Positions 1-64,000 of a DNA stretch of 64,000 bases are shown piece by piece. How positions within the stretch are numbered: the first letter of the stretch is position 1; each line of letters starts with the position of its first letter. The notes under the pieces are model-generated. The model saw nothing but the letters and a program-made list of their open reading frames with translations. It ran no database searches and was not told the DNA's origin. The position numbers were made by a program, and so were the translations under genes. This DNA comes from Candidatus Atabeyarchaeum deiterrae (lineage in GTDB: Archaea > Asgardarchaeota > Atabeyarchaeia > Atabeyarchaeales > Atabeyarchaeaceae): contig CP147780.1 in assembly GCA_037310415.1 (NCBI GenBank), positions 2,656,001 to 2,720,000 on the forward strand, in the 5' to 3' direction.

Positions 1-758
1 TGAGCCTTCAATAAAACCACATCACTAATCTACAAGAGTTCCTGCGCGGAGCGTTGAAATGGTGTGGAACGTTGAAGGTGATGCAGGCCATAATCACTGG
101 AATACGTAAGCAACATAGAGCTGCTGTAGACGCGTCTACTCTTAGCGAGAAGAATGGCTCGACACCTTTGGGGAAAACAATGGATCAAACACCCAGATAC
201 AACTACAATTCTTCCCAAATCAAACGACAATACTCAAAGCACTTGACTATCAGCGAATCCTCGACAACCACAAATCCTCCTTCCCCTTTTTTTCTCCTTC
301 TTCTCTCTATTCATTTTGCTCTCCCCCACCCACCAACATCCTAACGACCGACAAATCGCCGTGAACCTCATGCCGCGTTTCGAATGGAAGTGATTCGCAT
401 TTTCGCTTAGTATGTGGTGAACGGGCGCGGAGAGAGCAAGTAAGCCGGCAGGCTGAAAAATCGAAAAAGAAGAGAGAAGGAGACACTTACTTTCACCTTT
501 GCGTCAGCCGGAAGGCTGACCACGCAAGCGAAGATCGACCGACAGATTGGGGAATCGCGCGCCAGTCAAGTGCATGAATAACTTGATGATCAGAGTCCGC
601 TTTCAAACCAAAGGAACAGGGAACATTGAAGACACTACAAGCTAAGACGATGAGTATCATTGAAACGCTGAAATCGAGTAGCAGAAAAGTGATGAGGTGA
701 TAATGAAGTGAGTAAGTTACGCTCTCCTTTGACAATCTCTCTTCCCTACACAAGTAGG

Positions 759-978
759 AGTCACAGGTCAGGGCCTCAAGCCTCCTGCTAGGTCTAGCAT
801 AACAAACAGGTGGCTGTGGGCGGGGCTCACTCCGTTATCACCCTCAAGAGCAAGAAGTCACCGGCGCACAGTGCAACCATTGAGGATTGGTTTCCTTCCA
901 CTAAAAGAGGAGAGAACACCCTCCACTCACCCCTGCAAATATGCTAGGATGTCCTGCAGTCTGGCCCTGATGCTGAAC
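759..978 (-). ncRNA. Candidate structured non-coding RNA / long imperfect inverted repeat, unknown family
   Basis: Nested complementary arms: TCAGGGCC 768-775 with GGCCCTGA 963-970; CTAGCATA 794-801 with TATGCTAG 940-947; further inner stems. Most wobbles are G-U on the minus strand. No credible ORF. Confidence 0.4.
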
Positions 979-986
979 TAGTCTTT

Positions 987-2372
987 GTGTGGCGGAAGAG
1001 AGGTCAAAGAGTAGGAAGGAAAGTAGAGATCCTGAATCCAGCGCAACTATGGAAAGAACTCAAAAGAATACCATTGAGACAAATTGCTGGGAAACACGGT
1101 GTAACACGTAGAACAATATCCTTCAAATTGCGGAGAATCAGCGAAAAGAAGTACGAAAAGATCATAGCCAAACGAAGAACACGCAGCACACAGCAACAAA
1201 CATTGATTTCAGAGTCAACATGGATCAAACTAGAAGACGGACACACCATACGACAGATCGCCAAAGAACAAGGCTTACATCCTTCAATTCTCCACGAAAG
1301 AATGCAACCAAGCAGAAGATACGACGAGATCAGAACCAAACTAAAAGAAACCAAGATACATGTGATGCAAGAAGCAGCAAAGCGATTCAAACAAGGAGAA
1401 ACACTGGCAGAACTCTCAAAGGAAATCAAAGTGGGACAGGGCACTCTTAGAGAAGAAATCCGCAGGACAATAGGACAAAAGAAGTACCAGAGAATCATCG
1501 AAGAAAGAAGGCGAAACCCGAAAAACAAGATCCCAACCAAAATCATAGAAGTAGCAGCAAAACGACTCAAAAGTGGAACGAAGATCATAGAACTTACCAG
1601 GGAACTCAGGATACATCGAAAGACTCTAAGAAGAAGACTGCGCGAAAGACTCGGAGGCAAATACAACAGAATTATGCAGAAGCGAAGGATTCCAGACAAG
1701 CTGTTTCACAAATCATCGCAGAAGTTCATGGAAGGCTATTCATTAAGCTTGCTTTCGAAAGAGTACGAAATACCACTACAAACACTGCACCGAAGACTAC
1801 CGAGGATAATAGGCAAAAAGAAGTACAAAGACATCATTAGAAAAAGACAGCTGCACATATTCTTTGGAACATTGACAAAAGGAGCAATCAGCAAATACGA
1901 GCTCAAAGTCAAAGAACTGCTAAACAAGAACAAAGTTCGATTTAGCACAACAACCATCATTGAGACGAATGGGCACAGATACTTTCCCGACTTCGTGATT
2001 TGCCGCAGTAAAACACCTTTAGTAATCGAAGCCACAGGAATGAACATTGAAGAATACTGGAAGAAGTACAAACGAAAACTAGAGGACTACGAAGCAGCAG
2101 GATACAAATCGCTATTTGTTGCATCAGATACATCAGTGTACAAGATGGCGTTGAAATACGTCCACGAAGATGTTCTTGTCAAATTCAACGAATTCAAAGA
2201 CAAAGTCGCATCCCTAAAAAAGGTGCCGAACAAACGGGATTGCTCGCGCCCAATGGCAAATAGGACGCCGAAAAACACTGCCGACATCCCACTTGTAATC
2301 TCTCAGATAGTCTGCTTCAAAGAGATAGGTAACCAGCTGATACTTCTCCCGGCGGAATGTCAATTAGCTTAA
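987..2372 (+). CDS. Tandem HTH-repeat protein with C-terminal PD-(D/E)xK (Vsr/DUF559-like) nuclease domain
   Basis: Five ~60-aa basic HTH-like repeats (e.g. TLAELSKEIKVGQGTLREEIRRTIGQKKYQRII), then SKYE...YFPDFVI...LVIEATG...YWKKYKRKLEDY. Start uncertain. Confidence 0.7.
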   Translation: MWRKRGQRVGRKVEILNPAQLWKELKRIPLRQIAGKHGVTRRTISFKLRRISEKKYEKIIAKRRTRSTQQQTLISESTWIKLEDGHTIRQIAKEQGLHPSILHERMQPSRRYDEIRTKLKETKIHVMQEAAKRFKQGETLAELSKEIKVGQGTLREEIRRTIGQKKYQRIIEERRRNPKNKIPTKIIEVAAKRLKSGTKIIELTRELRIHRKTLRRRLRERLGGKYNRIMQKRRIPDKLFHKSSQKFMEGYSLSLLSKEYEIPLQTLHRRLPRIIGKKKYKDIIRKRQLHIFFGTLTKGAISKYELKVKELLNKNKVRFSTTTIIETNGHRYFPDFVICRSKTPLVIEATGMNIEEYWKKYKRKLEDYEAAGYKSLFVASDTSVYKMALKYVHEDVLVKFNEFKDKVASLKKVPNKRDCSRPMANRTPKNTADIPLVISQIVCFKEIGNQLILLPAECQLA

Positions 2373-2790
2373 AGTCGACCCGGTCATTATCTTCAATTAC
2401 TTCATATATCCGTGTATATGTTGCTTGTTCCGCCTTTGCTTGAATGAGCAATACTTTTCTCTTGTCAGACGATTTCTTGACATCTCCGTAAACATAATTG
2501 TTAAGAAAATCCACCCTACCTCTTGGAGTCATCTTGCTCAGGTCTGACATCCATGCCGTCAGCGCTATTGCAACCCAATCCACAGCGCTTTTACTCAATT
2601 TAAGCAGAACTTGTTTGACTGTTCTTCTGCCATAGCAGAGCGCGGCAGTCTTGTGGCCACCAACAGAATAGAAGACCGTTGGAGGTAGCTCTCTGTCTCT
2701 TTCGACATCGCGCTTCGATAGCTCTGACAGCTCTTCTACAACAGCGGCAAGAGCGTATTTCTCTCCTTTCAATCCCAAGATCTGAATCAC
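2317..2790 (-). CDS. Hypothetical protein
   Basis: 157-aa ORF with GAGGTGA RBS-like sequence at its 5' end; probable TTG start a few codons in. Confidence 0.55.
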   Translation of the reverse strand: MIQILGLKGEKYALAAVVEELSELSKRDVERDRELPPTVFYSVGGHKTAALCYGRRTVKQVLLKLSKSAVDWVAIALTAWMSDLSKMTPRGRVDFLNNYVYGDVKKSSDKRKVLLIQAKAEQATYTRIYEVIEDNDRVDFKLIDIPPGEVSAGYLSL

Positions 2791-3187
2791 CTCGCGATTC
2801 CCGGCCCCAAGACTGTCCTTCTCCTATACGGAATGAGGGAATGAAAGATCCTTGAGATATTGTCATAATCGGCTTACTTAAAAGCCACTATCGATCAAGA
2901 AGCTCGGCAGGAAGACTGGAGTAACAACGCCCCCCTTTGTTTCCTTATTCTTGTTGCGTTTTGATGGCCACGTTTCGCAGTGTGTTGAGAACAAGCTAGT
3001 CGTTTCACTGGAAAATGATGAAAGGAGAAATAGAAGATTTAAGAAGCATCTCATGCTATTACTTTCTTTGAGGAGTAGCTTTTTCTGGGAAATCCCTCAA
3101 AGATTTTCGTAAGAACCAACCAATAAACGTGGATATGAAAAACGAGGGAGTACTTGGCAAGCTATCAGCATAGATGGGTGTGAGGAC

Positions 3188-4213
3188 ATGAATTTAGAAC
3201 GGGTTGTAGTTAAACCCTATGAACAGTCTCTGTTCTCTGCTTTGAGTTTTGAGATAGAAATAAGTGTTACAAGGTATGAGGAGACGATCTTGTGTGTAAA
3301 CGGATGGATAGAGACAGATGACAGAAAGATGATTGGCATTGGCAGCCTGTGTCGCCAAGATATCTCAAAGCATGGTGAACTTGGGGCTAAGGAGCTTCCA
3401 GAATCAAGTCGCCCCTCTGCGAAAGACACTTGGAATGCTAGTCTAATAGTGTTCTTGGATAGCATATCCTTGGATCACATAGAGACGCGGAGGAAGCAAG
3501 ACAAGAAGGGAGATGTAAGGTTAGTTCTGAACTTGGAAGTTATTAGTGCTGAAAGTCGAACTTTTGTTTCTCCAGTCTACGGAATTCCTGCCGAGAAGAT
3601 CGGCTTAACTGTGAGAGAGATTCATGGGCAATACGGGCAACCTACATTGTACTCTCCAGTTATACATATTTCTTCAGGCGTGGTCCCTCTATATCACAGC
3701 GATCTCAAGCTACTCTCTCCAGACCCTCATTCCTCTGTTTTCTTATCACTGAGGACAAATACCTTTAGCCACGAAACAAGGATTCCGTCGACAGACTGGA
3801 TCCAAGATTACTCTCCTAGACTCGGACTTGGCGAGTTCTTCGTTTTCCAGATGGGAAGAGGTGAGAAAGCAATCAAGGATGCATGGAACTACATTGAAAA
3901 AGCTCAAGAGTCCCTGTCATTGGGGATCACCAAAGGGGTTTATGGGAATTGTCGGGATATGGGATTCCTGCTTGACAGAACCCTAAGAGATAAAATTGGG
4001 CAAAACAGCTTTGCATACCAAGAGAAATGGGGTCGTACTTACAACAATTTCAAACACTTGGCATCACTTGATCTGCACTTGGAAGAGCATAGAAAATCAG
4101 AGAAATATGGCTCTAATAATGTAGTGGTCACGAGTGCGGATGCAGAACATGTGTTGCTGATAGCTAAGATGATGGTGAAAAATGCAGACGAATTGCTGCG
4201 AGAAAGTAAATGA
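3188..4213 (+). CDS. Hypothetical protein, beta-rich N-terminus and HEPN-like helical C-terminus
   Basis: 341-aa ORF with RBS. C-terminal AWNYIEKAQESL...NCR...LDLH...DAEHVLLIAK resembles the HEPN helical pattern. Confidence 0.6.
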   Translation: MNLERVVVKPYEQSLFSALSFEIEISVTRYEETILCVNGWIETDDRKMIGIGSLCRQDISKHGELGAKELPESSRPSAKDTWNASLIVFLDSISLDHIETRRKQDKKGDVRLVLNLEVISAESRTFVSPVYGIPAEKIGLTVREIHGQYGQPTLYSPVIHISSGVVPLYHSDLKLLSPDPHSSVFLSLRTNTFSHETRIPSTDWIQDYSPRLGLGEFFVFQMGRGEKAIKDAWNYIEKAQESLSLGITKGVYGNCRDMGFLLDRTLRDKIGQNSFAYQEKWGRTYNNFKHLASLDLHLEEHRKSEKYGSNNVVVTSADAEHVLLIAKMMVKNADELLRESK

Positions 4214-4317
4214 TGAGAGTGAAGAGTATTAGGTGAAAGAACCCGAGAAACGCAAGAGAAGACAGTTAGTGAAATACTTAAACTTCTGTAAGGCAGTTTC
4301 CGAACGACTGAAGAGTC

Positions 4318-7023
4318 ATGCGAGAATTGCTGGAGGGCGGTTCCATGAGCTATCCAAAACATGAAGCAAAAAAGATAGTCAAAGAACTCGTGGATTTCTA
4401 TGATTCGAACAAAGACAAGCTGAAAGGAATTAGCGAGACAGACACAAGAGTGAAGTTCATAGATCGGCTTTTCGAATCGTTGGGATGGGATGTCTGGGGG
4501 AGGAGAATTCCCGACGAGGTGCAAAGAGAGGAAGGGGTCAAAGGCAGAGAGCCCACTAAGAAAAAAGCGGATTATAGTTTTCGTATTGCTGGCGTAACCC
4601 ACCTTATTGTCGAAGCCAAAGCACTAGGAGAAGACTTGGAAAGAAAAGATTTCATTAAACAAGCCATATCATATGCCTACAACAAGGCGTGTTCTTGGGC
4701 CGTTTTGACGGATTTCAGAATCATTAAGATCTTCTATGTGGATAGGGAAAGTGACTTTCCATTCTACATGATCAGGCTAGATGATGTCAAGGGATTTGAT
4801 GAGAACTTTGAAATACTTTGGTTTCTTTCAAAGGAGAGTTTCTTGAACAACTCACTCGAAAGTGAAGCAATTAAGCGCGGGATAAGGAAGGAAAAGATAT
4901 CGATCGACAAGGCGTTGTTTGAGGACCTTAGAAAATGGAGAGAATTGCTTTCTAAAGACATCAGAAGAAGATATGCTGACAAATATGCCCCACTTGTTAT
5001 TGACGAGATAGTCCAGAGTATTATAGACAGACTGATTTTCATCAGGAAAGCCGAGGATTCGGAACTAGAAGAGAAGAAACTAGATCAGTTGACTCGAAGA
5101 TTCAACGACAATACTTTTCTAGATCTTATGAAAGTATTCGCTGAATACAAAGAGAAATACAATAGTAGACTATTCGGAGAGAGCAGGACCGAAGAAGAAG
5201 TAGTGGCGGGTAAAACGGAGAAAGCCGAAGTTGACAAAATAGTGATTAGCAACAATGTCATTTCACAAGTTGTTCGCAGCATGTACACATCCGAGGGAAG
5301 CGACATAGAGTACAATTTTGCGGTCATAGATGCGGACATTCTCGGGAACATATATGAGCAGTATCTCGCCTTCATCTTGGGGCAAACACCAACCAAGACG
5401 AAGCTAGAGGGGGGAATTGCACATAGAAAAGAGCAAGGGATATACTATACGCCGACCTATATTGTTGATTACATTGTTAGAAATACTGTCGGTGAAATCC
5501 TGAAGAGCAAGAAACTCGAAGACTTGGAGAAAGTAAGGATCTTGGATCCTGCATGTGGTTCCGGCTCGTTCTTGATAAAGGTCTTTGATGTTATCAATGA
5601 GTACTACACGAATGGAAAGAGCGAGTTACCTTATGCTAGAAGAAAGGAGATCCTAGAGCGACATATTTTTGGTGTTGATCTAGATCCAAAAGCCGTAGAA
5701 ATTGCTCAACTCAATCTTTCGTTGAAAATTGCAGAAAAAGGGCACAGATTGCCGTTACTGCAGAAGAACATTAAGTGTGGCAACAGCATAATCAGTGACA
5801 AATCGATAGGCGGTGACAGCGCTTTCGTCTGGGATACCGAATTCCCTGACATAAGGAAAGATGGTTGGTTTGATGTGATAATTGGAAATCCTCCATACTT
5901 CAAGATCTTTGAGAACGATCCTTTGAACAAGACGGTCGATTATCAGGAAATAAAATCTGGAATGATGAATGCTTCGGCTCTCTTCATAAATAGGTCCCTT
6001 AGACTACTCAAGAAGGGCGGCTACTTGGGGATGATTGTCCCGAAGATGCTGGCATTTACGGACTCTTGGGACAAGATAAGGGACAAACTTCTACGGAACT
6101 TTAGGATCCTGAAGGTTGTTGACTGTGGAAAAGCGTTCAGAGGAGTTCTGCTCGAACAGATTATCTTCATACTCAAGAACGAGTCTGAGGATTTGGATAG
6201 AAACCTGATAACCGTAGGCGAACTCAATAATCAAGTGATAGCCGAGACAGCCAAAGTTCCGCAGAAACTCTGCCTAGAAGAGAATAGCATACATCTAGAG
6301 CCCAAGCAGATTGCCTATGAAATTAAAAGGAAGATAGAGAGATCAAAGACCACTCTGGGAGATGTATCGCATATAATGCTTGGATTGGGAATTCAAGGAA
6401 AGGATTTCTTTACCGACGAATACATGAGTGGATATGAAAAGGTTCTGAGAGGAGATGACATTCAGAGATATGTCATAAGAGGATGTAGGTTCTACAATCC
6501 AAACGATAAAAACATCGTCAAGATAAAAGATACAATTGAGAGGTTCAAGACGTCTCACATAGTAGCGCAAAGAATAGTAGCACACATACAAGATCATATC
6601 AAATTGACTTGTGCACTCGATGAAGAGGGCCTTTTTTCCTTCAATACTGTCACCAATATTTTCGTCATGGACAAGAAGTATCCGATGGAGTACATTCTGG
6701 CTCTACTGAATTCAAATGCAGTCCAGTACTATACTTACAAGTTCATTTACAACAATGCTATCAGGTCCATGGATTTCTATAAGGCGTATGCAAAGAAGAT
6801 CCCTCTGCCTAAATATGACAAAAACCGGCAGGATGGTATTGCGAAACTTGCAAGGGGACTGATAACTATGCACAAAAAACTCTTTGATTTGGGTGGTCAG
6901 CAGACTAACGAAACACAGAGGTTGAAAGATGAGATAGAGAGAACACAAAAGGAGATTGACAACGGAATCTACGCATTGTACGGTCTCGATCAAGATGAGA
7001 TGAAGATAATCGAGAAGCGTTAG
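4318..7023 (+). CDS. Type IIG restriction-modification enzyme (fused endonuclease, N6-adenine methyltransferase, specificity domain)
   Basis: N-terminal ADY...IVEAK nuclease motif, GIYYTP, motif I ILDPACGSGSF, motif IV IGNPPY, C-terminal TaqI_C-like region (YILALLNS) and IDNGIYALYGL tail. Likely start ATG 4345. Confidence 0.92.
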   Translation: MRELLEGGSMSYPKHEAKKIVKELVDFYDSNKDKLKGISETDTRVKFIDRLFESLGWDVWGRRIPDEVQREEGVKGREPTKKKADYSFRIAGVTHLIVEAKALGEDLERKDFIKQAISYAYNKACSWAVLTDFRIIKIFYVDRESDFPFYMIRLDDVKGFDENFEILWFLSKESFLNNSLESEAIKRGIRKEKISIDKALFEDLRKWRELLSKDIRRRYADKYAPLVIDEIVQSIIDRLIFIRKAEDSELEEKKLDQLTRRFNDNTFLDLMKVFAEYKEKYNSRLFGESRTEEEVVAGKTEKAEVDKIVISNNVISQVVRSMYTSEGSDIEYNFAVIDADILGNIYEQYLAFILGQTPTKTKLEGGIAHRKEQGIYYTPTYIVDYIVRNTVGEILKSKKLEDLEKVRILDPACGSGSFLIKVFDVINEYYTNGKSELPYARRKEILERHIFGVDLDPKAVEIAQLNLSLKIAEKGHRLPLLQKNIKCGNSIISDKSIGGDSAFVWDTEFPDIRKDGWFDVIIGNPPYFKIFENDPLNKTVDYQEIKSGMMNASALFINRSLRLLKKGGYLGMIVPKMLAFTDSWDKIRDKLLRNFRILKVVDCGKAFRGVLLEQIIFILKNESEDLDRNLITVGELNNQVIAETAKVPQKLCLEENSIHLEPKQIAYEIKRKIERSKTTLGDVSHIMLGLGIQGKDFFTDEYMSGYEKVLRGDDIQRYVIRGCRFYNPNDKNIVKIKDTIERFKTSHIVAQRIVAHIQDHIKLTCALDEEGLFSFNTVTNIFVMDKKYPMEYILALLNSNAVQYYTYKFIYNNAIRSMDFYKAYAKKIPLPKYDKNRQDGIAKLARGLITMHKKLFDLGGQQTNETQRLKDEIERTQKEIDNGIYALYGLDQDEMKIIEKR

Positions 7024-7272
7024 TGCAAGCGAGTGCTTCCAGGGAATGTTCGGGAGAAATTGGCAAAGTCCGCCAAGGACAAGGTGGGCAGGACAGAGAT
7101 AGGCAAAGAAAGCTCGTGAAGGAACTTGAAGCCGAGTGTGAGCAAGTACTTAAAGAGACCGAACTCGGGAGGCGCTAGATAGGCAGGGCTAGGGCTTGCA
7201 GGGTTTTAGGGTTTTTAGAGTAGATTGATAAACAATCGAGAATATAGCAACCTCACATTCCCATAGGACTCC

Positions 7273-7305
7273 AAAAAAAAGAAAGAGGGAAATTTACTGA
7301 TTTCC
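7273..7305 (-). terminator. Hairpin plus oligo-T terminator of the RuBisCO-like gene
   Basis: Minus strand GGAAAT-CAGTAA-ATTTCC then CTCTTTCTTTTTTTT, just after the exon 2 stop at 7317. Confidence 0.65.
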
Positions 7306-7316
7306 GTCTAGCTTCC

Positions 7317-8664
7317 CTACATCTGGAAACCTGTCTTACCAGTACCCCACTTGGTCAAAGCAGTCTTAAGCTCCTCATGCTCCTCAGCATACTCACTAAC
7401 CTTAGTGCCCTGCATCACAGCATCAATGGCCTGCCTGAATGCTCTTGCACCTGCAGCTGGACCATTCGGGTGAGCGTGGATTGCGGGCTCATCAATTATA
7501 GATGGGCTTTCCGCCGCCTGACCCGATCATGATGTCAAAGCCAAGATCATTGCACACCTTGTCAACATGACCCGCAGTAATCCCACCACTAGGCATAGGC
7601 ATCGTAGGCTTAATATGCTGCAACGGAAACTGCATACGCTTCGCAATCATCAAAAACTTATCAACAAGTATAGGGGCTTTTCCGTACGGGGCCGGGTCGA
7701 GTAGTATGTCTGCGCCACATATGCGTGGTAGTTTGCTCATTATGAGTGTGGGTGATACTCCTGTTATGGGGCTGTAGCTCCATGCGCCTGCAATATCCAT
7801 GTGACCCATTATCGGCAAGGTGTTTGGTTCTTCTGCTACCATTCTTAGGGCGTCGAATCCTATTGCGAGGTAGTTGATGAGTAGTGCGTTTCCGCCTGCT
7901 TGTTTGACTGTGTCGGCGTTTTCTAGGAGTTTGTCGACTTTGTCGGTTATGTTGCAGCAGTATAGGGTTTTTTCGCCTTTTTCTTTGTTTGCTTTTTCTG
8001 CCATTTCCATGTAGAGTGGGACTCTGTCTGCGATTTTGTTGTATTCTGGTTCGGCGATGATTTCGTCGTCTTTGATGCAGTCTGTTCCGCCTACTGCGGC
8101 TCCGTAGAATAGGTCTTTGCCGACTTGTGGTGTGTATCCTGTTTTGGGTTTTATCATGTTGTTGAGTAGGGGTCTTTTGGGTATTTTCATGAGGGTTCTT
8201 ATTCCTTTGAGTCCGAGTTTTGGTCCTTTGAATCCTTTGAGCCAGCTTTTGGGGAACCATAGGTCCATGAGTTTGATTCTTCCGCCCATGCTGATGTTGC
8301 CGACTACGGTTGAGAGTAGCATGGGGATTTGGGCTCCGAAGTTTTCCCATGGGAAGCCTACGGCTATGATCATGTTGCGGTGGTCTACTTCTTTTGGTAC
8401 GGTGTAGACGTATTCGGGTGTTTCCCATATGCCGAGTACTTTTGCCTGGCGTTTGATTTTGAGTTCGATTGTTTCGCCTGGGACTGGTGTCCAGGTTCCT
8501 GTTGATTGTTCGAGGGCTGCCATTTCTGCTACGTCGATGACTGGTAGTGCGGGGTTGAGGCCTGCGAAGTAGAATCCGATGACGTATTTGTCTGTGTCGA
8601 GGCCGTCGAAGAATCCTTCTGGTTGGGCTTCGATGGGCATTTCGATGGGTTTTTCTTCTCCCAT
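7317..8664 (-). CDS. RuBisCO-like protein (form IV RLP), split: exon 1 8664-7509, exon 2 7480-7317; 439 aa if spliced
   Basis: EQSTGTW, IKPKTG, CIKDDE, MPSGG motifs; HMD replaces the HR of true RuBisCO. A second frame continues IHAHPNGPAAGARAFRQAID...EELKTALTKWG, the normal C-terminus. Confidence 0.92.
7481..7508 (-). other. Putative 28-nt bulge-helix-bulge mRNA intron
   Basis: mRNA GCGG-AA^A-GCCCAUC-UAUAAUU-GAUGAGC-CCGC-AA^U: 4-bp helix GCGG/CCGC with two 3-nt bulges. Excision gives GGC GGC GGA AUC CAC GCU CAC CCG (GGGIHAHP). Confidence 0.8.
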
Positions 8665-8674
8665 GTTTTGGGTT

Positions 8675-8744
8675 GACCTCCTTGCTTGTTTTTAATGTTG
8701 TTAGAATTCGTTGTGGGTTTTAGAGTCTGGTGCGGTGATATAAA
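8675..8744 (-). promoter_or_regulatory. TATA box and RBS of the RuBisCO-like gene
   Basis: Minus strand TTTATAT at 8744-8738 and GGAGGTC at 8681-8675, upstream of ATG 8664. Confidence 0.55.
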
Positions 8745-8838
8745 CGTGATGGAGAGACTGTGGTGGTGAAAAGGTGTGTGGTCTGTGGACGAGGTCTGGT
8801 GCCAAGAGAAAAGAAGGTGAGGGGAAGTCTGTGCCCGT

Positions 8839-10029
8839 TTAGAGAGAGAATATGATGGCGCACGCGAAAAGTAGTAGTCCCAGCGACATGAATGAAACTG
8901 AGTACATGGCTGTAGCTGCCAATATGAAACCGGTTAGGATTGGTCCGAGTGCTTGTCCCACGTCCATTATGGTGCCGAGGAATCCCATTGCTGAACCATA
9001 GACTTCTTTTCTGCAGACTTCTGATATAAGCGGAGGAGTTGACGATGTAACGAGTGAGAAGCCTAAACCGAAGGTGACTGAGACCATGATGAGTTCGGGG
9101 AAGGATATTGCGAATTGTGTGGCGACCATTGGGATTCCGCTCAGTACCAAGCCTAGGATAATGGGTTTTTTTCTTCCAATCTTGTCTGAGAATTTTCCCA
9201 TGATGGGTTTGGCTAGGACAAAGGTAACTATTTCAGCTGCCAAGACGATGCCAGTTAGGAACGTGTTAATGCCAAGCAGCTGGGCATAGGGTACCAAGTA
9301 GAATTCAAAGGCTCCGTATGTGTAATAGATCGCTGCTTCCACTAGGCTTGTTGCAAGAATGCGCGGGTTCGAGGCGACTTCCTTCCACTCTCCGGCAGTG
9401 CTTCGTGGGATTTTGCTTGTGTTTTCAGCGGGTTTTAGTTCCTTTGTTGTTTTTTGAACTGGTCTTTTTTCAGGTTCTCTTTTTTCACGTAGGCCTGCTG
9501 CCGCGATTAGTGCTAAGACACCTGTTATGCCAACGACGATGTATAGTTCATGGTAGTCTGTCAATGTAACCAAGAGGATGTATCCTCCGAGGGCAGGAGC
9601 GATCGCTCTTCCGACGGCGGTTGATGATGAAAAGGTTGAGACTTTTTCCGCCCTACTCTTGGGATACCTTTCAACTACGGTGGCGTTGGCGACTGGGACG
9701 AGGATGGCTGTGGCGAAGCCATGATAGAATCTTACCAGGATCAGTTGGTATGGGTCAAGAACAAGTAGGTAGAGGAAAGGAGCGGTGGCAAATATGAGAC
9801 CAGCGAAGATGATCACTTTTCCTCGGCCTACTCGGTCAGAGATTGTTCCAGCTGGAAGACTGACGAGTATTCCGGGAATGGTTGAGGCGGCTGCGACGAA
9901 TCCAATTAAGTATGCTGGTGTCCCCAGGCTCTGTGCGAATGGGTTTAGAACGGGGCTCTTCGACATTGTTGAGCTGAGAATAGCGAAGAGTCCCATGATG
10001 CAGAGAGCGATGAAGAATCTCTTCGGCAT
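8839..10029 (-). CDS. MFS transporter
   Basis: Twelve-TM hydrophobic pattern; motif A in both halves (GTISDRVGRG, GKFSDKIGRK). Start taken at ATG 10029 rather than 10263. Confidence 0.9.
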   Translation of the reverse strand: MPKRFFIALCIMGLFAILSSTMSKSPVLNPFAQSLGTPAYLIGFVAAASTIPGILVSLPAGTISDRVGRGKVIIFAGLIFATAPFLYLLVLDPYQLILVRFYHGFATAILVPVANATVVERYPKSRAEKVSTFSSSTAVGRAIAPALGGYILLVTLTDYHELYIVVGITGVLALIAAAGLREKREPEKRPVQKTTKELKPAENTSKIPRSTAGEWKEVASNPRILATSLVEAAIYYTYGAFEFYLVPYAQLLGINTFLTGIVLAAEIVTFVLAKPIMGKFSDKIGRKKPIILGLVLSGIPMVATQFAISFPELIMVSVTFGLGFSLVTSSTPPLISEVCRKEVYGSAMGFLGTIMDVGQALGPILTGFILAATAMYSVSFMSLGLLLFACAIIFSL

Positions 10030-10296
10030 AGGCAGTTCGACCCGGCTACTTAGAAGTAGACGTAACAACTGGAAATTGTCAGTATATGTGGCACCCATTG
10101 TTGGGTGACTCTTTCTGAAGTGGAAAAGTTGAGCGGAAATCATCCGACTATATTTCAGCTGTAGTTCCTCTCTATGACCTAGAATGAGAATGGTCTCTGA
10201 CAGCACCGCAATATTATCTTCAGGCCGAAGCAGTCCCTTGACTCTTTTGGTCCAAGCATGCACGGCGAAAGGTTCGTTTGTCAGCGCAGCATGTAC

Positions 10297-10755
10297 TTAG
10301 GATCTCACTTCCTGCTGACCTTCATCCTGCAAAATGGCTCGGAGAGCATCTAAGATAACGATTGCTTTTTCGATTGTCTCGCTGTCTGTCTCAGATGTCT
10401 TTTCTAGGCCTTTGAGAATGTAGCACAAACCGAGTGTTTCCTTGAGCTTGACTCCTTTTGGACTCTCTTCTGCGTCTATTTCAAAATCATGAATGAGTTT
10501 GCCTATTCTGATCGCAGCTGGATCTCGGACGTTGTATCTCTCTAGTAGAGCGTCATAGGTAGTTTTTTTCCCTTCGACGGGTTTGATTTCTGCTTTTCGC
10601 AATGTGAATGCAATTGAGCCTTCAGGAATCGGGTCGTCTTTGGAGATGAACTCAAATTTGGCTTTTTGGTCGATAAATCTCTTGATGAGCCATGCTGAGG
10701 CACACCGGTCAACATGAGGCTTGGTTCTGGTTACCCACTGCACTGTGGTTGTCAC
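10297..10755 (-). CDS. Chromate resistance ChrB C-terminal-domain protein
   Basis: WVTRTKPHVDRCASAWLIKRFIDQKAKFEF signature. Confidence 0.85.
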   Translation of the reverse strand: MTTTVQWVTRTKPHVDRCASAWLIKRFIDQKAKFEFISKDDPIPEGSIAFTLRKAEIKPVEGKKTTYDALLERYNVRDPAAIRIGKLIHDFEIDAEESPKGVKLKETLGLCYILKGLEKTSETDSETIEKAIVILDALRAILQDEGQQEVRS

Positions 10756-10783
10756 CTCAGAAAAATGAGAAATGGATGGTTTG

Positions 10784-11287
10784 TTATTCGTTGAGCTTCT
10801 TCCTCAGGAATTCTCTAATCAGCCTTTTGTCCATTTTCTCGATTTCGGCTTTGTGCTTTTCGCGGATCAGTTTCAGCTTGCAGTTGGTATAGAATGCGTC
10901 GTATACAGGGCTTCCTTTTGCAATGGCCTCGTGATCGTCTTTTGACATGGCTGCAATGCCAGTCATTACTGCCTCCAATCCTGCGGCTTCAGGTACGGAT
11001 TCTAGCTTGTCGGTATCAGCTGCGCGTACAATATCTGCCAACTTCAGGACTGGGGGATCCTTGATTTTATACTTTTCAATTATGGCGTCAAAACTACATT
11101 TGTCGCCGTGGTGTGTCAGTTCAACGTTTGCCGCGTCGTACGGTATCGCCTTCTCTTTCTTGACCACTTCTTCGATCTTTTCGACTGGGACGAAGATGAA
11201 CTCGGCTTTCGGATCCACGAATTTCCTTATGAGCCATGGACAGGCATTTCGGTCGACGTGAATATACTGCCTTGTTACCCATTTCAT
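10784..11287 (-). CDS. Chromate resistance ChrB C-terminal-domain protein (paralog)
   Basis: MKWVTRQYIHVDRNACPWLIRKFVDPKAEFIFV...THHGDKCSFDAII...IVRAADT...PEAAGL. Confidence 0.9.
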   Translation of the reverse strand: MKWVTRQYIHVDRNACPWLIRKFVDPKAEFIFVPVEKIEEVVKKEKAIPYDAANVELTHHGDKCSFDAIIEKYKIKDPPVLKLADIVRAADTDKLESVPEAAGLEAVMTGIAAMSKDDHEAIAKGSPVYDAFYTNCKLKLIREKHKAEIEKMDKRLIREFLRKKLNE

Positions 11288-11373
11288 AGCTTTCACCTAC
11301 ATAGATAAACTACTTATGTGAGTAGATTATCTACTTATATAAAGCTAGCTTGTACGCCAATGAGGTGGAAAAG

Positions 11374-11949
11374 ATGCATCGACTTCGAAGCATGAAAATC
11401 GGAACAGTCCAGCTTTGGCTTCTGTTACTCCTATCAGACAAGCCCATGTATGGCTATGAAACTATCCGGGAACTGGAGCGAAGATTCTCAGGGTACTGGT
11501 CGCCCAAGACAGGCACGATCTATCCCGCGTTGGAAAAACTGGAAGAAACTGGTCTTGTAACAGGACAAATGGAGTCCAGAGATCATGGACCAGACAGAAA
11601 GCACTATGCACTTACCGATAAAGGTAAAGTAGAATTGAAGTCTGCCATGGCTCAGTGGGCGAAAATGACTGAAATGATTGACACCTACAGAGAAACTCAT
11701 CAAGCATTGTTCAAGTTCAGAAAGGTGTGTACCCAAGTAGAAACTGCAAAAATGCTGACAGGACTCGGAACCTCCTTTGAAAATACAGCCTTCGAATTGT
11801 CAGACGTTTTTGCTTCAGAAGAGCGAAGAAAAGTTGAGTTAACCGAGCCTGTAGTCATGAAATTGCTGTATGCCAAAGAAGATCATAAGTACGAAATCCA
11901 CATAGAACTTGAATGGTTACCGCGCGAAAATGTTAGCGCTGATTCCTGA
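11374..11949 (+). CDS. PadR-family transcriptional regulator
   Basis: PMYGYE...GTIYPALEKLEETGLV...RKHYALTDKG; GAGGTG RBS before ATG 11374. Confidence 0.9.
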   Translation: MHRLRSMKIGTVQLWLLLLLSDKPMYGYETIRELERRFSGYWSPKTGTIYPALEKLEETGLVTGQMESRDHGPDRKHYALTDKGKVELKSAMAQWAKMTEMIDTYRETHQALFKFRKVCTQVETAKMLTGLGTSFENTAFELSDVFASEERRKVELTEPVVMKLLYAKEDHKYEIHIELEWLPRENVSADS

Positions 11950-12096
11950 GAGTTAAGTGGTTTCTTCCTGCTCTTTTCGTAGGCATTCGCCTTCCCTTCT
12001 GCCTTTTCTTTGTCAAGAGCTTTCAGGAGGTTTTTTGTATTGGGGCTACTAGAGGTATTTGGGGTGGAGTTCGGATTAGGTGTGTGGAGGTTGGCG

Positions 12097-12345
12097 ATGG
12101 TGATGAAGTGGAAGAAGGCACCGCCTGAATTGGTTGATTTTCTCGCTGAGAAGATGAGGGGAGTTAAGTGTGAGTTTCGTAAGATGTTTGGGTATCCTGC
12201 GTATTTCATAAATGGCAACATGTTTGTCGGAATTCATGGAGATAGCCTGTTCATACGGTTGTCTAAGCCAGACATTGAGGAAATTAGGAAGACAAGATGC
12301 ACAGTCTTGCGTCTGTCATCGAGCAGAAGAAATCAGCCATTTTAG
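12097..12345 (+). pseudogene. Truncated TfoX/Sxy N-terminal-domain gene
   Basis: RKMFGYPAYFINGNMFVGIHGDSLFIRL motif; stops at PF* before the usual C-terminal part. Confidence 0.6.
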
Positions 12346-12539
12346 GTTCTCTCTGCCCTGAGAACCACGAGATCTTTATAAGGGAGGCAAGCGGATATAC
12401 GTAGAACTCATTAGGTCTCAGTATACTATTTGGGGAGGCTGTATATGTCATCCAGCTTCTATGTTTACGTGAAACGATGAGTATAGGATGGTGATTGAAG
12501 CTGATATCGAATAATGGAAAGCAAAGGAGGTTTGCAGAA

Positions 12540-12653
12540 ATGTGTAAGGATCTTGATGACGAGATCGTCTACTTGGACGACTACGACGAGGATGTCAAAG
12601 AAGTTAATTCAGAAGCAGAACAGAAAGAACCATCGATTGTTTTGTCGAAGTGA
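12540..12653 (+). CDS. Small acidic peptide (37 aa)
   Basis: GGAGG at 12526-12530, then MCKDLDDEIVYLDDYDEDVKEVNSEAEQKEPSIVLSK; below the ORF-track cutoff. Confidence 0.3.
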   Translation: MCKDLDDEIVYLDDYDEDVKEVNSEAEQKEPSIVLSK

Positions 12654-12769
12654 AGTCCGGAACGTGTTTGTGTTTTCCTGCTTTTAGGCTGGAATGGAAT
12701 CCGAACTGGATTTCGTGTTTTTCTGTATTTTGCCTGAACCTTTCCTTCCTTGAACTTATCTTTAATGTG

Positions 12770-13036
12770 CTAAGTCCAAGAAAGGATGGCCCATTGTTTT
12801 TGCCGCAACTTCAGTATCTGACGAGTCTTGTCAGGGGTCGCCGCGTCCAGACTACAATGTTCGACAAGTTGCCTTGCCTGGGCGACAAGTTTTTGGTTGC
12901 TCTTGGCGAGTTCACCGTTTATGTTTCTGATAAAGTCCTCCGGGTCGACGCGAATGTGTCCTCCTTGCAGGAAACATCCTGGTCGGAAGTGGACGTGCAG
13001 GGGTTTGAAAGTTGACTTCTTCCGCGCGACGATCAT
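12770..13036 (-). pseudogene. C-terminal remnant of a BKACE (DUF849) gene
   Basis: GGHIRVDPED...GELAKSNQKLVAQ...ATPDKTRQILKL matches the C-terminus of the intact BKACE at 62878-63687; N-terminal two-thirds absent. Confidence 0.65.
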
Positions 13037-13114
13037 GGTGATTGGAAAAAGGAGAGGAACAGGTCTGATAGATGTATATCAGACGAATCCCTAGTATTCT
13101 CTACAGGTTTCTTA

Positions 13115-14716
13115 TTACTTCGTCTTCCTGCCTTGTCCCGCAGATCTGGCTCGCCTCATCAAGATGACGATTGAAAGTATGACTACAATTGCGACAACGC
13201 TGATCACTGCCATGATTATTAGAACTGGCTCTATTCCCTGTCCTATTGTAATTGCGTAGTTTGGTGAACTTGCGACGTTATCCGAGCTATCACTGGCGCT
13301 GATGTAGTAGGTGACGTTTGTTCCCGAGTTGAAGGGTCCTATAGTTGCCGTATATATGTCTCCTGAGAGGACCATTTGTGCTGAGCTCCAATAACCAGAG
13401 TCTGGAGTCTTATAGTTCAAGTTGACTAATTTAACTCCGATATTGTCAGTCACTGAGATCGAGATATCTATGCTTTGGCCGCCAACTGGACTCAAAGGTG
13501 AGGCGCTGGGCAAACCTAGGACTGGTGGAGTATAGTCGTACTGAAATGCAAAGATCTTGCCGTTATCCGAACCGTATGCTATGAGAGTTCCGTCACCAGA
13601 AATGCCTACGGCAGGTCCCCAGATTGAATCGGATATGTTGCCGCCGACATTATAGTTCCAGAGCAGTCCAAGATTCTTAGAGAATAACCATGCTCTCGGA
13701 TACAAGCTATATGTCGCGCTGCCCCATCCGCCACAAGCAATTGTAGACCCATCGGACGATACTGCCACTGTGTTGTATAGCAACGAATTGGTTTCGTAGT
13801 TGATGAGTGTCGCGTTGCTGGCTCGCGCAAATACCGTTAGATTTCCATCTCGGCTTCCTGCCGCGATAGTGTTACCATCAGCTGAAACGTCCACACCTTC
13901 TGCAGGGTTACTAGTCTTGTAAGTCCATATTGTTGTGTTACTTTGCCTTCCAAAAACATAGAATATAAAATCGTCGCTTCCCGCCACTATTGTGCTGCCA
14001 TTCGCTGAAACTGCTACGCCCTCTATGATTCCTGCCTTGTAGGTCCATAATGTTGTGTTGTCTTGTCTACCGAACACGCGCACATAGCCATAGGAGGGGA
14101 AGGGCCAATAGTGCTCGTCACCTGAGACTATTGTGCTCCCGTCGGCTGAAACTGCAACGCTGCGTACTCGGAGAGTTGTATTGTAGTTCCATATTGTCGC
14201 GTTGTTCTGCCTTCCGAAGACATAGACATAATGATTGTCTCCGCCCGCGACTATTGTGTTTCCATCAGCGGAAATAGCCACGCTGTTTATTGAAGCGGAA
14301 GCTTTGTATGCCCATATTGTCGTGTTGCTCTCTCTTCCAAAAGCGCGGATATAGCCATCGCTTCCTCCTGCAACTATTGTGCTACCGTTATCTGAGACTG
14401 CTACGCCATCTATGGCGCCCAAGGCGAATTTGTATGTCCATAGTGTCGTGTTGTCTTGTCTACCGAAGAGATAGATCTTGCCATTATAGCTTCCAGCCAC
14501 CACTGTGCCTCCGTCCTGTGAGACCGCCACTGCTTGCACGTCCCCACCCGTTTTGTAGCTCCAGTAGGGTGCAGAGGGAGGCGGCGGAATCAGTAGAGAC
14601 CTCGGTTGTGACAATGGTTGGCGCACTTGAGGGTTCTGAATGCTGGCCAATCCTAACAGGATCACTGCTAAGACGAGGAATGCTGACATTGAGATCGATC
14701 TATTTTTTGTCCTCAA
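13115..14716 (-). CDS. Membrane-anchored extracellular WD40/PQQ-like beta-propeller protein
   Basis: Signal peptide; ~8 repeats of W.YK....V.GVAVS.DG.TIVAGS.DG.IY.FGR; Ig-like domain; C-terminal TM helix and basic tail; many N-x-S/T sequons. Confidence 0.85.
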   Translation of the reverse strand: MRTKNRSISMSAFLVLAVILLGLASIQNPQVRQPLSQPRSLLIPPPPSAPYWSYKTGGDVQAVAVSQDGGTVVAGSYNGKIYLFGRQDNTTLWTYKFALGAIDGVAVSDNGSTIVAGGSDGYIRAFGRESNTTIWAYKASASINSVAISADGNTIVAGGDNHYVYVFGRQNNATIWNYNTTLRVRSVAVSADGSTIVSGDEHYWPFPSYGYVRVFGRQDNTTLWTYKAGIIEGVAVSANGSTIVAGSDDFIFYVFGRQSNTTIWTYKTSNPAEGVDVSADGNTIAAGSRDGNLTVFARASNATLINYETNSLLYNTVAVSSDGSTIACGGWGSATYSLYPRAWLFSKNLGLLWNYNVGGNISDSIWGPAVGISGDGTLIAYGSDNGKIFAFQYDYTPPVLGLPSASPLSPVGGQSIDISISVTDNIGVKLVNLNYKTPDSGYWSSAQMVLSGDIYTATIGPFNSGTNVTYYISASDSSDNVASSPNYAITIGQGIEPVLIIMAVISVVAIVVILSIVILMRRARSAGQGRKTK

Positions 14717-15148
14717 TTTCGATCACTGTGGATAGTTTTTAACTCTCAGAGTATTTCCTGAACTTCTATTTAGGCATTTCTTTGTGTGGATTTAAGAGAG
14801 ACCTCGTTCTCGGCATGAAGTTTGAGGTCTCGGGTTTCCATTTGATCCCATCGAATCGAAACACTTGGAAGAACACGACGCAAACAAGAAATATGAAGGT
14901 TCGGGAGCTGGGAAGGCTGAAAAAACCGTGAGAGGCCCAATCATATTGAGGCTTTGGAGATGAGGGATCTGGAAGGTAGAGGACTATTGTAGCAGTGATG
15001 AGATGCGTTCTATGTTCGCTGTCTTCAGCCTCTCATCTTACCGCTACTATCTCTTTTAGCATCGGTTCCTTCAGCTCCCCTCTTGGCGACCTATCCGAGG
15101 CGATGTCAACTTTCACGTCGAATTTCCCTTCGAGGAAATTCCCCTGGG

Positions 15149-15607
15149 TTATTTGATTGTTTGTTCTTGGATTTTGGTTTTCAGGGCAACGTCTAGGTTT
15201 TCCGAGGGTTTGCCGACGCTCCCAATGGAGGCTACTGGCGCGATCTCTGTCGGTGCCATGAGAACCTCTATTCTTCCGCGAACCCATTCGAGTCTTTCTG
15301 GTTCTGGTGAGTTTGCGAATGTGATAAGTTTCTTGCCTTTCAGATCCATCGTGAAGAGCTTCTTTATGTGCCTTCTGAGCAACTTGGGCGCTCGGCACTC
15401 CTCGGCTCCATGGCACTTCCTGCAAGCGAGGCATGGTGAACCAAGGGCAATGACATCGTACTCGCGAATGGATCCAAAATCCCTGAACTGCTTATCTTGA
15501 GATATCGTCACTTGCATATCGACGTCTTCTAGCCGCCGCCTGATCTTATCTGCTAGAAGCTTCATTTCAGCCATTTCGGAGTGATAGATAACTAGTGCCT
15601 TCAGCAT
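15149..15607 (-). CDS. Flavodoxin-fold protein with a CxxCxxCx5C motif
   Basis: KALVIYHS...YDVIALGSP-CLACRKCHGAEEC...LKGKKLITF. Confidence 0.7.
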   Translation of the reverse strand: MLKALVIYHSEMAEMKLLADKIRRRLEDVDMQVTISQDKQFRDFGSIREYDVIALGSPCLACRKCHGAEECRAPKLLRRHIKKLFTMDLKGKKLITFANSPEPERLEWVRGRIEVLMAPTEIAPVASIGSVGKPSENLDVALKTKIQEQTIK

Positions 15608-15807
15608 GTCAGGCCGCCTCAAGAAGGTCTGCTTGAATCGTCACTTTTGTTATCTTCCCGAAGAGAACTGCTATTTTCCTTCAAGTTAGGCTCCCGCTGA
15701 GATTCATGTCATCATTGATTTCGAACTGTTATAAATGCCGAGTCATATGGCGATTTTCTCAGAGCTTAATTGACGAGGATCGGCCAGTTTGAAGGGTGGT
15801 GACCTTT

Positions 15808-16479
15808 TCAAACCTTGAATATCCTAAAGGTGCAGTTGGGAGAGTTGTGGTTGACAACCTCGTAGTCGTGAGGTATCTTGGTCACGTACTCAACGACAGC
15901 TAGGTGGCCCCTAGCGTTACTGCATTCGATGCCTCCGCCAGTTCTGCGAACACCGTCCTCGATCATCGCTGCGCAGGAATCCTTGAACCGGCATCCCTTA
16001 TACGAGAGGGAAGAGGAGTTCTCATCGCCTGTCACTGTGGCGTCTTCGCCTGATAGCAGGCGCATGGTCTTCTGCACGCTTATTTGGTTTTTGGATATTT
16101 CCGTGGTGCTGGTTCCACTTCCGTACACAGATGCCGATCCCATTTTCTCGAGAAATGCTTTCATCCCTTCTTTCAGGATGCTTCTTCCACCTGATGCGAT
16201 GCCGCCTTCTAATAGATTCTGGGCTGTGCCAATTCCATATGCCAATGCACAGAACCCGTTGGGATATTTTCCCAGGTTCTGGCTGATGTACTTCGCACAG
16301 TCTGACAAGGTTTCAGACGAGGGGGGGTTTGGGTCTCCGATCCTCTCAGCCAAGAATCGAACCGCGTGTTGCGCCGCGATTTTCTGGAAGACTGGTCCAT
16401 ATAGGCTGAGGGATTTAGTAGTTTCAACTACGAAGCTCAACATTGTCTTCGCATCAAAATCAGAGTTCGATGAAGACAT
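15808..16479 (-). CDS. Uncharacterised tandem paralog 1 (V4R/MetOD-like Cys-containing C-terminal domain)
   Basis: Shares YGPVF, AYG, GGI, CxFxDxC, EC and PxCTFRIFKV with its neighbours. Confidence 0.8.
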   Translation of the reverse strand: MSSSNSDFDAKTMLSFVVETTKSLSLYGPVFQKIAAQHAVRFLAERIGDPNPPSSETLSDCAKYISQNLGKYPNGFCALAYGIGTAQNLLEGGIASGGRSILKEGMKAFLEKMGSASVYGSGTSTTEISKNQISVQKTMRLLSGEDATVTGDENSSSLSYKGCRFKDSCAAMIEDGVRRTGGGIECSNARGHLAVVEYVTKIPHDYEVVNHNSPNCTFRIFKV

Positions 16480-16549
16480 CTTATGCCTCCTTAATATTAC
16501 TCAGTAATCGGGTGGCTGTCCCCTAATCGAACTTTCCTTTGACTAATAA

Positions 16550-16957
16550 TTAAGTATTGCGGGATCTTGGTCTTTTGGTAGTGTGCCCACTGCGATCTTC
16601 ATGGAAAGTTGCGGTACCCGTTTTCTCAGCCAATCTTACCATGCCCTCTTTGGCCCAAATTCTGGTGGCTGTACCAATTCCACCTTCTAACAGTTTCTTA
16701 GCTCTAGCTATTCCGTACGGTATTGTGCAGAATTCATCAGGGCACTTCCCATTGTTTTGCCTGATATAGTCTATGCATTGGTCTATATTTTCGCTTGAAG
16801 GAGGGTTTTGATCATCCACCTTCTCGGCCTCGAGTTCAGCCGCATATCTTGAAACCAGTTTAGAGAAGGCAAGTCCGTGGATGTTTTTCTGTTCCTTGAC
16901 TGCAGCTTTGAGGATTTGCAGTAGGAGTTTCGAGTCGACTACTAGTTTGCCACTCAT
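16550..16957 (-). pseudogene. Truncated tandem paralog 2
   Basis: Aligns with the N-terminal ~118 aa of 17060-17731, then diverges and stops; Cys domain missing. Confidence 0.7.
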
Positions 16958-17059
16958 GCATTTTCGCCGGTGTTATCGTTCTTGTTGGATTGAAATCCAA
17001 CAGAGAGAAGAGACTGGTATATGCTGCAAAGGCACTATGAGAAGCTCCTTCTGTTGCAA

Positions 17060-17731
17060 CTATTGAACCTTGAATATTCGGAAGGTGCACTTGGGAGGAT
17101 TGAACTCGAGAAGGTCGTAATCGTGGGCACACTTTGTTATCACTTCGAGTATGGCTGAGTCCGTCTTGCATATCACGCATTCAACTTTTCCTGATACGGT
17201 GTGGATGCCTTCTTCTGCCATGGCTTTGCAGGCGTCGCTGAAGTGGCATTCCGCCGTCTTCGCCAGAGCTGAGTTTTCGTCGCCACTGACTGTAATGTCT
17301 TCTACCTTGGTATGCGTCATGGCTGCAAAGTCGAGATGTTTCTTCCATGCCTCGGTGGTGCTGGTTACCTTTCCGTAGAGAGTCGCGGTGCCAATTTTCT
17401 CGGCTAGCTTTTTCATTGCATCTTTTGCAGAGGTTCTGGCTCCTGAGCCTATGCCGCCCTGCAACATTTTCTCGGTTCTGGCTATTCCATATGCTATTGA
17501 GGAAAAACCATCACTGTATTTGCCAGTGTTCTGGATGAGATAGTTCACACATTGGTCGATGTTCTCAACCTGAGGTGGGTTGGGATCACTGGTCTTCTTT
17601 GCCTCATACTCAGCAGCGTATTTCGCTACCATTTTGGAAAAAACTGGTCCGTAGAAGGTTTCTTGTTCTTTTACTGCAAGCTTGAGGAAGTTGAGTAGGG
17701 ATTTTGAATCTACCACGATTTTGCTACTCAT
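17060..17731 (-). CDS. Uncharacterised tandem paralog 3 (V4R/MetOD-like)
   Basis: Same motifs; AGGTGA RBS 8 nt before ATG 17731. Confidence 0.8.
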   Translation of the reverse strand: MSSKIVVDSKSLLNFLKLAVKEQETFYGPVFSKMVAKYAAEYEAKKTSDPNPPQVENIDQCVNYLIQNTGKYSDGFSSIAYGIARTEKMLQGGIGSGARTSAKDAMKKLAEKIGTATLYGKVTSTTEAWKKHLDFAAMTHTKVEDITVSGDENSALAKTAECHFSDACKAMAEEGIHTVSGKVECVICKTDSAILEVITKCAHDYDLLEFNPPKCTFRIFKVQ

Positions 17732-18124
17732 GGATTCAATCACCTATCCTGTTACGAGCGGGTGGGGGGGAACTCTGCAGTTTCTAGCCTTGACGATGAT
17801 ACTATATTCAATGGTTTTTAAATTCTGTCTTCCTTCTTGCATTGCGTCGCTCTTCCTGTTGGGTTTTTCGCAACAGGACTAAGAATCATTAGGGAGAAAT
17901 GGTAGATTGTCGACTTTTGATCCTGTGTCTAAATTCCCAGATACAGACTTACTAACGCGGGCGAGAACTAGTCACAACCACCGCGCCAACCATCTATCCT
18001 CCCACTTTTCGCAATTTGTGGTAAAATCTCGCTTTTGCTCGCTTCACAAAAACAACTGATGTTGGCAGGTTTTAACATTTGGATGCCGATTCACTGATTC
18101 CGTTCTGACATCGTGAGATCCGCA

Positions 18125-18820
18125 TCAAAAGACTGGATCGAGTTGAGTTGCATGGACCTTAAAGATGCGGAAAGTGCAGTTCGGGGGGTCGAACCACAAC
18201 ATCCCGAAGTCGTGAGGTATCTTGGTTGCGTATTCTAGGGTTGCAGCGCTTGCACGCGCATTGGAGCATTCAAATCCTCCACCCACCTTACCGATACCTT
18301 CTTGTGCCATAAGTTTGCACGCGTCGCTGAAGATGCATCCTCTGTAAGTCGCCTCGACACAATCCTCGCCTCCAGTTATCCTAGAATCTCCTGCTTCCCA
18401 CCTTGTCCGCTTCGCAAGCTCGATTATTGCGCTGTAGACCAAAAACGTATTGGTGCTCTTGGGACAATCATCAGCTACACCGGTCTTCTCAAGTATCTCT
18501 TTGATACCTTCCTTGGCAACACTTCTTGAGCCTGATCCGACGCCGCCCTGCAACACTTTCTCAGCCTTGGCTTGTCCGTATGCGATGGATGCCATTCCGC
18601 GAGGATACTTCTCGAGGTTAGAGATAATATATTTGGCACATTCTTCCAAAGTTTCAATTTGCGGAGGATTCTTATCATTGATCATCTTGGCTTCAAATTC
18701 CGTGGCGAATCCGGCAACCAACCTAGGAAAGACCGGTCCAAAGAATCCCTGCAACTGCTTGATGGCTTGAATTGAAAAGCTCAATCCTGTTTTCACATCA
18801 TATATGATTGCTGGTGCCAG
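18125..18820 (-). CDS. Uncharacterised tandem paralog 4 (V4R/MetOD-like), probable CTG start
   Basis: Same motifs; CTG 18820 aligns with Met1 of paralogs 2 and 3 and follows GAGGTGGTGA. Confidence 0.75.
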   Translation of the reverse strand: MAPAIIYDVKTGLSFSIQAIKQLQGFFGPVFPRLVAGFATEFEAKMINDKNPPQIETLEECAKYIISNLEKYPRGMASIAYGQAKAEKVLQGGVGSGSRSVAKEGIKEILEKTGVADDCPKSTNTFLVYSAIIELAKRTRWEAGDSRITGGEDCVEATYRGCIFSDACKLMAQEGIGKVGGGFECSNARASAATLEYATKIPHDFGMLWFDPPNCTFRIFKVHATQLDPVF

Positions 18821-18910
18821 ATCATTCACCACCTCGAAAATCAAGCAGCTTCCGTGGGTTGTTTCTCGAGATAGTACAGTTATCCCTACGTGAAAACTTA
18901 ACACTTTTGA

Positions 18911-19705
18911 TTAGTTTGCCGTCTTTCGATGGTTCAGTTTCAGCTCTGGCAATAATCTGAGAAGGGGTATCTCTCGAACTTGTTTTTCAGAGAGCAACCT
19001 CCAGTCTATTCCTGATGGCTTCGGCAGTCTTGTTCCTGTCGCGACCAAGCGTGTCGGAGTGGCGATCAAGTCGACGGGCATATCATGGTTGGGGTCCATG
19101 GGAACCCAAACAACCACCTGAATATCATGTACTGTTGTTGCAATGGGAGTTTCCTTGGTAATACAGTGGAATTCTCTCAAAATGGCGTATTCTAGATCAG
19201 AGTACCCGCCGCCTTTGCCTACCCTACCGCCCTCCATGGTGACCGCTACTGAACCTGTGACCTTGAAATCTACCTTGAGGTTAGCTGGTCCAATATGTTT
19301 CCCGTGTTTGAAAGCTCCTGCTATAGTTGAAGCTTCAGCATAGTGCGTTGGATCGATTTGATGCGGGTCAAGCAAGATGAAATCCTCTTTTAAGCGCGGC
19401 GAAGCCATCACGAGATTTTTATCCTGTCCCAAAACAGCTAGACGAACCCAACGTTGGGGAGAATCTGGGCAGCAGAAAACGGTCTCGGCATTCTTGAAGG
19501 CTTCGGTTTCACATAGTCTTTTGGCGGCTAACCTCGCGTCTGCGAAGTTAGGTATTCTGCCATAGACAGGCATCGGAAAACGGGCTAAATGTGTCTCTTC
19601 CATCTTTGACCAGACGGTCTTGCGTATGTCTTGCTTTTGTCTTTTGATCACTTCTTCATTGGTCATCGACATCTTCTCTCTAGTGGGAATGCGCAACCCT
19701 GTCAT
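18911..19705 (-). CDS. 5-formyltetrahydrofolate cyclo-ligase (MTHFSD-like)
   Basis: GRIPNF, PDSPQ, GSVAV..GGRVGKGGGYSDLEY, TTVHDIQ, HDMPVDLIATP. Confidence 0.9.
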   Translation of the reverse strand: MTGLRIPTREKMSMTNEEVIKRQKQDIRKTVWSKMEETHLARFPMPVYGRIPNFADARLAAKRLCETEAFKNAETVFCCPDSPQRWVRLAVLGQDKNLVMASPRLKEDFILLDPHQIDPTHYAEASTIAGAFKHGKHIGPANLKVDFKVTGSVAVTMEGGRVGKGGGYSDLEYAILREFHCITKETPIATTVHDIQVVVWVPMDPNHDMPVDLIATPTRLVATGTRLPKPSGIDWRLLSEKQVREIPLLRLLPELKLNHRKTAN

Positions 19706-20742
19706 ATTGCAGTCGTTGTCTTTACTAGGCTTCTCGGCACATCGGGGTTTATGCCCTTGGCCACGGCGACATAAGCGGCTAGTAGTTGCAGTGGCACTAT
19801 GTCTATTATTGGAGTTAAGTGGTTCGGCAGTGATGGAGTAGTGATAGTTGAGCCGCCTCGATCTCCGATCGAGATCATACTTGCACCCGTCACCTTGAGG
19901 TCCTCAAGCAATCTCACAGTTGTTTCGTCAAATGGGTGAGAGTTAGTGAATGCAATTACTGAAGTTCTGGGTTCGACCAGTGCTCTTGGACCGTGCCTAA
20001 ACTCTGGTGAACTAAATGCTTCAGCATGCACGAGGGCTGCCTCTTTGAGTTTCAAGCATGCTTCGAGAGCGGTTGCATAGCTGGGTCCTCGTCCGAGAAG
20101 AAAAAGCGCCTTCTGCTCCTTCGTTTCGTCAGCCATTTTTCTGACTTTCTCTTGGGAGGTCTTGATTGTTTCCTCTACAGCTTTGGAGATCTTCATCAAT
20201 GGTGAGTTTGCCTGTTTCTTCCGTCCTAGTGTCTCTGCAATACTAAATAGCGCTGCAAGCAATGCGGTATAGGTTTTTGTCATTGGTATTGCAACCTCTC
20301 TTCCTGCCTTCGTCACAATGGTTGCATCAGCGATCTTGGCGAGCGTGCTTCTTGCCTCATTCGTGACGGACACAACTTTGCATCCATTCTTGGAAGCGGT
20401 CTCGACTGCTGTGAGTACGTCTCCAGTTTCCCCTGATTGGGAGACAGCAATTACGATGTCTCCTTTCTTTTTGGTTTCAAAATCTCTGAAGTCCGATGCA
20501 GAATAAGCAACACTCGGAATACCGGCAGAAGCTAGCAGAGCGTACTTTCCTGCAATTGATGCATAGTGAGATGTGCCTGAACCAATCAGGAAAATCGTTC
20601 CGCGGTTCTTGTCCAGTTTTTCCTCAATCAGTTCTCTGACTGGTTCGGCTTGTCGTAATGAAGACTCAATTGTGTCTCGGGTGGTTTGTGGCTGCTCCTT
20701 GATCTCACGCAACATGTTTAGTCCAGTTATCTCCACTGTCAA
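19702..20742 (-). CDS. Double-SIS-domain sugar-phosphate isomerase/deaminase (GlmS C-terminal-like)
   Basis: EIKEQP, GSGTS, SQSGET, EACLKLKE, EFRHGP, GINPDVPRSLVK. Confidence 0.9.
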   Translation of the reverse strand: MTVEITGLNMLREIKEQPQTTRDTIESSLRQAEPVRELIEEKLDKNRGTIFLIGSGTSHYASIAGKYALLASAGIPSVAYSASDFRDFETKKKGDIVIAVSQSGETGDVLTAVETASKNGCKVVSVTNEARSTLAKIADATIVTKAGREVAIPMTKTYTALLAALFSIAETLGRKKQANSPLMKISKAVEETIKTSQEKVRKMADETKEQKALFLLGRGPSYATALEACLKLKEAALVHAEAFSSPEFRHGPRALVEPRTSVIAFTNSHPFDETTVRLLEDLKVTGASMISIGDRGGSTITTPSLPNHLTPIIDIVPLQLLAAYVAVAKGINPDVPRSLVKTTTAI

Positions 20743-20755
20743 CCGTTAAGCCTCC

Positions 20756-22048
20756 TTACCTACACCAAGCTATTATTATTCCGCATAACAGTTTAGTAGC
20801 GTCTATGAGTTCTTGAATTTCGACATACTCATCTAATTGATGAGCTGATTTTTCCATGTCTCCTGGACCGAACATTACTGCAGGAGTTTTGTGGCTATTC
20901 AGATGATACATGTCACTCCACCCCTGGAATCCAGCAACTTGAGGGGTACGCCCACCAAAGAGCATTGTGTAGACTTCTTTGATTGTTGATAACAAAGGGT
21001 GGTCGCCTGCAATACTTGAGGGTGGCAAATCATAGAGGAACTCTACTTTTGGTGGATGTAGCTTCATCCAGGGATCTTTGTTCGATGCGTTCAGAATCCA
21101 GTTCTCTACTTGCTCCTTAACTTTTGAACCTGCGCCCTCTTGATCAACTTCGCTCGGTAAGTATTTTACATCTATATCTATCGATGCCTTAGGTGGAACG
21201 ATGTTCACCTGGTCGCCAGCTTGGAATTTTCCAGCTAGGATGGTTGGTTTTTCAAGTAGGGGGTGAGGTTCAACGTGGTCCTTTCTCCACTGCTCCAGCA
21301 GTGACAGTTGTTTGAGAATCTCAACTCCTTTATCTAGGGCACTTACGCCCTCGTCTTTTCGCGATGCGTGGGCAGCCTTTCCGGTTATCTCTATGTGTCC
21401 TATCAAGACTCCTCTGTGCGCGGAGCATATCTTTAGCTTCGTGGGTTCAGCAATAATGGCTGCGTCGGCAGAGTATCCTTTTGCCGCGCATGATAAGCTG
21501 CCATTCCCTCCTCCTTCCTCGTCCACCACACTTTCAAAGATAACTTTCCCTTGAATCCCTCCGACAGCTCGTGCGAACTTTGCTGCCATGAGCATTGCTA
21601 TTAACCCGCTCTTCATGTCGGCTGCACCTCTGCCATAGATCTTGCCTTCATCGATCTCCCCGCCGAAGGGATTATAATGCCAGAGGTCACGTGGACCTGA
21701 GGTAACAGTGTCGATGTGTCCGTTCAGAATGAGTGATCTTCCATTACCGCTTCCGAGGGTTCCAATGACGTTTGGGCGTCCAGCATATCTTTTACTCCAA
21801 TTTACCGGTGGCACATATCCCTTGAGTCGGCTTAGCGTTTCCTCGTCTGGTTCAAACGAGACTATGTCTTTGAATCCTATTTCGCTTAGTATCTTGATGA
21901 GGTATTCTTGTCCTTGTCCCTCTTTTCCAACTCTTTGTGGTGGGTTGTTTGTAGTGTCGATTCTTATGAGATCTCTGAGAATCTCAATAATCTCCCGCTT
22001 GTTCTTCTCGGTCTCTTTGAAGGCTTTCAGAACAATATCCTTGAACAT
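20756..22048 (-). CDS. M20 family metallopeptidase/deacylase (ArgE/DapE)
   Basis: LNGHIDTV, GRGAADMKSG, DEE, GKAAHAS, AHQLDEY. Confidence 0.92.
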   Translation of the reverse strand: MFKDIVLKAFKETEKNKREIIEILRDLIRIDTTNNPPQRVGKEGQGQEYLIKILSEIGFKDIVSFEPDEETLSRLKGYVPPVNWSKRYAGRPNVIGTLGSGNGRSLILNGHIDTVTSGPRDLWHYNPFGGEIDEGKIYGRGAADMKSGLIAMLMAAKFARAVGGIQGKVIFESVVDEEGGGNGSLSCAAKGYSADAAIIAEPTKLKICSAHRGVLIGHIEITGKAAHASRKDEGVSALDKGVEILKQLSLLEQWRKDHVEPHPLLEKPTILAGKFQAGDQVNIVPPKASIDIDVKYLPSEVDQEGAGSKVKEQVENWILNASNKDPWMKLHPPKVEFLYDLPPSSIAGDHPLLSTIKEVYTMLFGGRTPQVAGFQGWSDMYHLNSHKTPAVMFGPGDMEKSAHQLDEYVEIQELIDATKLLCGIIIAWCR

Positions 22049-22183
22049 ATAATATCACTCAACTTCCCTTCTGAACGAGGTTGAAAAAGAAAAAGGGAGA
22101 AAGAGTTTGAGACGATTGAACTCGAACACATCAAAATGTGAACCATGATTCAGAAGATAGAAAACGAAGATAGAAAAAGGCCA

Positions 22184-23134
22184 TTATAGTTCACTAGGAG
22201 TCTCTACGAGGGTCGCTGTAACCTTCCCCTTTTGCTGACCGCGCACAATTGTCATTGTGACCTCTTCGCCAACGTTCTTGCTTCCCAGATACTCGATAAG
22301 AGCGGACATGGATTTCAACTCAGAGTTGTCCACCGCTGTTATCACGTCGCCAGCCGCTATGTCTGCTTCGTCAGCAGGACCTCGACGGAACACTCTTACC
22401 ACAAGGATGCCTTTTGATACGCTAAGTCCATAGTAGTTTGCTATGCTGGAGTTAACATCCACGCCCACAAGGCCAAGCCAAGGCTTCATGTATGAGCCAT
22501 ACTTCAAGACTCTGTCGAGAACTCCCTTCGCAGAGTTGATAGGTATCGCGAATCCTATGCCTTGAGCGAAGGGGATGATCGCAGTGTTAATGGCTATTAC
22601 TTTTCCATTGATGTCGATGAGTGGACCCCCGCTGTTGCCTGGGTTTATCGCTGCGTCTGTCTGCACAAGGTTTTCAAGGCTTCCTCTATCAGATTGAATG
22701 GTTCTTGCTACGGCACTTATGACTCCCTTAGTCACAGTGGCTCCTCCAGTGAGACGGAATGGGACGCCAACAGCAATCGCGGTTTGACCAATCCTTAATT
22801 TATCTGAGTCGCCAAGCTCAGCTGCAGGCAAACCACGAGAATCAACCTTTATTACCGCAATGTCGATCCCAGGATCCTCTCCAACAACCTTTCCGTCTAG
22901 TTGCTTACCATCTTGGAACATGATCTGTATTCGTCTTGCTCCGCTTATGACGTGTCTACTAGTGAGCACATAACCTTTTGAGTCGACAATTAAGCCCGAG
23001 CCTACGCCCTCAACAGGATGGGCCCTGAAGAAGTAGTCTTCAACAAGCTGGACAGTACTTACCATGACTACACTCGGCAGGATTCTATCAGATGCCTTTA
23101 CCACCAAATCCTCTTCTGACAATTTCCAACTCAC
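22184..23134 (-). CDS. htrA: HtrA/DegP-like serine protease with PDZ domain
   Basis: GSGLIV, TSRHV, DIAVIK, QTDAAINPGNSGGPL, C-terminal PDZ (GPADEADIAAGDVI). Confidence 0.92.
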   Translation of the reverse strand: MSWKLSEEDLVVKASDRILPSVVMVSTVQLVEDYFFRAHPVEGVGSGLIVDSKGYVLTSRHVISGARRIQIMFQDGKQLDGKVVGEDPGIDIAVIKVDSRGLPAAELGDSDKLRIGQTAIAVGVPFRLTGGATVTKGVISAVARTIQSDRGSLENLVQTDAAINPGNSGGPLIDINGKVIAINTAIIPFAQGIGFAIPINSAKGVLDRVLKYGSYMKPWLGLVGVDVNSSIANYYGLSVSKGILVVRVFRRGPADEADIAAGDVITAVDNSELKSMSALIEYLGSKNVGEEVTMTIVRGQQKGKVTATLVETPSEL

Positions 23135-23432
23135 TCCTCGCAGCTCTTGAAGTCTTCTGATGATTCTTATTCATTGAGTTCTGTCTTGTGTTCTTTATAA
23201 TAAATGTTTCTCGAGAATTGAAATTTGAAGGCCACTGCTCTAGGTCGTTGCATTGCATCCTTTTGATCAATGCCGCGACAACTCTTCTCTCGATGGACTC
23301 GTACACTATTCAACTCGGGAAATTGATTGCACGGTGTCGCTGCGATAGATGTATATATATTTGAATGCGATCAAGATGATTGGCTGGAAGCCGCAGGTCT
23401 TCCTGATAGAACGCTTCAAGGTGAGAATCCTC

Positions 23433-24974
23433 TTGCTCTACAGCGAGAAGGTCATGGATCATTTTAGGAACCCGCGTAACGTGGGAGAAATCAAGGACGC
23501 CGACGGAATAGGCAAGGTTGGAAACCCCGTATGTCTACTTCCCAATGAAATGATAAACTCCAATGGAGAATTTTCAACCATAAGCACGATCCTTGAGAAG
23601 GAGAGAGTGTTAAGTCATACAGGGCAGTATAGCAACGTAGTGGCAAAGTCTGGAAGAGACCATATTGGGGACATAGTCACCCTGAAGAACAAACTTGGAA
23701 CAGTCTCCCTGACGCCAGATCATCTTGTTTTGTCAACAAGGCTTCCTAAGGGTGACAGGTTCCTTAGGACCAAGGACAAGAGAACCTTGAATCATGGTTG
23801 GTATCATGCTGGTGACCTTAAGAGGGGAGACATAGCGCTATACCCCATCCTGCAGTCGACGAAGGATGTTGACTCTCTTGAAATGGATGTTCCAAGACTG
23901 CAGCACGACTTCAAGAGCAAGGAGATACCGAACAGAATCCCGATAGACGGCGATTTCTTGCGACTTTGCGGCTACTTCCTAGCTGAAGGATACACCAAGG
24001 ACAAGCCATCGAAAACGTTTATTGGTTTCACCTTGAATCTCAAAGAGAAAGATATTGCTGAAGACATTAAGGGTATCACCGCAAAGCTGTGGAATATTGA
24101 ATGTAGCATCAAGGAGAAACCTATGAAGAGAACCCTTGAAGTATTCATTTACAATGCTACTTTGGCACGATTCTTCAGAAAAATGTTCGGCTCTCATGCT
24201 GAGAACAAGAAGATGCCTCACTTCATGACGTTGCTACCGCTGGAGAAACAGAAAGAATTGATTCGAGGGCTATGGAAGGGCGATGGTTACGTTAGTCTCA
24301 CAAGAGAGAGTCCTAGGGCAGGGTACTCTACGATATCGTACCAACTCGCACAGCAAATGAAAACACTATTGATGAGACAGAGGATTACTCAATCCTTCTA
24401 CAGCGAACCAGAGAAAGTCAAGGACGATGTCAAACACAAAAAGAACTATAGACTCCACGTAGGTGACAAAGAATCGTTGTGGAGACTGTGTGCGATCCTC
24501 GGAATCGATTTTCACCACGCTAAATCAGAGAAAATCCATTCATGGTTTGACAACAATTACTTCTACACACCAATAACATATGTTGGAACAAGAAATGTCA
24601 GTACTAAAGTCTACAATCTTGAGGTTGAGGACACCCACTCTTTTGCGACTGATGCTTTTTGCCTCCACAATTGCGGAGACTTGATGTGGATCTACATCAA
24701 AGTCAGCAAGGATGCTAATGGCGTGGAGAGACTATCAGACATAAGATTCAAGACTTTTGGATGTGGTGCTGCGATAGCTACAAGCAGCATGATAACGGAA
24801 TTGGCTAGAGGGAAAACTCTTGAGGAAGCCATGAAGATTACTCGCGAGGATGTTGCAACGAGTTTGGATGGGCTTCCGCCTATCAAGATGCATTGTAGTA
24901 ATCTCGCGGCAGATGGATTGAGAGCTGCCATCGAAGACTACTTGAAGAAGAAGCAAGCTACACAAAAGAAATAG
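23433..24974 (+). CDS. iscU: Fe-S cluster scaffold IscU/NifU-N, intein-containing (133 aa after splicing)
   Basis: YSEKVMDHFRNPRNVG...VGNPV|CGDLM...FKTFGCGAAIATSS...LPPIKMHCSNLA; TTG start after GGTGAG. Confidence 0.92.
   Translation: MLYSEKVMDHFRNPRNVGEIKDADGIGKVGNPVCLLPNEMINSNGEFSTISTILEKERVLSHTGQYSNVVAKSGRDHIGDIVTLKNKLGTVSLTPDHLVLSTRLPKGDRFLRTKDKRTLNHGWYHAGDLKRGDIALYPILQSTKDVDSLEMDVPRLQHDFKSKEIPNRIPIDGDFLRLCGYFLAEGYTKDKPSKTFIGFTLNLKEKDIAEDIKGITAKLWNIECSIKEKPMKRTLEVFIYNATLARFFRKMFGSHAENKKMPHFMTLLPLEKQKELIRGLWKGDGYVSLTRESPRAGYSTISYQLAQQMKTLLMRQRITQSFYSEPEKVKDDVKHKKNYRLHVGDKESLWRLCAILGIDFHHAKSEKIHSWFDNNYFYTPITYVGTRNVSTKVYNLEVEDTHSFATDAFCLHNCGDLMWIYIKVSKDANGVERLSDIRFKTFGCGAAIATSSMITELARGKTLEEAMKITREDVATSLDGLPPIKMHCSNLAADGLRAAIEDYLKKKQATQKK
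23532..24671 (+). mobile_element. Intein (380 aa) with LAGLIDADG homing endonuclease
   Basis: Starts CLLP; block B LTPDHLV; LAGLIDADG blocks LCGYFLAEG and LIRGLWKGDG; ends VYNLEVEDTHSF...LHN followed by Cys+1. Confidence 0.95.
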
Positions 24975-25015
24975 ATAGGACTTGCGTTTTCAAGTGTTCT
25001 GCCTAGTGAACCCCG

Positions 25016-26071
25016 TTAGCTTGCCTTAAGATATTCTGTGATTTCATCGTAGAGTCTTTGAGCTTCTTCTGTGTTCTTCGCTCCCTTGATGAGCATGTTG
25101 CCTCCTCTCATGAGACTAATGGATATGTTATCTCCAACGGTTAGCGTTAGCCCATAGCTTGCAACAAGCTTTACTTTGTACTTCCTGCTTAGAATCTTAC
25201 CCGCTTCCGCGATGTTTATTGAGGTTTGTCGTTGTGGGGTTACCATGAAGGATTCTCTTCCACAGAGTTCAGATATGCTTCCGCCTTTTTTGTGTTCAAC
25301 TTGAGTTGCTAACGCCTTTCTTGGTTCTGACCCGCAGGCTGTGCAGTCCTTCCTCCTTGCCACCTCGAAAATATCGAAATTAAGAGAATTGAGGTCACAA
25401 TATAGGATTTTGTTTGAGAGTAGAGGTTCTTTTCCCAAGATCATTCTCAGAGTCTCGTTGACTTGTATGCTTGCAATGATGTTTATTATGGGCGGTATGA
25501 CTCCAACTCTCTCACAAGTTGGGAGAACCGCATCATCAGCATTGCGAAACAGGCATTCCAGACACGGAGTCTGGCTTGGAATTATTGTGGTAGCGTTGCC
25601 ATATGTTTCAATTGCTCCCCCGAACACGTATGGTATCTTGAGCTTCACGCAAGCCTTGTTTATCGCAAACCTCGGCAGGAATCTGTCAAGAGCGTCAACG
25701 ACGATATCCACACCTCTCAAAAGACTCTCGGCATTGTCCTCACTCACAGACGCGGCTATGGGTTCAATCCTTATCTCAGGATTCAAGGCTTGAAGTTTCT
25801 TTGCGGCAATTTCGACTTTCGGGTATCCGATTGAGTTGGCATCGTAGATGAGCTGTCTCTGAAGATTTGTCAGCTCTACGACGTCCCTGTCGATTATCCT
25901 TAGGTATCCGACTCCGATACCGGCCAATTGAAGAGACGAGACTGATCCAAGTCCTCCCACTCCGACGACACAGACTTTCGCAGACTTCACTCTAAGCTGA
26001 CCCTCAGTACCAAAGTCCCGCAGTGCTATTTGGCGAGAGTAACGCTCGAGCTCATTCTTGCTCAGGGGCAA
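25016..26071 (-). CDS. moeB: ThiF/MoeB/E1-like adenylyltransferase with C-terminal extension
   Basis: RYSRQ, GVGGLGS, DRDVVELTNLQRQ, PCLECL, CTACG. Confidence 0.88.
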   Translation of the reverse strand: MPLSKNELERYSRQIALRDFGTEGQLRVKSAKVCVVGVGGLGSVSSLQLAGIGVGYLRIIDRDVVELTNLQRQLIYDANSIGYPKVEIAAKKLQALNPEIRIEPIAASVSEDNAESLLRGVDIVVDALDRFLPRFAINKACVKLKIPYVFGGAIETYGNATTIIPSQTPCLECLFRNADDAVLPTCERVGVIPPIINIIASIQVNETLRMILGKEPLLSNKILYCDLNSLNFDIFEVARRKDCTACGSEPRKALATQVEHKKGGSISELCGRESFMVTPQRQTSINIAEAGKILSRKYKVKLVASYGLTLTVGDNISISLMRGGNMLIKGAKNTEEAQRLYDEITEYLKAS

Positions 26072-26104
26072 GACTTATTCACCTATCGGGTTGATTGACG
26101 CAAG

Positions 26105-26680
26105 TTACTCCTGTGAATTCCATCTTTCAAAGAGTTTATGCCCAATGCCCAACACATCGAGCACCTTTCCAATCGTATAGTTGATCATCTCATCGATGGT
26201 CTTGGGTTTATAATAGAACGCTGGAATAGGTGGCAGTATGATGGCGCCTGCCTTCGAAAGTGTCAACATGTTTCTCAAATGGATAGTGTTCAGCGGTGTC
26301 TCCCTCGGAACAATAACCAGTCTCCTTCTTTCCTTCAGAACAACGTCTGCTGCTCGTGCTATTAGGTTGTCCGAATAACCGCTGGCTATTGCAGCCAAAG
26401 TTTTCATTGAACATGGAATTATGATCATTCCGTCCGTCAGAAATGAACCGCTGGCTATTGGAGCGGCAAGGTTTTCAGGCTCAAAATGAAATGTAGCTTT
26501 TTTTGATAGTGAATCAGAAGTGGCTGAGGTTTCCAACTCAAGGAGTTTCTTTGCTACTTCGCTTATCACCAGATATGTTTCAATATTGTCTTGATGTTCG
26601 TGCAGGTACTCAACCATTCTTACTCCGTAGATTACCCCTGTAGTGCCTGTTATGCCTATGATCAACTTCCTATTCGCCAA
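26105..26680 (-). CDS. ubiX: Flavin prenyltransferase UbiX
   Basis: GITG..GVIYG, IASGSF, PCSMKTL, RAADVVLKERR, PRETPL. Confidence 0.93.
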   Translation of the reverse strand: MANRKLIIGITGTTGVIYGVRMVEYLHEHQDNIETYLVISEVAKKLLELETSATSDSLSKKATFHFEPENLAAPIASGSFLTDGMIIIPCSMKTLAAIASGYSDNLIARAADVVLKERRRLVIVPRETPLNTIHLRNMLTLSKAGAIILPPIPAFYYKPKTIDEMINYTIGKVLDVLGIGHKLFERWNSQE

Positions 26681-26728
26681 CTAAGGCAATCCCCCATATT
26701 TGCGTCATTGCCGTACGTTTGTGACGAG

Positions 26729-27253
26729 TTATTGCTCAGAACCCCACTTGAAGTCTCCGTATTTGTTGAAGTGAGCCACAAGTCCCCCGTCTTCAAATAT
26801 CCTCCTGAGGAAGGGAGACATAGGTTTGATTGACCATGATTCACCAGTTCTGAGGTGTTTAATGGTTCCAGCAGATGCGTCAATGACTATCGTATCTCCT
26901 TCCAGAGTGTCGGTATAAGCCTCGTTACACTCGAAGATTGGAAATGCGATGTTAATTGAATTTCGATAGAATATTCTTGCAAATGACCTTGCCACAACTG
27001 ATGCCACTCCAAATTCCTTGAGAACGTGGGGAGCTTGCTCCCTACTAGAACCGCAACCGAAGTTTCTCCCTGCAACAATTATGTCGCCCCGTTTTGCCAT
27101 TTTCGTGAAGCTTGGATCTGCGCCTTCCATTGCGTGTTGAGATAATCCAGCCATGTCAACGGTGCCCAACTTGTATTTTGCAGGAATTATCTCATCTGTG
27201 TTGACATTGTCTCCAAACTTCCAGATCTTTCCTTTTATGCTGGTGAGTGGCAT
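26729..27253 (-). CDS. leuD: 3-isopropylmalate/homoaconitate dehydratase small subunit
   Basis: FGDNVNTDEIIP, NFGCGSSREQAP, SFARIFYRN; LeuD vs HacB not resolvable. Confidence 0.85.
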   Translation of the reverse strand: MPLTSIKGKIWKFGDNVNTDEIIPAKYKLGTVDMAGLSQHAMEGADPSFTKMAKRGDIIVAGRNFGCGSSREQAPHVLKEFGVASVVARSFARIFYRNSINIAFPIFECNEAYTDTLEGDTIVIDASAGTIKHLRTGESWSIKPMSPFLRRIFEDGGLVAHFNKYGDFKWGSEQ

Positions 27254-27255
27254 CT

Positions 27256-28512
27256 CTATCTTACCTCTCTTGGATCAGTTATTTTGCCTTTCAGCGCTGA
27301 CGCAGCAGCAGTCGCTGGGGAGCACAGGTAAATGGAAGCGTCGGCGCAACCCATTCTTCCTTTGAAGTTCCGATTTGAAGTCGAGAGACAAACCTCTCCA
27401 GGCGCAAGCACACCCATGTGATCCCCGATGCATGGACCGCATCCAGGGTTGCACACGGTGCATCCTGCCTCGGCGAACGTCTTCAGCAACCCTTTCTCTG
27501 CTGCCTGAATGTAAACCTCTCTCGTCCCGGGAATAACGAGTACTCTGACATCCTTCTTTACTTTCTTACCTCGAAGGATTCTGGCAGCTATTTCCAAGTC
27601 TTCGATTGCGCCGTTTGTGCATGATCCCAAGAAGACTTGATTGATTTCTACGTTTCCTATTTCTGAGATCGGTTTTACATTGTCAACATTATGGGGACAG
27701 GCGACTTGAGGCTCGAGATTGCTTAAGGGGAACTCTCTCTCATCTTCATATTCTGCGTCGCTGTCGCTTGTAACCAACTCATATCCATTGCCACGCGAGT
27801 GGGACTTTAGATAATTCACGGCGGTCCTGTCTGGAGAGACTAACCCAGCTTTGGCACCCATTTCCACTGCCATGTTACAGAGTGTTGCTCTGCCGTCAAC
27901 ACTTATGCTTGAAGTGTATGCGCCAGTAAATTCTATGGATTTGTAGGTCGCACCATCTGCCCCTATGTTGCCTACAATATGCAGAATTGCATCTTTGGGC
28001 GTCACCATTCTGTGAGGAGTTCCAGTTAAGTTGAATCTGACCGTTTCGGGAACCTTGAACCAAAGTCTTCCAGAAATCATTGTTGCGGCTGCCTCGGTCG
28101 AACCGATCCCTGTTGAGAACGCCCCGACGGCGCCATATGTGCAAGTATGAGAATCGGCGCCAACAATAAGCATGCCCGGTGAAGCATAGCTCTCTAGCAT
28201 CACTCTATGACAAACTCCGTCTCCAACATCATAGAAGTTCAGTATGCCTTGTTCATATGCGAATCTCCTGATGACGTTGTGAGTTGCTGAGATTTCCTCG
28301 TTGTAGCTTGGGGTGGCGTGGTCAATGAAAAGCACGATCCTTTCTGAGTTCCAGACTCTTCTTCCGCCCATGTCTTTGAAGAATTTTATGGCAAGCGGTG
28401 CTGTTCCATCGTTTGCCATAATATAATCAACGTTAGCAACAACAATGTCCCCTACTGAGACCGCTTTTCCTGATGCTCTTTCAAGTATTTTCTGTGAGAT
28501 TGTTTTCCCCAA
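27256..28512 (-). CDS. leuC: 3-isopropylmalate/homoaconitate dehydratase large subunit
   Basis: GADSHTCT, CNMAVEMGAK, GSCTNG, CGPCIG, STSNRNF; LeuC vs HacA not resolvable. Confidence 0.88.
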   Translation of the reverse strand: MGKTISQKILERASGKAVSVGDIVVANVDYIMANDGTAPLAIKFFKDMGGRRVWNSERIVLFIDHATPSYNEEISATHNVIRRFAYEQGILNFYDVGDGVCHRVMLESYASPGMLIVGADSHTCTYGAVGAFSTGIGSTEAAATMISGRLWFKVPETVRFNLTGTPHRMVTPKDAILHIVGNIGADGATYKSIEFTGAYTSSISVDGRATLCNMAVEMGAKAGLVSPDRTAVNYLKSHSRGNGYELVTSDSDAEYEDEREFPLSNLEPQVACPHNVDNVKPISEIGNVEINQVFLGSCTNGAIEDLEIAARILRGKKVKKDVRVLVIPGTREVYIQAAEKGLLKTFAEAGCTVCNPGCGPCIGDHMGVLAPGEVCLSTSNRNFKGRMGCADASIYLCSPATAAASALKGKITDPREVR

Positions 28513-28830
28513 GCCGCGTACACCAATCTTGATTCTATCTAACTATGGTAAAAACACTCTTCGCTATAATAAGCATGAGCATGTGTAGAAAGTATCTCCG
28601 TTCTCAAGCTAGTTGCAGGTCTTCTTGCATAGTTGACAGGCTTCCCTTTGGAGGGCTTTTCTAGGATGCAATATAATGGAGACTCTTCGATTATTCTGCT
28701 TTTATGCCACATACATCAACTGAGACGGTATTCTCAGTAAAAGCAAGTTCTCTGATTCTCGAGCCCTAGTCTTTAATACGAGAACAGCTACAATTGTCTA
28801 CAGACGTTATACTTTTAGGAGAAGATAAGA

Positions 28831-29376
28831 ATGGCTGAATCAGTGAAACAGTTCTTTGTTGGATTTCTGCACCCACGAACCTGGATCGCAGCAATATTAG
28901 CACTAGTAGTGTCGGCAGTTGTTGGACTAGCGATAGGAGGGTGGCTAATTGACACTCTGACAGGGCTAAGCCTCTCGCCAGCGCTCATAGGCGAACTCAA
29001 AGGGATAGCTCTTGGAGTCTTCTTCGTTATCCTCAATGTGTACACGGCCCTATCGTTAGGTAGCATCATACCTTTAGTGATGGTAATCGTTTCGGGCTTC
29101 ATAGCTGGACTGGTCTTCGCTCTCGTTTCGAAAAAAGAGAGAGTTGCAGCTAAGAGCATCATTGGTGGCCTGAACATTGCTGTCATATACTTAGTTATCG
29201 TCGTCATCTCATTTGTCGTATGGGTCTTTGGTCTCTCAGGAGGCGCCATCGGAGTTTACAATGCAGCCGTCGCAATCTTGCAAGCCGCGTACTTGGACGT
29301 TCTTGTGACTTTCCTTATTATCTGGTGGGTGTCAGCATTTGTGTCGATGATAGTTCTGTCCGCGAAACACGGCTAG
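28831..29376 (+). CDS. Hypothetical membrane protein
   Basis: About five hydrophobic helices; AGGAG RBS. Confidence 0.7.
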   Translation: MAESVKQFFVGFLHPRTWIAAILALVVSAVVGLAIGGWLIDTLTGLSLSPALIGELKGIALGVFFVILNVYTALSLGSIIPLVMVIVSGFIAGLVFALVSKKERVAAKSIIGGLNIAVIYLVIVVISFVVWVFGLSGGAIGVYNAAVAILQAAYLDVLVTFLIIWWVSAFVSMIVLSAKHG

Positions 29377-29600
29377 GACAGCGTCGAATTTATGGGGGGA
29401 ATTGAAGCCACTAATCCCTCCCTACTTTTTGTCAAGGCAATGCCAGTCTGGCGTTTGAACTTGCGCATTTTGATCATGTTGCCAACTGGTGACATTGCCA
29501 CATCTGATTATGAGAGCACGGGTTAGAGGTGTATGCGTGTAAGTATGTTAAAAGAGCAGATGAGTCCAGTTTAGAGTCCAAGGAGCAAGAAAGCAATCCG

Positions 29601-30689
29601 TTACCCCAGTTTTCTCAGTGTCGCTTTAATCAGTCCCATTGTTCCGGTCATCATGACGTCACCTGCTGGCGAAGCAAAATGAATCGGTATTCCTATGTTA
29701 TCTGCAATGGATCTGTTTGGACCTGTAACTGCGAAAGTACTAATCTTCTCGGCGGAGAATTTCTCCTTCTCGTCTTTGCCCAAGTAGAATGCTCCATGTC
29801 CTCCATCGATGAATATGTTCTCACCCTTCGTTTTGCCATTAGCAAAGTCAAGCAGCAGCTCGCCTAGTTTATTTGGTTTACCATAAAACGCTTCGGTGTG
29901 ATGTTCCATTAGTCCCAAGAGTTTCTCATCTTCTACGATGGCTGCCATTGTGTGTCCGTTGCCAATGTTCACCGCTAGTATCCGATGATTCTCTATTACA
30001 GTTGGATCTTCCAAGCAACCCAATATTGCACTCAAAGCAGTGTCCATTACTATGATAGTTGCTCTTGGCAGCTGTCTTTTGCATGCGTCGACTGCTGAAC
30101 GCATTCGCTTGAAACACTCTGGGATTTCATTTTCTTCGAATGCTAGTGTCTCCACTTTGGGGTTCTTTCTTAGTAGTTCTTCCATCTTTCTCATTCTGAA
30201 TTTCCTATTGCTTTCATCTTCTGTGGGGACTCCATGATCTTGAACAGCCACTGCTACTACATCCGCATCATCTGCTCTGGTTCCCAGTTCCTTGAGGAAC
30301 TTTGTGATCTTCGTTACGTTGATCTCTTCCAAGTCGATCTTGGTTCCATCTGACTTGGGGAATTCAGATTCGTTTTTGACAACCTGTATACCCATGGAGC
30401 GCACTTGTTCTATGTTGTTTCTAACAGTTAGCGCCGCTTTTTCTGTCATGATAAGTTTGAGACCATGTTTTAGGTGCTTTCTGATTGCTGCTGTGACGGC
30501 GCTCCCACCTATTGTGTCGCCTTTGATCAGTATGGTTTGTTGTTTGCTTGTCAATTCCTCGATTCGGTCTGCGTATATCAGAGTTGGCGATGGGAGCACC
30601 ATCTTGACGCAGTTTTCAATGGTTTTTGAATCGTCGTATAGGAGGACGTCTTCCGTTCCCGCGCCTATGTCTATTGCCAAGATCTTCAG
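29601..30689 (-). CDS. DUF1786-family (ASKHA-fold) protein, probable CTG start
   Basis: (M)KILAIDIGAGTEDVLL, AVQDHG, SNRKFR, NIGNGHT, EHHT, GGHGA, GDVMMTG. Confidence 0.85.
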   Translation of the reverse strand: MKILAIDIGAGTEDVLLYDDSKTIENCVKMVLPSPTLIYADRIEELTSKQQTILIKGDTIGGSAVTAAIRKHLKHGLKLIMTEKAALTVRNNIEQVRSMGIQVVKNESEFPKSDGTKIDLEEINVTKITKFLKELGTRADDADVVAVAVQDHGVPTEDESNRKFRMRKMEELLRKNPKVETLAFEENEIPECFKRMRSAVDACKRQLPRATIIVMDTALSAILGCLEDPTVIENHRILAVNIGNGHTMAAIVEDEKLLGLMEHHTEAFYGKPNKLGELLLDFANGKTKGENIFIDGGHGAFYLGKDEKEKFSAEKISTFAVTGPNRSIADNIGIPIHFASPAGDVMMTGTMGLIKATLRKLG

Positions 30690-30727
30690 TGTGTAGCCCT
30701 CCCTTAGAAAAGTAGCTGGGCAGCTTC

Positions 30728-31255
30728 TCAGAGTTTTCCCTGATGCACCAAGTCTGAAATTTCTCTCCTCGGTCTTGCATTCGGTAACTCGGCCGTATAG
30801 CCGATCGGGATTATTGCTACCGGAACCATACCTTCCTCCATGTCTGCGCCCACAACCTTGGCGGTTTCCTTATCATCGTATGAACCGATCCAGCATGTGG
30901 CCAGCCCCAGTGCTGTGGCTGCCAGTTGTATGTAGGAGCCTGCTATGGTAGCGTCTTGAATAGAGTATAGTCTAGCACCTCTCTCACCGTACCTTGTTGC
31001 TGACTTCTTCTGATTGGCTATTAGTACAAGTGCAACAGGTGCTTGTGCTATGAAGCGCTGACCTCTTGCCGCTTTGCTTAATGCTTCCTTTTGCTCTCGA
31101 GTTTTTACAACAACTATTTCGTATCCTTGTAGGTCGCCTGCGGAAGGTGCTGAGTTTGCAGCCTCAAGTATTTTCTGGAGTTTCTCTCTCTCGATTTCCT
31201 TTTCGAGGTAAAGTCTGACGGACCTTCGCTTAGCAACAATTTCAAAGAAATCCAT
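30728..31255 (-). CDS. Nitroreductase family protein
   Basis: RRSVRLY, APSAGDLQ, LAATALGLATCWIG, IPIGY. Confidence 0.92.
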   Translation of the reverse strand: MDFFEIVAKRRSVRLYLEKEIEREKLQKILEAANSAPSAGDLQGYEIVVVKTREQKEALSKAARGQRFIAQAPVALVLIANQKKSATRYGERGARLYSIQDATIAGSYIQLAATALGLATCWIGSYDDKETAKVVGADMEEGMVPVAIIPIGYTAELPNARPRREISDLVHQGKL

Positions 31256-31608
31256 TTTCCTGACAACTCCTATTTTTCATGAAATGATAGAACCTGTTGT
31301 GAATAAAAAATGTTTGCTTGGTAGAAACCAATGTCACTGTTCAATCCCGATCCAAAACCTCTGATGAGGAAAGCTGCTCTTGCTCCGGTCACTACCAGGA
31401 TGTTCCAGAGGCATGCGAGTAGTTCGTTAGAGGAATTCTTCCTTGGCTGGGGCAATTTCGAGCAATTAGACATATCTCGTATTTGTTGTTGAATAGTGAA
31501 AGAGCGTTATGTGTATGAATTCTTCGTGCTGATTCCGTAATCTTCATGAGAAGGGGATCTCTCTTGGTTCATCAACTTCGGCTGTACTGGAAGGAGGGAT
31601 CTCAACAC

Positions 31609-32052
31609 TTGGAAGAGGAGAAGCTGTTAGGTAGCGTTGTAAGCATGTGGCTTAAGAAAGCGCGTTTTCAACTGCCAGGATATGGCATATTCGCCACCAA
31701 CAAGAGGTTGATTGGAATAGAGTTTAAGAAAGCTGCTGCAAAGAAAATTGCCAAGTACCAATTGTTAGCTACGCCCATGAATGCTTTCACTAAGGGAAGC
31801 GAGGAGATGCAAGCTGGCAATCCCAAAACTCTTCAGGAGCTCGATGAGGAGAAGAAGGACTTTGAGATAGGGAGAGAACAGATCTCCAAGATAGAACTCA
31901 CAAAACCTGGAACCTTCAAAGGAGGTCGTCTCAGGATTCTTGGCGAGTCAGGAAAAGAAATGGAGATCCTGATTGGTGGCAAAAAGGAGTTCGAGCACCT
32001 AAATGATCTAATGAAGGCATTCCTCCCTGAAGCGTTGGAACTTGGGGAATAG
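31609..32052 (+). CDS. Hypothetical protein, PH-like fold
   Basis: YGIFATNKRLIG...FEIGREQISKIEL..PG...GRLRI plus C-terminal helix; TTG after GGAGG. Confidence 0.6.
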   Translation: MEEEKLLGSVVSMWLKKARFQLPGYGIFATNKRLIGIEFKKAAAKKIAKYQLLATPMNAFTKGSEEMQAGNPKTLQELDEEKKDFEIGREQISKIELTKPGTFKGGRLRILGESGKEMEILIGGKKEFEHLNDLMKAFLPEALELGE

Positions 32053-32131
32053 GAAAAGATGCCATTCTGAAGGACGATGGATCGTAGATTCATATGGAAA
32101 AATGAGTCTAATCGAGCCGTCTTAGCTCATG

Positions 32132-34834
32132 CTATTTTGCCTTTGCGGACTTTGCTGTCTTCTCTCTTGGGTGTTTGATCTGTGCTTGCGCCGCCGCAAG
32201 TCTTGCTATTGGAACCCTGAATGGGGAGCAACTCACGTAGTCCAAGTTTATAAGGTGGCACCATTCGATTGAGTTCGGGTCTCCGCCATGCTCTCCGCAT
32301 ATGCCTACTTTCAGATCAGGTCTAGTTTTTCTACCTAATTCGACTGCCATCGCCATGAGTCTTCCAACACCATCGCGATCTATGGTCTCGAAGGGGCTGA
32401 AAGGTAACAGCTTCTCATCCAAGTACTTATTTATGAACTTGGCTTCCGCATCTTCTCTGCTGAAACTGAATGTTCCCTGTGTCAAGTCGTTGGTCCCGAA
32501 GCTGAAGAACTCGGCATACTGGGCGATCTTGTCGGCCACAAGGCATGACCTGACAACTTCCATCATCGTTCCTATATGATACTTCAGTTTTGCGCCCGCC
32601 TTGTCTATTACTTCTTTCACAATCTTCTCAACCCGCTCTCTGACAAATCGCATCTCTTCGGCGCTGCCAACATTGGGCAACATTATCTCCGGCTTCGCGT
32701 CGACTCCTTCCTTAACAAGTTCTGTAGCTGCTTCGATTATTGCTCTCGTCTGCATCTCGTATATCTCAGGCATCATAATGCCAACTCTTACGCCTCTTTG
32801 CCCCATCATTGGGTTGACTTCCGTGAGTTGTCTAACCCTTCTAAGCATCCTCTCATTTTCCGTAATCTTCCCTTGATCTGCGTGTTCTCCCCTAAGTTTG
32901 AACTTCTCTTCGAGGAGCTGTTCAAGACTTGGCAGAAACTCGTGAAGGGGTGGGTCCAGAAGCCTTATCGTAACTTCGAGTCCTTCCATCGCTTTCAGAA
33001 TCTCCTTGAAGTCCTTCTTCTGCATAGGCATAAGTTGCTCAAGGAACTTCCTTCGCTCCTCGACACTTTCTGCAAGAATCATCTTGTGCATTATGGCAAG
33101 CCGATCAGGCGCGTTGAACATTCTCTCAGTTCTGTCAAGTCCGATTCCTTCAGCACCAAATTCTCTTGCTCTCTTAGCGTTCACTGGTTCATCAGCGTTA
33201 GCTCTGACACCGAGGGCTCTAATCTCGTCAGCCCATTCAAGTAGCTGCTTAAGTTCAGGCGAGAGTTCAGGTTCGATGGTTGGGACTTCGCCAAGCATGA
33301 CAGTGCCCATGCTTCCATCAATGGTTATCACGTCTCCTTCCTTCACAGTCGTGTTGCTGGCAGTAAATGATCTCTTGCTGTAATCTATTCTTATGGATTC
33401 GGCTCCAACTACGCATGGCTTACCAAGTCCTCTGGCCACGACTGCCGCGTGAGACGTCTTTCCACCTCTACTTGTCAGAATTCCTTGCGCCGCAAAGAAT
33501 CCATGAACATCATCTGGTTTTGTCTCTTCTCGGACGAGAATGACTTTCTTCTTCGACTCCTTCCACTGTTTGTCCGCTGTATCAGCATCGAAAACAACTG
33601 CACCTGACGCAGCTCCAGGTGACGCTGCGATCCCTTTAGCTACTGAGGTAACCTTCGCCTTTGGATCTATTCTGCGATGGAAAAGTTGCTCAAGTTCGCT
33701 GGCTACAATACGCGAAATTGCTTCTTCCTTCGAAAGGAGTTTCTCTTTGACCATGCCTATCGAGGTTCTAACCATCGCTTGAGCATTCATCTTGCCATTC
33801 CGAGTCTGCAGGATGTACAGTTTTCCGCGTTCGACGGTGAACTCAATGTCCTGAACTTCGTGGTAGTGGCGCTCAAGAGTCTCACGGACACCCTCAAGTT
33901 GTTTCGAGATTTCAGGCATCACTTTCTTCAGCTCAACTATTGGTCTCGGAGTTCTGACTCCGGCGACGACATCCTCACCTTGCGCCGTCTGAAGGAACTC
34001 GCCGTAGAAGATGTTATCACCTGTTCCCGGGTCCCTTGTGAAGGCAACTCCTGTGCCAGAGTTCTCACCCATGTTCCCAAAGACCATTGTCACAATGTTT
34101 ACAGCAGTTCCATCAGCCATTTCAGCAGTTATCTTGTACTCTTTGCGGTAGGTTATTGCTCTTGGCGTCTCCCACGAGCCAAAGACCGCTGAAATAGCGT
34201 TTTCGAGTTGCTCAGTTGGATTTTCAGGAAAACTCTTCTTGGTTTGCTTCTTGTAGATTTCCTTGTATTTGTACACAAGATCCTTCAGTGCGTCTGTGTT
34301 CAGGTCGGTGTCGAATTTGGCTCCCATCTCCTTCTTCTTAGCATCAAATGCTTCGTCAAAGTATTTCTTTTCGACGCCCATAGCTATTGAAGAATACATC
34401 TGGACGAATCTTCTAAAAGCATCATAGGCAAAGCGCTCATCGCCAGTCTGTTTTATGAGCCCTTTAACCGTCTGGTCGTTTAGTCCGAGGTTTAGGATTG
34501 TATCCATCATTCCAGGCATAGATATGGCTGCGCCCGAGCGGACTGACACAAGAAGGGGGTTTTCTTGATCACCAAACTTCTTGCCAGTCTTCTTCTCAAC
34601 GTTCTTGAGTTGAGCTAGCACTTCCTCCATCAGACCAGCAGGAAGTTTCTTTCCTGAGGCGTAGAACCGTCTACACACTTCCGTTGTGATTATGAAACCT
34701 GGTGGAACAGGCAGCCCAATGTGGGTCATTTCGCTTAACCCAGCACCTTTCCCACCTAGCAGTTTCTTGTTCTTCCCGTCGGCTTCTTCAAAAGACAGAA
34801 CCCAAGGCTGACCTTTACTTTGCTTAGATGGCAT
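32132..34834 (-). CDS. ppdK: Pyruvate, phosphate dikinase
   Basis: LGGKGA, SVRSGA..SMPGMMDT, phospho-His motif GGKTSHAAVVARG, FSFGTNDLTQ, GICGEHGG. Confidence 0.97.
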   Translation of the reverse strand: MPSKQSKGQPWVLSFEEADGKNKKLLGGKGAGLSEMTHIGLPVPPGFIITTEVCRRFYASGKKLPAGLMEEVLAQLKNVEKKTGKKFGDQENPLLVSVRSGAAISMPGMMDTILNLGLNDQTVKGLIKQTGDERFAYDAFRRFVQMYSSIAMGVEKKYFDEAFDAKKKEMGAKFDTDLNTDALKDLVYKYKEIYKKQTKKSFPENPTEQLENAISAVFGSWETPRAITYRKEYKITAEMADGTAVNIVTMVFGNMGENSGTGVAFTRDPGTGDNIFYGEFLQTAQGEDVVAGVRTPRPIVELKKVMPEISKQLEGVRETLERHYHEVQDIEFTVERGKLYILQTRNGKMNAQAMVRTSIGMVKEKLLSKEEAISRIVASELEQLFHRRIDPKAKVTSVAKGIAASPGAASGAVVFDADTADKQWKESKKKVILVREETKPDDVHGFFAAQGILTSRGGKTSHAAVVARGLGKPCVVGAESIRIDYSKRSFTASNTTVKEGDVITIDGSMGTVMLGEVPTIEPELSPELKQLLEWADEIRALGVRANADEPVNAKRAREFGAEGIGLDRTERMFNAPDRLAIMHKMILAESVEERRKFLEQLMPMQKKDFKEILKAMEGLEVTIRLLDPPLHEFLPSLEQLLEEKFKLRGEHADQGKITENERMLRRVRQLTEVNPMMGQRGVRVGIMMPEIYEMQTRAIIEAATELVKEGVDAKPEIMLPNVGSAEEMRFVRERVEKIVKEVIDKAGAKLKYHIGTMMEVVRSCLVADKIAQYAEFFSFGTNDLTQGTFSFSREDAEAKFINKYLDEKLLPFSPFETIDRDGVGRLMAMAVELGRKTRPDLKVGICGEHGGDPNSIEWCHLINLDYVSCSPFRVPIARLAAAQAQIKHPREKTAKSAKAK

Positions 34835-35307
34835 ATTCAATCACCTTATGCAATGTTCGATCAAGAAAACTGTCGTGACATGCTGCAAAGAATCCTCATC
34901 ACTCAGATCAGTGTGAGAGAAACCAATCATAATTTACTTATTGATTGCACTGATTTTCCAACCGCGATAGTGGGAGCATAAAAGTTCTTAAGTCTTTCTA
35001 AGTCTATTTCGAAGCAAACTGGTCAGGAGCTTGGGATCGTTATGAACGGAGGAACCTTGACACGATTAGAGTTGGGCTCAAAGAATGATCTGAGTCTGAT
35101 CCATCAAGACAAGAATAATGAGCAGAGCTTCTTCTCGAAGTCATATTGAGAGATCCTTTGGAAAGTCGAACAGAGCACTCCGCTCTACCTTCATAAGATG
35201 AAAAGTGACTGGTGCAATTTGAAGCATAAAATATAAAAGCGAAAGCGTTTTCATCAACTGTTATATCGATATTGGACTGAACAAGAGTGTAAGAGGACTG
35301 ATGAGAA

Positions 35308-36147
35308 TTGTCGAGGGCGAATGCTGATACTGGGCTTTTGAGAAAGGCAGCGAGAGCTAGTTATCTGATTGGCACTTGGCAGATTCTGGCCGCTGTGATT
35401 GCAGTCGTAGTTGTGTTGCTGACATTGTTCCCACTTCTTTCGATAGTGATGTCAATGAGCTACTACGTGCCACCCACCCCTGCGCAGATTGCCGCAATGG
35501 TGAACTCACTCGTTCAGTGGTTCAACTCGATACTGATTTGGCTTGGATTCTTGGTCGGTCTTACAGTTGTCTTTGCATTGGTTTTCGGCTACTATACTTA
35601 CAAAGTTGCCCAGCGCTATGACGTCGCGTCGCTGAAGGTAGCAGGCTTCTCATACATGCTTATGTCTTTGGGAACACTGCCCCTATTGTACGGAGTTTAC
35701 CAGTTTATTCAAGTCTTGCCTACGATCGACTTTGGTCTTCCTTCTGCTACGATCTTGGAACAGATTTTCGGCTCCATGGGGTTGATGCTTGTCGGTGTAC
35801 TTCTATTAGGTTTGCTTGGACTGACTTTCATCATCTCGTTCGCAGTTGGACTTTCAGGGATGAAGAAGAAGACTGGGATCAGTACTTTCGGTACGGCGAT
35901 GATACTGGTGATACTTTTCTTCCTTGGAATCACTCTCTTGATAGCCATATTCCTGTATGGCTCCGCGCTAAGCACGCTTGCGAAGGAAGGAGGGCAGCCG
36001 AAGACAGCTAAGGCCACCATCGAAGAGGAAGGTACAAAGTCGTCTGCAAAAAGAGGTCAGGCGTATTGTCCAAATTGCGGTGCCAAGATCGAGGTTGATG
36101 CGCTGTTCTGCCCAACATGTGGATCTAGCTTGAAAAAAGAGACTTAG
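35308..36147 (+). CDS. Membrane protein with C-terminal zinc ribbon
   Basis: Five to six TM helices; YCPNCG...FCPTCG. Confidence 0.8.
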   Translation: MSRANADTGLLRKAARASYLIGTWQILAAVIAVVVVLLTLFPLLSIVMSMSYYVPPTPAQIAAMVNSLVQWFNSILIWLGFLVGLTVVFALVFGYYTYKVAQRYDVASLKVAGFSYMLMSLGTLPLLYGVYQFIQVLPTIDFGLPSATILEQIFGSMGLMLVGVLLLGLLGLTFIISFAVGLSGMKKKTGISTFGTAMILVILFFLGITLLIAIFLYGSALSTLAKEGGQPKTAKATIEEEGTKSSAKRGQAYCPNCGAKIEVDALFCPTCGSSLKKET

Positions 36148-36272
36148 AGTGACTCGATCAGAGTCACCATTCCTCCTTTTGTTTACGGTCAAGCTTGTTG
36201 TTGACGCTTTCTTCTGCTAGTCCGTCAAAGTTCACGAAAAGGCTTGGATGGAACGTCGTTTGCGTTCTCAGC

Positions 36273-37160
36273 CTAGACTAGTCCGAATCTTTTGATGTTT
36301 GCGTCTGCAATCGTCTGTATTCTTGTTACTTCGTCTGATCCTCCTTCCTTCTGAAGGAGATGTCTGTACCTACCTTGAAGCTTCAGATATTCGTTCACTG
36401 GTTTGACGACTCCTATCTTCATAACCGAGGTTAGTTGACCATTCTCTATTTCGAATATTGGGTAGAGTCCTGTCTGCTGTGCCAGCCTTGCCACTGTAAT
36501 TGTCTGCGAAGGGTCGTAATACCAGCCGAGTGGACAAGGAACATGCACTTGTATGTACTTGGGACCCTCGATTGATAGAGCCTTTTTCACTTTCTTTTCT
36601 ATGTCCTTAGGGTACGCGACTGAGGTTGTGGCCACATAGGGGACTCCATGTGCTACGGCTATCGCTGGCAAATCCTTTTTGTTTGTGATGTTGCCCCAGC
36701 TTACGTTTCCCGATGGGCTGGTGGTTGTTCGTGCGTCCAGAGGTGTCTGACTGCTGCGCTGGATTCCCGTGTTCATGTATGCTTCATTGTCGTAGCAGAC
36801 GTATAGCACGTCGTGTTTTCTTTCGAACATGCCGCTTAATGCGCCCATGCCGATATCTGCTGTTCCGCCGTCGCCGCCTTGGGCAATTACTTTAGCTTCG
36901 TCTTTTCTACCTAACGCTTTCAAAGCAACCTGGATTCCCGATGCAACTGCCGCAGCGTTTTCGAACAATGAGTGAATCCACGGAACCTCCCATGCAGATT
37001 GTGGGTCACGTGTCGTGAACACCTCCAAGCAGCCCGTAGCGTTAGCTATTATGGTGTTCGAACCGGCAGCGTTCAAAACTAATCTTGCACCCAGCGACTG
37101 TCCGCAGCCCATGCACGCCGTGTGCCCTGGGGCGAATAGGTTCTTGGTTGTGGTTTCCAT
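36273..37160 (-). CDS. porB: Pyruvate/2-oxoacid:ferredoxin oxidoreductase beta subunit
   Basis: [39 protein letters not shown]. Confidence 0.95.
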
Positions 37161-37166
37161 GATGCT

Positions 37167-38351
37167 TTAATCGCCTTCTCCTAGGAGCTCTCTGTCAAGG
37201 TCAACGAAATCCAACTCCGCGGGTTGTTTCTCAGCCCGCTCAATTGCGCCTTGTATTGAGTTCTGAGTAATGTCCCTTCCTCCGAGTCCTATTATGAAGT
37301 TGCTAATGTTGCTCGGAGAATTCTTCGATTTAGCGTCAAACAGTGATTTTATCTCAGCGCAGAGTATGCCACCCTTGCCAAGGGAGATGGCTTTCTCGAA
37401 AATAATCAGGTTCTTGACACCTTTCAGAGCGTCATGAAGCTTCTCATTTGGGAACGGTCTGAAGGTTCTCACCTTGACCACACCAATCTTCTTGCCTTGG
37501 CGCCTCATTTTGTCAACAACGTCTTTCATGGTTCCGACCATTGATCCCATTCCGACCAGCAACGTCTCAGCGTCCGAAACTTGGTATTTGTCGATCAACC
37601 CACCGTAGTGCCTTCCGAACTTTGCCTCGAAATCGTTAGCCACATGCTCTATTCTTCCTTTAGCTTTCTCCATTGTTTCCTGCATCAAGTATCTTGTCTC
37701 CATGTATCGCTCAGGACCAACCATTGCTCCAAACGTCAGTGGGTTCTTCGTGGTCAGGTAGTATAGAGGTTGATATGGTGGGAGAAAATCGTCGACATCG
37801 TCTTCGGCAGGAACGTCAACCGGTTCATATGCATGTGTCAAAATGAAACCATCCATGCAAACCATTACAGGCAACATGATGTCTTTGTCTTCGCCGATCT
37901 TGTAAGCCTGGATCTGCAGATCACTCGCTTCTTGATTGTTCTCGGCGTAGATCTGTATCCAACCAGAGTCTCTGGCGGTCATTGAGTCCTGTTGATCATT
38001 CCATATGTTAATTGGTGAAGAAACGGATCTATTGGCGCAGGTCAAAGACACTGGAAGCCTCAACCCTGCAATGTTATACAACACTTCAAGCATCAGAAGC
38101 AAGCCTTGAGATGTCGTGGCAGTATAAGTCCTGGCCCCAGTCGCGCTCGCTCCGAGCACAACTGATGCAGCAGAATGTTCACTTTCTACATTGACGAACT
38201 CAGCCTTTAGATCACCGTCAGCAACTATCTGAGCTAGGTTTTCAACTATATGTGTCTGGGGGGTTATGGGATATGCTGAGATAACATTAGGTCTACAAAG
38301 TCTAACGAATTCAGCTACAGCTCTTGATCCTTCAATCATTTTTAGAACCAT
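37167..38351 (-). CDS. porA: Pyruvate/2-oxoacid:ferredoxin oxidoreductase alpha subunit
   Basis: AYPITPQT, VESEHSA, TATTSQGL, RPFP, GLGGRDI. Confidence 0.95.
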   Translation of the reverse strand: MVLKMIEGSRAVAEFVRLCRPNVISAYPITPQTHIVENLAQIVADGDLKAEFVNVESEHSAASVVLGASATGARTYTATTSQGLLLMLEVLYNIAGLRLPVSLTCANRSVSSPINIWNDQQDSMTARDSGWIQIYAENNQEASDLQIQAYKIGEDKDIMLPVMVCMDGFILTHAYEPVDVPAEDDVDDFLPPYQPLYYLTTKNPLTFGAMVGPERYMETRYLMQETMEKAKGRIEHVANDFEAKFGRHYGGLIDKYQVSDAETLLVGMGSMVGTMKDVVDKMRRQGKKIGVVKVRTFRPFPNEKLHDALKGVKNLIIFEKAISLGKGGILCAEIKSLFDAKSKNSPSNISNFIIGLGGRDITQNSIQGAIERAEKQPAELDFVDLDRELLGEGD

Positions 38352-38361
38352 GTTTCATTCC

Positions 38362-38646
38362 TCACCGCTTCTCCGGTTTCATCTCCAGAGCTTTGACTGG
38401 GCATACTTCTACACAAATGCCGCAGCCCTTGCAGTAGTCAAGGTCGACCTCGAACTTGTTTTTCTTGTCGACCTTTATCACTCCCTCTGGGCAATAGAGT
38501 ACGCAGAGTGTGCATGCTGTGCACTTGTTCTTGTCGCAGACAGGGTGTTTAGTTCTCCAGCTTCCAGTCTTGTTTGCTCTAGTGCTTCCAGGTTTGGCAA
38601 CAACTGAAACGGGTATCTTCTTCGCCGTCGTTTTGCTGGTGCTCAT
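38362..38646 (-). CDS. porD: POR delta subunit (2x[4Fe-4S])
   Basis: TGSWR, CTACTLCVLYCP, YCKGCGICVEVCP. Confidence 0.95.
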   Translation of the reverse strand: MSTSKTTAKKIPVSVVAKPGSTRANKTGSWRTKHPVCDKNKCTACTLCVLYCPEGVIKVDKKNKFEVDLDYCKGCGICVEVCPVKALEMKPEKR

Positions 38647-38647
38647 T

Positions 38648-39190
38648 TTATGATCGCCTCACGTAGTCATATGCTGCCTTGGCAGCTTTGGCGTTTTTCT
38701 CGCCAAGTTCGCCGGGGAATCTTTCCTTTATGCAGCGCTCTATCGATTCGAGTTTAATCAGGTTGGTGGCTGCCGCGAATGCGCCCATTAGAACCGTGTT
38801 TGGAATTGGTCGTCCAATAATCTCATTCGCTATGCTGGTCGCCGGAACAGTAATGAGTTTAGCTTTGGTTTGAAGGTTGAGTTCGCTTGGTTTCTTCTCA
38901 GTGTTCACTATTATAAGTCCGCCATCCTTCAGACCTCTGAGGACATCAACAACTCCGATTAACGTAGCGTCTTGTACAATGATGTAGTCTGGATTAGTTA
39001 TCTGACTCCTGGATCGTATTGGTTTATCGCTAATCTTGACGAATGATTCTACCGGAGCGCCCATGCGTTCCGAGCCGAAGCTTGGAAAGGCTTGAGCGAC
39101 CTTCCCGTCTTCGAATGCCGCCACGGCGAGAAGTTCCGCTGCAGTGACAACTCCTTGACCGCCGCGACCGTGCAACCTGACTTCAATCAA
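38648..39190 (-). CDS. porC: POR gamma subunit
   Basis: EVRLHGRGGQGVVT, FGSERMGAPV, PNTVLMGA; TTG after GGAGG. Confidence 0.95.
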   Translation of the reverse strand: MIEVRLHGRGGQGVVTAAELLAVAAFEDGKVAQAFPSFGSERMGAPVESFVKISDKPIRSRSQITNPDYIIVQDATLIGVVDVLRGLKDGGLIIVNTEKKPSELNLQTKAKLITVPATSIANEIIGRPIPNTVLMGAFAAATNLIKLESIERCIKERFPGELGEKNAKAAKAAYDYVRRS

Positions 39191-39497
39191 CTTGGTGAAC
39201 CTCCAAAGTAACATGAGAAATTCACGTTCAGAAGTTAGCCAGAGATGTTAAGCTATCAGCATAACCTTAAAGCTTGCCGTTCAATATCAAAAGAAAACGA
39301 GATGTTTCACTCCGACATGTGTAGAAAACCGCTATAAAAAGATAGTTAACTGTCATTAGATAGAACATTTGCCAAAAAGAATCGGAAAGAATGGCATGGA
39401 GTCCTTCCGTGACTCTGTTTGTACTTTTCTGATCAGCTGTCCTGACCAGTCACCTTAGCTCGGTTGCAGTGAGGCAAGTCTTTTCTGTATGAAGATT

Positions 39498-39941
39498 TCA
39501 GGTTTCACCGATCACGGTAACGACGAACTCTCGGTACTGGGGTCCGTCAAACTCCAGATAAAAAACTGATTGTCTTTGACCAAGTACGAGTTCGCCATTT
39601 TGCAGAGGTATGACTGTGTGGTTTCCGACCAAAACACTGCGCAGGTGACTTGGAGCATTGACCCCAAGCCTTCCGTCGAAGTCCAGATATCTTGCATGCC
39701 GATAATTCCCTTCGTCTGGAACAAGGTTTCCGAAAAGGGTTATTATATCTCGTCGAATGCATTCAGCATCCTCATTTACGGTTATGCCGGTCGTGGTGTG
39801 CATTGTGATAACGTAAGATACACCATTATTGATCTTGGAATCGGCTACAGCCTGCTTGATATATTCTGTGATGTTCAGTATGTCTTGGAAATCATTTGTC
39901 TGGATCCCGATGCGTTTAGTGTAAGTCTTCAAATTACACAT
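39498..39941 (-). CDS. YjbQ/UPF0047 family protein
   Basis: HTTTGITVNE, NAPSHLRS, LG..Q....EFDGP. Confidence 0.9.
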   Translation of the reverse strand: MCNLKTYTKRIGIQTNDFQDILNITEYIKQAVADSKINNGVSYVITMHTTTGITVNEDAECIRRDIITLFGNLVPDEGNYRHARYLDFDGRLGVNAPSHLRSVLVGNHTVIPLQNGELVLGQRQSVFYLEFDGPQYREFVVTVIGET

Positions 39942-39949
39942 CTCCTATC

Positions 39950-40807
39950 TCAGTGAGGATTTCCGAGCAGTCTTGAGGGGTTGTTTTGGAAAACGTTTTC
40001 GATGACATCTTCCTCTCGCAAGACATTCCTGACGGCTTTGACCATTTTGTGCATCTCTATTCGAGGGTAGTTCGACCCGAAGACTATTTTCTTGTCTAGG
40101 CTTCGCTGAACAAGAGTTATTGGCAATTGTTTCGTGAAGACGTATTCGATGAATTCTTTGGGAGTGTCAGCATAGAGGCATGAGGTGTCCAAATAGACGT
40201 TCGGGTACTTGAGTGCCAATGCCACAGACTCAAGAACATGTGGCCATCCCATGTGAGCTATTATAAGGTTCAATCCTTGGAAATCATGGGCAATGTCCTC
40301 AAGCAGTCCAGGGTGACTATACTTCATCATGGCATCTGCCTCCCAAGTCATTCCAGCATGCATGACCACTGGTATTTTAAGTTTCGTGGCTTTGGTGAAC
40401 AGAGGGTAGGCTTTCTCTTTGTCATTTGGATAGAACTGTTGGAGACTTGGGTCTAACTTCAATCCTCTTAGTCCCAGGCCAGTTATGGCTTCAGCCAGTT
40501 CATCAACGGCTTCTTCTCTAAGTGGGTCGACACTTGCAAAACCTATGAAGAAATCGTGTTTGGAAGCAAGATCCGCGACCTGTTCGTTCGAGAAGATCTT
40601 GCAGTTGTGGGCTGTCGTGCAATCAATGGGGAGAAGTACGGCTTTGTCTATTCCAGCCACTTTCATCTGACCCTTGAATGTTTCAAGAGGCTGCAAAGCA
40701 TTCTGTAGGTTGAATATGTGTCTGACTGCATGCCTTAGTTGCTCAGATCCCTCAACAACTTCCTTTATCAAGACGGGGTGCGTGTGAAAATCAATCAATG
40801 GCAACAC
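39950..40807 (-). CDS. Amidohydrolase_2 family protein
   Basis: IDFHTH, GLRGLKL, IIAHMGWP, NVYLDTS, FGSNYP. Confidence 0.9.
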   Translation of the reverse strand: MLPLIDFHTHPVLIKEVVEGSEQLRHAVRHIFNLQNALQPLETFKGQMKVAGIDKAVLLPIDCTTAHNCKIFSNEQVADLASKHDFFIGFASVDPLREEAVDELAEAITGLGLRGLKLDPSLQQFYPNDKEKAYPLFTKATKLKIPVVMHAGMTWEADAMMKYSHPGLLEDIAHDFQGLNLIIAHMGWPHVLESVALALKYPNVYLDTSCLYADTPKEFIEYVFTKQLPITLVQRSLDKKIVFGSNYPRIEMHKMVKAVRNVLREEDVIENVFQNNPSRLLGNPH

Positions 40808-40896
40808 CTCCAGGATAATTATCTTCGTGCAGATTGGCTCACAGGATCACCTTAGAAGAATTCACAGTTGAATCCGATTGAGAGCTGGATGCGCTA

Positions 40897-41406
40897 TCAG
40901 CCTAGAGGTTTGACCGTGAACTTGCACATCTCATCACCCTTTGCAACGCACTCTACTTCCTTGACGATATATCTCCCGCCGAAGGATTTCTCATAGATCG
41001 TTGAGATCATGCCGACGGCGATATAGTCGACCTTCAATCCCTTCGTGGGGTATTCGTCTGCTATCGCACTATTCTTCAGAATGACTTGACCGCCTTCTCG
41101 ATTGGGCTCAGTCACGAAGAGTCCCCAGCCCTTTGTTGAAAGGCTTCTGAAACAAGATTTGGCAAGCTCTTCTTTAGTAGCGTTGTGTGTTCCGAGTTCC
41201 TTCAGAGCTACAAGGCGTCCTACTCTTGTTAGGACTGCTCCTACAGTGGTCTCACTCATGTTTTCAGCCGAGTACTTCAGCATTTGAACTATGCTTATGA
41301 TGTCCTTGACGGCAACTCTTTGCCCTTGTGACATCATTTTCCCATCGCTTGGCATCCGTAGGTCGCTCAGAAACCTCTTGAACTCTGCCTTCGTTGATTC
41401 TTCCAT
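40897..41406 (-). CDS. V4R-domain protein
   Basis: KGWG...EVECVAKGDEMCKF. Confidence 0.85.
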   Translation of the reverse strand: MEESTKAEFKRFLSDLRMPSDGKMMSQGQRVAVKDIISIVQMLKYSAENMSETTVGAVLTRVGRLVALKELGTHNATKEELAKSCFRSLSTKGWGLFVTEPNREGGQVILKNSAIADEYPTKGLKVDYIAVGMISTIYEKSFGGRYIVKEVECVAKGDEMCKFTVKPLG

Positions 41407-41408
41407 TT

Positions 41409-41996
41409 CTATTCCTCCTTCTTTGGCTTGAACTCGAATTCACAATATGGTTTTCCCTGAGCTACGCAGGATATCTCCTCAACGTCAAATGGTTTTCCCC
41501 AGGTTTCTTCAGCTGCGCCCTGTATCATTCCAGCAGCATTTACGTGGATTGGACTGGCCTTCTTAGTTGCTGAGGCATTGTCACCATAGTCCTCCCATTT
41601 CACAGTGCCACTCAAGTTTTTCTTGTCAAAACTCATCTCTTTGAGCGCACCCCAACCGACAGCTGAGAATAGCCAGAAATAGAAGGTGAATGCTAGTTCG
41701 TCTTCGAGTTTGAACATCTTCTTCCCGATTTGAACCATGTGCTTCCCGCTTGTCACATGTGCTTCCTTTATGATTCTGTTGACGGTGTGTGGTCCAAGAA
41801 TATCACTGAAACTTTCTAGGAAGTAGGATATGAATGCTGAATCAACGAATGCTATGCGCAGACCGCTCAGTCGATCGATCACCTTTCCCGGAACAGGATT
41901 CTCGATTATCGTCTTCAGCATCTCAAAGGACTCGTGGACGTTTTTCATTCCGATTTTCTTTGCCAACCTTTCATACAAGTTGTCTGAAGTTGCCAA
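41409..41996 (-). CDS. V4R-domain protein
   Basis: VGWG...EEISCVAQGKPYCEFEF. Confidence 0.85.
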   Translation of the reverse strand: MATSDNLYERLAKKIGMKNVHESFEMLKTIIENPVPGKVIDRLSGLRIAFVDSAFISYFLESFSDILGPHTVNRIIKEAHVTSGKHMVQIGKKMFKLEDELAFTFYFWLFSAVGWGALKEMSFDKKNLSGTVKWEDYGDNASATKKASPIHVNAAGMIQGAAEETWGKPFDVEEISCVAQGKPYCEFEFKPKKEE

Positions 41997-42272
41997 CTGA
42001 TTTCACACCAAATCTTTTTGTTGATCACTTTCGGGATATTAGGGACTTCTATCTTCTCAGCCCGTGGATCAGGCACGACACCCAACGGACTTCCTTTAGA
42101 GCAAGAGGCATTCGTATCGTTACTTGTATTCAAGTGGCTAATAAACCCGTTGATTCTCTTTGGTTCTCAAAAGCGCGAGAAAGTACTTGACAACGCTTAA
42201 ATCTGAATCAATCGAATGATTCTATCGCAACAATGATTCTCAATGCCCAAGTAGACTTCAAGGTGTTCCTGA

Positions 42273-43442
42273 TTGAAGATTGCGGTAGTGAGCGACAGTT
42301 ATGCGCCTTATGTTGATGGTGTTGCAAGATACCTCGATAGAGTCGTTCAGATGTTTGTTTCCAGAGGACACAAGGTACTGATACTTGGACCAGGATTTTC
42401 TCTCCGCAAGAAATTCGAATATGATCGGCATGGAGTTGGAATTGTTAGAAACCCCACCCTCTGGATGCTAAGGCTCAATGATTATTATCCTTCTCTTCCA
42501 ACGAGGGTTTGCTCTTCGATAATGAAGTGGGCTGATGTCGTGTTCTCGCCAAGCCTCGCACCCCTGGGCATATACTCTATAATCTACTCTAAGAGAAGAA
42601 ATAGACCAATGGCTTTCTTCTGCGTGCACGATGAACGGGTGTTGATAGGGAAGACAATTTTGTTGCCTCTTCCGAAATCGGTTGTGAGTTTCATCATCCG
42701 CCTCCTCTACAATAGATGTCCCGTAATATTCTATGCTACACAGAGGTTCAGAGAGAAGATCCTTAAGGTAGGCATACCCGAGGATCGCTTAATATACAAC
42801 CCGTATGGAATAGAGTTCGACTTCTTCTCCTCGGGAGATAGAAAAGCTGGCAGAAAGAAACTCGGCATTCCTCAAGATGCAAAAGTCGTTCTCTATTTGG
42901 GTAGAATGTCGGAAGAGAAGAATATTGAGACACTGGTAAATACTATACCAGAAGTTTCAAAGCGTATCTCAAAACTCTATTATGTTTTTGCCGGCCATGG
43001 ACCGAAGTTTGATGACTACCGAAAACAAGCACTGAAAGTCGGCAAAGCATCACGAGTAAAAGTGGTCTTCACAGGTCGAGTTAAGTTCGAGGACCTGCCA
43101 AACACTTATGCAGTCGGAGACGTCTTTGTCCACCCCTCTCTTCACGAGGCCCAGTCATTCACTGTCCTGGAGGCCATGTGCACAGGCTCGCCTGTCATAA
43201 CGGCCAAGGAAGAGGGTAAGTACAGTTTTCTGAGGGAAGGGTACAATGCTGAATTCGTAGAGAACGTTCTCGACTATCGGCAGATCTCAGGCAAAATCAT
43301 CCAACTTCTCGAAGACGGCAACAAACGGATTCAGATGGGTAGGAATGCCGTTACGATGGCTAAGAGATACACTTGGGATGCCCACATCGACAGATTGGAA
43401 GAAGGGTTCAGACGAGCCATCAATGCAAGAAAGAAGAACTAG
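42273..43442 (+). CDS. GT4 family glycosyltransferase
   Basis: MKIAVVSDSYAPYVDGV, YLGRMSEEKN, VFVHPS.HEAQ...LEAM. Confidence 0.92.
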   Translation: MKIAVVSDSYAPYVDGVARYLDRVVQMFVSRGHKVLILGPGFSLRKKFEYDRHGVGIVRNPTLWMLRLNDYYPSLPTRVCSSIMKWADVVFSPSLAPLGIYSIIYSKRRNRPMAFFCVHDERVLIGKTILLPLPKSVVSFIIRLLYNRCPVIFYATQRFREKILKVGIPEDRLIYNPYGIEFDFFSSGDRKAGRKKLGIPQDAKVVLYLGRMSEEKNIETLVNTIPEVSKRISKLYYVFAGHGPKFDDYRKQALKVGKASRVKVVFTGRVKFEDLPNTYAVGDVFVHPSLHEAQSFTVLEAMCTGSPVITAKEEGKYSFLREGYNAEFVENVLDYRQISGKIIQLLEDGNKRIQMGRNAVTMAKRYTWDAHIDRLEEGFRRAINARKKN

Positions 43443-43527
43443 CCAAAGGCACTTCAATATTTGACCACTAGGAAGAGACTCAATGTCGATCGCTTTACCT
43501 GTTTTCTCTCTTCAAGCGATCCGAGAA

Positions 43528-43761
43528 TCAGTTTCTCTTTCCAGAGTCTTTTCCCGTTCGTTCTTTTTCTTGAGTCTTCGTCTTGTTACTCTTACATTTC
43601 TCTCTTCTCAGACAAAAGTTGCAGTCGTATGTTAGCTCACATATTTGGCAGTTGAGGGTCTCGAAGCAAGGCTCGGGGAGGAAACCCTCACTATAAAATA
43701 GGTTCTTGTCACTCTTCTTCAGCTTGATGCAGATGAAGTTCTCACACATCTTTGCTCCCAA
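43528..43761 (-). CDS. Small Cys-rich protein
   Basis: Eight Cys including CQIC and CNFC; basic tail. Confidence 0.45.
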   Translation of the reverse strand: MGAKMCENFICIKLKKSDKNLFYSEGFLPEPCFETLNCQICELTYDCNFCLRREKCKSNKTKTQEKERTGKDSGKRN

Positions 43762-43906
43762 TGGTTTACTGCTGTGTCTTTTTTCATTAGGTTTTCCGTC
43801 CCTTGCTACGTACCACCAGATTTATCAGAAACAGAATAGTATTGTGTTTGTTCAACGGTCACTTTCATCTTGCGGTTGGATTCCTGAACGCCTCTGAGGT
43901 CTGAAG

Positions 43907-44620
43907 ATGCGGGAGAAAGTCGTGCGGCACAAGGACTTGCTTGAGGTAGTCTACTCTGCCGAAGACTGGGCGTTACTCAAACAGATGCGGCAAGAAGCCA
44001 AGAACCTGATGACGATCCTTCAGGAAGACGGCGTAATATCCATCGTTCATGGAAGTGTCGCCCGCGGTGATGTTACTCGCACTAGTGACATTGATATATT
44101 TATCCCACTTCAAGTTTCCTCGTTCAAAGTAGAGTTGGCTTTGAAAAAAGGTGAAATCAGCATCATTTCTAGAAGAATAGAGTTGGCCACGCCTCAACAT
44201 GCAATAAAAGGACACATCGAGATCGGCGTAAACCGCACGGTAACATTTCCATTATCTAACCTAAAGCGACGCGAATGGGAGTTCTACAGATTTGGTGGTG
44301 TAATTGACCTTGATGAGATCATTAATGATAAGAGAGTAGTGGGTGTTGATAAGCGTCTGGTTCTAATCGAGCCTACTCCCAAAGGTCATAACGAGAGCTC
44401 CATAACTGGTAAGGAAACGACCGTTAGCGGGCTTCTGGGAGTGAGTTTGGACTTGGTCGAGGAGCGAGCCAGAGTTCTGAGAAGAAGGGACTCGATCGGT
44501 AGAACAGGTGTGTACCTCAGGCGTGAATTGTCTCCTGAAGAAACCTTCGAGGAGGCACTCAAAGAGATCAGTGAAAGAAATCCAATTGTCAGAAGAAGAC
44601 TTGCCTCTGATAGAAAATAG
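43907..44620 (+). CDS. Archaeal predicted nucleotidyltransferase (Pol-beta superfamily)
   Basis: HGSVARGDV..SDIDI, EFYRFGG, GVDKRL, RRDSIGRTGV. Confidence 0.88.
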   Translation: MREKVVRHKDLLEVVYSAEDWALLKQMRQEAKNLMTILQEDGVISIVHGSVARGDVTRTSDIDIFIPLQVSSFKVELALKKGEISIISRRIELATPQHAIKGHIEIGVNRTVTFPLSNLKRREWEFYRFGGVIDLDEIINDKRVVGVDKRLVLIEPTPKGHNESSITGKETTVSGLLGVSLDLVEERARVLRRRDSIGRTGVYLRRELSPEETFEEALKEISERNPIVRRRLASDRK

Positions 44621-44755
44621 AAGCGATCTTATGGCAACGTTTAAGTATAAAGTACCCCAGAAGAATGTACTCAGCTTCTTGGAGTGAAGACGTTCCAGGG
44701 TTTGAGTTGACAAGATCTGAGTTTTCTGGCAATCTGAAATGGGGTTGAGAATTCG

Positions 44756-47152
44756 ATGGGAGACATTTCTTTACTCTTTATTCTAGGTCCTCCTCTGATA
44801 ATCACAATGATCCTGCTCCCATTCGTCCGGTCCGACATCAACAGACGATTCTGCCAGACCTTGTTTCTCATCATCTGGGCAAAAGCGTTCATCGACATAC
44901 TCCAGTTTCTCAGCGGCTCTGTCAACTACATCCTTGGCCCAGCTCAAGGAGTAAACGATGCAGTGCTCGGCGCACAGTTCGGGTTGGGAGTATTCTATTC
45001 TGGAGCTTGGCTGCTTGAAGAGTTGCTTCTATGGGGATTTGTCGCGTTCTTCGCCGTCCTCATAGGATCATTTTACCTATTCATTACAGTTTCGAGGAAA
45101 AAGGGTGGATCCATTGCAGATAAGATGAGTCGAGTAAGCTTCTCAAAAACCCTCGAGAATCCACTAGTATCTGCATTCGACTTCAATAGCTTTGAGACCT
45201 ACCTCATAATTGGCCTGGTGACTCTTCCGTCCATGATATCAATTTATGTCGGAGTTATTATGGCCGGTTACTCTGTTTTTGCAGTCAACGTCGTGTATCT
45301 CGCGCTACTACTCTACAGGTTCTCCCTGATGGCATATACAAGGATTGCAGGAAAAGCTGATCTGCACCTCGACAAAGAAGACATTGGACGCAAGTACCAA
45401 AGAAGAAATCTGGGCTGGTTCACAATTCTGAACTTGATCATCTCGGTAGTGACACTGAGTTACACGCTGGTCTTTACGAATGTTGATTTGGGGACCCTTG
45501 CCAATGCTACCCTGGGTGAGCTGCAGGAATTGCTGGTTGCGATCTTAGTACTTCCGTTCGCAGAGGGCTTCGCCGTACTCTTCTTCCAGAGATTTTGGCG
45601 ATTCTGGTCTCGACTAGGAACCCGCATACGCGGAATAAAAATAAGACCTGCGCTATATTCCCTCTTCAGAGGTCTGTTGGTCAGTGGTGCTTGCTTCATT
45701 TTCCTATACTCGCTTCTGTCATTCGTCATAGCAACAACAGTATTTTTCTCATCTCAGCAAACTGTTCCACCGACGTTTAATATTGAGGCAGGATCGCTGT
45801 GGATATACAAGGAGTTCTTGAGGTTGTCCCCCACGGGCATTCCTCAAGCAACGCCGAGTATTCTGTGGATGCTTCCAATGTTCTGGGGTCTGGCAGGTCT
45901 CTTCTTGTTCCAGTTCATCAAAGTCCTGATAGGCGGTTCCCTAACGCATAGGAAGGGCGTCGCCCCAGAGTACAGCATCCTCGTCGCGAGTATCACGATC
46001 GCCGTACTGATCTGGGTGCTCATACCCGCTTTGAACGCCTTCTTAGGATATTTCTTGGTATATCTGACGGCTCCGAGCGGCGCAGCAACTTGGACCCGTT
46101 TGATTCTCCCGACACCGCTGGTAAGCTCTCTAGCAATAATCTATCAGTTCATACCAGCGCCCACCGATCTTCTATACATACTATTTCTGGATCTGCCTAT
46201 CTGGGTGTTCGGGTCACTGTTCCTCACCTACTTGTTCAAGTTCAGAAGAGAGTTGATTCCAGCGAAGAAGGAACCTGGCGTTTTCAGGATACCTGATTTC
46301 TTTAAGCTTTTCATATCGTTTTGTATTGTTATAGTCGCTTCGGTCGCCACGATCGCCTTGATAGGGCCAACGACGCCTGCCGGAGACTTCGTAAATTGGC
46401 TTCTAAGTAAACTCTGGTATCCTAATGCAAGCGAATCACTATTGTTTGCAGTTATTGGGCAGTGGTACGTATTCTTCCACAACATGCTTCGATTCATTCT
46501 CACGGTGTTCGCCCCACTATTGTTCTGGGTAAGCATTGTTGGAATCTGGAAAGCGTGGCGAAGGCATGAAAAGGTAAAGAGTTTGAAATGGTATATCTTG
46601 GCGATTGCTCTCTTTGCATTGGAAGCAGTCTTCTTCGCAGATAGATTCACTTACATAGCAATCATAGTTATACCGCTCGTACTATCGGCGTTATACAGGC
46701 TGTTTTACCGTATCGTGAAGAGAGTCCCACCAAAGACAATGTTCAGAACAACCTTCCTTAAGATTGCATTCTACTCGTTAATTCTGAGTGAAATCTACTC
46801 GACCGCGATATCCATAGCAGATAGGTATATGTTCGGCTTTTCTTCCGCGGGCAGCGTGGGGTTGTTTTTCTTCCTATTGGAATTGATACCTCATGGCATA
46901 GTCGAGATTCCTGCAGCGATACTCGCGGGCATGATTGGGTTATACATTGCAAGGAGAATGACGAAGGCCCTAGACGAGGACGAACGAGGTCTGAACAAGT
47001 TCATGGCTGGAGGAGAAAACCTTTTCTGGTCTCGAAAAGTTTGGTATCCGATCATTTTCGTAACAATCTTCTTCGTGATCGCAGCGGCACTGGAGATCTA
47101 CGTTGCTTGGGACATAATGGCGCCTCTTGCCAGTCTATATGGATTTGCCTAG
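44756..47152 (+). CDS. Large polytopic membrane protein with C-terminal SpoIIM/DUF95 domain
   Basis: Many TM helices; IPHGIVEIPA and AAALEIYV motifs. Confidence 0.8.
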   Translation: MGDISLLFILGPPLIITMILLPFVRSDINRRFCQTLFLIIWAKAFIDILQFLSGSVNYILGPAQGVNDAVLGAQFGLGVFYSGAWLLEELLLWGFVAFFAVLIGSFYLFITVSRKKGGSIADKMSRVSFSKTLENPLVSAFDFNSFETYLIIGLVTLPSMISIYVGVIMAGYSVFAVNVVYLALLLYRFSLMAYTRIAGKADLHLDKEDIGRKYQRRNLGWFTILNLIISVVTLSYTLVFTNVDLGTLANATLGELQELLVAILVLPFAEGFAVLFFQRFWRFWSRLGTRIRGIKIRPALYSLFRGLLVSGACFIFLYSLLSFVIATTVFFSSQQTVPPTFNIEAGSLWIYKEFLRLSPTGIPQATPSILWMLPMFWGLAGLFLFQFIKVLIGGSLTHRKGVAPEYSILVASITIAVLIWVLIPALNAFLGYFLVYLTAPSGAATWTRLILPTPLVSSLAIIYQFIPAPTDLLYILFLDLPIWVFGSLFLTYLFKFRRELIPAKKEPGVFRIPDFFKLFISFCIVIVASVATIALIGPTTPAGDFVNWLLSKLWYPNASESLLFAVIGQWYVFFHNMLRFILTVFAPLLFWVSIVGIWKAWRRHEKVKSLKWYILAIALFALEAVFFADRFTYIAIIVIPLVLSALYRLFYRIVKRVPPKTMFRTTFLKIAFYSLILSEIYSTAISIADRYMFGFSSAGSVGLFFFLLELIPHGIVEIPAAILAGMIGLYIARRMTKALDEDERGLNKFMAGGENLFWSRKVWYPIIFVTIFFVIAAALEIYVAWDIMAPLASLYGFA

Positions 47153-47412
47153 CCCGCTCGAACTCGATGTTGAGAAAAACGGATTGACCCCATAGACCCC
47201 TTCCGTTTTCCTTTGTTGCGAATTCGATTGTCTACTTCATTTACCAGAAATGTGGACAGAAACTCCAATGTTTGGAACTTCCCAACAAGAGTTGTTCGCC
47301 CGTTCTACTTCTTCAAAATCCTTATTTAACTGCCTGCCCCTTAATACTATGTATCCAGATAGTTGTCTTGAAGCAAGCAGAAGAGCATACCACAAGCAGG
47401 AGTCTGATACCG

Positions 47413-47730
47413 TTGTCGTGTTGGGAAGAATTCTTTGCAGGCGAACTTAGCAGATTAAAAGACTTCTATTTGATTCAGATCAGCAAAGAGGACTGCAAAG
47501 AAGTCGAAGAATGGCTGAGAGACACACTCGAGTCAGCTACTGTGCAGAGCTGTGTAGACAAGCTGAGAGTCATGCCCACCACTGAGCTCAGACAACTTAG
47601 ATATGACCTCGTGCAGCTGATCAAGAGAATTCACAGAAACAAGACTAGCGAAAGACTCAGCAAGGTTCAGGCTGTTGGCGCAGCAGATGAACTTGATGAA
47701 AGAAGAACACGTGATCGCAAGGTCGAATAG
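47413..47730 (+). CDS. Hypothetical helical protein
   Basis: TTG after AGGAG, 105 aa. Confidence 0.4.
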   Translation: MSCWEEFFAGELSRLKDFYLIQISKEDCKEVEEWLRDTLESATVQSCVDKLRVMPTTELRQLRYDLVQLIKRIHRNKTSERLSKVQAVGAADELDERRTRDRKVE

Positions 47731-47931
47731 ACATATTCGATTGATTCGGTATCCGTCTCTGGGAACAGGAGAGTTGAGGCTCTTTTCTATGGTATTCTTT
47801 TGGGTTTTCACGCAGGTTGACCGAACCTTAAGAAATCCGGTCGTTTCTCTGATTTTGCCCGTACGACTTTCCTGATGGCTCATAGGAGAGCATCGAACTG
47901 CTCCTGAGTGATCGCCCTCGAGTTTGGTGAA

Positions 47932-49083
47932 CTATTTTGTCCAGAGTTTTGGTATGAGATCCAGTATTCTTGTTCTCAGAATTGGGATAGCTCTCTCAAC
48001 CCTAGCTTTTGCTAGGGTGTCACAGAATGGCACTTCAGTGGCATTCGAGTCGACGAAGAGTGGTTGGAATTTGAAGAGTTTGAGTTTCTTCGATCCATTG
48101 GCATCGGCGCCTGGTAGAAGACTGAAACTGAGAGCTGCGTACTGTTTTCCAAACCACGAAAGTTCAGTTTCCATTCTGCATGTCCATATTAGCGCCACTT
48201 CCTTCCCGTAGACTGTGGGAGGACCAATGATAGGCGGGGTCTTCAATGGTAACTCCAGATCTTCACCAGGATTGACTTTCCCATTTTCTTTGAGTATGAA
48301 TCCTGCCGATCCGACTCTGTCCGCCATTAATGGGCTAGCGTTCCAGCAGTCTATTAATCCCCTGAAACCATTCACCTTCCCGCCCTTTGGCGTCGGATTC
48401 CAGACCTTCAGCTGCAGGTCAAGTCCTTGACGTTGCTTCGTGTACTTTGAGGGGGCTTTGAGTTCACCAACTTCAGTGAACTTGGCTGTGACTGACTCAC
48501 CAGTCGATATCTCTGAAGGGGCATATTTGATTATTAGTGGTTTCACAGCTCTATCATACGAGGAGTCCTTCTGGAGAGACAGGCTATGGACGAAACCTGA
48601 TCCTATCGTTGATGCATCAGACAATGTGGTCTTTTCTTCCTCGTTGATCCCGATTTCTTCTCGGATCCTCTCAGGAATGTTTTCCATGAGCCATGACATC
48701 TCGCCAGATTCTCTCACTGGCTTTGCCAACACCGCGAAGATGTTCCAGCCCCATGCAATGTCAACTCTTCCTTGCTTTCCCTTGGAGGCGAACGTCGGCG
48801 GATAGGCAAACTGAAACTCTGGATCCTTGGGTGTCTGGAAGATCACATCAAAGAAGCTTTTGTTAGCTATTGGTTTATTCTCAACCAATGTGACTCCCCA
48901 ATCATAAACGAGAGTCTGCCGGATTTGTTTCTTGCCACTAGATATGATTGTGCTGTTCTCGGCACATACAAGGCCGACTCTTAGATGCCCAGGCTTTTTG
49001 TAGTCGGAATCAATGAGGATTCTGCATCTGATGGGCTCACCCATCAAGTAGTTATCTTTCTCTGTGAATATCTTTATTCCCAT
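47932..49083 (-). CDS. Arrestin/Vps26/SpoOM-fold protein, probably two beta-sandwich domains
   Basis: Y..GEPI start; the PPT...I/L.W pattern occurs twice (YPPTFASK..VDIAWGW; GPPTVYGKEVALIW). Confidence 0.6.
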   Translation of the reverse strand: MGIKIFTEKDNYLMGEPIRCRILIDSDYKKPGHLRVGLVCAENSTIISSGKKQIRQTLVYDWGVTLVENKPIANKSFFDVIFQTPKDPEFQFAYPPTFASKGKQGRVDIAWGWNIFAVLAKPVRESGEMSWLMENIPERIREEIGINEEEKTTLSDASTIGSGFVHSLSLQKDSSYDRAVKPLIIKYAPSEISTGESVTAKFTEVGELKAPSKYTKQRQGLDLQLKVWNPTPKGGKVNGFRGLIDCWNASPLMADRVGSAGFILKENGKVNPGEDLELPLKTPPIIGPPTVYGKEVALIWTCRMETELSWFGKQYAALSFSLLPGADANGSKKLKLFKFQPLFVDSNATEVPFCDTLAKARVERAIPILRTRILDLIPKLWTK

Positions 49084-49207
49084 GTACTGTCGACTCCTGC
49101 GAATATCGCAGTCATGAAACGTGAAAATGCGAAAGCTGGAACTATGGAAGAAAGAAGCGTCCGTGTGGTATTAATAGGTTTTGCCTTTGAGGGCAATTAT
49201 CGGAGGG

Positions 49208-49612
49208 TCATTTGAGAAGTTCAACCATCTCTGCAGGTATGGCGACAGGCTGGAAGTTCTCATTTATTGCCACAACCTTCACGTTACCGCTAGCTGACAG
49301 TTTCCCGGAAGTCTTATTGTAAACAGAAAATTCGTATCTGATGCTTGTTCTCCCTACCGCACCAATTTTCAGTTCTATCTCAAGTAGATCATCAAATCTC
49401 GCAGGTGAGAAATACTGGCAGTAGGCTTCGACTCTCGGTAAGCCGAAGATCTTCTCCTTCACTTTGAAGTCTGAGAAATCTATTTTGAGTACTTCTCGAA
49501 AGAGTTTCTGTTCGGCCACCTCGAAATAACCGAAGAAATTCGTGAAGTGGACTATTCCTGCAGTGTCTGTCTCCTTCCACCTCACTCTGACTTCCTCTTT
49601 GATTGATTTCAA
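49208..49612 (-). CDS. 4HBT/YbgC-family acyl-CoA thioesterase
   Basis: VRWKETDTAGIVHF.NF..YFE, PARFDD. Confidence 0.9.
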   Translation of the reverse strand: MKSIKEEVRVRWKETDTAGIVHFTNFFGYFEVAEQKLFREVLKIDFSDFKVKEKIFGLPRVEAYCQYFSPARFDDLLEIELKIGAVGRTSIRYEFSVYNKTSGKLSASGNVKVVAINENFQPVAIPAEMVELLK

Positions 49613-49873
49613 GAGATATCACCAATCTAGCTGAGGTATTGTACTCAAGTAGTCACCTTATTACATTTCAGTTTCGACTACATAGAGTGACCCGTTCAGA
49701 TTTCAGAGACGGTTGCGACTTTCCCAAAATAGACACGCAGATTTAAGAAGCTTTATGAGTTAAGAAGAGTAAGTACTAGCGGCGGTCTCAGAGAATCGTA
49801 GCAATGACTAACTCTCCGTGGATGCCTGTTGGGGAAACTAGTATCTATTTCATTTTGAGATCAAACGTGAAAT

Positions 49874-50491
49874 GTGGAGGACAAGGCAGAGTTGCAGGTG
49901 TTTAAGGTCATCGCTGTGGGTGACGGTTCAGTGGGCAAGACCAGCATTACAATTCGGTTCTGTGAAGGCAAGTTCTCGCAGGAATACTTGATGACAATAG
50001 GCGCGAATTTTGGAGTGAAAGCGCTTTCCGTCCCCTTCGGAGAGGAAGTCAGGGAAATCAAACTGCAGATTTGGGACACGGGAGGACAGGAGAGGTTCAG
50101 CCCCATTCGCGAGCTCTACTACAAGGGAGGGCTTGCAGCAATAGTGGTCTTTGACGTCACGAATAGAGAAGGCTATGACCATTTACCTATGTGGTTCAAT
50201 GAGGTGCGAAAGAACGTTCCCAACATACCGCTAACTCTCGTTGGTAATAAGATAGACATCCCAAATAGAGTCATCACATATGAGGAGGGGCTGCGGATGG
50301 CAAAGAGGTGCGCAGCTCCTTACAGAGAGACATCAGCAATGACTGGCGAGAGAGTTGATGAAGTGTTCAGTGAATTAGCATACAGGATCCTGCTGTCGTT
50401 GTACGGCCCTCCGAAGGTGGGTGGACAAACTGTTATTGGCATACCTAAGGATCTTCAGAGATATAATTCGCAGGCTCAAGGGAAACGATAA
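49874..50491 (+). CDS. Rab-like small GTPase
   Basis: GDGSVGKT, TIGANF, KLQIWDTGGQERF, NKID, ETSA. Confidence 0.93.
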   Translation: MEDKAELQVFKVIAVGDGSVGKTSITIRFCEGKFSQEYLMTIGANFGVKALSVPFGEEVREIKLQIWDTGGQERFSPIRELYYKGGLAAIVVFDVTNREGYDHLPMWFNEVRKNVPNIPLTLVGNKIDIPNRVITYEEGLRMAKRCAAPYRETSAMTGERVDEVFSELAYRILLSLYGPPKVGGQTVIGIPKDLQRYNSQAQGKR

Positions 50492-50549
50492 GGCAGCGCT
50501 GGCCTGTCCTGATGTTCGCTTAGTCTTTTTTGTGCATCCGATAGGAAAC

Positions 50550-51626
50550 TTATCGGGAGCATTTCTCAAGAATTCGGTCGATTGCATCCATCGGACTCTC
50601 CATCTTTGTGAGCAACCTCTTAGTATTTACTCTGAATTTGCTGGGGTTGCGCAGGATTGCCAAGGCATGACTTGTTACTTTGCCCATGTCCGCCGAGCAG
50701 TAAATTGGAAATCCCTTCTTTGATAGGTATCTTTCCACATCCATGGCTTTCGGAAAATGGCAAATACTTGGAACACCAAGTAGAGCAGCCTCCCAACTCA
50801 TCGTTCCTCCCCCACTAACAGTCAGCGTCGAGAAAGCTATCAGACTCGGTCCATCTATCGCCTTGTCTGGTACAATCACTTGGCCAGCGAATCGTTCCAA
50901 GGTGGCTCGGCGTTGTTCCTCGTAGCGCGGAAGCACGACAATCTGAGTGCTTGGGAACTCTTTCAGAATCTTCTCGATTAGGGGTGTTCCCTTCAACTCT
51001 AATGCATTGACGTCCTTTAGCCCTCGCATGTACGCTGCCTTGGATTCTTCGGGTCTGATCACGACTATAGGTTTCTGTTCATCCAAGCCTAGTGCCTTGA
51101 GTACAGAGGAGTCAGGTTTGACATTCGGTATCCAGGCAACTTCATCAACGCCATCGTATTGAACGATTGATTCTTTGCTTGCCCCAAGCTTGAGTAGCTT
51201 GCTCGGGCTAATGCATTTGGGAGTCACAACATAAGTGGAAAGTGGAAAGCTTAGTTTGCAGACGGCGATTGAGTGGGGAGTGTCGTTCAAGCAGATGCTG
51301 GTCAATCCAAGCCCGAATGCAACCCTTGCTGCTTCTGGGGAGCTGAAATGCATTGAGAAGTCTATCTCTTTGCATGAGGGGGAGATGAAATCCGTCAGAC
51401 TGAGTACCCTTTTGGTGCTTGCTCTCAGCTTTCCTTCGAGGGTTTCTCCACCATATTCTCCGGCAACAAAGTGAGGAATCCGCTTGAGTTTCAAGAGATC
51501 AATAACGACATCGTGGACTCTAGTCGTCACAATGACCCTGTTACCTTTTGCTTCCAAGTCTCTCTTGATGCTCTCAAAAAGCAGAACTTGCTTAGGCGTC
51601 ATTATGTCGAGCCAGAATGTCATCAT
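50550..51626 (-). CDS. DUF354 family (GT-B-like) protein
   Basis: WLDIMTPKQ, SSPEAARVAFGLG, NDTPH, GGGTM..EAALLGVP. Confidence 0.88.
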   Translation of the reverse strand: MMTFWLDIMTPKQVLLFESIKRDLEAKGNRVIVTTRVHDVVIDLLKLKRIPHFVAGEYGGETLEGKLRASTKRVLSLTDFISPSCKEIDFSMHFSSPEAARVAFGLGLTSICLNDTPHSIAVCKLSFPLSTYVVTPKCISPSKLLKLGASKESIVQYDGVDEVAWIPNVKPDSSVLKALGLDEQKPIVVIRPEESKAAYMRGLKDVNALELKGTPLIEKILKEFPSTQIVVLPRYEEQRRATLERFAGQVIVPDKAIDGPSLIAFSTLTVSGGGTMSWEAALLGVPSICHFPKAMDVERYLSKKGFPIYCSADMGKVTSHALAILRNPSKFRVNTKRLLTKMESPMDAIDRILEKCSR

Positions 51627-51740
51627 TGTGTGGAAATACCTGCCTGGAACCCTCAGATGAAGTTCTATTGATTAGAAGTAGTTAATAAACTCGGTTCCCA
51701 TCACACATAGACTTAAAGTCCGCGAGAATAGGGATGCGAA

Positions 51741-52262
51741 TCATATGTCGTGTTTCAAGACATACAAGTCAAGTATCTTCTCGAAAAGTTTACGAACATT
51801 CTCCCCTGTTTTCGCTGAAGTCTCTATGAAACTTGCACCGATCTCCTTCGTCAACCCTTTTCCCTCCTCTATACTCACAACCCTTCTCGGCAGGTCGATC
51901 TTGTTCCCAACCAGTATTAACGGGACGTCTTCTTTGAGATACCTTTTTAGATCATTCAGCCAGACTCTGACGTCTTCCAGCGTCTTGTGTGAGGTGACGT
52001 CGTAGACTATGGAAGCGACTGCCGTGTCGGCATAGTATTTGCTCCTGACCTTGTTGAAAGCTTCTTGGCCAGCAATGTCCCAGATTACGACAGTCACTAT
52101 TTTTCCTTCGAGTGAGAATTCCTTTGCAACCACGTTTACTCCCTTTGTTGGATTGTACTGAGCTTTGAATTGGGACGCCACGTAAGTTGAAATCAAACTT
52201 GTCTTTCCCACAGCTTGGTCGCCAGTAAAGATTACTTTACACACATGATCCTTTGAACTCAT
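51741..52262 (-). CDS. Rab-like small GTPase
   Basis: GDQAVGKT, IWDIAGQE, NKID, ETSAKTG. Confidence 0.93.
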   Translation of the reverse strand: MSSKDHVCKVIFTGDQAVGKTSLISTYVASQFKAQYNPTKGVNVVAKEFSLEGKIVTVVIWDIAGQEAFNKVRSKYYADTAVASIVYDVTSHKTLEDVRVWLNDLKRYLKEDVPLILVGNKIDLPRRVVSIEEGKGLTKEIGASFIETSAKTGENVRKLFEKILDLYVLKHDI

Positions 52263-52899
52263 TATCTACTCAACCCTCGATCCGAGAGTGTATGCCTTAC
52301 TTTCGCCGTTCTCGTCAAGAAAGTCCTATTCTTGGTTATTTGCCCGTCCGTGGCTAATAATCCAGCCCGACCGGCTGTTTTCTACATAGTACTGTTATAT
52401 GCTTCTCCTATTCTTGAAGTTTACCCGAAGCGTATTTCGAGCATCCAGAGCGATTGCGACTCTCCCAAGCATTCTCATCTGGCACGTTACAGCATGAATG
52501 GAGACAGCACCAACTATGTGACAAGCCCAAACCTCTGATCGTTGCGTTGACAAGTGAACAAACAGGAGTCAAGAACCATGCGAAAAAAAGTGATTTAGCT
52601 AGCGGATTCTCGCCGATTCAACTGGTGTCAGAATTCTATGAGAATACTGATTCCCAGGGCAACACGAGGATTTTCAAGGGAGTCGTTGACAAAGCGATCA
52701 TTCTTAGGATGTCTGTCGAGCCAGAAGACGCAAGCAATCTATTTGAATCTATTACAATAAGGAAGCGCCTCAAGACAGCGTTGGAGAATGTCTCTGCAGT
52801 GCTTCACAAAGAAGCATAAGTACTTGACCACTTGTCTATAATTCCAAGAGCATAATGAAGAATCAGTGTATTTGTAGATCACAGGAGGTTTAGTGTTAC

Positions 52900-54522
52900 T
52901 TGCTCAATGAAGACTCGAATCCGAGTCTGGATGAGGATGACGAATCGTCCATCATGAACCTCTTCTTAGACCCTGCAGGTGATAACCTTGACGATTTTGA
53001 AGATGCACTCATCAAGTCTCTGAAACTGCTTAAGCTATGGTGGAAGGGTCAGGGAGATAACAGTCCGCCTCGACCAAGCGAAGATGAAGTCAGAATACTA
53101 GTTCAGAAGATGGAAGACCAAACCAAGTCCAGCCCGTTCACTCCAACTTATAAACAGCTTGAGTCCTGCATAGCTACATTGTTTCGAAACATGAGGTTCA
53201 ATAAGAATAACTTGATCAATGTCCACCCTTCGCCTATCCTGCCAGCTGTGCTGGCTTCATTATTGACGATGTTGCAGAACCCGAATAACTTGTCTTCCAG
53301 CACTTCGGCTGCAACCACGTTCATGGAAGAGGAATGTATTTGTGAACTTGCCAGTCTTGTCGGATTCTCTGGTAGCACGAAGGGTGCTTCATGTAGAGGA
53401 AACATTGTATCCTGCGGTACAATATCAAATCTGACAGGCCTAACAGTTGCAAGGGAAAAAGCTTACAGGAAATCATTGAATTCCGAGGCGGACTTTAACA
53501 AAAAGTTCGGGCTGTTTGGAAGCCCCAGAGGCGTGATCCTGACTACCAAGTCCGCCCATTACTCGATTCGGAAAACCACACGGATCCTTGGACTTGGAGA
53601 TGATGGCTTAATCGAAGTTCCCGTTGCATGCGAAGATGAGGTCACTGAGTTCGATAAGTCTGGCAAACCTTTCAAACTCAAGCCTTCAACTCAAGTATAC
53701 GCAGAGACACTTGAAAATGTTAAGAGATCGAGACGAAAAACGGATGGAGAAGACTCAATCATAATATCTGCTGTCGCGACCTTGGGAACAATAAATACTG
53801 GAACAATAGAACCAATTCAACCCCTCGTTGGACTCAGAGATGAGTATGGATTTCACCTTCACGTTGACGCGGCGATCGGGGGTCTCGCCTTAGGACTAGA
53901 TGAAGTTAAGAAAAAAGCTTCGGGAGTTGAAGTCGCTGATTCAATCACGATCGATCCTCACAAACTCGGTTTTATTCAGTATCCGTGCAGTGCTATATTG
54001 TTCCGCAATGACTCGGACCTTGATTTCTTGGCAACTGATGTCCCTTACGTTGACTCATGTGCCAGCACGATTGAGGGATCGCGTCCGGGCTCCAGCGCTG
54101 CGGGGTTCTGGGTTGCCCTGAAGACCCTTGGTAGAGATGGTTACAATAGGATAATCGGGCGATGCATCAGCCTGACCAAGACCCTCGGTAATCTGCTCAA
54201 TGATGCTGGGTACCAAGTTCTCCATGAGGTTGATCTTAACACCGTCTGCTTCGCTCTCAAAAAAGAACGAGAGCCTAGAAAGAAACTGAATAGGCTCACG
54301 AGCGAGCTTCAGAACAGAGTCACTGCCAAAGGAAAATACTTGACAGGCAAGGTTGACGATGTTTCCGGGATAATGGTGAAAGATAGACCTTGGCAAAACA
54401 GCTCTGAAAAAGTGAGCTTAACAGGAATCAGGGTCTGGATCATGAACCCACAGATCGATGAACATGATCTTGAGCTGCTCATAGGTGAACTCAATGAAAG
54501 GAGAAAGCAACTTACTTTCTGA
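52900..54522 (+). CDS. Group II PLP-dependent amino-acid decarboxylase
   Basis: AHYS, GTINTG, HVDAAIGG, DSITIDPHK (PLP Lys), EGSRPG. Confidence 0.9.
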   Translation: MLNEDSNPSLDEDDESSIMNLFLDPAGDNLDDFEDALIKSLKLLKLWWKGQGDNSPPRPSEDEVRILVQKMEDQTKSSPFTPTYKQLESCIATLFRNMRFNKNNLINVHPSPILPAVLASLLTMLQNPNNLSSSTSAATTFMEEECICELASLVGFSGSTKGASCRGNIVSCGTISNLTGLTVAREKAYRKSLNSEADFNKKFGLFGSPRGVILTTKSAHYSIRKTTRILGLGDDGLIEVPVACEDEVTEFDKSGKPFKLKPSTQVYAETLENVKRSRRKTDGEDSIIISAVATLGTINTGTIEPIQPLVGLRDEYGFHLHVDAAIGGLALGLDEVKKKASGVEVADSITIDPHKLGFIQYPCSAILFRNDSDLDFLATDVPYVDSCASTIEGSRPGSSAAGFWVALKTLGRDGYNRIIGRCISLTKTLGNLLNDAGYQVLHEVDLNTVCFALKKEREPRKKLNRLTSELQNRVTAKGKYLTGKVDDVSGIMVKDRPWQNSSEKVSLTGIRVWIMNPQIDEHDLELLIGELNERRKQLTF

Positions 54523-54629
54523 CTGTTCTGGCGTTACCGTACGAGGCGAGTGAAGAAGAACTGTATATATAATCCAAAGTGACTAAATTAGACAAATCTA
54601 AGCAAGCATAGGCGTGGTGCATTGAACGT

Positions 54630-55715
54630 ATGGATCCGGAGCACAGAATGAAATTGGTCACGAGAGGAACTGAAGAGATCATAACAAGGGACGAACTCAA
54701 AACGCTCCTCGAAACCAAAAGCAAACCGAGAGCATACTGGGGTTTTGAGTTGAGTGGATTTCTGCACCTCGGCACAGGGCTTGTATGCGGAAACAAAATC
54801 AAGGATTTCGTCCAGGCTGGATTCGAATTCACAATACTTCTGGCTGACACCCATAGTTTCATAAACAAGAAACTTGGTGGCAAGTGGGAGAACATTTCGC
54901 TTGCGGCAGAGTACTTCAGGCACAGCTTCATTGCCTTAGGCATAGACCCGACTAAGGTTCGATACGTTCGTGCATCCGAGATCATGAACAGGTTCGATTA
55001 TTGGTTCAAAGCTATACAGGTAGCGAAGAGCGCGTCCATCAACAGAATGAGACGGGCACTTCCAATAATGGGACGTGAGATGACGGGAGAAGATATTGAG
55101 GCAGCATTCATGTGGTACCCCGCGCTCCAAGCTGCCGACATCTTCGACCTTGACCTCCATGTAGCGGCTGCTGGACTGGATCAGAGAAAAGCACATATGT
55201 TGACGAGGGATGTTGCCGCGAAACTCGGCTGGCGACCGCCAATAAGCGTGCACACACCTCTTCTCCCAGGTCTGACTGAGACAAAGCAACGAATGGAATA
55301 CGATGAGGACGAAAGAATCAGCGCAAAGATAACCAGTAAGATGTCAAAGAGTGTGCCACAGAGTACTATCACCATACATGATTCGCCTCAAGAGATAAGG
55401 GACAAAATCAAGGGAGCCTTTTGTCCTCCGAAACAGCTTGAAGGGAATCCAATTACAGAAATAGTTCGTTTGATCATATTCCGAGAAGACGACGCAAAGC
55501 TGAACATCATTAGACCAGACAAATATGGAGGCTCACTTGAACTCAAAAGCTATTCTGAACTTGAAAGAGCGTACCTACAAGGGAAGCTACACCCAGTTGA
55601 TCTGAAGCAAGCTGTCGCTGACTCGCTGATAGATACGCTCAAACCCGTGAGAGACTACTTCAGTAAGAATCCTGGACCGTTGGAAGCAATGAGGAAAGTG
55701 ACGATCACCAGATGA
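54630..55715 (+). CDS. tyrS: Tyrosine--tRNA ligase (archaeal type)
   Basis: YWGFE.SG..HLG, YPALQAADI, GLDQRKAH, KMSKS, LHPVDLK. Confidence 0.96.
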   Translation: MDPEHRMKLVTRGTEEIITRDELKTLLETKSKPRAYWGFELSGFLHLGTGLVCGNKIKDFVQAGFEFTILLADTHSFINKKLGGKWENISLAAEYFRHSFIALGIDPTKVRYVRASEIMNRFDYWFKAIQVAKSASINRMRRALPIMGREMTGEDIEAAFMWYPALQAADIFDLDLHVAAAGLDQRKAHMLTRDVAAKLGWRPPISVHTPLLPGLTETKQRMEYDEDERISAKITSKMSKSVPQSTITIHDSPQEIRDKIKGAFCPPKQLEGNPITEIVRLIIFREDDAKLNIIRPDKYGGSLELKSYSELERAYLQGKLHPVDLKQAVADSLIDTLKPVRDYFSKNPGPLEAMRKVTITR

Positions 55716-55716
55716 A

Positions 55717-56475
55717 ATGAACAAGGATCTTGATTTTCATCGGGGATCACGCTTGGCTCCCAGAGGCACAATCAGGTTGAAGAAGCCCACTATTTTCCAG
55801 TCTAATCTGTTCCGAGGATTACCATACTGGCGTTTGTCTGTACAAGATGCTGCAATCGAGCAAATTCTAGATTTTGAGAATGCAGACAAAGCCAATCCGC
55901 GGATTCTGGACTTGGGATGCGGGCTAGGGTATACTTTAACCAGACTCTCAACTTCCGTTCGACATGGAGCTACTCTAGTGGGAATCGACATTAGCGAGTG
56001 GGCCATTGCCCGCGCGAAGATTCTTATTCAGGAAACTGGCGACATCTCCAGAGTAAAGATCGAGTGCGCCAATGCAGAAAGCACACCATTTGGCGATGAG
56101 GAGTTTGACATAGTAATCGCCAACTTGGCTTTCAGTGTTTTCAAAAAACCTGAGAATGCAGCATCTGAAGTCGCCCGAATCTTGAAGAAAAATGGGAGGC
56201 TTGTTCTAACTGAGGTGAACAAGGCTAGTTTATTGGGGAGACTAGGAGAGCTTGGTGATGCCCTAACTGGACGCCTCTACTACCATCTCTATTCACCAAG
56301 TGAGCTTGCCAGGCGATTCACGATACTCGGACTGAGATTGGATAGAGTCTCAAGAATTCCTCTGAAGCTGAACTTGAGAGGACGCGTCTTGAAGATCTCC
56401 TCTAAGATCTCTCCTGTATTCCTTCTCAAGTTATCCAAACCGTCTCGCTTATATCAAGGTACAAGAATTAAATAG
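55717..56475 (+). CDS. Class I SAM-dependent methyltransferase
   Basis: ILDLGCGLG, GIDIS, FDIV, RILKKNG. Confidence 0.88.
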   Translation: MNKDLDFHRGSRLAPRGTIRLKKPTIFQSNLFRGLPYWRLSVQDAAIEQILDFENADKANPRILDLGCGLGYTLTRLSTSVRHGATLVGIDISEWAIARAKILIQETGDISRVKIECANAESTPFGDEEFDIVIANLAFSVFKKPENAASEVARILKKNGRLVLTEVNKASLLGRLGELGDALTGRLYYHLYSPSELARRFTILGLRLDRVSRIPLKLNLRGRVLKISSKISPVFLLKLSKPSRLYQGTRIK

Positions 56476-56610
56476 AATGACCAAACCAATTCCCTTGTTT
56501 GTTTTGATTACGTAGTACCATGAATGAGTGTTTCAGTGGTAAAATACACTGTTTTAACAGTTTAATGCGGTAATAGAGAAGTCTGTCCTCAAAGGAGGTG
56601 TCACTAACTA

Positions 56611-56913
56611 ATGATCAGTAAGGAAGACATCATGAAGGCTCTCCAGGGTATATTTGATCCAGAGATCCCAGTGAACATAGTCGACTTGGGTCTGATCTAC
56701 GAAGTCAACGTCGACAAGAGTAGCAATGTCAGCATAAAGATGACCTGTACTACTCCATATTGCCCGATGAACCGATATCTGCAACAGGAAGTAACTGACA
56801 AGACAAAGGGCATCAAAGGTGTAAAAGAAGTCAAGGTTGAAATGGTATTTGAGCCGCCTTGGACCCCTGATAGAATAGCTCCCTCAGCAAGAAAAGAGTT
56901 GAGCATCCAGTAG
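56611..56913 (+). CDS. DUF59/SufT-like Fe-S maturation protein
   Basis: DPEIPVNIVDLGLIY, TTPYCP, FEPPWTP. Confidence 0.92.
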   Translation: MISKEDIMKALQGIFDPEIPVNIVDLGLIYEVNVDKSSNVSIKMTCTTPYCPMNRYLQQEVTDKTKGIKGVKEVKVEMVFEPPWTPDRIAPSARKELSIQ

Positions 56914-57081
56914 GTTTTACAAGAGTCTCACTGAGTATTGTCTTGTGAAATCTCTTTTCTCACCATTCTGATCCGGAAAATGAATGCGGAATTTGGGATT
57001 CTCTTCTTCCTTCATTCTTTTCCAACTCACTTTATCCTCCCAGCAAAACCTAAAATACGCAGAGGATTCTATACCTCTTCG

Positions 57082-57237
57082 GTGATCGAGATTGGTGACA
57101 AGTGGTTCTACAAGTGCCCGAAATGTGTGACCGTAACTGAAGTTGAATTCCACCCCTGGAGGGGCCAACTCGCGTGCCATGGAGTCTGTCCAGAGTGTAA
57201 GGCGGACTTCTGGAACTTTGGTGTCTGGAAAGAGTAA
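57082..57237 (+). CDS. Small zinc-ribbon protein
   Basis: CPKC...CPEC; start uncertain. Confidence 0.55.
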   Translation: MIEIGDKWFYKCPKCVTVTEVEFHPWRGQLACHGVCPECKADFWNFGVWKE

Positions 57238-57295
57238 AAAAGGACTCTGGCTACTCTGATAGAGAACTCAATTGGATTGCGAGGTAGTAAGAGCA

Positions 57296-58024
57296 TTGAT
57301 TAATGACGCTCATGTGCATGTGGGTCCTTCAGCTCCCTGGGTTCCCGAAGTTAGCCCGGCAAGAAATATCGATGATTACATGAAAATCATGGAAAAATAC
57401 GAAATCGGAAAAGCTATAATCTTTCCTAACCCAGGCGTGGGAGAAGGCTACGCAAAGCAGAACGATGTTATTGCACAAGCCCAGAAGAAGTACCCGAATC
57501 GAATAATAGGGTTCGGTCGGACGGATCCGAGACTAGGGGACGGAGCAATAAAGGAAGTTGAACGTTTCATCAATAAGCTGGGTTTGAAGGGTGTTAAGTT
57601 GCATCCGATAGTTGAGTGCTTCAGACCAGATCACCCAGCTTTCGATCCCTTCTTCAAGGCAATCGAAGATCTGCGTGTTCCGATACTTTTTCATTCTTCG
57701 CCTGGGTTCTTTGCCGAGCCTCATTTGATAGCTGTGGTTGCTGAGCGACATTCCAAGCTTAGAATATGCCTTGGTCACTTGTACGGCTCCATGTTGCCTA
57801 TATTGGAGAAAAACAGGAATCTTTGGACTGAAACCAGTGGAGTATCTTTGCCTGCTACAGTTACTGGTGCAGTCAAGGTAGCCCCTGACAGAGTCATGTA
57901 TGGATCAGATTGGCCGTATCTCAATCCGAGAGTTGAACTTGTTAAGGTTGAGGAAGGCGTTCAAAACAAGGAAGACTTAAAGAAGGTTCTTACTAGCAAC
58001 TTTGACAAGTTCGTCGCAATGTGA
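57296..58024 (+). CDS. Amidohydrolase_2 family protein
   Basis: INDAHVH, GVKLHP, LGH, YGSDWPY. Confidence 0.9.
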   Translation: MINDAHVHVGPSAPWVPEVSPARNIDDYMKIMEKYEIGKAIIFPNPGVGEGYAKQNDVIAQAQKKYPNRIIGFGRTDPRLGDGAIKEVERFINKLGLKGVKLHPIVECFRPDHPAFDPFFKAIEDLRVPILFHSSPGFFAEPHLIAVVAERHSKLRICLGHLYGSMLPILEKNRNLWTETSGVSLPATVTGAVKVAPDRVMYGSDWPYLNPRVELVKVEEGVQNKEDLKKVLTSNFDKFVAM

Positions 58025-58028
58025 TAAT

Positions 58029-59111
58029 TCATGTCACGGAATCAACCTTGATTGGTCGGTTGGTTCTCGCGGATTCCTGGACTGCCATGGAGAACTGCAA
58101 CACTTTCCTACCCTGCTCGCCAGACAGGATGGGCTCTTTGTTTTCTAGTATGCTGTTGATGAAATGTCGTCCAGAATCTCTGAATGAGACATCCCATTCG
58201 CACTCAATGTTGTGGAAGTAGGTTGCTTTGCCATCAGATTTGTACAGTATCAACGGAGCCATGTCAAGGAGTTGGGCCGTGCCTCTAGTGGCAAATATGT
58301 AGCCCTTGTCTCCGGTGACCTCGAGTCTGTCTTCGTCTCCATAGAATCTGCTAGTAACAAAGCAATCTGGTGACCAAGTCGTTATGAAAGCTCCGTAGGC
58401 GCCCTTCGCTTTGTATTTCCATTCAGCTACCGCTGGGCAGTCAATCTTCAATCCTGCGAGGTTCGAACACTCTATCCAAGAGAAAACCTCGTCAACTTCA
58501 CCCAGAAGATACATTGCTAATGAGAAGACATGATAGCCATGATCCCAAACTATTGGTCCTCCTCCGCAAGTCTTTGGGTTGAATCTCCATGCCCACGTGT
58601 CACCGGGAATCTCCCATCCGCCCACACCACAGTTGCCAACTCTTATTACAACCATGCTTGGTGTGCCTATTTCCTTCTTATCTATTAACTCTCTCACCTT
58701 TACGTGTGGAGGGTAGAAGACGAAGTTCTCGAACACTTTGAATTTTACCCCGGCTTTTCTTGCAGCCAAGATCATCTCATCTGCTTCCTTGAGATCCATT
58801 GCCATTGGTTTCTGCACCGAGACATGCTTCCCTGCCTCTGTAGCAGATATTGCGACATCATGATGAAGATGATGAGGCAAAAGAATCTCTACAACATCAA
58901 CGCTAGGGTCCTTCAAGAGTTTGGCGTAGTCAGTGTAGTACTTCTCAGCGCCCCATATCTTAGCTTTCTGCTTCGCCTTTGCCTCAACACTGTCACAAGT
59001 GGCAACTATTCTCGCTTTCTTGAAGTCTATATACGCTAATGCATGAAGGTCAGAGATTCTGCCACAGCCAATGAAACCAACGCCGAGAGGTTTGCTCGAA
59101 GCCAAACTCAC
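58029..59111 (-). CDS. Gfo/Idh/MocA family oxidoreductase
   Basis: GFIGCGRI, GKHVSVQKPMA, GGG..WDHGYH. Confidence 0.92.
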   Translation of the reverse strand: MSLASSKPLGVGFIGCGRISDLHALAYIDFKKARIVATCDSVEAKAKQKAKIWGAEKYYTDYAKLLKDPSVDVVEILLPHHLHHDVAISATEAGKHVSVQKPMAMDLKEADEMILAARKAGVKFKVFENFVFYPPHVKVRELIDKKEIGTPSMVVIRVGNCGVGGWEIPGDTWAWRFNPKTCGGGPIVWDHGYHVFSLAMYLLGEVDEVFSWIECSNLAGLKIDCPAVAEWKYKAKGAYGAFITTWSPDCFVTSRFYGDEDRLEVTGDKGYIFATRGTAQLLDMAPLILYKSDGKATYFHNIECEWDVSFRDSGRHFINSILENKEPILSGEQGRKVLQFSMAVQESARTNRPIKVDSVT

Positions 59112-59217
59112 ACAACCTCCATAAAACCAGAAAAAACTTGCCGAACCCTCAACAGATGTATTTCTAAATGAACAAGTTATTATATATTGTCTACTTTGGT
59201 CTCCTCCTTATTTGATT

Positions 59218-60900
59218 TCACTTGCTTATTGTATTCTGTTCATCTCTTGCTCTTAGTATAGCTCCATTAGTTGCTGACGTTGCGAACATTGAATATCTCG
59301 CGAGATATCCCTTTATCTTTCTCGTGGGTTTTCTCCATATGCGCAAACGTTCCTTCAATTCTGATTTAGGCACATTCAATTCTATTCTTCTTTGAGGTAT
59401 ATTGTACGAGATGCTGTCCCCATTCTCGACCGCAGCGATTGGTCCTCCCTCGATGGCTTCGGGTGAAACATAGCCTATCGCCGGACCTCTTGTCGAGCCT
59501 GAGAACCGACCGTCGGTTACCAGGGCAACACTAGAGTCAAGCTGCATACCAACTAACATCGCTGTGATAGCGTGCATCTCTCTCATTCCGGGGCCGCCTT
59601 TTGGCCCTTCATAGCGGATCACAATTACTGAACCTTTCTCTACTCTGCCGTTGACCACTGCCTCCGTAGCCTCTTCCATTGAGTTGAAAACATTCGCAGG
59701 CCCCTCATGTTCCAACATTGCAGAGTTGACCGCCACTTGCTTTACTAGCGCTCCCTCAGGCGCTAGGCTGCCTTTCAGAACGGCTACGCCTCCCTCCTTG
59801 TGCACAGGAGTATTGAAAGGTCTTATTACCTCAGGTCTTCTGGTTCTTTCAACGCCCTGAACATAAGACTTGAGAGGTTCTCCAGTTACCGTCATCGCTT
59901 CCCAGTTGATGAGGCTTGAGAGTTCATTAAGCACAGCAGGGATTCCACCCGCTTCGTCAAGATCTTCCAGTGTATATTCCCCTGATGGAACGATAGGGCA
60001 TAGATGGGGCGTCTTCTTGCCAGCTAGGTCAATGTCGTCGAAGGTTAGCTTGATGCCAAGTTCATTGGCTATCGCGGGAATATGCAAGCATGCATTCAAG
60101 GAGCCTCCTATCGCCATGTCGACTGTTAGAGCATTCTCAAAGGCATCGCTGGTCATAATCTTTGAAGGTGTGATGTTCTTTGAGAGTAGATCCATGATTC
60201 GCTTTCCGCTCTCCTTGGCGAGCCTGAGCTTCTTGGCACTAACAGCATGAGTAGTTGCACATGTGGGCAGACACATTCCAAGAGCTTCGGTTACACATGC
60301 CATGGTGTTGGCCGTTCCCATCATGGCACACGATCCAGGACCCGGGCAGGCAGTGTCTTCAATGCGCTCCAATTCCTTCATGCTTATTTCAGCTTTCCTT
60401 GCCTTAGCCGAATACTCGCGTATTTGGGTTGTTGTGATCTTCCTTCCTTTGTAAATGCCCGGAGCCATTGGCCCTCCTGTCACAACTATTGTTGGAATAT
60501 CTAGTCTCGCAGCAGCCATTAGGTGTCCAGGAACAATCTTGTCGCATGATGAGATCATGACCATGGCGTCGAACTGATGCCCTTGTATCATTACTTCAAC
60601 TGTGTCTGTGATAAGATCCCTGCTTGGCAATGAGTATTTCATGCCTACGGTTCCTTGGCATATACCGTCGCATATTGCTATTGTATTGAACTCGAATGGC
60701 ATTCCGCCCGCACTCCTGACACCAGTCTTGACTGCTTCAGAAATATCATTAAGATGTATGTGACCAGGAACAATCTCACTGTAGGAGTTTACCACGGCAA
60801 CCCAGGGTTTCGAAATATCGGAACCCGTTAGTCCCAAGGATTTAAGGAGTGCTCTCTGGGCGGTTCTGTCAATTCCAATCTTCATAGCTTCGCTTCTCAA
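59218..60900 (-). CDS. ilvD: Dihydroxy-acid dehydratase (IlvD/Edd family)
   Basis: [47 protein letters not shown]. Confidence 0.93.
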
Positions 60901-61069
60901 AGATTCCGAACACCTCGCTGAGAATCCGGGTGCAGGATAGACAAAACTTATCAGATTAGATCATTCTACGATGTGCCCAGGAATATGAAACATGTTGATC
61001 ATTCCCTTGATCATAAGCGTAATCCATATTTAGCTTCTCCATCGTCTTGTTTTGGGTTGGTGTTATTCA

Positions 61070-61882
61070 TTGGTTTTCGGGTTTGTTGCTTTTCCCCGTA
61101 AGCTGGAAGATTACTTGCCTTGGGCTGCAGAGAATGGTTTTGAGCATATCGAGATTGATGGAACTATTCCATCCAATTTTCCTTATGAGTTCTCGAGACA
61201 CCGGGTGGAGTCTCTGCTGGAACAAGTGCGTCAACTTGGAATCACATTGAGTTATCACACATCATATGCAGTGAATCTGGCTGATCCACTCAGAGAGCTT
61301 AGAACTGCGGCAAGGAATCTGATTGGTCGATGCATGGAGTTAGCATACAAGTTGAAGGCAAAGTGGATAACGATTCACCCTGGCTATAAGATTGGCTGGC
61401 CTGACCAGAAGAATGAAAGGGTGCCATTCTTTGTTGAGTCCCTGAAGTATCTGCTGGAGAAGGCCGAAAAACAGGGTGTCCAGATTGCAGTTGAGAACCT
61501 TAACAGACTTATGCAAGGTGAGGTATTCTACCTTGGAGATTGCTTTGATCAACTGCGGCAGATTTTCTCATCATCAAACTCGAAGTTCCTGAAGATGACG
61601 TTGGACTTTGGCCATGCGCATCTGAATGAGGGGGTAGAGAAGTATCTGAGGACCTTCGCTGATAGGATTATTTGTACGCACATTCATGATAATATGGGAC
61701 AGGGAGTAGATCAGCACCTGCCTGTCGGCAAGGGCAGTATAGACTGGAGAAGAGCCTGCAAAGTTATCAAAGGGATCGACTATACAGGTCCCTTGTGTTT
61801 CGAGGTTTACTCCGACGAAGAAAAGATAGCCGGAATGAAAATGCTTCGTAGGCTGCTGGGTGAGGAGCAGAAAGGAGAATAA
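61070..61882 (+). CDS. Sugar phosphate isomerase/epimerase (xylose isomerase-like TIM barrel)
   Basis: IHPG, AVEN, LDFGHA, HIHDN..DQHLPVGKG, FE. Confidence 0.88.
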   Translation: MVFGFVAFPRKLEDYLPWAAENGFEHIEIDGTIPSNFPYEFSRHRVESLLEQVRQLGITLSYHTSYAVNLADPLRELRTAARNLIGRCMELAYKLKAKWITIHPGYKIGWPDQKNERVPFFVESLKYLLEKAEKQGVQIAVENLNRLMQGEVFYLGDCFDQLRQIFSSSNSKFLKMTLDFGHAHLNEGVEKYLRTFADRIICTHIHDNMGQGVDQHLPVGKGSIDWRRACKVIKGIDYTGPLCFEVYSDEEKIAGMKMLRRLLGEEQKGE

Positions 61883-61904
61883 GAGCAAGTCTTCTGGTTC
61901 TTGA

Positions 61905-62861
61905 TTATTCTTCTTTCACATAGTTCCTTAATATTCCAATTGACTCTATTTCAGCTTCTATTATGTCCCCAGGTTTCAAGAGTCTGGGTTCTGGTTTAGC
62001 GTAGATTCCAACGCCACCTGGAGTGCCAGTAGCAATAATATCTCCAGGTTCCAGAGTTATGGACTCTGAGATGAAGGAGATGATACGTGGGATCTTGAAG
62101 ATCATGTTGTTCGTAGAGCTGCTTTGTCGCACTTCACCGTTGACTTTCAACTGTATCTTCAGGTTGAGCGGATCTGGTATCTGATCTTTTGTAACGAGGC
62201 ATGGACCCATGGGCGCGAATGTGTCGAAGCTCTTCCCCCTGAAAAACTGCTTGTCGTTGAACTGTATGTCTCTCTCTGATATGTCGTTGAGGATAGTATA
62301 ACCCACAACATGTTCGTATGCTTCTTCTTCAGGAATTCTTCTGCCCTTCTTTCCAATCACTACAGCCAGCTCGACCTCATAGTCTAATTTCTTTCCCATC
62401 CTAGGGTAGATTACTGCGTCCTCTGTGCCTACGATGGCGGTCCAGGGCTTAGTGAATAGAACCGGATTCTCGGGTGGTGGGCGTCCACCTTCTTTGGCGT
62501 GATCTGGGTAATTAACTGCAAGACAGAAGATGTTTTTTGGGGTTCGAGGAATCGGTGCGAGGATCTTGATCTCTCCAAGTTTGTACGCAACCGTTTCCTT
62601 GCCTCTCTTGAACTTGAAAGTATCGCCAGCGATTTCCGCTTCAATTCTGTGAGCTAGGTCGCCTATTTTTCTCAACGGCGTGTCGCCGAGCGCGAAAAGC
62701 CTCAATAGGTCGGGGGGAATATCTCTGATTGCATCAGTTGGACTGATATTGTTGTATGAGGCGTAGGCAGAGTTCAAGTCAAGGACGATCATGCCCTGCT
62801 TGACTAATGCTCCTAAGCGCTGTTCACCGCTAGTAGATACCTTGAATGTTACCAGTTTCAA
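61905..62861 (-). CDS. Fumarylacetoacetate hydrolase family protein
   Basis: NYPDHAKE, DYEVELAVVIG, NDISERD, GKSFDT, GDIIATGTPGGVG. Confidence 0.93.
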   Translation of the reverse strand: MKLVTFKVSTSGEQRLGALVKQGMIVLDLNSAYASYNNISPTDAIRDIPPDLLRLFALGDTPLRKIGDLAHRIEAEIAGDTFKFKRGKETVAYKLGEIKILAPIPRTPKNIFCLAVNYPDHAKEGGRPPPENPVLFTKPWTAIVGTEDAVIYPRMGKKLDYEVELAVVIGKKGRRIPEEEAYEHVVGYTILNDISERDIQFNDKQFFRGKSFDTFAPMGPCLVTKDQIPDPLNLKIQLKVNGEVRQSSSTNNMIFKIPRIISFISESITLEPGDIIATGTPGGVGIYAKPEPRLLKPGDIIEAEIESIGILRNYVKEE

Positions 62862-62877
62862 CGTCTTGAGCCTCTTG

Positions 62878-63687
62878 TCATCTTAGACCGATGATCTTCT
62901 TAGCTTCGCTTGGCTCAGCGACTTCCCGACCCATCTCCTTTGCTAGCTTAACAAGGTTCTCCACCAACTGAGCAGTGTTCTCGGCCGGCACACCTTTCTT
63001 CACATATGGGTAGTCTTCAGTTCCAACGCGTACATGCCCGCCATCCAGTATTGAGAGTACTGCAATCTTTTGTTGGTCGGATCCCATTACGCTGATTGCA
63101 TAGACGGAATCAGGTGGGAGGTACTTCACTCTGTAGAAGTACTCTTCAGAAGTTGCAGGACTCCAAGTTCCACCAGGCCAACCAAAGAATAGCGTCTGGT
63201 AGTGTGGCGGCTCAAGCAACTTCTTCTTTATCAGGTAATTCAGGTTCCATATTGAACCTGTATTCCAGACTTCCCACTCTGGCTTTATTTTGGTCGCCCT
63301 GCATTTCTTGCAGTACTCTTCAAGCTCCTCGCGGGGGTGCAGCCTGTGGAAGTCTTTCCCAGTGAACGCTTCGTCGTGGTGATTCAGAATTATCGAGATC
63401 ATGTCGGGTTTATTCTCGAATATCTCTTTGCGCTCTTCGATAGGTTGGCTTGACATGCCGGCTTGAATGATGATGTCGCACTTATCGCGGATCCCGCTTA
63501 TGGTTTCTTTCCAGCCGCCAACTCCGTGGATGTGTGCAATGCTTGCTCCAGCTTCATAGCACTTTACGATTTCGTCGATTATTCCATCTGCTGTCTTTGG
63601 GTAGTTGGTCAGTTCGGGGTTGATCCATGAGAAATTCGGCGTTGCTGTGATGATCAGCTTCTCAGTCTCATTCTTCTTCGATAACAT
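62878..63687 (-). CDS. Beta-keto acid cleavage enzyme (BKACE/DUF849)
   Basis: AGASIAHIH, KPEWE, GGHVRVGTED, REVAEPSEAKKIIGL. Confidence 0.9.
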   Translation of the reverse strand: MLSKKNETEKLIITATPNFSWINPELTNYPKTADGIIDEIVKCYEAGASIAHIHGVGGWKETISGIRDKCDIIIQAGMSSQPIEERKEIFENKPDMISIILNHHDEAFTGKDFHRLHPREELEEYCKKCRATKIKPEWEVWNTGSIWNLNYLIKKKLLEPPHYQTLFFGWPGGTWSPATSEEYFYRVKYLPPDSVYAISVMGSDQQKIAVLSILDGGHVRVGTEDYPYVKKGVPAENTAQLVENLVKLAKEMGREVAEPSEAKKIIGLR

Positions 63688-63732
63688 AAATCGGCCCACC
63701 ATCCTTTTGGTTTGAATTGCCAGAGTTACCAT

Positions 63733-64000
63733 TTATCGGGCGGCCCATCCGCCATCCATGAGAATATCGGCTCCAGTCATATAAGAGGATTCATCACTTG
63801 CTAGAAACAGAATTCCTGTTGCAACTTCTTCTGGTTTAGCCCATCGACCCATAACGCCTTGTGATTCAAACTCCTTTCTCAGGTCTTCTGGATCCATGTT
63901 GCGTTGCTTCGCTTGTTTAGCGACGTCGCTTCGAAGCATCGGCGTGTCCGTTGCGCCCGGGCTCACACTATTGACTCGGATGTTGTAAGGTGCCAAATCC
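63733..64000 (-). CDS. Short-chain dehydrogenase/reductase, C-terminal part (runs off the window)
   Basis: IRVNSVSPGATDTPM, FLASDESSYMTG...DGG. Confidence 0.9.
   Translation of the reverse strand, partial: DLAPYNIRVNSVSPGATDTPMLRSDVAKQAKQRNMDPEDLRKEFESQGVMGRWAKPEEVATGILFLASDESSYMTGADILMDGGWAAR

Follow-up and report, generated by a model that had tools for sequence, protein, structure and literature searches.

A gene for a RuBisCO-like protein in Candidatus Atabeyarchaeum deiterrae is interrupted by 28 nucleotides that are very probably a relaxed bulge-helix-bulge (BHB) pre-mRNA intron, which the endonuclease EndA would excise and the ligase RtcB would seal. The gene lies on the minus strand of a 64,000-nt stretch of contig CP147780.1 (positions 2,656,001 to 2,720,000), hereafter the window, in which all coordinates without a prefix are given. 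An earlier note on this DNA, made from the letters alone, had proposed the intron, and our comparisons support that proposal: the insert is shared with relatives and carries compensatory changes, it is precisely absent from one close allele, exon 2 is under strong purifying selection, the host encodes both enzymes, and other inserts and split genes occur in the family and in the genome.

The minus-strand open reading frame begins with an ATG at 8664-8662, 3' of a Shine-Dalgarno-like GGAGGT motif, and runs from 8664 to 7492, where it terminates as ...GSGGGKPIYN followed by TGA TGA, so that the unspliced frame reaches its stop 5 codons inside the insert. Exon 1 (7509..8664) comprises 1156 nt, namely 385 codons and the first base of an Ile codon; the insert (7481..7508) follows in phase 1; and exon 2 (7317..7480) comprises 164 nt, which complete that Ile codon with two bases and continue with 53 codons (7478-7320) and a TAG at 7317-7319, all on the minus strand. 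Sequence and Pfam agreed with the original reading that the frame is lost at GSGGGKPIYN and that the C-terminal 54 residues lie in another frame ending at the TAG at 7317, with exon 1 matching RuBisCO_large_N and RuBisCO_large and exon 2 matching the last 44 positions (256-299 of 299) of the RuBisCO_large profile. When 7481-7508 was removed and the exons were joined according to the EndA rule, the claimed product was reproduced, with 1156 + 164 = 1320 nt encoding 439 aa that read ...GSGGG-IHAHP... through the GGGIHxHP loop. Exon 2 bears the IHAHP..GPAAGARAF phosphate-binding region, and the motifs IKPK, KDDE and GGGIHAHP are all intact in the predicted spliced product. The terminator claimed after the TAG fared less evenly: a weak hairpin (7288-7305, GGAAAU..AUUUCC) and an oligo-T run (7273-7286) 3' of the stop codon form a possible archaeal terminator by eye (7273..7305, minus strand), but a terminator consensus scan called no site downstream of the gene.

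Judged by its matches, the gene encodes a form IV RuBisCO-like protein of the DK-MTP-1-phosphate-enolase type, nearer to the enolases than to the carboxylases. The best PDB matches of exon 1 were 3fk4 and 2oek (RuBisCO-like protein, DK-MTP-1-P enolase), both with alignments that stop exactly at ...GGG, and 3fk4, 2oek and 2zvi (E 6e-59 to 3e-53) ranked above form II/III and form I entries. A JGI homolog found by protein search with exon 2 is labelled 2,3-diketo-5-methylthiopentyl-1-phosphate enolase. The Atabeyarchaeum protein shares both Pfam domains, KDDE and GGGxHxHP with the YkrW/MtnW-type form IV proteins (PDB 3fk4, 2oek, 2zvi), but it falls in a distinct archaeal clade, its gene is interrupted, and its enolase activity is a prediction.

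The minimum free energy (MFE) structure computed for the 81-nt region 7455-7535 reproduced the helices described in the earlier note. The central helix (H) pairs exonic GCGG (7511..7514) with intronic CCGC (7483..7486) and spans exactly 4 bp between the cut sites, as the BHB class requires. The inner helix (h', 7487..7507) pairs GCCCAUC with GAUGAGC in 6/7 positions around a 7-nt loop; in the MFE structure this stem has 2+4 bp on the two sides of a single C.A mismatch. The outer exonic helix (span 7466..7526) pairs UCGGGU (7521-7526) with ACCCGA (7466-7471). From 5' to 3' on the minus strand, the insert thus consists of an A, GCCCAUC, the loop UAUAAUU, GAUGAGC, CCGC and a final AA. Of the opposite 3-nt bulges that had been claimed, one on each strand, the 5' AAA (7508..7510) is clear and was recovered in the MFE structure, while the 3' AAU (7480..7482) has 3 nt only if the single pair G7515-C7479, its only exon-side closure, forms; the MFE structure instead opens a 6-nt bulge on this side, followed by GGCG/CGCU. 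The caveat that one G-C pair leaves the motif relaxed on the 3' exon side was correct. Each bulge lies 3' of its own strand of the central helix, which is the arrangement of archaeal pre-tRNAs as derived from tRNA numbering. The cuts are predicted between 7509 and 7508 and between 7481 and 7480, in keeping with the rule from cbf5 that EndA cuts after the second bulge nucleotide (PMC2738675).

The strict hBHBh' form has flanking helices of at least 2 bp, whereas h is 1 bp here and h' is 6/7. The insert instead has the relaxed HBh' form, which (alpha-beta)2 EndA with an L1 loop accepts (PMC5829648); it would accordingly count as a relaxed, not a strict, BHB mRNA intron, of a known kind but from a gene and a phylum in which such introns are new. 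The fold energy was modestly below that of shuffled sequences (z = -1.83, with 9/200 shuffles as stable). With site and length fixed, a 4/4 central helix combined with at least 6/7 inner pairs occurred at 2.7e-4 of genome positions, and the chance of the observed geometry was ~8e-4 when three equivalent slides were allowed. Since a loose BHB motif is common (247 loose matches in 1.6 kb), the weight rests on the match of fold, exact site and length and not on the motif.

The splicing enzymes are present in the genome. EndA alpha is encoded at C1:215557-215811, with a best PDB match to 3p1z_B, a tRNA-splicing endonuclease that we take to be the Aeropyrum pernix enzyme; EndA beta, a second, His-less subunit, is encoded at C1:625628-625888; and RtcB is encoded at C1:982706-984013. 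The alpha/beta pair is of the crenarchaeal type. Asgard EndA has been described as an (alpha-beta)2 enzyme with an L1 loop and broad specificity that takes relaxed BHB substrates (PMC5829648), and introns interrupt 92-95% of the tRNA genes in this genome, often at non-canonical positions (PMC11291895). Aragorn found zero tRNA genes in the window and just 24 genome-wide, a number indicating that standard callers are limited here.

In the mechanism that we propose, the transcript would fold with exonic GCGG paired to intronic CCGC, both strands bulging by 3 nt and the intron forming a 7-bp hairpin within. The heteromeric (alpha-beta)2 endonuclease, which presumably already processes the host's many non-canonical tRNA introns, would cut both bulges 3' of their second nucleotide, and RtcB would ligate GGA-A to UC-CAC so that the Ile codon and the frame are regained. 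Splicing would thereby join ...GGCGGCGGAA to TCCACGCT and release the 28-mer, and the spliced mRNA alone would encode the C-terminal 54 residues with the conserved GGGIHxHP loop.

The closest genome, Atabeyarchaeia-1 (CP147779.1), which belongs to the same family as the window's single 2.76-Mb contig, has its gene (89% aa identity) interrupted at the same codon by an insert of 28 nt, and JGI contig Ga0315308_1027607 (L043) carries one at the same site. In a further relative, Ga0315309_1000590 (L044, 90% aa identity), precisely the 28 nt are absent and the sequence runs GGC GGG GGT ATA CAC. Across the three insert copies, 97% of pair cells were paired, compared to 25-44% with slid partners. The central helix is paired in 3/3 copies, with one G-C to G-U change, and in Atabeyarchaeia-1 and L043 compensatory changes complete the inner stem to 7/7 pairs. 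Inner pair 2 reads C-G, C-G and U-A across the copies, and inner pair 3 reads C.A in Ca. Atabeyarchaeum deiterrae and U-A and C-G in the other two, with the C.A as an intermediate. Compensatory changes in orthologs, which had been suggested as a check, were therefore found at two inner pairs altered on both sides, albeit in a set of only three sequences with low power, in which 97/500 shuffles reached the same covariation count. The outer helix forms 6/6 pairs in the three insert-bearing alleles (some of them wobble pairs in the two relatives) versus 4/6 in L044, as read directly from the alignment. A tree of the four Atabeyarchaeia alleles left their branching unresolved, such that gain and loss of the 28-nt insert are not told apart. 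A search of the genome for copies of the 28-mer found none; the insert is unique and hence not a repeat or mobile element.

Selection on the gene was assessed against Atabeyarchaeia-1. The dN/dS ratios for its three parts, in order, were 0.17, 0.11 and 0.056, with no sign of the gene decay that the earlier note had named as a contrary outcome. The last value belongs to exon 2 in the spliced frame, at a dS of 1.03, with dS ~1 around and after the insert; this low ratio at such divergence indicates that ribosomes have read exon 2 in the spliced frame ever since the two genera parted. The insert itself differs at 6/28 positions, making it more conserved than nearby synonymous sites, and when it is read in the +1 frame, 4 of ~10 codons differ non-synonymously.

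Beyond these close relatives, the spliced 439-aa protein aligns gap-free at GGG|IHAHP to 26 uninterrupted orthologs, and extra residues at the GGG loop were found in none of more than 100 orthologs. When exon 2 was used to look for longer proteins in a protein collection, the best match had 77% identity, and no near-identical full-length form was found. In a wider set of 113 ortholog loci, 103 were uninterrupted. At five other sites of the gene there are six further inserts, each with one placement that obeys the EndA cut rule and brings back both the frame and conserved residues. L043 has a 33-nt insert in the His codon at aa 288 (H 4/4, with an in-frame stop), and L044 has a 31-nt insert at aa 303 (H 3/4, 7 bp). 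At aa 323, a 30-nt insert is present both in Freyarchaeia-1 (CP147778.1; H 4/4, 9 bp, with an in-frame stop) and in Jordarchaeum madagascariense (H 3/4, 9 bp), and at aa 328 inserts are present in a Hermodarchaeota MAG (32 nt; H 3/4, 8 bp) and again in Freyarchaeia-1 (59 nt; H 4/4). Atabeyarchaeia-1 also has a 22-nt insert at aa 293 (H 4/4), whose weak inner stem makes it uninformative alone (chance 2e-2); for the others, the chance per insert geometry at fixed site and length ranged from 1.6e-6 to 1e-3. The aa-323 and aa-328 inserts are missing from same-clade relatives, and the interrupted orthologs fall in lineages that have been singled out for their heavy tRNA intron load (bioRxiv 10.64898/2026.10.13.758758). 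On this pattern, the RuBisCO-like gene would be an intron hot spot whose six sites all fall within a third of its length. One additional candidate for a split ortholog, from Promethearchaeota LW30_13 (L111), was rejected when its break proved to be a run of N.

We considered whether the interruption could be tolerated at translation or simply mark a dead gene. Programmed +1 frameshifting or translational bypass would leave the insert in the mRNA and lengthen the stretch from GGG to HAHP by ~10 residues. The +1 frame is indeed open from ~7 codons before the insert into exon 2 in this genome, Atabeyarchaeia-1 and L043, cbf5 introns were formerly mistaken for frameshift sites (PMC2738675), and an RNA contig retaining the insert (see below) would also suit this reading. 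However, nine open codons have a chance expectation of ~2/3, no slippery motif is evident, no ortholog carries the extra loop residues that the model calls for, and Ga0315309_1000590 is without the insert exactly. Moreover, changes in the +1 frame of the insert are mostly non-synonymous, yet its RNA pairs are kept, and frameshifting could rescue neither the relatives' 30- and 33-nt inserts, which contain in-frame stops, nor the further split genes described below, making this a very improbable account. We regard as more improbable still that an insertion scar has inactivated a dispensable RuBisCO-like gene, now a decaying pseudogene. The stop 5 codons into the insert fits such a scar, as does a second RuBisCO homolog in the same genome (C1:200388-201452), and the published annotation counted one RbcL-like gene per Atabeyarchaeia genome (PMC11291895 supplement); nevertheless, the insert is common to lineages at dS ~1 in which both exons are still open, it outlasts nearby synonymous sites in conservation, the dN/dS ratios are low along the whole gene, and the KDDE, IKPK and GGGIHAHP motifs are intact.

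The remaining alternatives bear on the DNA and RNA data, which we checked by placing the assembled contigs of four runs on the gene. DNA contigs from two independent runs contain the insert with zero differences, and two further assemblies, made from different samples, also have it; the genome had moreover been curated and verified against long reads (PMC11291895). The insert is thus not an assembly slip, an outcome that the earlier note had proposed to exclude by mapping DNA reads, and an assembly or sequencing error is scarcely credible as an explanation. The corresponding check for a spliced junction in metatranscriptome data did not show the predicted joint: it was seen in none of the assembled contigs of the four runs, whose RNA cover on the gene amounted to two low-depth contigs (depth 4-7) from RNA library run X6, and an exact search for the 24-nt spliced junction in JGI metagenome contigs gave zero matches. 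The only RNA contig across the site (259 nt, depth ~4.5, a strain variant) covers 7318-7514, retains the insert and ends 6 nt past it. This contig indicates that the library holds either unspliced transcript or contaminating DNA, and that splicing may be inefficient or conditional. Accordingly, we weighed a variant in which the BHB intron is real but is spliced partly or conditionally, with unspliced mRNA yielding a truncated 390-aa product and splicing acting as a switch on enzyme level. The relaxed 3' splice site and the C.A mismatch in the inner stem, which is peculiar to this genome, would be consistent with this variant, but the retained insert comes from one low-depth contig of a soil library that possibly contains DNA, and we consider such a switch unlikely, though a less distant prospect than frameshifting.

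A pre-mRNA intron in cbf5 of Crenarchaeota was reportedly described by Watanabe in 2002 and by Yoshinari in 2006. The earlier note had pointed to crenarchaeal cbf5 as the well-known archaeal mRNA intron, and Yokobori 2009 (PMC2738675) agrees, giving its hosts as Crenarchaeota (Aeropyrum, Sulfolobus, Desulfurococcales) and cbf5 as the one archaeal protein-coding gene whose splicing had been confirmed, other cases being predictions. The cbf5 and RuBisCO-like introns are alike in being short, in lying within a protein-coding gene of a host with hetero-oligomeric EndA, in their relaxed BHB-like fold, and in being gained and lost among relatives. In both, the cuts, which for the RuBisCO-like gene are predicted, separate the 2nd from the 3rd bulge nucleotide and divide a codon of a catalytic motif. 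They differ in that the cbf5 intron sits in the catalytic Asp codon of a pseudouridine synthase, whereas the Atabeyarchaeum insert sits in a RuBisCO-like gene of the Asgard phylum; and unlike cbf5, the RuBisCO-like family has several intron sites and the same genome has many other split genes. While cbf5 splicing was proven by cDNA, we infer cleavage and ligation of the RuBisCO-like transcript from DNA-level comparison.

The tRNA introns of Atabeyarchaeia and Freyarchaeia (PMC11291895; bioRxiv 10.64898/2026.10.13.758758) offer a second comparison, since they occur in the same organisms, are ~12-60 nt long with a relaxed BHB, presumably use the same enzymes, and, like the RuBisCO-like inserts, have come and gone repeatedly among close relatives. 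Neither of these two reports mentions mRNA introns or protein-coding genes, and our search of the literature on BHB introns in Asgard protein-coding genes found only tRNA work. In contrast with tRNA introns, the substrate here would be an mRNA in which coding sequence supplies the exon helices and splicing sets the reading frame instead of tRNA shape. A eukaryotic parallel is HAC1/XBP1 splicing, a non-spliceosomal, protein-catalysed excision from mRNA in which tRNA ligase or RtcB joins the exons and the C-terminal frame shifts. It resembles the RuBisCO-like case in its short mRNA intron, its joining by a tRNA ligase and its shift of the C-terminal frame; its nuclease, however, is IRE1 acting on twin stem-loops under stress regulation, not EndA on a BHB. 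The RuBisCO-like insert would represent the same protein-catalysed splicing logic in an Asgard metabolic gene, recurring at several sites and in other genes.

Five further genes in the Atabeyarchaeum genome are split by inserts of 31-53 nt, namely those for SHMT, a class-I aaRS (read as ValRS), GatE, MTAP and a radical-SAM enzyme. Removal of the inserts by the BHB rule gives Pfam colinearity, exact to one or two profile positions, in SHMT (4-54 | 56-399), the aaRS (2-73 | 75-414) and MTAP (2-173 | 176-232), and in the radical-SAM enzyme it regains the Cx3Cx2C motif. For GatE, the support is the motif fit CLVEA|DDEPP, with Pfam profile positions 31-44 unmatched. SHMT has a weaker paralog in the genome, so the split SHMT gene alone is no proof of essentiality. 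Broken aaRS and GatE genes in a curated complete genome would be hard to explain without mRNA splicing. A genome-wide BHB scan followed by ORF and codon-score filters returned 1049 candidates that were mostly ordinary gene boundaries, and the scan is thus too unspecific for counting mRNA introns; under a rule of 3 contiguous bp in the inner stem, it also missed the RuBisCO-like gene's own intron.

A wider reading, slightly more likely than not, is genome-wide EndA-dependent mRNA splicing, affecting dozens of genes, in Atabeyarchaeia and, less so, in Freyarchaeia/Jordarchaeia and some Hermodarchaeota. BHB introns would then occur in housekeeping genes as well and be gained and lost between strains like tRNA introns, and this would be the first intron-rich set of protein-coding genes in any archaeon, in the phylum sister to eukaryotes. 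If RNA data confirm splicing, genes read as truncated or as pseudogenes would need re-annotation, with effects on metabolic reconstructions, and the host would provide a natural system for how a broad-specificity tRNA endonuclease is kept off mRNAs. An adjacent tract has wobble positions that are exclusively A or C, which could be an adaptation that keeps the remainder of the mRNA unpaired and hence free of introns or off-target cuts.

Beyond the 28-nt insert at 7481-7508 on the minus strand, orthologs of the RuBisCO-like protein (RLP) gene carry six more inserts that follow the bulge-helix-bulge (BHB) rule, in which the splicing endonuclease cuts after the second nucleotide of each bulge. These inserts are 22-59 nt long, fall at five other sites of the gene, and come from Atabeyarchaeia-1 (locus L004), two JGI contigs (L043 and L044), Freyarchaeia-1 (L030/L045), Jordarchaeum madagascariense (L029/L049), and a Hermodarchaeota MAG (L023/L125). 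For the inserts at aa 323 (Freyarchaeia-1 and Jordarchaeum) and aa 328 (the Hermodarchaeota MAG and Freyarchaeia-1), same-clade relatives lack the insert.

Five other genes on contig C1 of the genome that holds the 28-nt insert (G000) are each broken by a 31-53-nt insert. When the inserts were removed by the BHB rule, Pfam colinearity was regained in a valS-like class-I aaRS (457151-457181, L038), SHMT (652709-652749, L037), and MTAP (938160-938197, L036), and conserved motifs were regained in a radical-SAM enzyme (919007-919059, L034) and GatE (2222226-2222266, L035). MTAP and RLP both belong to methionine salvage.

The RLP gene also contains a tract with an unusual third-position composition, which spans 7810-8750 on the minus strand and covers the first ~850 nt of coding sequence together with ~85 nt upstream. 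Within this tract, A or C occupies 88-96% of third codon positions, T is entirely absent from them, and G is confined to ATG and TGG codons; 3' of it, third positions are ordinary or lean toward G/T. In the comparison with Atabeyarchaeia-1 (CP147779.1), dS was 0.44 within the tract versus 1.0-1.4 outside it. The whole genome (2.76 Mb) contains only about six A/C third-position tracts; every one of them is on the minus strand, and one is located in the EF-2 gene. Among RLP orthologs, the tract is common only to those of intron-rich lineages, namely Atabeyarchaeia, Freyarchaeia-1, one same-genus genome (G046), and, in part, the Hermodarchaeota MAG, and it is absent from 17 others. Every intron site identified in RLP is 3' of the tract.

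Neither of the two ORFs adjoining RLP is a methionine-salvage gene. Based on its NPPY-type motif, the 901-aa ORF at 4318-7023 (plus strand) looks like a DNA methyltransferase/restriction fusion, and the multi-pass hydrophobic pattern of the 474-aa ORF at 8839-10263 (minus strand) resembles that of an MFS-like membrane protein.

At the 3' end of RLP, two DNA runs covered 7307-7403, which takes in the final ~90 nt of the coding sequence, at 4-7-fold the depth of the flanking DNA. Many contigs covering this segment diverge to either side of it. The segment is common to several community members or copies at 90% identity or higher. In the Jordarchaeia isolate QC4 (L052/L147), a second, partial RLP C-terminus (aa 361-434; 1965-2186) lies directly downstream of a complete RLP gene.
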